DNA from: a virus
Taxonomy: Duplodnaviria > Caudoviricetes
Virus record (IMG/VR): IMGVR_UViG_3300037484_000907
Location: 1-27,783 of that record
DNA length: 27,783 nt
Reading direction: 5' to 3' (one strand)
The notes under the pieces were generated by a model, which did not search any database, was not told the origin of the DNA, and saw only the letters and a list, made by a program, of their open reading frames with translations. The position numbers were made by a program, and so were the translations under genes. How positions within the stretch are numbered: the stretch's first letter is position 1; every line of letters starts with the position of its first letter. Shown here piece after piece: positions 1 to 27,783 of this stretch.

Positions 1-2
1 AT

Positions 3-737
3 TCCTTTACGTACGTGGCATCGGGGGGCGGTCAATCGGGGGGAGCGGCCTCGATCGCGAGGACAAAAGCGTGCACGCCATCGGGGGGCGGCCAATCGGG
101 GGGCACGGCATCGCTTGCGAGGACAAGAGCCTACGCGGCATCGGGCGGTGCCCAGTCGGGCGGAGCGGCCGCGCTGGCGAGGACAAAAGCGTGCACGCCA
201 TCGGGGGGCGCCCAGTCGGGCGGGGCGGCGGTCACAGAATACGCCGGAGCCGGGGCGCAGGTCTACACCTATGTCGGGACTGGCGGATCGCAGTCCGGCG
301 GCGCGGCCGACAAATCCAGGAGCAAGGTCCCATCCATCTCGGGAGGTGCGCAATCTGGCGGGGCCGCGACCCGGTCGCGGACGAAGGTATTTTCGCCGGC
401 GGGCGGCGGGCAATCCGGCGGCGCCGCCACCGTCTCCAGGACCAAATCGTTCTCCGCGTCCGGGGGCGCCCAAAGCGGGGGAGCTGCGATCGCCGAATAC
501 ATCCCGGCCGGAGGCCAGGTATATGTCTATGCCGGATCGGGTGGGGGACAAAGCGCCGGGGCGGCCGGTCTGTCCAGGACCAGGTCCTGGATGGCTTCCG
601 GCGGCGCGACGGCGGGGGGGACGGCGACGCACGCGCAGGGTGTTTTTGCGCCAGCGCCACCGGGCCGAAGGATTGCGATGAACAAGGATTCGCGCCAGGT
701 CCGGGCACAGCGAGAAACGCGAAGGGGGCGAGTGTGA
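3..737 (+). CDS. Gly/Ser/Ala-rich repeat protein (fibre/collar-like), 5'-truncated by the window edge
   Basis: The frame is open from position 3 (S-F-T-Y-V-A-S-G-G...). It has repeated SGG(G/A)QSGGAA units, and its stop TGA at 735-737 overlaps the next GTG. Confidence 0.8.
   Translation, partial: SFTYVASGGGQSGGAASIARTKACTPSGGGQSGGTASLARTRAYAASGGAQSGGAAALARTKACTPSGGAQSGGAAVTEYAGAGAQVYTYVGTGGSQSGGAADKSRSKVPSISGGAQSGGAATRSRTKVFSPAGGGQSGGAATVSRTKSFSASGGAQSGGAAIAEYIPAGGQVYVYAGSGGGQSAGAAGLSRTRSWMASGGATAGGTATHAQGVFAPAPPGRRIAMNKDSRQVRAQRETRRGRV
9..630 (+). repeat. 60-bp (20-aa) tandem repeat organised into a 258-bp (86-aa) higher-order repeat
   Basis: Units start at 18, 78, 138 and 198. GGACAAAAGCGTGCACGCCATCGGGGGGCG occurs at both 61 and 181. 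TYV/TYV/VYA anchors fall at 9, 267 and 525 (258-bp spacing). Confidence 0.9.
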
Positions 738-1000
738 ACTTCGAGAAGACTCCGCGCGAAGTGCTCGATTACGGGCTCGACTGGACGTCCTGGCTGGACG
801 GTGACACCATCGCGGCCAGCGAATGGAGCGTGCCGATCGACCTGGAGGCTGGCGAGTCCAATTTCTCCGGGACGGAGACGGTGATCTGGCTATCGGGCGG
901 GCTGGGTGGACGGGACTACACTGTGACGAACCGGATCACGACTACGGCCGGAAGGACCAAGGAACGGGTTTTGCTGATCCAGGTGAAGGAGAGCTTGTGA
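734..1000 (+). CDS. Small phage beta-sandwich protein, Gp77-like fibre-tail adaptor family (88 aa)
   Basis: GTG at 734 overlaps the upstream stop. The sequence KTPREVLDYGLDWTSWLDGDTI...VIWLSGG...YTVTNRITTTAGRTKER matches the recalled KxPxxxLDYxxDWxxWL...VWLSGG...NxITTxxGR pattern. The real start is downstream of the ORF-track start at 71. Confidence 0.75.
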   Translation: MNFEKTPREVLDYGLDWTSWLDGDTIAASEWSVPIDLEAGESNFSGTETVIWLSGGLGGRDYTVTNRITTTAGRTKERVLLIQVKESL

Positions 1001-3096
1001 AGCTGCCGCAGTGGTTACGATTCGCCGAAAAACAGCCGGCGGCTGCTGGCCCACCGACCACCGAAGTGGGGACGACCGGGACTCCTTTTTTCGCGGGGTA
1101 TTTGCGGGACTTGGGGGAATACAACCCGACGCTGGAGGGGCTGAGCGCCTTCGCGACATACGAGAAGATGCGGCGCTCGGACGCGCAGGTGGCGGGTACG
1201 CTGCAAGCCATTGGCCTGCGAATCCGCCAGGCGGAATGGTTGGTGATGGCTCCCAAAGATCCAACGCCGGTCGAACAAGAGGCAACGGACCTGGTGCGGG
1301 AGTGTCTGTTCGAGGAAATCAGGTTCGATTCGGTGATCCAAAACGCCCTATTGATGCTGCCTTTCGGATGCGCGGCGCACGCGGATCACTGGTACGTCGA
1401 CGGGAACCGGGTCCGGATCAAGAAGCTGAAACCGTTGCTACCGGTGACGTTCCAGCGGTGGATCGTGGATCAGGAGACGGAGGAATTACTGGGGATCGAG
1501 CAGTATGGCGCCAAGGGCGACACCTACGTGACGGTGACGGTGGAGAGGGACCGCCTGGCATTGTTTACCTTCCAACAGGAGGGCGCGAATTTTGGGGGCC
1601 GATCAGTGCTGCGGCATATCTACCCGCACTGGTTCATCAAAAGCAATCTGTACAGAATCGATGCGATCTCCTGCGAGCGGAACGGAATGGGTGTGCCCTA
1701 CATCATCATGGGCCCGGACGCCAAAAAGGAAGATCGGACGACCGCACTGGACTATGTGTCGAAGCTCTCGACGCACGAACGAGCCGGGATCGTTTTACCG
1801 AACGGATGGACATTCGGACTGAAGGGCATCGAAGGCGGTTTACGCGACCCCAAAGAATCGATTGCCCACCACAACATGCAGATTGCCGTGGCCGTGTTGG
1901 CGCAGTTCATGATGTTGGGCCAGTCAGAGTCCGGCAATCGCGCCCTGGGGGATACTCTCAGCGATTTTTTCTACTCGGGCTTGCAAGCGACGGCGAAGGT
2001 GATCGAGGAGGAAGTGTCTCGGACCACGATCCGGCGACTTTGCGATTACAATTTTGCGGGCCTCGCGCGTTATCCGCGGCTGGTGGCACAGAAGATCCAG
2101 GCGGTCAAGTTCGAGATGGTGTACCCGGCTTTGAAGGAGCTTGCGGGCGCGGGCCTGGTGCAGGGGGATGACGAGTTGGAGGCGTACCTGCGCAAGACGA
2201 TGGGGTTGCCGGAGGCGGGGAAGACGCCGCGGAAACGGCCGGAGCCGGTGGCGCCGGTGGCGATAACTCCAGTGCCACAGGCAAAACCGATGCAGAAGTT
2301 GCAGGCATCGGCTGCAGAAATGAAGCGGCAGCCGGGGACGGTGGGATCGGACGGCGCGCGGCGGGCGGAGAAATGTTTGGCTTTGGCGGCGATCGTGGGC
2401 GAGCTGGACCGGGGGCGGGACGAAACCGCGGCGGCATTGCGGCGAGCGCGGGCGCGGGTGCAGAAGGAAGTGGTCAACAAGCTGGTCGGCACTCCGGTGC
2501 GGAATTTGCATCGGGTGTCGATCGCTCCGGACCAGAAGCTGCTCGGTGAGGTCGAGGCGATTCTGAAGGGCGTATACGATTTCGGCCTCAACCAGGTAGC
2601 CGAGGAGCGGACGCGGCAGGTGCCGGCGACGGCGGGGATTTTGCGGGCGGCGGATTTGCGATCGCCACTCGGGATTTACGCCGATGGCGTGGTCGGAGAA
2701 TTTGTCAACAACTTGGTGGCTCGCGCGGCGAACGTGGCGTTGGATTGGATGCGGCGGCCGGGGGCGGACACCACCAAGGGCGAGACCATCCTGTCGATCG
2801 AAGAAGAGTTGGACGGGCAGTCGGACAAGTGGATGGACGGGGTGGCGTCGAAGGGGACGAACGAGGCGTTCGCCGAGGGGCGCGCGGACGGGTACGAGGA
2901 GCATAAGGACGAGATCCAGGCGGTGATTTACTCGGCGCTGCTCGATCTGAACACTTGCGAGGCTTGCGCGGCGGCGGACGGGCTGGAGGGCGCCACGCCG
3001 GAGGATGTGCCGGACGTCCCGAATCCGGATTGCGACGGCGGGGACAAGTGCCGTTGCGTGCATGTCTTCGTGTTCGCGGACGAGGTGAGGCAATGA
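997..3096 (+). CDS. Portal protein (DUF935/Mu gp29-like) fused to a C-terminal MuF-like head morphogenesis domain (699 aa)
   Basis: GTG at 997 has SD AAGGAG and a GTGA overlap. Portal motifs are YEKMRRSDAQV, GRSVLR, ERNGMGVP, HHNMQIAVAVLAQFMMLG and GNRALG. The C-terminal YSALLDLNTCEAC...DG...PNPDC...CRC is MuF-like. Confidence 0.88.
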   Translation: MKLPQWLRFAEKQPAAAGPPTTEVGTTGTPFFAGYLRDLGEYNPTLEGLSAFATYEKMRRSDAQVAGTLQAIGLRIRQAEWLVMAPKDPTPVEQEATDLVRECLFEEIRFDSVIQNALLMLPFGCAAHADHWYVDGNRVRIKKLKPLLPVTFQRWIVDQETEELLGIEQYGAKGDTYVTVTVERDRLALFTFQQEGANFGGRSVLRHIYPHWFIKSNLYRIDAISCERNGMGVPYIIMGPDAKKEDRTTALDYVSKLSTHERAGIVLPNGWTFGLKGIEGGLRDPKESIAHHNMQIAVAVLAQFMMLGQSESGNRALGDTLSDFFYSGLQATAKVIEEEVSRTTIRRLCDYNFAGLARYPRLVAQKIQAVKFEMVYPALKELAGAGLVQGDDELEAYLRKTMGLPEAGKTPRKRPEPVAPVAITPVPQAKPMQKLQASAAEMKRQPGTVGSDGARRAEKCLALAAIVGELDRGRDETAAALRRARARVQKEVVNKLVGTPVRNLHRVSIAPDQKLLGEVEAILKGVYDFGLNQVAEERTRQVPATAGILRAADLRSPLGIYADGVVGEFVNNLVARAANVALDWMRRPGADTTKGETILSIEEELDGQSDKWMDGVASKGTNEAFAEGRADGYEEHKDEIQAVIYSALLDLNTCEACAAADGLEGATPEDVPDVPNPDCDGGDKCRCVHVFVFADEVRQ

Positions 3097-4172
3097 CGCA
3101 GGCTGAGAACGGGCCGCAGTTTGTCGCGGTATTGGGCGAGATCGGGGCCGAGGGCCTGGTGCGGATTCCCTTGGCGAAGTTGGGCCGGTGGTTCAAGGGC
3201 AAGCTCCAGTTCTCGATCACGCGAGCCGACGTATCCACGATTGTGGCGAACTTCCGGAAGCGCGCGGCAGACGTCGTGATCGATTACGACCATGGGACGG
3301 AATACGCGGCCGGGAGCGGGCAGCCGGTGCCGGCCTCGGGATGGCTCAAGGAAATCGAGCCGGAGACGGACGGTTCGGGAATACTGTGGGGCCTGGCGGA
3401 GTTTACGGCAAAAGCTCGCGAGATGCTGCGCGCCAAGGAATACAAGTACGTGTCCTCGGTGATCAACTGGGGCGCGCGGGACAAGACCTCGGGCGAGCAG
3501 CAGGGGGCAACGATTACGAGCGTGGCATTGACTAACGTGCCGGTGCTCGAGCAGATGCCGGCGATCGCACTGAGCGAGGCCGGATGGGTGGTGGAGGAAT
3601 CCACCGAAAGGAGAGAGGCGATGGTGAAGAAACTGATCCTGGCGGATCGGGCGGCCTGCACGGCGCGCGCGATCCTCGAGGACGGAACGGAGACGGTACT
3701 TTCGGTGGAAGGTTTGACACCCGAAGTCCAGCCGAAGGTTATCCAACTCTCCGACGTCAAGCGGGCCACCGATGGGCGGTTCGATTTCGCGGCGCTGAGC
3801 GAGAGCGAGCACTCGATCGCTCCGGAGGTATTCCGGGCGATGACGGTGCAGCAGGAACTCGACGCCGCGGTCAAGGAAGGCAAAATCACGCCGGCGGAGC
3901 GGCCGGCGATCGAAGTGCTGGCGCTGAATGATCTGCCGAAATTCCGCGAGTTCGTCGCGGGGCGGAAAAAGCAGATCGACCTGAGCGAGACCGGGTTGTC
4001 CGGCGGCGCCGGGGAAGGCGCCGACCTGGTGAAGATCGACGCGCAGATCGACCAGAAGGCGCGCGAGAAGATGGCCGCGGACAAGGGCCTGGATTATAAC
4101 CAGGCGCTCCGAATCGCGCTGAACGAGAACCCGGGGCTGCGGCGGGCCCGGACGGAGGCCATGCGAGACTAG
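3093..4172 (+). CDS. Mu-like prophage I protein (prohead protease with C-terminal scaffold), 359 aa
   Basis: ATG at 3093 has an ATGA overlap and SD GAGGTGAGG. Motifs are VIDYDH, ASGW, EFT...YKYVSSVI and VALTNVP. The scaffold-like tail includes AVKEGKITPAER and KGLDYNQAL. Confidence 0.9.
   Translation: MTQAENGPQFVAVLGEIGAEGLVRIPLAKLGRWFKGKLQFSITRADVSTIVANFRKRAADVVIDYDHGTEYAAGSGQPVPASGWLKEIEPETDGSGILWGLAEFTAKAREMLRAKEYKYVSSVINWGARDKTSGEQQGATITSVALTNVPVLEQMPAIALSEAGWVVEESTERREAMVKKLILADRAACTARAILEDGTETVLSVEGLTPEVQPKVIQLSDVKRATDGRFDFAALSESEHSIAPEVFRAMTVQQELDAAVKEGKITPAERPAIEVLALNDLPKFREFVAGRKKQIDLSETGLSGGAGEGADLVKIDAQIDQKAREKMAADKGLDYNQALRIALNENPGLRRARTEAMRD
3621..4172 (+). CDS. Nested in-frame scaffold protein (internal start in the protease gene), 183 aa
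   Basis: AAGGAG at 3608-3613 lies 7 nt before an in-frame ATG at 3621, right after the protease domain, analogous to Mu I/Z. Confidence 0.65.
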   Translation: MVKKLILADRAACTARAILEDGTETVLSVEGLTPEVQPKVIQLSDVKRATDGRFDFAALSESEHSIAPEVFRAMTVQQELDAAVKEGKITPAERPAIEVLALNDLPKFREFVAGRKKQIDLSETGLSGGAGEGADLVKIDAQIDQKAREKMAADKGLDYNQALRIALNENPGLRRARTEAMRD

Positions 4173-4230
4173 CTCGCGACTGGCGCGCAACTGGCGCGCC
4201 CTGAGCGGGTGTCGAGCGAGGGAAAAAACG

Positions 4231-4641
4231 ATGACGGGCGAATACAGGACGTACAAAATCACGGATGCCGCGGGCGTGCTGGCCTATCGGGCGGTGGTTC
4301 AGGGCACGAACGAGGGCGAGGTGAAGAAACCGAGCGCAGCGAATGAAGGCAAATTCGTCGGCGTGACACAGGAAGCGCAGGCGACACAAAACCGCGGCGT
4401 GTTGGTGAAGGAGACCGGGCGCACCAAGGGCATCGCCTCGGGCGTGATCGCGGTCGGCGATTGGGTTCGGATCGGCGACAACACCGGGAAGTTCGAATCG
4501 GCGCAGACGGACGTGGTCGCGGTGCCGGGGACGGCCAAGGTGAACTACCCGGTCGGAATGGCGCGGACGGCGGCGGGAGCGGACGGAGACGAGTTCTGGT
4601 TTCAGATCCAGCCGTTCGTGGTGAAGACCGCGGCATCGTAG
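4231..4641 (+). CDS. Capsid cement/decoration protein (DUF2190-like), 136 aa
   Basis: It lies between scaffold and capsid and shows the pattern YRAV...FVGVTQE...G...ASGVIAVGD.V...G...VGMA.TAA..DGD. Confidence 0.75.
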   Translation: MTGEYRTYKITDAAGVLAYRAVVQGTNEGEVKKPSAANEGKFVGVTQEAQATQNRGVLVKETGRTKGIASGVIAVGDWVRIGDNTGKFESAQTDVVAVPGTAKVNYPVGMARTAAGADGDEFWFQIQPFVVKTAAS

Positions 4642-4780
4642 CCGCGGGCGGTTTGATTCCGTTGAGGCGGCCGGCGTCCCGGCCTGGTGACTGGGGCGCC
4701 GGCGGGTCATATCGCGGCATCTGCCAGGGATTCCGGTGGGGGAGATCGCTCCCCAAGGCGGACGCCGGAGGCCGCGGGCC
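4641..4780 (+). other. Structured GC-rich intergenic leader upstream of the major capsid gene
   Basis: A 13-bp stem GCCGGCGTCCCGG/CTGGGGCGCCGGC (two G-U pairs) and a GGGGAG-ATCG-CTCCCC hairpin inside TCCGGT/GCCGGA. Confidence 0.45.
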
Positions 4781-4806
4781 GAGTTTGGGGGGACAGAGGA
4801 GAGAAT

Positions 4807-5781
4807 ATGCTGCAACGAGCGAGAGTTGATGGGCTGCTCACCAACTTGAGCGTCAAGTACGCCAACGGAATCTACGTGGCGGAACGATGCTACCCGGCCC
4901 TCCCGGTGGATGCGCAGTCGGACAAATATCCGGTCTACGGGCGCCAGAACTTCGTAGCGGTCGACGATCAGCGGTCGCCGGGCGGATTGGCGCGCGAGGC
5001 GAGCTGGTCCTGGTCGGAGGACACTTACTTCTGCGACGGCCACGCGCTGAAGGATTACGTTCCGCGCGAGCGCCAGAACGAGCAGAATCCGTCATTCGAT
5101 CTGATGCAGGATGTGACGGCGTATCTGACCGACCGTATCCTGTTGAACCAGGAAATCAACCTGGTGGCGAAGTTGGCGGCCACGCTCACCGGCACGTCGC
5201 TGGCGGCGCAGACGTCGACCCATTGGGATGCGGCCAGCGGCGGGATATCCAGTTACGACCCGGTGGCAATTATCCGGGCACAGGCGGACGTGATCGGGAA
5301 GCGGATCGGGATGATGCCGAACCGTTTCACCGTATCCCAGCCGGTATGGACGGCCATCCGGAACAACACCAATGTGAAGAGTCTGATCAGCGGCGGAGCA
5401 ACCGTCGGAGATCCGGCGGACATCACCCCGGCGGCTTTCGCCAGGTTGATCGACGTGAACGAAGTCAACATCGGACGGGCGGTGAAGAACACGGCGAACG
5501 AGGGGCAGGCGACCGAAACGATGGACTGGGTGTGGGGCGAGACCGCCTGTCTCTACTATTGCCCGCCGGTTCCGGGCCGGAGGACGGTGGCACTGGGCTA
5601 CACCTTCAACTGGCGCGGCGCGCTCCGGGGGATCGCGGGCGTCAGTGAGGACGGATCGCAGTTTGTGAAGCGCTACTACTGGGAGCCGAACACGGCGGAC
5701 GTGGTCGAGGTGCACAAGTACTACGACCAGAAGACGGTGTCGGTGCTGGCCGGGGTGCTGTTCACGGACTGCCTGACGTAG
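4807..5781 (+). CDS. Major capsid protein (HK97 fold, lambda gpE-like family), 324 aa
   Basis: ATG at 4807 has SD GAGGAG. The N-terminus DGLLTNLSVKYAN...VAE..YP.LPV..QSDKYPVYG...F...DD.R.PG and the later VWGE..CLYY and LGYTF match this family, as does the position. Confidence 0.9.
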   Translation: MLQRARVDGLLTNLSVKYANGIYVAERCYPALPVDAQSDKYPVYGRQNFVAVDDQRSPGGLAREASWSWSEDTYFCDGHALKDYVPRERQNEQNPSFDLMQDVTAYLTDRILLNQEINLVAKLAATLTGTSLAAQTSTHWDAASGGISSYDPVAIIRAQADVIGKRIGMMPNRFTVSQPVWTAIRNNTNVKSLISGGATVGDPADITPAAFARLIDVNEVNIGRAVKNTANEGQATETMDWVWGETACLYYCPPVPGRRTVALGYTFNWRGALRGIAGVSEDGSQFVKRYYWEPNTADVVEVHKYYDQKTVSVLAGVLFTDCLT

Positions 5782-5786
5782 GAGGA

Positions 5787-5808
5787 CGCCGGCTGAAGCC
5801 GGCGCTAC
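5787..5808 (-). repeat. REP-like GTAG palindrome between the SD and the start codon of the adaptor gene
   Basis: The minus strand reads GTAG-CGCCGGC-TTCA-GCCGGCG, a perfect 7-bp stem. Only one copy is present in the window. Confidence 0.5.
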
Positions 5809-5809
5809 C

Positions 5810-6550
5810 ATGGCTGCACCTATTCTGAGTTCGGTTTCGCCGCTGTCCGGACCCCCCGGGACGGCGGTGATCTGCCTGGGCTCCGGCTTCGACGCCGGCG
5901 CCCAGGTCGGATGTCCGGGGCTGGTGGCGACCACGTTTGTGAGCGCCACCGAGCTTCACGCGTCCATTCCCGCGGACCTGGAGGGGCTGGCCGGCAGTTC
6001 GGTGGTCATCTCTATAATCGTTTTCAACGAGGACGGATCCAGTTCAGCGGCGCTCCCATTTACGGTCCGATTTGGGCAGACGTGGACCACGGTGCAGGCG
6101 GTGTGCGGGGAAGTGCCGCAATTCAAGCGGGGCGGAACGATTCCGGACACCACGATCGACGGGTGGATCTGGTCGATCGCGCAGGCGGTCAATGCGGCCA
6201 TGTTGGGGCGCGGACTGTCGATGGATCCGGGCAATTGGGCGCAGCCGGCGGCCGGCGCGTTGGAGCCCGATCCGGCGTCGGTGCTCGAGCTGATCGTGCG
6301 GTACGGGGCGGCAGCCCGGCTGGCGTCAGTGGTGGGATCGCAGTTCGCGGCCACGGGGGAATGGGGCCTGGCGAAGACGCTGCGCGCGGACTTCGACCGG
6401 GAGCTGAAGGCGCTGGCCGGCGGCGCGTACGACAAGATTTTCCGTCCGGGGGCGGCGACGGTGGAGACCGGCACGCTCGTGGGCGGCGGGGACATTGCGA
6501 CTTCGACCGGGGACGCCGACCAGGCGTTCTCGAAAGGACAGGTGTTCTGA
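5810..6550 (+). CDS. Head-tail adaptor (Mu gp36-like) with an N-terminal IPT/TIG Ig-like domain, 246 aa
   Basis: Residues 1-86 (PILSSVSPLSGPPGTAV...GSGF..GAQV...TTFVSATEL.A.IPA...N.DG..S..LPFTV) follow the IPT/TIG pattern. The rest (WTTVQAV...IDGWI..IAQAVNAAM..RG) is helical and adaptor-like, directly after the capsid gene. Confidence 0.75.
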   Translation: MAAPILSSVSPLSGPPGTAVICLGSGFDAGAQVGCPGLVATTFVSATELHASIPADLEGLAGSSVVISIIVFNEDGSSSAALPFTVRFGQTWTTVQAVCGEVPQFKRGGTIPDTTIDGWIWSIAQAVNAAMLGRGLSMDPGNWAQPAAGALEPDPASVLELIVRYGAAARLASVVGSQFAATGEWGLAKTLRADFDRELKALAGGAYDKIFRPGAATVETGTLVGGGDIATSTGDADQAFSKGQVF

Positions 6551-6927
6551 TGCAGGGTTTGATGCGGAAAGGATCGTGGTGGGCCACGGTGGGCATGTTT
6601 GCGGCGCTGCTGACCTTGATCGGGTTGGGGATAATGGCACCGACGACGGCCAGTCCACCGGGATTGATGCATTTGCAGGCGGCGGAATTGCCGCCCCAGT
6701 TACTTGAGATTTGGGTGATGACTCCGCTCGGGATGGTGCAGGTGCGGCCGGAGGGTTCGATACAGATCGACCTGGCGGCCAGGCCGCCGGCAATTCGCGG
6801 GGCGGAATGCCTCGCGGAGCCCGCTCCGGAGGACGCGAGTAAGAGCGGACTGAGTCGGTGGAGCGACCTGAATCACCAACCTACTCAAAGGCCGATACTC
6901 TTCTTGCCAATCCGGGGGCCGAGCTAG
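6550..6927 (+). CDS. Hypothetical membrane-anchored or exported protein, 125 aa
   Basis: It is TGATG-coupled to the upstream stop. A basic N-terminus is followed by hydrophobic WWATVGMFAALLTLIGLGIMA. Confidence 0.55.
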   Translation: MQGLMRKGSWWATVGMFAALLTLIGLGIMAPTTASPPGLMHLQAAELPPQLLEIWVMTPLGMVQVRPEGSIQIDLAARPPAIRGAECLAEPAPEDASKSGLSRWSDLNHQPTQRPILFLPIRGPS

Positions 6928-6974
6928 TAGGTTCGGAGTGAGTTGAGGCTATCCTGTCACTGAGTTCGGAAAAT

Positions 6975-7004
6975 GGGCGGGTCAGTGCAGTTACTAACCC
7001 GCCC
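6975..7004 (+). other. Stable intergenic hairpin
   Basis: GGGCGGGT-C-AGTG-CAGT-TACT-A-ACCCGCCC. It has no U-tract, so it is not a classical intrinsic terminator. Confidence 0.55.
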
Positions 7005-7032
7005 GGTAACTTAGTAAGTTGGGAGTAACACG

Positions 7033-7584
7033 GTGTTCCGGTTTCGGCTCGACATTGCCGGGGAAGTGCAGTTCGATCGGGGAATAGCGCGGTTCTCCGA
7101 CTCAGTGGCGGACTACCGTCCGATCTGGCCGGTGATTGCGGATGATTTCTACGAACTGGAGAAGAGGCAGTTCAAGACTGAGGGGGCGGAGGGTGGTCCG
7201 TACGCGTGGCAATTCCTTTCTGAGAAATACGCGCTGTGGAAGGAAGTGAATTACCCGGGGACGCGGATCTTGGAACGGACAGGCGACCTGGAACGGTCAT
7301 TGACTCAGGCGGGCGACCCAAACGGCGTGCTGATTGAGGCGCGGAAGACACTTACCCTGGGAACTAAGATTCCATACGCTATCTATCATCAGTCGATCGA
7401 ACCGCGGAAGAAACTGCCGCGGCGGCCGGAGATCATGCTGACTGAGGGGTTTAAGCGGAAGACGATGCACCATTTCCATCAATACATGGTGCAGGTGGCG
7501 AGTGGATGCGGATTCCGAGTGGGACGGACGGACAGCGCGATCGCGGAGACCTGGCGGCGGGCGATGCGCGTTCCGATGAGTTAG
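7033..7584 (+). CDS. Phage virion morphogenesis/tail completion protein (Mu gpG / P2 gpS-like), 183 aa
   Basis: GTG start with SD GGGAG. Motifs are RQF.TEG...W..LS..Y..WK...ILERTGDLERSL...GTKIPYAIYHQ...LPRRP. Confidence 0.85.
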   Translation: MFRFRLDIAGEVQFDRGIARFSDSVADYRPIWPVIADDFYELEKRQFKTEGAEGGPYAWQFLSEKYALWKEVNYPGTRILERTGDLERSLTQAGDPNGVLIEARKTLTLGTKIPYAIYHQSIEPRKKLPRRPEIMLTEGFKRKTMHHFHQYMVQVASGCGFRVGRTDSAIAETWRRAMRVPMS

Positions 7585-7596
7585 CCGCGGATTGAT

Positions 7597-8040
7597 ATGG
7601 CTTTACTGATCAAGCCGGTGATTGACAAGCTGCTTGAGATCCTGGCGGCGGATACCACCAGCTTCGTCGAGTTCGGAAAGCTGTTCACCGGGGCGGCCGC
7701 GAACCTGCCGGCGGTGTGGGTGATGCCAGGGCGGACCGTCATCGATCCGGAATGCAGCATGCTGCGCCAGGCGCACTTGATCACGATCAAGTTCGGGGTG
7801 CAGGACGCGGACCCGAATACGCTGATGGATGCGGTCATGGCCCTGATGGTGGAGATTCACGACGCGATCTCGGCGAGCTGGCCGGCGGATTGGGTGGGCG
7901 CGGTCACCGGCGGCCAGGTGCAGAGCCTGGCGATCCGGGAACACGATTACGGGCCGACGTGGACGGCCGGCGGGATGGTGGCCAAGTTCCCGGAGATGGA
8001 CCTGGTGATTGAGGTCGATGAGCTGCGGGAGGAGTCATGA
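7597..8040 (+). CDS. Probable tail terminator, 147 aa
   Basis: Size, position before the tube gene, and the LPAVWVMPG beta/alpha pattern. The assignment rests mainly on synteny. Confidence 0.6.
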   Translation: MALLIKPVIDKLLEILAADTTSFVEFGKLFTGAAANLPAVWVMPGRTVIDPECSMLRQAHLITIKFGVQDADPNTLMDAVMALMVEIHDAISASWPADWVGAVTGGQVQSLAIREHDYGPTWTAGGMVAKFPEMDLVIEVDELREES

Positions 8041-8168
8041 CGAAACGGTACCGAGTGACGCTGCCGATCGAGATCGACGGCGTGGTTTACAGCTTCGGCG
8101 AAATCGTCGAACTGAGTTTGGAACAAGCGGCGCTCTATGCGCACGCACTGATCGCGGTGGAGGACTAG
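8037..8168 (+). CDS. Small tail-region protein, 43 aa, not in the ORF track
   Basis: ATGA overlap and SD GGAGGAG. It reads MTKRYRVTLPIEIDGVVYSFGEIVELSLEQAALYAHALIAVED*, ending 3 nt before the tube ATG. The Y.V..PI..DG..Y..G..VEL pattern is typical of small phage neck/tail proteins. Confidence 0.75.
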   Translation: MTKRYRVTLPIEIDGVVYSFGEIVELSLEQAALYAHALIAVED

Positions 8169-8171
8169 GAA

Positions 8172-9392
8172 ATGGCGGGCACGGCAAAGGACATACAAGT
8201 AAGTGAGGTTCACCAGGGGCCGGGCGACCTCTGGGTAATCGCGACGCCTCCGGTGGATGCCACACCGCGGCTTACGCTGGCGGCCAATGGTACGCCGGAC
8301 TCGGTGACGCACGGCGCATGCGTGCACCTGGGCGCGATTCAGAGCGCGATCACGACCAAGGTCCAGGGCAAGATGGCGATGATCGACATGGATCAGTACG
8401 ACTCGCCGATCGACGGGTTTGCAACGGACCTCGAAGCCTCGATAGAGGCCGAGATGGCCCAGACGGAATCCGCCAAGTTACAGCGGGCGCTGGGCGTGGC
8501 GACCTACGCGACGGGGAGTGGCTACAAGCACCTGACTTTCGGGGGCACGCTGGTGGTTCCGACGCTGTGCATCGCGGCCATTTCGCCGAAGCGGACCGCC
8601 GCGGCGAAGCACATCATCGCGACGTTGTTCTCAGCCGTTGCGGTGGGCGGATTTCAGGTGGCGTTCGGGCGGGCGAAGAGTTCAACCTACAAGGCGAAGT
8701 TCGTGGGGATCGCCGACCTGGCGCGAACGGCGGGGAAGCAAGTCGGCATCGTGCACGAGACACTGGCGGACGCCTCGGGCGGAACGCCGATCGCGAAGGA
8801 CGCGACGGTGGCGGAGATCTACCAGGGGCCGGGAGATCTCTGGCTGATCGACGCGGCGCCGACCGACAACGCGGTACGGGTGACGTTGGATGCGACGACG
8901 CTGACTCCGGACGCGACGGCACACGCGAACGCGAAGCACTTGGGCGGGACGGCGGGCGAGATCACGCTGACCGTGACCCCGAAGATCGGGTTCATCCGGC
9001 TGGACCAGGTGGACGCGCCGGTGGGCGTGTTCATTGAAAGCCTCGAAGCCAAGATCGAGGCCGAGATGAGCCAGACGGAGATGTTGAAGCTATCGCGAAC
9101 CCTTGGGGTGGGGAGCTACTCGGGAGATGCGACTCCGCCGGTGTCGTGGAAACAAGTGACCTTCGGAGGGACCGACCAGGCGGCGTCGATCTGCATCGCG
9201 GCGATCGCAAAGAAGCGGACGGACGCCACGAAGGCGGGGGTGATGTGCTTGTACCGGGTGCAGCCGACGAGCGGGATAGAGATTACTATGTCCCGGAAAA
9301 AGCAAAGCACCTATAAGGTGTCGTTCACCGGGCTGGCGGATCTGACGCGGACGGCGGGGAAACAGATCGGCGTGTTCCACGAAATGATTTAG
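8172..9392 (+). CDS. Major tail (tube) protein made of two tandem tube domains, 406 aa
   Basis: SD GGAGG and position before the chaperone and tape measure. The halves share QGPGDLW, HLG, LEA.IEAEM.QTE..KL.R.LGV, TFGGT, CIAAI..KRT, STYK..F.G.ADL.RTAGKQ.G..HE. Confidence 0.85.
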   Translation: MAGTAKDIQVSEVHQGPGDLWVIATPPVDATPRLTLAANGTPDSVTHGACVHLGAIQSAITTKVQGKMAMIDMDQYDSPIDGFATDLEASIEAEMAQTESAKLQRALGVATYATGSGYKHLTFGGTLVVPTLCIAAISPKRTAAAKHIIATLFSAVAVGGFQVAFGRAKSSTYKAKFVGIADLARTAGKQVGIVHETLADASGGTPIAKDATVAEIYQGPGDLWLIDAAPTDNAVRVTLDATTLTPDATAHANAKHLGGTAGEITLTVTPKIGFIRLDQVDAPVGVFIESLEAKIEAEMSQTEMLKLSRTLGVGSYSGDATPPVSWKQVTFGGTDQAASICIAAIAKKRTDATKAGVMCLYRVQPTSGIEITMSRKKQSTYKVSFTGLADLTRTAGKQIGVFHEMI

Positions 9393-9409
9393 CACTTGAG
9401 GGGGGAATT

Positions 9410-9898
9410 GTGGCGAGAGCAAGCGAGTGGAAGGCGCGCGCGGGAGAGCGCGCGCGGGCGGAGGCGGCTCCGTTGGAGCTGCCGAGCGGTCAGGAGATTC
9501 TGGCGCGGCGGCCGGATGCGGCGCAGCTCGCGGTTTGGGGGCGGCTGCCGTTGCAGCTCGCGGCCGCGGCGATGACGGGGGGCGAGACGCCGGAGTTCAC
9601 GGTGGAGGACGGCGTCGAACTGATGACGTTCTACCGTGAGCTGCTGAACTACTGTTGCGTCGAGCCTCGCATTTCGCTGGCGCCCGCCGGCGACGACGAA
9701 ATCCATCCCAAGGACATCCCACAGGAGGACTGGCAGTACATCCTGCGCTGGGCCATGCGGTTCGAGGAGGGCCGCAAGTTCGAGGGGTTTCGTCGCGAGC
9801 GAGCAGGCTCTGGCGTTGGCGGCGACGGCGAAGTTGTGGGGGGCCCGGCCGTCGGCGTTGTTGGGGATGACGGACCCGGTGTTGGCCTTGAAGTTTGA
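9410..9898 (+). CDS. Tail assembly chaperone (gpG-like), 162 aa
   Basis: GTG start with SD GAGGGGG, between tube and tape measure. Motifs are LELPSG...RRP, CVEPRI and DIPQEDWQYI..WA. Confidence 0.8.
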   Translation: MARASEWKARAGERARAEAAPLELPSGQEILARRPDAAQLAVWGRLPLQLAAAAMTGGETPEFTVEDGVELMTFYRELLNYCCVEPRISLAPAGDDEIHPKDIPQEDWQYILRWAMRFEEGRKFEGFRRERAGSGVGGDGEVVGGPAVGVVGDDGPGVGLEV

Positions 9899-9956
9899 TT
9901 TGGCTATGACGGTGCGGATGAAGGAATTGGCCGCGGATAAACACGATGTCGATTGA
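9789..9956 (+). CDS. Frameshift extension of the tail chaperone (gpGT-like C-terminus), +1 frame
   Basis: The +1 frame from TTT-C at 9788-9791 reads FVASEQALALAATAKLWGARPSALLGMTDPVLALKFDLAMTVRMKELAADKHDVD*. Its stop overlaps the tape measure start. Confidence 0.72.
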   Translation, partial: FVASEQALALAATAKLWGARPSALLGMTDPVLALKFDLAMTVRMKELAADKHDVD

Positions 9957-12342
9957 TTCCAGCGCGAATTTGCTGTTCAACATCTCGGCGGATCCTTCCG
10001 CGGCGCAAAGCAACATAACGGCGTTTCGCGGGCTGTTGTCGAAGGACCTGGGCGCGATGGGAGCGGAGTTCGAGGGCTGGTCGAAGAAAGTCTTCGGGAA
10101 TCTGACGACGGTGTCGGGCGGATTCGCGGCGGTGGGGGCGGCGCTGGCGGCGGGGGTGGTCGCGGCCGCGGGGGCGATGTCGGCGGCGGCGGACAAGGCC
10201 GCCGACTACGCGCTCAAGATCGAGGACGGCGGCGAGAAGACGGGGATCGCGTCCGAGGACATGAGCAAGCTGCACTACGCGGCGCGGATGACGGAGACGC
10301 GGTATGAGGCCCTGGTCGGCGGATTGACGAAGTTCGCGTCGACCATCGACAAGGCCCGGGATGCGACCTCGCAGCAGGCGGCCGTATTCCACCGGATGGG
10401 GATCTCGCAGGCTGAGATCGAGGCCGGCTCGCGGAACATGCTGCCTCTTTTCTACCGCGTGACGGATGCCTTCAAAGACCAAATGACCGCGGTGGAGCGG
10501 ACCGCGGTGGCGCGGGATCTGTTCAGCCGGGGGGGCGCGGAACTGGTCGAGATGCTGAAGCGCGGGTCCGGGGCGCTGCGGGATATGGGGGACGAAGCCA
10601 CCCGGCTGGGGCTCATCATTACCGAGCAGGACATCGTCGCGGCGAAGGAACTCAAGGCCGAGATGGCGTTCCTGAAGGCCGAAACCGAGGCGCTGACGCT
10701 GTCATTGGGAAAGCTGTCCATGCCCCTCAAGACAGATTTCCTCATTGGCGTCGAGGGCATGATCGGGGGGATGAAGGCGGCCCTGGCGGGCGGATCCGGG
10801 GACCTGATGGGGTTGATCCGGAATTTCACGACCGGGTTCGCGGTGGCATCGGTGGAGGCCGCCGAGCGGATACAGCGGAACGTGCGCGCGGGAATGCAAG
10901 GCGTCGGCGAGGGACTAGAACCGCCGGAGGGGACCAAGAAAGTCACTCAGGATTTCTGGGGCCTGACCAATGTGCTCGAGCAGCTCCGGGCGAAGTCGGC
11001 GGCGGCGCAGGGGGAAGAGGCAAAGCTGGGGCAGGAGTTTGCGCACCTGCGACTGGAACTGGGGAAGGCCGGCGAGGAGTTCAAGAAGTTGCGAGATTCC
11101 GGAAAGTTGGATCCGGAAGCGATCAAGCGGGAGCAGGCGGCGTTGCTGGGGATGTTCCCGGCGCTGATCAAGGCCGAGTCGGGGGCGTGGCAGGAACTCA
11201 TCGACAAGCGCGCGGCTGCGGTGGAGGCGGCGGGGGTGGACCTCCAGCAGCGGCTGCTGGGGCAGCAGGAACGGACGGCCGAGGGGGAGCGGGCGGCGTG
11301 GGACGCGGAGATCGTCCGGCTCACGGCGCACCTGGCGAAGGCGAAGACTCTGACGGAGGCGAACCAGGCTCTGATCGCGGAGGTTCATCGGGCGGGGCTA
11401 TACAAGATCGCGCGGGAACAGAACGAGGCGTTCGTGCGGGAGCTGGCGACCTTGCAGCACGAACTGGCCGCGACGTTCGGGGCACGGCAGACGAACGCCG
11501 AGCGGCTGAAGTGGCAATACGATCAGGACCTGGTGAAGTTCGGCGAGGTGGAGGAAGCGAAGACGCTGAAGACCGCGAGCAGCGAGGCCGAACGCGAGAT
11601 TATCAGGCGGCAATACGACATGAACCGGGCGGCGGCATTTGCGCGATACGGCGAAGAGATGACGGCGCTGTACAACTCGCAGGGCTGGCAGGGGCTGTTC
11701 GGGGCGGAGTTCGCGCAACGCATTCGGGGCAACGAGGCGCTGCTGCGGGAATGGGCGTACAGCGCGGACCAGTCGCTGATGATGGTGCGAGTGGCGGCGG
11801 AATCGCTGCGAGAGATGGCCGTGAAGACGTTCGGCCAGTTTGCGCAGGCGATGGGGCAAAACATCGCGCAGGCCATCGTCTACAAGAAATCGATTGGCGA
11901 GGCGATGCGGGCGGCGGCGGCCGAGACGATGGCGGCGATCGCGGCCGAATCGTTCGTGCAGGCGATCTACGCGACCGCGATCGGCTTCATCCGGCTGGCG
12001 CAGCACGATTACGTGGCGGCCGGCCAGGCGTTCCAGGCGGCGGGGATATTCGCGGGCGTGGGCGTGGCGGCGGCGGTGGCGGGAAGGGCTATTGCGCCTA
12101 AGCAGGCGGGCGCTGGCGCGGCCGGAGGGGCGGGGGAAGGGGTAAGCGGCGGCGGGAGCGCGGCGGGGGCCTCAGAGGCCCAGGAAACGCGCGGGCCAAG
12201 GGTCCAAATCATTATCAATGGGCACATCGTCGGGCGGCAGGGGATCGAGGAGATGATGCAGATGATGAACGAGGCGGTGCGGGATCGGGACGTGTCGCTG
12301 GTGGCCAGCGGGGTCAAGAACAATACGAGGTTGCTGCGATGA
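9946..12342 (+). CDS. Tail tape measure protein, 798 aa
   Basis: Long Ala-rich helical ORF after the chaperone. The N-terminus LLFNISAD and the segments KTGI..E..S.L.YAA, F.RMGIS and ARDLFSRGGAELV..L..GS are typical. Confidence 0.93.
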   Translation: MSIDSSANLLFNISADPSAAQSNITAFRGLLSKDLGAMGAEFEGWSKKVFGNLTTVSGGFAAVGAALAAGVVAAAGAMSAAADKAADYALKIEDGGEKTGIASEDMSKLHYAARMTETRYEALVGGLTKFASTIDKARDATSQQAAVFHRMGISQAEIEAGSRNMLPLFYRVTDAFKDQMTAVERTAVARDLFSRGGAELVEMLKRGSGALRDMGDEATRLGLIITEQDIVAAKELKAEMAFLKAETEALTLSLGKLSMPLKTDFLIGVEGMIGGMKAALAGGSGDLMGLIRNFTTGFAVASVEAAERIQRNVRAGMQGVGEGLEPPEGTKKVTQDFWGLTNVLEQLRAKSAAAQGEEAKLGQEFAHLRLELGKAGEEFKKLRDSGKLDPEAIKREQAALLGMFPALIKAESGAWQELIDKRAAAVEAAGVDLQQRLLGQQERTAEGERAAWDAEIVRLTAHLAKAKTLTEANQALIAEVHRAGLYKIAREQNEAFVRELATLQHELAATFGARQTNAERLKWQYDQDLVKFGEVEEAKTLKTASSEAEREIIRRQYDMNRAAAFARYGEEMTALYNSQGWQGLFGAEFAQRIRGNEALLREWAYSADQSLMMVRVAAESLREMAVKTFGQFAQAMGQNIAQAIVYKKSIGEAMRAAAAETMAAIAAESFVQAIYATAIGFIRLAQHDYVAAGQAFQAAGIFAGVGVAAAVAGRAIAPKQAGAGAAGGAGEGVSGGGSAAGASEAQETRGPRVQIIINGHIVGRQGIEEMMQMMNEAVRDRDVSLVASGVKNNTRLLR

Positions 12343-12566
12343 ACTGGGAGCTGGCCCTGGCCTACCAGGTTCTGACATCGACGGTGTGCCAGTGCCGGCG
12401 GACGAAGTCGGTCCACCTGGCGGTGTGTGAGCGGTGTTGGAAGCGGCTGCCGGTGGCGGAGCGCAACGCGCTTTACCGGCGGGTGGGCGAAGGATTTGGC
12501 GCGGCGTACGAGACGGCGTGCCGGCTGCTGGGCCGACAGGCCGACCAATTGGAGTTGGGGATCTGA
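12339..12566 (+). CDS. Small Cys-rich (CxC...CxxCW) zinc-finger-like protein, 75 aa
   Basis: Coupled on both sides (ATGA and TGATG). The sequence includes CQCRRTK...CERCWKRLP...RNALY. Confidence 0.7.
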   Translation: MNWELALAYQVLTSTVCQCRRTKSVHLAVCERCWKRLPVAERNALYRRVGEGFGAAYETACRLLGRQADQLELGI

Positions 12567-13012
12567 TGGGACTGCCCCTGGTGACTTATCCCGCGGCCAC
12601 GGAACACACGCACTTGCAGTTCGAGCGCGGGCCGGTGGGTTTCAGGTGCCAGGCGAAGGCGATCGTACACGACAACGAGGCGACGAGCGGGATACGGGAG
12701 CGGGTTACGGAGCGGGTCGATCTGCTGCTGTCTTTCACGATGCCCGCGATGCGGGTGGATGACGACCTGGCGGATTGGTCGGCGTTCATGGAATGGGCGT
12801 TGGGGGGCGGGGAGTTCTGGTTTTCTCCGGATTCGGACCTGGCGGACTATTACACCTGCGTTTCCGAGGATGAGGAGTTTACGCCGGAGCGGAGGGCTCC
12901 GGGGGTGTACTCGGCGTCGTTCGTGTGGCGGATCGTGCCGGACGAGCTGGCGCCGGCGGGACCTGGCGACGTGTTGGGGGCGTTTTATGGCACATCGCAA
13001 TTGCCGGCATGA
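12566..13012 (+). CDS. Probable distal tail protein (Dit-like), 148 aa
   Basis: ATG at 12566. It lies just after the tape measure and shows a N.A.SG.RE...L.F...W.AF..WA..G..F.F.PD pattern. Confidence 0.65.
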   Translation: MGLPLVTYPAATEHTHLQFERGPVGFRCQAKAIVHDNEATSGIRERVTERVDLLLSFTMPAMRVDDDLADWSAFMEWALGGGEFWFSPDSDLADYYTCVSEDEEFTPERRAPGVYSASFVWRIVPDELAPAGPGDVLGAFYGTSQLPA

Positions 13013-13036
13013 GAAGGAACTGGAGGCTTTAGTGCG

Positions 13037-13471
13037 ATGAAGGCGCTGTCACTACCTCAGCCGCTGGCCACTCTGGTGGTGTGCGGTCTGAAGCAACTCC
13101 ACCCCGAGTGCTGGCGCACGGGGTACCGGGGGCCAGTGGCGATTTACGCGCTCGACAAATATCCGCAGGGGGCGGAACTGAACCTTTGCGAGATGCCGAC
13201 AGTGCGGGGGGCGCTGTATGGCCAGGGATGCAGGAACCTCTTCGAAGTGCCGTTGGGCGCCGTGATTGGAACGGTCGAACTAGTGGATTGTATCATGGCC
13301 GAACATTTGACCCCGATCCTGCTGACCAGGCGGGAGCAGTTGTGGGGGGAATACAAGCCGGGGCATTGGGTATTCGTGTTTCGGGCGGCGGTGAGGTTTC
13401 GGAAGCCGGTGGCGGCGGTGGGGGGTATGGAGTTGTGGGACTGGCGGGGGTCGGTGGGGGCATGCGCATGA
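13037..13471 (+). CDS. ASCH-domain protein with a degenerate motif, 144 aa
   Basis: SD GGAGG. It reads MKALSLPQPLATLVVCGLK...W.TGYRGPVAIYA...PLGAVIGTVELVDC...G...LW.W. Confidence 0.85.
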   Translation: MKALSLPQPLATLVVCGLKQLHPECWRTGYRGPVAIYALDKYPQGAELNLCEMPTVRGALYGQGCRNLFEVPLGAVIGTVELVDCIMAEHLTPILLTRREQLWGEYKPGHWVFVFRAAVRFRKPVAAVGGMELWDWRGSVGACA

Positions 13472-14259
13472 GCACCAAGATCGAGTGGGCGGATGAAACC
13501 TGGAGTCCGGTCGTCGGGTGTTCGAAGCGCACGGCGGGCTGCGATAACTGCTACGCGATTCGGGAATGTCACCGGATGGGGTGCAATCCGAATGCGGCAA
13601 TGCGGGCGAACTATGGCGGGCTGGTGATGCCGGACGGGAAGGATTGGACGGGCGAGGTTCGGCTGCTGAAGCACCGGCTGGATCGGCCAGGACAGTGGAA
13701 TACTCCGAAGCTGGTGTTCGTGAACCCGCTGGCGGATCTGTTTCACAATCGCGTGCGGATCGCGTGGGTCGAAGAAATCTTCGATGTGATGCGGACCTAC
13801 CATCAGCACACCTACATTGTCCTTACGAAACGCTGGCAGTGGATGCAACACATTTGCCCATCGCCGCCGTTGCCGAACCTGCTGCTGGGTGTGTCGGTGC
13901 ACGATCGACAAAGCTTCGACCAGGCCTGGCCGTACTTACGGGAGACGCCGGCGGCGGGGCGAGTTGTGAGTCACGAGCCGGCGCTGGGGCCGCTGGGGCT
14001 GCCCGCGGATGCGGTGGCGGGGGATCGGCGCCTGGCCTGGGTGATCTGCGGCGGGGAATCAGGCAAGCGCGCGCGGCGGATGGATCAGGATTGGGCCCGG
14101 AGGTTACGCGACCAGTGCGCGGCGGCGGAGATTCCATTCTTCTTCAAACAGTGGGGGGAGTGGGGTCCGGATTCTTCGGTGCGCGTGGGAAAGAAGAAGG
14201 CCGGGCGATTGTTGGACGGGCGGACATGGGACGCGCGGCCGTGGGTGAGGCGGGCATGA
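13468..14259 (+). CDS. DUF5131 (phage Gp37/Gp68) family protein with a three-Cys radical-SAM-like motif, 263 aa
   Basis: Motifs are MSTKIEWADETWSPVVGCSKRTAGCDNCYA, FVNPLADLFH, LTKR, LGVSV, VSHEPALGP, WVICGGESG..AR and PFFFKQWG. Confidence 0.93.
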   Translation: MSTKIEWADETWSPVVGCSKRTAGCDNCYAIRECHRMGCNPNAAMRANYGGLVMPDGKDWTGEVRLLKHRLDRPGQWNTPKLVFVNPLADLFHNRVRIAWVEEIFDVMRTYHQHTYIVLTKRWQWMQHICPSPPLPNLLLGVSVHDRQSFDQAWPYLRETPAAGRVVSHEPALGPLGLPADAVAGDRRLAWVICGGESGKRARRMDQDWARRLRDQCAAAEIPFFFKQWGEWGPDSSVRVGKKKAGRLLDGRTWDARPWVRRA

Positions 14260-14891
14260 GCTACTTCAACCTGGAGATCGATCCTCGGGAGGCGCGGAGT
14301 TTGGAACACACATTAAATCGCCGGTACAACGGAGCACAGTTATTCGCGGTGAAGGCTCCGGACGCGGCGGGGACGCTGAAGGTCTGGGCGACGGATTTGG
14401 ACGAGGCGCGGGAGCACGTCCTCAACGCGATGTTCGATCTTGTGTTCAATCGCCTGCGGGTGGGCGCCCATCTGGAGAATCCGAAGTGCATTTTCTGCGG
14501 TCACAAGACGGAAAGCCGCGGGCGAAACAGTTCCGGGACGCGGGGGTATCGTTGCTTGAACCCCGAATGCCGGCGGAATTTTGTGCTGCACCGGACGTTT
14601 CGGGGCGGGGTGAATCATCCATCGCAAAGTAAAAAGCCGGAGTTTGCGCGGTTGCTATTGGCTGGCACTCCTGTGGCCGAGGCGGCGGACCGGTTGGGAC
14701 TTAATCATCAAACGGCGGGGAACTGGGGGGCGCAGATCGAGGCATTGAACTGCGAGAAGTTCGCGGAATTGAAGTGCCGGTGCGGGCGGGCCTTGCGGCA
14801 TCGGGGGATTTGCATCCACAGATACACGCCGGAGGGGCTGGCGCGGATGATTGCGTCGGTACGGCGATCGCCGCGGAGGGCGACAGCATGA
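14256..14891 (+). CDS. Zn-ribbon plus HTH DNA-binding protein (IS1 InsA-like architecture) with an extra C-terminal CxC..H..C motif, 211 aa
   Basis: PKCIFCG...GRNSSGTRGYRCLNPECRRNF, HTH LLLAGTPVAEAADRLGLNHQTAGNW and CRCGRALRHRGIC. ATGA-coupled on both sides. Confidence 0.7.
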   Translation: MSYFNLEIDPREARSLEHTLNRRYNGAQLFAVKAPDAAGTLKVWATDLDEAREHVLNAMFDLVFNRLRVGAHLENPKCIFCGHKTESRGRNSSGTRGYRCLNPECRRNFVLHRTFRGGVNHPSQSKKPEFARLLLAGTPVAEAADRLGLNHQTAGNWGAQIEALNCEKFAELKCRCGRALRHRGICIHRYTPEGLARMIASVRRSPRRATA

Positions 14892-15241
14892 GCGCAGATG
14901 ACAAGGGGAAGCTGCACCGCGTGGTGCGGTTGGTGGGCGGCGGGGATCAGTTACTTGGTTACATGATCGAGTGTCCGGGCTGCGCTTTGAACACGGCGCC
15001 GGGAGCCTCCCAGCATCATGTGATCTGGGTCGGGGAAGCGAACGGTCAACGTGCGACATGGTCTTTTAATGGCGATATGGAACACCCGACCTTTTCGCCT
15101 TCGGTACGCGTTTCTTGGGAGGAAGGCGAGGACCGTAAGTCCCGCTGTTGCCATTTTTTCGTACGCGGCGGTTGGATCGAGTTTTGCGCCGATTCAACGC
15201 ACGCTTTGGCGGGACAGACTGTGCCCTTACGAGAATGGTGA
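14888..15241 (+). CDS. DUF6527-like Cys/His metal-binding protein, 117 aa
   Basis: ECPGC...H...WSFNGDMEHPTFSPSV...CHFFVRGGWIEFCADSTHALAGQTVPL. Confidence 0.8.
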   Translation: MSADDKGKLHRVVRLVGGGDQLLGYMIECPGCALNTAPGASQHHVIWVGEANGQRATWSFNGDMEHPTFSPSVRVSWEEGEDRKSRCCHFFVRGGWIEFCADSTHALAGQTVPLREW

Positions 15242-15251
15242 GTTACCCGAT

Positions 15252-15842
15252 ATGAGCGCGCGGAAATACAAGGCGAACGAGCAGATTGACGGGCTGATCC
15301 GCTGGGCGTATGACCGCTTTCGGAGGCATTGCGATCGCGGGGCGCTGGCGATGGCGGCGCGGCGGATCGGATGGCCCGGGTACGCCGTAAAACATCGCGG
15401 GCGAGATCTTGGATTGGCGCGCGCGAAGGAGCCTATCTGGAGCACTCGCGAACTCGAGCTGTTGGCTAAGTGGGGCTGGATGGGGGACGAGCGGATCTCG
15501 CTGCGATTGAGGGCGGCGGGGTTTTCGCGGTCTGCCACGGCGGTTCACCTGAAGCGCAAGCGGATGCGGATCTGCCGGAACGGGGATTGGTATTCGGCGA
15601 CGTCGCTGGCGGAGGCGATGGGGGTGGACTCGCACAAGGTGATGCGGTGGATTGGGGCGGGGGTGTTGGAGGCGGAGCGGCGGGGGAGCGCGCGGACGGA
15701 GTTGCAGGGCGGGGACACCTATCTGATCTTGCGGGCGGCGGTGAAGGCGTTTCTGCTGCGGTGTCCGGATGAATACGACCTAGGGAAGGTCGAGAAGTTC
15801 TGGTTTCTGGATTTGATCACGGACGGGAAGATATGCCGGTGA
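15252..15842 (+). CDS. Multi-HTH DNA-binding protein (Myb-like repeats plus MerR/Xis-like winged HTH), 196 aa
   Basis: WSTRELELL...ISLRL...RSATAV..KRKR followed by YSATSLAEAMGVDSHKVMRWIGAGVL.A...YLI.R.AV..F. Confidence 0.7.
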   Translation: MSARKYKANEQIDGLIRWAYDRFRRHCDRGALAMAARRIGWPGYAVKHRGRDLGLARAKEPIWSTRELELLAKWGWMGDERISLRLRAAGFSRSATAVHLKRKRMRICRNGDWYSATSLAEAMGVDSHKVMRWIGAGVLEAERRGSARTELQGGDTYLILRAAVKAFLLRCPDEYDLGKVEKFWFLDLITDGKICR

Positions 15843-16168
15843 AGATCTGGGATCAGGCCGCGATCGGCGAGTGGGCGGATGCGACGTTCGGCCGGGCGGC
15901 GAGCGCGGCGATCATTGGCGCTCGCGCGAACGTCGAGATGGCGGAGCTGCTGCGATGGCTGGCGAAAGATCCGAACGGGATGGGAACGCCCACCGAGGAT
16001 GAAGCTGCCGATGTCGCGATCGTTTTGTTTCGCCTGGCGCATCAATGCCGGTTTGATTTGCTGGCGGCGGTTTCTAAAAAGATGGAAATCAATGTCCAGC
16101 GCCGGTGGGAGCGGGAGCCGGGCGGGTGCGGCCGGCACGTTCGGGTGAACGAGGAGGCGGCGACGTGA
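15833..16168 (+). CDS. MazG-like nucleotide pyrophosphohydrolase (dATP/dGTP pyrophosphohydrolase, DUF550-like); start may be GTG at 15839
   Basis: EWADATFG...EMAEL...EAADVAIVL...DL..AV.KKMEIN..RRW matches the all-alpha NTP-PPase pattern. Confidence 0.78.
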   Translation: MPVKIWDQAAIGEWADATFGRAASAAIIGARANVEMAELLRWLAKDPNGMGTPTEDEAADVAIVLFRLAHQCRFDLLAAVSKKMEINVQRRWEREPGGCGRHVRVNEEAAT

Positions 16169-16581
16169 AGGCTCTATCGCTGACACAACCATGGGCCACG
16201 CTGGTGGCGATCGGGGCGAAACGGGTCGAGACGCGGAGCTGGGAGACGGGGTATCGGGGGCCGCTGGCGATTCACGCGGCGAAGGGGTTTCCGGACTGGG
16301 CGATGGATACTTGCCAGGAGAAACCTTTCCGGAGCGTACTTTTGGCGGCGGGAATCGCGGGGGTGTGCGATTTGCCGCGCGGGGCGGTAATCGCGACGTG
16401 CCGCCTGGTCGGTTGTGTGCCAACCGACATATTCTTCCCAGCCGAACGGGAGCGAGCGTTCGGGGACTTTGATTCCGGCCGTTTCGCTTGGCTGCTCGAT
16501 GACATAGTTCCTCTGCCGGCGCCGATCCCGGCCAAGGGCGCGCTCGGACTATGGGCGTGGGAACTGCCGGAGGCGGCGTGA
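16165..16581 (+). CDS. ASCH-domain protein with an intact motif, 138 aa
   Basis: GTG at 16165 with SD GAGGAGG. It reads KALSLTQPWATLVAIGAKRVETRSWETGYRGPLAIHAAK...GDFDSGRFAW.L...PIPAKGALGLW.W. Confidence 0.92.
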   Translation: MKALSLTQPWATLVAIGAKRVETRSWETGYRGPLAIHAAKGFPDWAMDTCQEKPFRSVLLAAGIAGVCDLPRGAVIATCRLVGCVPTDIFFPAERERAFGDFDSGRFAWLLDDIVPLPAPIPAKGALGLWAWELPEAA

Positions 16582-17912
16582 TCACCACCAACATCCCGTG
16601 GGACACCGCGAATGCGGCGCTCGCCAAGAAGCCGATCTATGTTTTGACCATCGGCGGCGAGTCTACCGTTTACGCGACTCATCGGCTGGCGGCCGAGGGG
16701 ATCACGGGGACGCTGCCGGCGTACGAGGCGTGGCTGAAGAGTCCGCGGGGAGCCTCGCAGTCGATCGACGTGCTGAACGGACGATCGTCGATCGGCGAGC
16801 TTGAATTCGAGGTGATCGATCCGGATGGCGATATCCGGACGCTGGTGGGCACTACGACGCTGGAAGGGCGCGCGGCGACGTTGTCGGTGGGTTACCCGGG
16901 AATTGCATATAACGAATTCGTTACCCTGCACACTTACCAGATCTGCAAGATCGTGCCGACCCGCGGATACACGTCCTGGATGTTCCAGGCGCGCGACGTG
17001 CAAATGAGCCAGAAGCGGACGGTGTGGGATCACCCGGAGAACGGCGAGCCGATCTCGGCCGACAATCCGTGGATCGCGCAGGGGACCCCGGCCGAGATTG
17101 TCCAGGCGATGCACCTGTTCGCGCTGGGGCGTTCCGTCGACGAGATCGACCGCACGGGACTGATCGCGCTCGATTCGGGCGCCGAAGGGCTGTTCAAATC
17201 CTTCCGGCCTTACCTGTTCAGCCTCACCGAATCGTTCGAGGCCAAGCAGTTTTTGGAGGCCGAGATTTACAAGACGGCCGGCCTCTATCCGGTGATCACC
17301 AATACCGGGAAGCTCTCGTTCCGAGCTTCGCGGCCGCCGGCCGCCGCGCCGGCGTCGGTGTTCACGTTCAGCGCCGACAACATGATGGTGCTGCCGGAAA
17401 TCGACCGGATGCCGGTGATCAACGAGGTCGTATTCAAGCTCGACTACGACGGCAGCGATTTTGGGACCGAACTGTTTTACATCGATGCGACTTCGGTTTC
17501 GACTTACGGGCGAGCTGGGCAACACACCATCGAATCGAAGGGACTGCGGACCGTTTTCGGCGCACAGTGGATTTGCCAGGACGTGGCCGATCGCTTGTTC
17601 CGGCGGTTCGCCGGCACGCCGGCGGGATTGCGGGGCGGCGCTCCGGTGATCCGGATCGAGGCGTTTTTGTTGAGCCTGCCGGTATGGGTAGGGGACTACG
17701 TTGCGGTGACGCACGCGATGATGCCGGACCTGCTCACGGGCGCCCTGGGCGTCACCGATCGTTTGTACGAGGTGATCGATCGAGATCCGGATTTCGCGGC
17801 CGGGCGGATGCGGTACCGGCTGCTGGACACGGGACTGACGGGAGTTCAGGCGGCGCACAAGCTGGCGTCGTCGGACCGCGATTTCATTATTGGGACGTCG
17901 GAGATTTACTGA
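16578..17912 (+). CDS. Probable tail-tip/baseplate hub protein, 444 aa
   Basis: GTG at 16578 (GTGA overlap, SD GGAGG). Beta-rich with the hub-like pattern ITN.G.L.F...INEV.F..DY...D.TS...YG...GDYV.VT, and it precedes the fibre genes. Confidence 0.7.
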   Translation: MITTNIPWDTANAALAKKPIYVLTIGGESTVYATHRLAAEGITGTLPAYEAWLKSPRGASQSIDVLNGRSSIGELEFEVIDPDGDIRTLVGTTTLEGRAATLSVGYPGIAYNEFVTLHTYQICKIVPTRGYTSWMFQARDVQMSQKRTVWDHPENGEPISADNPWIAQGTPAEIVQAMHLFALGRSVDEIDRTGLIALDSGAEGLFKSFRPYLFSLTESFEAKQFLEAEIYKTAGLYPVITNTGKLSFRASRPPAAAPASVFTFSADNMMVLPEIDRMPVINEVVFKLDYDGSDFGTELFYIDATSVSTYGRAGQHTIESKGLRTVFGAQWICQDVADRLFRRFAGTPAGLRGGAPVIRIEAFLLSLPVWVGDYVAVTHAMMPDLLTGALGVTDRLYEVIDRDPDFAAGRMRYRLLDTGLTGVQAAHKLASSDRDFIIGTSEIY

Positions 17913-17913
17913 C

Positions 17914-18195
17914 ATGGCGAAGAAACAGAAGACAGAAGTCAGGAGTCAGGAATCAGAAGAAGGAAGCGCCGGGGCGGTGGGTCCGGAGGAGACTCTGGAG
18001 ATTTCCATCGTGCGGGAAGGCTGTCCTACTTACATCGTTTCGGCGGACACCGGGTTCGGGATGCTGGCGATGCTGGCCATCTATCGGCTGGCGCAGGCCT
18101 GGGCCGGGCCGGAGGAGTTGCGGCGCGAGGTGGCGGGCGTGATGCGCACCTTCGAGCAGTGGGAAGAGGCGCACCGTGGCGACCCTCACGCTTAG
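17914..18195 (+). CDS. Small hypothetical protein, 93 aa
   Basis: ATG 1 nt after the hub stop, with SD GGAG. The N-terminus is encoded by heptamer repeats. Confidence 0.55.
   Translation: MAKKQKTEVRSQESEEGSAGAVGPEETLEISIVREGCPTYIVSADTGFGMLAMLAIYRLAQAWAGPEELRREVAGVMRTFEQWEEAHRGDPHA
17923..17957 (+). repeat. Five degenerate 7-bp tandem repeats
   Basis: AAACAGA AGACAGA AGTCAGG AGTCAGG AATCAGA. Confidence 0.7.
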
Positions 18196-18643
18196 TTCGC
18201 AGCCCGGGTTCAGCGAGATTCCGGACTCGGCGTTCGATGCCGGGAATCCGCTCACCGCGGCGAACCAGAAGGCGCTGAACGCGGCGGCCAAATTCGCGGC
18301 CGTCCGGTCGGAGGAATTCTGGGGGTATTACAAGCATGGGGAGACGGTGCAACTCCCGATCTCGCCGGCGGACGGGTATGCCTACGAGCGCGCCGAGCTG
18401 CGGTACTCGTTTGACATCTATTGGACGGGCGCGCCTCCCGGGTCGGCGCTGAACGGAACACAAACCCCGCCTACGCGCGGGGCCACCGGCGGTCCGGGCC
18501 ACCTGTTACAGATGGGGTTCAGCGTGGGCCAGGCCACCGGGGTGGTCGATTGCCTGGTGAGTTACCACCAGGATGGCGGCGCGCAGACCGACACACAGGA
18601 TGGAATCCTGGTAGTCACGACGTACGCGAAGAGACAGAGGTAG
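18176..18643 (+). CDS. Minor tail protein, 155 aa
   Basis: GTG with SD GAGG, and its stop abuts the fibre ATG. The N-terminus F.EIPDS.FDAG.PLT...AL resembles fibre-attachment segments. Confidence 0.65.
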   Translation: MATLTLSSQPGFSEIPDSAFDAGNPLTAANQKALNAAAKFAAVRSEEFWGYYKHGETVQLPISPADGYAYERAELRYSFDIYWTGAPPGSALNGTQTPPTRGATGGPGHLLQMGFSVGQATGVVDCLVSYHQDGGAQTDTQDGILVVTTYAKRQR

Positions 18644-21601
18644 ATGCCACAGGTTGCCGCGGCTCCGAATATCGAGCGGACGGGCGTGATCGCGGGATTC
18701 GTGCTCTCCTTGGGGGGCGCGGGCCTGATCCCGGCGATTACGAAGGGCGTGCTGTTCGCCCAGGGATCGATGTATCGTCCCGCGTTGATTCCGATATTGC
18801 CGGCGGCGCCGGCGTCGCAGCAGAGCTGGCTGTTCTACAACTTCGGCAGCGCGTGGTATTGGGCATCGTCATTCACGCCGGGGACTGCCGGCGATGCGTT
18901 CGTGGGCTGGGTTGTGACGTCGGCGAGCGAAGTGCTCGCCGTGAGCGGGCAGCAGATCGGGGAGACGGGCGAGGGATCGACGGTGCTGCCGGGCGGGTCG
19001 GTGAGTCCCGAGGGGCCGGGTGTGGGAGTTCCGGCGGCGCCGGGCAACGTCACGCTCACCAGCATCGAGGTCATCGAGCGCTTCGTTCGGGACGGCGCGC
19101 AGTTCCAGCGGCTGGGCCTGAAGGGCACGGCGCCGGACCCGCTGGCGACATTCCGAGGCATCCACGTCTACGCCGAGATCCCGGACGGGTGCGATGCCGA
19201 ACAGGCGCGCGTGGAGGACGCCGTCGTCGGGACGTCGGTGGTCGGGATCGAACGCGAGCCCATTGATTTCGGAAAACACACCTATATCGCCGAGAACGTC
19301 CACCTGGCGGTGTGGGAGATCCCGGACGTGGAGGCCTCCACGCCGGCGCGGTTCTATGCGGTCCCTTACTCCGAGACCAGGGAGAACGACCTGGTCTATG
19401 CGGACGAGGCCGATCCAACGCCGTCTCTCGCGATCACGCTAACGCCGAACCCAGTCATCATTTCCGGCGAGGAGTATGCCCCGAACGCCTCCGGCTTCGC
19501 GCTGATTGTTGGTTATCCGTTCTACGAACTCCGAAACAACGTCTGGACCTACCAATTCGGGTTCGACTGGATCGCGCCGACCAGCTCGCCGCAGTTCTCG
19601 GCTCTCATCGGCTACGAGGTGGTGTTCGAATACGCGGACGGGTCGCGGGCGCCGGCGGGTTGGATTGCGCCCGATCAGACGACATGGGTATCGGGGCAGT
19701 GGCCATGTCCGTTGACTGAGACGATCATCGCCTGGCTGGTTTCGGCGGGTGCGGAGGGCGAGAACACCATCATCGAGGGTGTCACGCCCAAGTTGACGAT
19801 CACTATTACGCGACCCCTCGATGTGACCCCTGGCCAGGAGTACGCTCCCTTGGTGACTGGGCAGACTGCCTCAGTCGCGGTGGAACAGACCACCGATGGC
19901 GTCGAGACCTATTCGTTCACATTCGCGTGGGGCGCGCCGGCGAGTGATGAGTTGGCCGCTGTCCATGTGTGGGCTCGCGAAACCGTGCGAGATGAGTGGG
20001 TATTTCTGGGCCGCGTCGAAGCGATCGACAACGGCGAGCAGATCAACGGCCCGCACCCGCTGGTGCAAGCCTGCACCTTCGATATTTGGTTTTATAGTGA
20101 AGCGCGCGACGGCCGCGTAAACACTCACTCGGATACCGTCACGCCCCACGTTCATCTGGCGCAGATCACCCCGAGCGCGGATCCAACGATCATTCGCGGG
20201 CGGGTGATTCCGATCGCGGCGCCGCCCGGGCCGGCCTCGAATTCTTCGACCATCCAGACGGCGACCATCGGGGGCGTGCCGTCGTTCCGGTTCCACCTGG
20301 TCACGTCGACCGGCGGTGGGACCACTGACGGGTACTTGGCGCAGGCGCGCTATTACTCCGACTCGGGGGCGACCACTCCCACGTCCGACTGGATTCCCCT
20401 CGGCTGGATCGACCCGGCCGTCACGACGCTGGATACTCCCTACTGGCCACGGCCGGCCGTACAGGATTACGCCAAGGTTCGGATCGCCGCGCAGACCGCA
20501 GACAACACACTGGGCCCGTGGCTGGAGAGTGCCATCCTGACGCGGCCAGCTTCCACGGGGTTAGAGGGAGGCAGCATCGCGCCCGCCACGCTGGTCACAG
20601 CGGCGTTCGCGAACACGATCCGGCCGGTGACGTTGGTAGCCACGGGTTCGGCGCTTCCCGCTCTGCCAAATCCTCTTTACCCGCCCGGCGCCGCCGCCTA
20701 TATCATCGACGCGGCGACCCTGATGAAAGTCAACCAAGCGAACACGGAATGGGAAAAGTTCATCCATGGCGGAAAGGATGTCATCGCCGGGACGATCACA
20801 GCGAACGAGATTTACGCCCATAGCATCACGGCGGGGCAGATCGCGGCCGGGGCGATTGGCACTTCGGAACTCTACGCTGGAGAGATCCTGGTCGGGTCCG
20901 GGGGCGGCAAGCCCACCCGATTCCGGGTCAACGACTCAGGCGGGAATCAGGTCTGTTTCATCGGCGACAACGGCGCCGGTTTCATTGGCGGGTACTTCAT
21001 CAATTTGCTTGTGGGACCGACCATTGGCAGCCCTTGTATCACGGCCAACAGTTCCGGGGTGAGCTTCAGTAACACTCCGCTGACCATCGTCAACGGCAAC
21101 CTGACGGTGACGATCAATGGGACGGACGGGATCAAGGTCACTCACACGTCGTACAACCGATACGTCCTTCTGAACGCCGCGCAGGTTTACGTCGGGCACA
21201 CCACGGATGAAGACAATTTCGCCACCCTGACGAACACGACGCTGAACATTCAGTTCGCGGCCGGCGGGAACGCGGTCGTCGCCCACCATGGCAATGGCGG
21301 CGCACCTTACCTCGTTGTGTATGGCGCGTCCGGGTATATCGAAGCCGCGCTGTTCAAGGCCACCATCAGCGGCAGCACCTACTCCGGCCTGACGTCATCG
21401 GCATCGTTCGGATCTAGTTACGGCCTGACGTTGTACAAGATGCGTCTGGGAGCCACGGACTTGGAATACAGCCCCGACAACGGGGCAAACTGGTATCCGG
21501 TTGGCTCATCGGGGGTCAACTTTGGCGTTGGAATGAGCACCCTCCAGGTGATGACTCTGACGTTTAAGGCCGGCCTTGTGACGAACGTGGGGGTGGTTTG
21601 A
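18644..21601 (+). CDS. Large tail fibre/host-specificity protein with about four FN3/Ig-like domains and a beta-strand shaft, 985 aa
   Basis: Repeated modules (AAPGNV, GEEYAP...F.W.AP...ENT...VTP, GQEYAP...F.W.AP...VNT...VTP, APPGP) are followed by the pentapeptide shaft AGTITANEIYAHSITAGQIAAGAIGTSEL. No signal peptide. Confidence 0.8.
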   Translation: MPQVAAAPNIERTGVIAGFVLSLGGAGLIPAITKGVLFAQGSMYRPALIPILPAAPASQQSWLFYNFGSAWYWASSFTPGTAGDAFVGWVVTSASEVLAVSGQQIGETGEGSTVLPGGSVSPEGPGVGVPAAPGNVTLTSIEVIERFVRDGAQFQRLGLKGTAPDPLATFRGIHVYAEIPDGCDAEQARVEDAVVGTSVVGIEREPIDFGKHTYIAENVHLAVWEIPDVEASTPARFYAVPYSETRENDLVYADEADPTPSLAITLTPNPVIISGEEYAPNASGFALIVGYPFYELRNNVWTYQFGFDWIAPTSSPQFSALIGYEVVFEYADGSRAPAGWIAPDQTTWVSGQWPCPLTETIIAWLVSAGAEGENTIIEGVTPKLTITITRPLDVTPGQEYAPLVTGQTASVAVEQTTDGVETYSFTFAWGAPASDELAAVHVWARETVRDEWVFLGRVEAIDNGEQINGPHPLVQACTFDIWFYSEARDGRVNTHSDTVTPHVHLAQITPSADPTIIRGRVIPIAAPPGPASNSSTIQTATIGGVPSFRFHLVTSTGGGTTDGYLAQARYYSDSGATTPTSDWIPLGWIDPAVTTLDTPYWPRPAVQDYAKVRIAAQTADNTLGPWLESAILTRPASTGLEGGSIAPATLVTAAFANTIRPVTLVATGSALPALPNPLYPPGAAAYIIDAATLMKVNQANTEWEKFIHGGKDVIAGTITANEIYAHSITAGQIAAGAIGTSELYAGEILVGSGGGKPTRFRVNDSGGNQVCFIGDNGAGFIGGYFINLLVGPTIGSPCITANSSGVSFSNTPLTIVNGNLTVTINGTDGIKVTHTSYNRYVLLNAAQVYVGHTTDEDNFATLTNTTLNIQFAAGGNAVVAHHGNGGAPYLVVYGASGYIEAALFKATISGSTYSGLTSSASFGSSYGLTLYKMRLGATDLEYSPDNGANWYPVGSSGVNFGVGMSTLQVMTLTFKAGLVTNVGVV

Positions 21602-22086
21602 TGAGCCCAAACCCGCCTTACATTCCGTGCTGGATGGGCAACGATCCGATCCGCTACTGGGTCTCGCCGGAGTTGGAGTTTTGCCGGCCGCTAAGTTCCC
21701 TGGCGCTCCAGACCTGGGAGCGGGAGCGGACTCCGGACGGCCGGCCGCTGAGGCTGCACTTCGAGGAAGTGGCCATCCCCGGGTTGCCGCGGTCAATCGA
21801 TATCCGCCTGGCGCCGCTGGTGGGGAACCTGGGTATCGCCATGTACCCGCCGCCATTGATTAAGGAGCCATTCGCCGGGGACGTCACGATCAACGCCAAC
21901 TGCAATTGGCAGGACCCGCGCTGGCGGGAGCTGATGCTGGCGTTGTTGATTCACGAGGTTGGCCATGCGCTTGGGTTGCCAGAGTCCTACTTCGCGGAGT
22001 CGGTCATGTGCCCGAACATCGACTGCCGGAAAGTGAACCTGGCGGCGGTTGATAAAGAGATGGTGCTGACGCTGTATGGGAGCTGA
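21601..22086 (+). CDS. Matrixin-like (metzincin) zinc metallopeptidase, 161 aa
   Basis: TGATG-coupled to the fibre. It contains LGIAMYPP...AGDVTIN, HEVGHALGLPE and the Met-turn SVMCP. Confidence 0.8.
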   Translation: MSPNPPYIPCWMGNDPIRYWVSPELEFCRPLSSLALQTWERERTPDGRPLRLHFEEVAIPGLPRSIDIRLAPLVGNLGIAMYPPPLIKEPFAGDVTINANCNWQDPRWRELMLALLIHEVGHALGLPESYFAESVMCPNIDCRKVNLAAVDKEMVLTLYGS

Positions 22087-22087
22087 A

Positions 22088-22444
22088 ATGAGACGGTTCT
22101 TGACAATCATTATTCTGGCGGTGCTCGCGGCCTTCCAAGGCCTCGCGGACCAATGCGGCGAGTTGCCCTGCACTTACATGCTGGTTCCGATGCGGGCACT
22201 GGGCGAGACACTCGGATTCAAGGCGGACTACGACCAGGTGCAGGTTTTCATGCAGGCCGAAAACCTGGAGACACGGGCGTTCCTAGTCACAGTGCGCTAC
22301 CGGTGGCAGGGACAGGCAGCCGAGAGCGTTCACGTCGCGTTGCGGTGGCCGGATGGGTCGAGCATCTTGACGCTATTTTTCTACGACATCCGGGATGTCC
22401 AGATCGAGAGCATAGACATCCGAACGCTGGGGTTCTTGCGATGA
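22088..22444 (+). CDS. Small exported protein with a signal peptide, 118 aa
   Basis: SD GGGAG. The N-terminus MRRFLTIIILAVLAAFQGLA-D has n, h and c regions, and there is one Cys pair (QCGELPC). Confidence 0.7.
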   Translation: MRRFLTIIILAVLAAFQGLADQCGELPCTYMLVPMRALGETLGFKADYDQVQVFMQAENLETRAFLVTVRYRWQGQAAESVHVALRWPDGSSILTLFFYDIRDVQIESIDIRTLGFLR

Positions 22445-22644
22445 ACGAATACAAACTCTCTGACGTCGAGCGCAAATTGCTCGTCGATCTGAACGGTCAA
22501 GCGCAGCAGGCGGCAGCCGCTGCCATCGCGCCCTTCAACAAGATGTCAGAGGGCGTCCTTACCTTGATCGCTCTCCAGCAGGGACTCGCCGGAAATTGGC
22601 AACTGACCGACGATAAATCGGCACTCGTGAAACAGGAGGGGTGA
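22441..22644 (+). CDS. Small helical hypothetical protein, 67 aa (possible fibre chaperone)
   Basis: ATGA overlap. It reads MNEYKLSDVERKLL...WQLTDDKSALVKQEG and its end contains the SD AGGAGG for the next gene. Confidence 0.65.
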   Translation: MNEYKLSDVERKLLVDLNGQAQQAAAAAIAPFNKMSEGVLTLIALQQGLAGNWQLTDDKSALVKQEG

Positions 22645-22645
22645 C

Positions 22646-23371
22646 GTGGCGAAACCAACAGTCCCGGCGGATGGCCAGAAAATCACACAAGCCTTCCTGC
22701 AGGGGGTGACCGATGGACCTTACGCCTGGCAGGATCACGTTAACGCCGGCGGCAAGGTGCTCTCCAACCTGGGCGGGCTGAACATGGCACCGGGCGCCAC
22801 GCTCGGCATCCTGACGTACCTGTCAGACGTCGCCCTGACCGCTCCGACGACGGTTGTATCCTCTCCGGTGGTCTCGCCGGCCGCAAACACTCGGCTGATC
22901 GTCGCGATCTCGCAGGATGCCACGGGCGGCCGGGCGATCACATGGTCGGCCGATTTCGTGGGGCCGACGACGGAGATCGCCACCGGAGCGAACGAGACAT
23001 CGGTGTTTCAATTCGTGGCGCTGAGCGATGGCAAATGGTATTTGGCCTCCAGGCCAATCTTGGGCATCACCGGCGGCGCGGTCTCGCCGGCCATCTACGC
23101 CGGCGGATCGATCTACATGGCCGAGTACACACTCACCGCGCCAACGGCGGAGATCGTCTCTCCTTTGTCGAGTCCGGCGGCGGGCGCCATCCTGGCGGTT
23201 TACCTGACGCAGGACGCCACCGGCGGACGGGCGATCACTTGGAGCGCCGATTTCATTGGACCGACAACGGAGATTGCCACCGGAGCCAACGAGGTCTCGG
23301 TCTTCAATTTCGTCGCGCGGAGCGACGGCAAGTGGTGGTTATCGGCACTGCCGATTTTGGGGGTTGCATGA
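22646..23371 (+). CDS. Tail-fibre-associated protein with two tandem copies of a beta-rich QDATGGR domain, 241 aa
   Basis: GTG with SD AGGAGG. The motif LTAPT...SP..SPAA...QDATGGRAITWSADF.GPTTEIATGANE.SVF.FVA.SDGKW.L...PILG occurs twice, 99 aa apart. Confidence 0.8.
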   Translation: MAKPTVPADGQKITQAFLQGVTDGPYAWQDHVNAGGKVLSNLGGLNMAPGATLGILTYLSDVALTAPTTVVSSPVVSPAANTRLIVAISQDATGGRAITWSADFVGPTTEIATGANETSVFQFVALSDGKWYLASRPILGITGGAVSPAIYAGGSIYMAEYTLTAPTAEIVSPLSSPAAGAILAVYLTQDATGGRAITWSADFIGPTTEIATGANEVSVFNFVARSDGKWWLSALPILGVA

Positions 23372-25056
23372 ACGCGAAATTTTTGAGTCTTTTGCTGCTG
23401 ACCGCGGTCGCGGGGTACGGTCAGCGCACACAGGCGCTGATCAACCAGAGGCTCACGAAACCGGTGATCTATGCCTACACGGTGGCGACCCTACCCACGT
23501 CCGGGGGAGGGCTCACAGTTGGGGCGGTTGCCGTCGTAAACGATGCCACGATTGCAGGCTCTTGCACATCGGGCGGGGGTTCGCTGATCGCTCTCTGCCG
23601 GTGGAATGGGTCCGCTTGGGCCTCTCTCGGGGGCGCGACGGGCGGCGGTAACGTGACAGGCCCGGCTGCTGGGACTGGGGGCGAACTGACAACGGTAAGC
23701 GCTGATGGGCTGACCTTGAGCCGATCCGCCTTGACGGGCGTGCTCAAGGCAGCCGCCGGCGTGCCATCCGTTGTGACCGGAACGGGCTCAAACTGCGTCC
23801 ATGTGGACGGAACCAGTGCGACTTGTGCAACCGGCGGTGGAGGCGCGAGCGTCGATCTCACCGATTTCGGTCAGAGCGTCAGTACCACCAGCGTCACAGA
23901 CGACACGCTCAACATCGCCGCTGGCCGCGCCAGGGTGGGCAACTACGTCCCTCCCGCTATCGTGGCTGGCCACGTCCAATTCACCTCCGGCCCGGGTGGC
24001 AACGTCAAAGTGTTCATCGATCAGAACAATAACCTCGTTTGCCACATGGCAACTGGCATCGTGGCGACCCCATCCGGGTCGATGACTTGCTCCAACGTTT
24101 CAACGCCGACGTATCCGCCGAACTCGATCCCTGTCGCGGACGTGACCGTCAACTCCAGCCAGGCGATCACCAACGTCACCGACGACCGCGCGTTTTTCTC
24201 GAACCGTGGCATCAGCGCGGCGACGGGCATCAGCATAAGCGACGCTGGCGGCGTGGCCTCGATCGGCATCGACACGGCCACGATGCCTATGCTTGGCCAG
24301 GCGAATGCGTGGACGGCCGCGAATGACTTTACGGCGGCAACGAATTTCTATATTCGGCGTGGCAGTGGCGCCCCGGCATCCGGAGAGTGCGATGCCGCCG
24401 CTGAGGTTGGGCAGGTGTACGCTCGTTCTGACGCGGCGGCTGCCAACGCAACGTTCTACGTCTGTTCGAAGACCGGGGGTTCGACTTACGCCTGGGAACT
24501 GCTCGGCGGAGGGGGAGCCTACACAAAGGCTCCACACGTCTTGCACTTTCCGTTGGCCTTCCGTAACGCAGGGGGAACCATTTATCCTGGAGTGAACATC
24601 TTCAGCGGTACCCTATCCGATGCCACTTCCGGTTCAGATGCCGTATCGTATCTTGCGTTCGCCGATGCGGTGACAAATGGAGTGACACTGCTGTTTCCAA
24701 TCCCGAGCGACTGGGATGGCGGAACAGTCAGCCTAAAGAGTTTCTTCTTCCCCACTACTGGTGGATCGAATGGACAGGTGATCCGTTTCGCCGCTTCGGC
24801 TTATTGTGTGGGGGCGGGAGAGGACGCCTATGGGTTGACGTTCTCATCCGTCCAGAATATCGATACCACACTATCGGACGCTACGGAATCGAAACTTAGA
24901 ATCGCAACCCTCGCGTCGTTGACGATGAATGGCTGTTCTGCGGGGGAGTTCGTGCACGTCCTTGTGGAACGGCTGGGCTCGGACGCGGCGGACACGCTTA
25001 CCGCAACGGCTAGAATGCTCAACGTCGAGCTGAGAATGTTGGTGAATCTCCCATGA
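23368..25056 (+). CDS. Fibre/adhesin-like mosaic protein with an apparent signal peptide, 562 aa
   Basis: ATG at 23368 (ATGA overlap). The N-terminus is MNAKFLSLLLLTAVAGYG-Q. It has fibre motifs YTVATLP...WNGSAW and GSGAP...GQVY...YVC...W, a C-terminal jelly-roll-like domain (P.DWDGGT...DTLTA.AR) and 10 Cys. Confidence 0.8.
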   Translation: MNAKFLSLLLLTAVAGYGQRTQALINQRLTKPVIYAYTVATLPTSGGGLTVGAVAVVNDATIAGSCTSGGGSLIALCRWNGSAWASLGGATGGGNVTGPAAGTGGELTTVSADGLTLSRSALTGVLKAAAGVPSVVTGTGSNCVHVDGTSATCATGGGGASVDLTDFGQSVSTTSVTDDTLNIAAGRARVGNYVPPAIVAGHVQFTSGPGGNVKVFIDQNNNLVCHMATGIVATPSGSMTCSNVSTPTYPPNSIPVADVTVNSSQAITNVTDDRAFFSNRGISAATGISISDAGGVASIGIDTATMPMLGQANAWTAANDFTAATNFYIRRGSGAPASGECDAAAEVGQVYARSDAAAANATFYVCSKTGGSTYAWELLGGGGAYTKAPHVLHFPLAFRNAGGTIYPGVNIFSGTLSDATSGSDAVSYLAFADAVTNGVTLLFPIPSDWDGGTVSLKSFFFPTTGGSNGQVIRFAASAYCVGAGEDAYGLTFSSVQNIDTTLSDATESKLRIATLASLTMNGCSAGEFVHVLVERLGSDAADTLTATARMLNVELRMLVNLP

Positions 25057-27527
25057 GGATCATCGTTTTGATTTTCGCGTGTGCCTTGGTGTGGGGCGCT
25101 CCTACCATCCAAACGGTTACTACCGGCGCGGAATTGCAGACCGCCATCAATACCGCCGCTGCCGCTGACAGCGGGCCGCAGATCATCGTCCTGACGGCGG
25201 GCAACAACTTCGACACGGCGGGCGGATTCACTCTTCCGGCGCGCTCGGGAAGTTATACCGGATGGATCACGCTGAGATCGAGCCGAATCTCGGAGCTGCC
25301 AGGGAAGACCCGCGTAGTTCCTGCCGACTCTGCCAAGATGGCGACGCTGCGAGTGACGGCAGGCGGCTACGCTCCGGTGATGTACACCAGCGGCCACCCG
25401 TCCGCATACTGGCGACTGGAGGGATTGGAGTTCACTCTTTCCACAACCAGCCTGAGTAATCAAGGGTGGCTCGTTGGAATCGGGGCAGGAACGGACGCGG
25501 GGGAAACCGAGCCGTCCCTTGTCTCGCATCACTTCGTCGTAGACCGCTGCTACATTCACGGAATCGCCTTCGACAACGGGCCGCGAGACGGCATCCGAGT
25601 CAACGGAGACGATGTTGAGGTTCTCAATTCCTACATCAGCGAGATCAAGCGGGACGATACCGAGACGCATGGCATTCTGGGCTACAGTCTCAACGGGCCG
25701 GTCTTGATTCGGAACACCTTTGTGGGCGGGGCCTCGATAGGCAGCTTGATCGGCGGCGCGAACGCCAGCAATGTGAGCATCCAGCCGAGCAACGTCCAGT
25801 TCCTCGGCAATCACTACCAGGGGACACCTACGCATCGGGCGCTCCGGTTTGTAGGGGCGCCACAAGGCACGGCAGCTCCTAGCGGGGCTGGGGTCGCTCA
25901 GACCTACTGGAAGACGGACACAAGCGAATTCTACGTCTACGGTTCCGCGGCTTGGCGACTTGTCGCTACTGGTATCACCGGCAACGTCTGCATGGATGGG
26001 GACTTCTGGTCCGATACGTCCGGACCAACTCACTATATATGTTCTGGAGGAGTTTGGACCTCCACCGGGGCCGACCGCACCATCACAGGCGGAACGCCTC
26101 CTTTTACCGCCTTCGCCTCGAAAAACAGGTTCGAGCTGAAAAAGGTCACCGGTGCGCTAGTGGAGGGGAATCTGATTGAAAACTGCTTCTCCCCAACCAC
26201 CGGGCAGCAAACGTGCTCGGCCTTCCTGCTCAACTGGGTCACCGACCAGGACCAGCCTTGGTCCACCCTGCGGAACATCACCATTCGCAACAACCTCATT
26301 CGTCGAACGGGGCAAATGTACGTGGAGGGAGTCATAGACTCCCCGAGACGCGGAGATTTTCTACAGCGTTGGCCTCGCGAGAACATGGCCGAGAACAACC
26401 TGGTCCAGGACGGAAACAATCCCGGCATACTTCAGGCGATCAACAGGCTCTCGTATTACAATGTGCCGCCGGTGACGACAGGTCTTGGTGGTGTTGGCGT
26501 CAACGGATTCGACGGCTCCAGGTTTATCCACAACACCGTCATCAATCCACTGGCAAGCGAGAACTTCTGGCCCAACAGTTTCGTGTACGGCGAGGCGGGC
26601 ACAGCCGCGGGCCGCAATATGTCCGACAACATCTTTGAGGTTGGAGGGCTTAGCAACGCCGCATACTGGCTGGACCACGCTGGGTGCTCGGGCTTCGATG
26701 AGCATTGGCCGAAGCACAATCTCAAGAACAACGTGCTGGTGCATCTTGGCCACCAGCTAGACAGCAGCGTACCAGGATGGTTCGACTTTGCTGACTGCCG
26801 AACTTGGGCCACATCCTGGAAGCGCAGCGGGGCCGGAGTGAGCAATCCGATCTATTCGGCGTCCATTGCCGCCGGAGTGTTGACGATTCGATTCGGTACT
26901 GGACCCGACGATTACTGGAAGGGCCACGGACTTCTCCAAGGGACCAAGGTGAAGTTGTCGGGATGGACTCCCGCCGGGTTGAATGGAACGTACACCATTC
27001 CCCGGTTGTGGTGCGGCTCTGGGTCCACCATCACCGCGCAGAGTTATCAGCCAACGCTGTGCCTGCCAACAGCGGAGACAGGCGCGGTAACGCCGGGCAC
27101 CATCGAAGCCAGCATCGACTACACCGACTACGCCGCGCTGAACTTCCGGCTCGCCGCGACCAGCGCCTACAAAGGCTGGGCCACAGATGGCTCAGACCCC
27201 GGAGCGAACCAGGACATGGTGGAGTGGGCCACGGCGACGGCCGCCAGTGGGACGGATAATCCGTACCTCGACTTCCGGGTGCGCTCGATCACGCCTACCT
27301 CTGACGGGGCTGTGTTCCGCTATACGGCCTACTCGACGGCCGCCTGCACCTGGCGGGCGTCTAGCACCAGGGCCTTCTCGGACAATCTTGGAAGCTGGGG
27401 CAGCGAGACACGCATTGGGCGGGATGGCTCGATCACGGTCACAGGGCTGACCAGCAACACCGGGTATTGGTACCGGATGACGTGCGATTCGAAGATCAGG
27501 GACGGGGAGGTCGTGACCACGCATTAG
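25053..27527 (+). CDS. Right-handed beta-helix (pectin-lyase-like) protein with a signal peptide and a C-terminal FN3-like domain; putative glycan depolymerase/adhesin, 824 aa
   Basis: The N-terminus MRIIVLIFACALVWG-A is followed by the cap ELQTAIN.A...IVL.AG. Asn-ladder rungs include VVDRCYIHG, VLNSYISE, LIRNTFV, LVEGNLIEN, ITIRNNLIR and FIHNTV. The C-terminus reads ITVTGLTSNTGYWYRMTC. Confidence 0.85.
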   Translation: MRIIVLIFACALVWGAPTIQTVTTGAELQTAINTAAAADSGPQIIVLTAGNNFDTAGGFTLPARSGSYTGWITLRSSRISELPGKTRVVPADSAKMATLRVTAGGYAPVMYTSGHPSAYWRLEGLEFTLSTTSLSNQGWLVGIGAGTDAGETEPSLVSHHFVVDRCYIHGIAFDNGPRDGIRVNGDDVEVLNSYISEIKRDDTETHGILGYSLNGPVLIRNTFVGGASIGSLIGGANASNVSIQPSNVQFLGNHYQGTPTHRALRFVGAPQGTAAPSGAGVAQTYWKTDTSEFYVYGSAAWRLVATGITGNVCMDGDFWSDTSGPTHYICSGGVWTSTGADRTITGGTPPFTAFASKNRFELKKVTGALVEGNLIENCFSPTTGQQTCSAFLLNWVTDQDQPWSTLRNITIRNNLIRRTGQMYVEGVIDSPRRGDFLQRWPRENMAENNLVQDGNNPGILQAINRLSYYNVPPVTTGLGGVGVNGFDGSRFIHNTVINPLASENFWPNSFVYGEAGTAAGRNMSDNIFEVGGLSNAAYWLDHAGCSGFDEHWPKHNLKNNVLVHLGHQLDSSVPGWFDFADCRTWATSWKRSGAGVSNPIYSASIAAGVLTIRFGTGPDDYWKGHGLLQGTKVKLSGWTPAGLNGTYTIPRLWCGSGSTITAQSYQPTLCLPTAETGAVTPGTIEASIDYTDYAALNFRLAATSAYKGWATDGSDPGANQDMVEWATATAASGTDNPYLDFRVRSITPTSDGAVFRYTAYSTAACTWRASSTRAFSDNLGSWGSETRIGRDGSITVTGLTSNTGYWYRMTCDSKIRDGEVVTTH

Positions 27528-27529
27528 GC

Positions 27530-27547
27530 GGCCGTCTTCGGATGGCC
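27530..27547 (+). other. cUUCGg tetraloop hairpin directly after the last stop codon
   Basis: GGCCGTC-TTCG-GATGGCC, a 7-bp stem with one G-U pair. Confidence 0.7.
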
Positions 27548-27570
27548 ACGTCTTAAATAGGCACAAAACT

Positions 27571-27598
27571 AGGCGACCGGCGGAGGCGGTCGCTTTTA
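27571..27598 (+). terminator. Probable intrinsic terminator of the late operon
   Basis: GCGACCG-(GCGGAGG)-CGGTCGC followed by TTTTA, with no downstream ORF. Confidence 0.65.
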
Positions 27599-27783
27599 GT
27601 GTCTCTGGACGTTCGGGGCCCGCATTTGCAACGCAGTGTCGGGAATTTGCAAAAGAGCGCCTGTATTTTTGCCAAATAGCGTCGGGTGCATTAACAGGCG
27701 GTTGCCGTAGCGCAGCGAGGCTCGCGACTTGAGCGGCGGCATCTCGGCGATGTTGGCGCGTGCCATTCCAGCGGCGGGTCTGG

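Follow-up and report, generated by a model that had tools for sequence, protein, structure and literature searches.

Why should the late operon of a tailed phage end in genes whose products look as if they were made for secretion? We know of no tailed phage that adds exported, periplasm-folded parts to its particle at lysis, and the literature that we searched, which took in few subscription papers, held no paper on Sec-exported or leader-bearing fibres of tailed phages. The window analysed here, an entire virus record of 27,783 bases, carries a single late operon in which Pfam and PHROG matches identify a Mu-type portal and protease, major head, tail completion and tape measure genes. No sheath gene was recognised in the window, which points to a long non-contractile tail. 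Since the MAGs with relatives of the leader-bearing protein P0003 and the prophages syntenic with the window belong to the Bryobacterales, we infer a host in that order; the Acidobacteria are the likely host group. Table 1 lists the features of the tail end. The terminator-like hairpin behind the last of these genes is suggestive by position alone, because the region holds 9 such sites where 8.8 are expected by chance.

Table 1. Features at the tail end of the late operon, in positions of the window.
Feature	Positions	Strand	Remarks
P0004, 985-aa leaderless fibre-like protein	18644..21601	+	without leader; 5 scattered Cys
M10-type zinc metallopeptidase gene, leaderless, start uncertain	21601..22086	+	PF00413 E 1e-8, above cut-off
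P0001, 118-aa leader-bearing protein, C23/C28, not fibre-like	22088..22444	+	
67-aa small protein, without leader, without Cys, ATGA-coupled to P0001	22441..22644	+	
P0005, 241-aa leaderless two-repeat protein, without Cys	22646..23371	+	PHROG 4549 tail fibre C-terminal part, E 1e-12
P0002, 562-aa mosaic fibre-like protein with a leader and five modules, one Cys pair each	23368..25056	+	
M domain of P0002, aa 160-308, C225/C241	23845..24291	+	neighbour-gene coupling with F; also in host genomes
C-terminal tip domain of P0002, aa 385-562, C480/C523	24520..25053	+	common to leaderless phage fibres
P0003, 824-aa right-handed beta-helix with a leader; predicted enzyme of polysaccharide lyase/hydrolase type	25053..27527	+	
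F domain of P0003, aa 716-824, C765/C811, FN3-like	27198..27524	+	
Terminator-like hairpin directly 3' of P0003	27573..27594	+	

A sequence-only reading of this DNA had proposed that three genes at the end of the tail operon, starting at 22088, 23368 and 25053, encode Sec-exported, disulfide-bonded, tail-fibre-like proteins. It named two fates for them, joining the virion at lysis or acting as surface or secreted factors, and both are kept below as competing accounts. Their leader-like starts and Cys counts are as it claimed, and both traits are conserved in homologs of P0002 and P0003. It was also right that the 985-aa and 241-aa proteins have no leader, with scattered Cys in the former and none in the latter, and that two of the leader-bearing genes are ATGA-coupled, with overlaps at 23368 and 25053. 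The start of P0001 lies one base past the preceding stop and is not coupled in this way. Leaders were scored with our own rule for a basic, hydrophobic and cleavable start (small residues at -3/-1) rather than with SignalP. P0001, P0002 and P0003 are among the five of 30 called window genes that pass, and the rule is satisfied by 55 of 6000 internal stretches (0.9%). The leaders in this gene set are real and lie well above chance. Besides these three, the rule passes a membrane-like gene at 6562 and, likely in error, one at 13037.

Surveying relatives for leaders, a check suggested with the original observation, gives a consistent picture. Among full-length rows of the P0003 family, 18 of 20 pass the rule, some from a later Met; one of the two misses is N-terminally cut and the other has a longer leader. 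For P0002, a leader was seen by eye in 17 of 18 relatives, the remaining one being cut. The leader sequence varies, the basic-hydrophobic-small-residue pattern is kept, and conserved sequence begins immediately behind it. A leader is the usual state in the P0003 family at large (5624 representatives at E 0.001), since 109 of the 175 members examined pass.

The Cys pairs behave similarly. P0002 carries C66/77, 143/153, 225/241, 341/366 and 480/523, and its modules hold two Cys each in nearly all leader-bearing rows. P0003 has C10 in its leader, a single C166, and the pairs 313/330, 378/388, 545/582, 654/670 and 765/811. Four of these five are clean across a 20-row alignment: 313/330, 545/582 and 765/811 occur in all 20 rows, and 378/388 is gained or lost jointly (both in 14, neither in 6). 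The pair 654/670 is less clean. An N-terminal CxxxC pair is common in the family and is absent as a pair from P0003 itself. An even number of Cys was rejected as a disulfide test: counts are even in 35 of the 109 P0003-family proteins with a leader and in 35 of the 66 others, because 83 of 112 rows conserve the unpaired C166. Nor does the co-presence of Cys over 119 rows single out pairs, because clades dominate. From these patterns, cleavage of the leader and export of P0002 and P0003 appear highly probable, and disulfides in both proteins appear nearly as probable. The conservation of leaders and Cys pairs thus gives good support to the proposed export and periplasmic disulfide folding.

The label of tail fibre fits P0002 only. 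P0003 is instead an enzyme-type beta-helix, and P0001 has no fibre feature; P0001 also has no Pfam or PHROG match and no relatives were found for it, its best Atlas score of 0.80 being a lead only. P0002 lies within the tail operon, combines fibre-type tip and shaft modules, and has no Pfam or PHROG match. Its tip domain also terminates phage fibres that have no leader, EBPR siphovirus 2 gp74 among them. The C480/C523 pair is present in 13 of 14 leader-bearing tip domains and in none of 8 leaderless ones (27 distinct domains, three leaders assigned by eye and five cut or unclear cases set aside, two with the pair and three without), an association that counts as one event because it forms a single split on a quick tree. 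At the mature N-terminus of P0002 no known virion anchor was recognised, and the sole matches are repeats of other leader-bearing fibres.

For P0003, AlphaFold2 with a 119-row alignment yields a right-handed parallel beta-helix at pLDDT 93.3 and pTM 0.94; this model was used in place of the single-sequence one (pLDDT 31.8). Structurally, its best matches are to lyases, epimerases and tailspikes of the beta-helix type: alginate lyase 6kfn (Z 25.7, rmsd 2.6, 279 aligned), AlgE4 (Z 25.6), RbmB (Z 24.2), the Dettilon tailspike gp208 (Z 23.8) and, by Foldseek, the HK620 tailspike (E 2e-7). The monomeric lyases and epimerases lead these matches (Z 24-26) at no more than 19% identity. Although the HK620 and Dettilon tailspikes share the same right-handed helix, P0003 differs from them in having a leader in place of an N-terminal virion anchor, Cys pairs and a C-terminal FN3-like domain, and identity in the Foldseek rows is at most 14%. 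Because the helix starts at residue 16, right after the leader, no N-terminal particle-binding domain is present. P0003 may be tailspike-like in action, yet we do not class it as a tailspike; the predicted fold makes glycanase activity quite probable.

The C-terminal F domain gives sub-threshold matches to PhoD_N or Pur_ac_phosph_N in 12-13 of 20 rows, and that of one relative (L020) matches fn3 at E 9e-4. We infer that it serves as a docking tag. The close-family profile of P0003 has no sequence match in the PDB, and neither P0002 nor P0003 has a tblastn match in 50,697 phage records, hence no cultured relative. Leaderless members of the P0003 family do occur in phages. In two podovirus contigs (L010 and L013), leaderless beta-helix relatives are fused to a C-terminal piece of a head-closure protein, which indicates that the fold family does serve on virions.

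A regular partnership links the M domain of P0002 to the F domain of P0003. Specifically, an F gene lies next to M at 17 of 29 distinct M loci (in one case across a 96-aa gene); at the rest, the beta-helix gene is cut by the contig end (4), F is weak (1), no partner is present (3) or the neighbouring gene lies out of view (4). The partnerless loci are L113, L122 and L165. Conversely, M lies upstream at 17 of 19 distinct F loci. Duplicate loci were merged by hand, and each set was fetched via one domain, so that selection is absent for the partner domain only. F is placed C-terminally on beta-helix or esterase-like cargo and N-terminally on Cys-rich proteins of 1300-1500 aa, in the latter with matches of E 8e-5 to 0.055. 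The arrangement suggests that M and F act as dock and tag, and judged from gene neighbourhoods we lean somewhat towards their binding each other. A complex prediction in which M had no alignment scored 0.00, which speaks neither for nor against docking. The M domain matches no Pfam family, and no paper on the M-F pairing was found in the literature searched.

This pair is not confined to phages. Genes like those for P0002 and P0003 stand side by side, with their order kept, in the window, in L005 and L027, which have capsid matches, and in L032 and L038, which are phages by look only. Bryobacterales contigs carry the same pair in polysaccharide loci, beside flippase, epimerase, amidotransferase and MBOAT genes; no phage genes were noticed around it there, and some host copies are about 70% identical to P0003. 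Its position in phages varies: at the tail end in the window, after the capsid genes in L027 and between adaptor genes in L005. In a careful tree of 10 rows of known context (homologs of unknown context were left out, and are included in the quick tree), the window and L027 form a group with three host copies (100/100). The tree rejects monophyly of the host copies (p-AU 0.0033, with long branches flagged), which indicates that phages and hosts swap a secreted two-gene module, with more than one transfer, whichever way each of them ran.

With a host query, M was found in 29 of 201 host genomes; an earlier count of 7 in 401 is an underestimate. Host M proteins usually begin with another domain, which 250 of the order's 401 genomes contain (249 of 400 without the unpublished G226, on which nothing else here depends) and which has no match in P0002. 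The module probably began in the Bryobacterales host as a secreted system of fibre plus cargo, and in the phage copy the host N-terminal domain was probably replaced by phage-type modules. The sequence-only reading did not foresee that the two large genes form a module also found in host polysaccharide loci, or that the leader of P0003 is a family norm, not an addition to a phage fibre.

If parts of this kind joined the particle, where would they land? The first ~110 aa of P0004 are a probable tail anchor by sequence likeness, and P0005 is a candidate adaptor or short fibre tip. P0004 has no Pfam or PHROG match, and neither it, P0005 nor the gene at 16578 has IMG/VR relatives; the 67-aa protein has no relative among the loci examined. 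A relative of the 16578 gene occurs in 3 of 401 genomes, and the tail end is readable in two of these, the prophages G156 and G280, which are syntenic with the window (portal 51-52%). Past a 155-aa homolog, both carry a sole leaderless protein of 240-250 aa that resembles the N-terminus of P0004 (47% identity over the 105 N-terminal aa for the G156 protein, which occupies the corresponding slot; judged by eye for that of G280). The P0005 repeat matches the C-terminal domain of this anchor protein in G156 (E 1e-5) and not that of its G280 counterpart (E 0.8). ATGA coupling joins the leaderless protein to a fibre of 446 or 458 aa that has a leader and does not match P0002; a small protein and host genes follow, with no other long fibre before the return to host genes. 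Both prophages may be decayed. Between portal and protease they also carry genes for Cys-containing proteins with leaders, whereas the window has no such gene at that place.

Leader-bearing genes among structural genes are found further afield. Three complete, unrelated IMG/VR phages have runs in which 12 of 16 genes inside and 3 of 125 outside pass, with run bounds drawn after the leader results had been seen; each also has a separate leaderless fibre candidate, with a PHROG tail-fibre match in two. In the cultured Cellulophaga phage phi18:3 (KC821620), gp085-087 all pass the leader rule and are annotated in GenBank as 'structural protein, MS/MS'.

In our best explanation, P0002 and P0003 would be late products that are exported by Sec and fold with disulfides in the periplasm. 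The M domain of P0002 would bind the F domain of P0003, and at lysis the two would attach to a leaderless tail adaptor, so that the particle would gain a predicted glycan-cutting appendage; P0001 would be an exported accessory. We assign this course of export, periplasmic folding, M-F docking and attachment at lysis a probability of roughly 0.5, and we give about even odds to attachment in which the two would land on P0005 or P0004. Attachment is favoured because a leaderless protein is ATGA-coupled to differing leader-bearing fibres in the window, G156 and G280, because the P0002 tip ends leaderless phage fibres and P0002 lacks the host N-terminal domain, because leader-gene runs sit among structural genes of three unrelated phages, because the phi18:3 proteins carry their structural annotation, and because L010 and L013 join the beta-helix to a head-closure piece. 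The M-F coupling also counts in favour of the whole explanation, given the share of M loci with an adjoining F. The support from phi18:3 is limited, since its proteins, with 0, 1 and 3 Cys, bear no relation to the pair and may owe their MS match to co-purification. In addition, the domain of P0005 type is a fibre tip in its own right, so that each of the short leaderless proteins could be a receptor binder complete in itself.

Alternatively, the pair could be exported late to act on the cell surface or slime layer, loosening exopolysaccharide for release or masking receptors, and never join the particle, which we regard as a credible but on balance doubtful account. The facts that count against attachment for the most part agree with it: the pair occurs in host polysaccharide loci without any virion and is likely used in this way there, the window phage keeps its own long leaderless fibre, no known anchor was recognised on mature P0002, and the insertion site varies, as with inserted accessory genes, with GC3 of the pair at 0.69 and 0.74 against 0.78-0.86 for core genes. 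The family-wide leader fits as well, and WceF, as presented in the accessible part of its report, offers a precedent (PMC7949094). A surface role sits less well with phage copies that drop the host N-terminal domain and gain phage fibre modules, with sister prophages whose only long fibre bears a leader and, weakly, with the lack of a separate promoter-like site before the genes. That the pair is passive cargo from a polysaccharide locus, useless to the phage, could explain the high identity to host copies, the phage-host exchange and the lower GC3; it is very improbable, as the genes are intact and coupled in translation, have been rebuilt using modules of phage type, and persist in three or more unrelated kinds of phage (window, L005, L027). 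The hydrophobic starts might also be membrane anchors or assembly segments of proteins that fold in the cytoplasm, with any disulfides formed by air oxidation after lysis. The accessible part of one report describes virion disulfides without export (PMC13576161), and our leader calls rest on our own rule rather than on a signal-peptide predictor. Nevertheless, leaders that vary in sequence while keeping their pattern, with conserved sequence right behind, and the same leaders on host proteins of a broadly secreted family make this reading improbable too.

How does attachment at lysis compare with known systems? Branched tails built from adaptors and spikes are known from phages G7C, K1-5 and CBA120, and like the window they place a variable receptor-binding gene after a conserved anchor gene. 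The adsorption protein pIII of filamentous (Ff) phages has a Sec leader and periplasmic disulfides, as proposed for P0002 and P0003, but its virion is membrane-assembled and extruded, is not tailed and has no lysis step. The phi18:3 proteins are likewise tailed-phage products with leaders, and have no sequence relation to P0002 or P0003. WceF of Pantoea stewartii is described as an exported, tailspike-like beta-helix glycanase of a host exopolysaccharide locus, possibly phage-derived; in the accessible text it is a single, host-only gene with a Tat signal and a P22-type head domain (PMC7949094). The window pair differs in its Sec-type leader, its M-F pairing and its copies in both phage and host, and P0003, with a 15-aa leader lacking a twin arginine and no head domain before the helix, falls outside the WceF type. 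The MAT fibres of Bdellovibrio are mosaic proteins that resemble phage fibres and bear a signal peptide; a conserved ~130-aa domain follows the leader, and the tips vary (S74 or NS74, one with a disulfide). Compared by description from the accessible part of the report, they are predator cell-surface adhesins that are not phage-encoded and have no docked cargo described (PMC10769870). A fibre and a beta-helix glycanase are known kinds of parts; a new assembly route with an undescribed docking pair is a tentative proposition.

We likewise propose only tentatively that tailed phages of Acidobacteria complete their particles outside the cytoplasm, with exported, disulfide-bonded fibres and enzymes that snap onto a leaderless adaptor at lysis through an undescribed M/F dock-and-tag pair, borrowed from and returned to a widespread secreted fibre-plus-cargo system of the Bryobacterales. 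If true, host-recognition parts of some tailed phages would mature in the periplasm and be added late, contrary to the rule that tailed phages finish their particles in the cytoplasm. It would also account for the 'hypothetical' genes with leaders that many soil and sediment phages carry in their structural operons. Because phi18:3 is in culture, this central claim can be tested now. Regardless of whether the pair joins the virion or acts at the cell surface, M-F pairing points to an unnamed secreted scaffold-plus-cargo system in the Bryobacterales, an abundant soil order, and to two-way traffic of enzymes between phage operons and host polysaccharide loci.

Cells of Bryobacterales carry a two-gene system of their own, unnamed and predicted to be secreted, at L160-L167 (host contigs of G171, G239, G263, G223, G360, G209, G348 and G285), and it is frequently located in polysaccharide loci. 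Its first protein has a conserved N-terminal domain that is present in 250 of 401 genomes, and often contains M, the middle domain of the window fibre-like protein P0002; the second gene encodes either a protein of 1300-1500 aa with 25-33 Cys or a beta-helix. Host locus L020, which also includes F, the C-terminal FN3-like domain of the window beta-helix P0003, would be a single scaffold with two cargo genes.

Location of features in the window and in related loci
Locus	Position	Feature
L020	6000-11783	M gene, esterase-like protein with F, beta-helix gene, in this order
L137	7647-8456	Tip-domain protein with leader, within leaderless clade lacking the Cys pair
Window	21601-22086	Zinc peptidase of the M10 (matrixin) type without a leader, flanked by long fibre gene and P0001
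Window	12339-16581	Non-structural block that separates the tape measure gene from the distal tail genes
L143	9232-9531	Leader-type protein, 83-99 aa
L144	about 6212-6473	As above
L109	8682-8945	As above
L167	6087-6377	As above
L010	8855-12067	Head-closure gene (PHROG 578), seemingly split
L013	8855-12070	As above
L143	5544-9531	Leader-bearing genes, most with Cys, inserted directly after portal gene
L145	6900-10298	As above
L001	9851-16071	As above

The non-structural block of the window (two ASCH-like genes, DUF5131, DUF6527 and a pyrophosphatase-like gene) mostly has no counterpart in the syntenic prophages G156 and G280. At L010 and L013, a P0003-family beta-helix that lacks a leader is followed, in one fused protein, by the C-terminal part of the head-closure protein.

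The tip-domain protein of L137 may have gained its leader separately. The 83-99-aa proteins, which adjoin leader-bearing fibres in phages and one host, are possible periplasmic chaperones; the leaderless 67-aa gene product of the window matched none of these four when compared. Some of the post-portal genes include GDSL esterase domains, and these insertions could encode head fibres.
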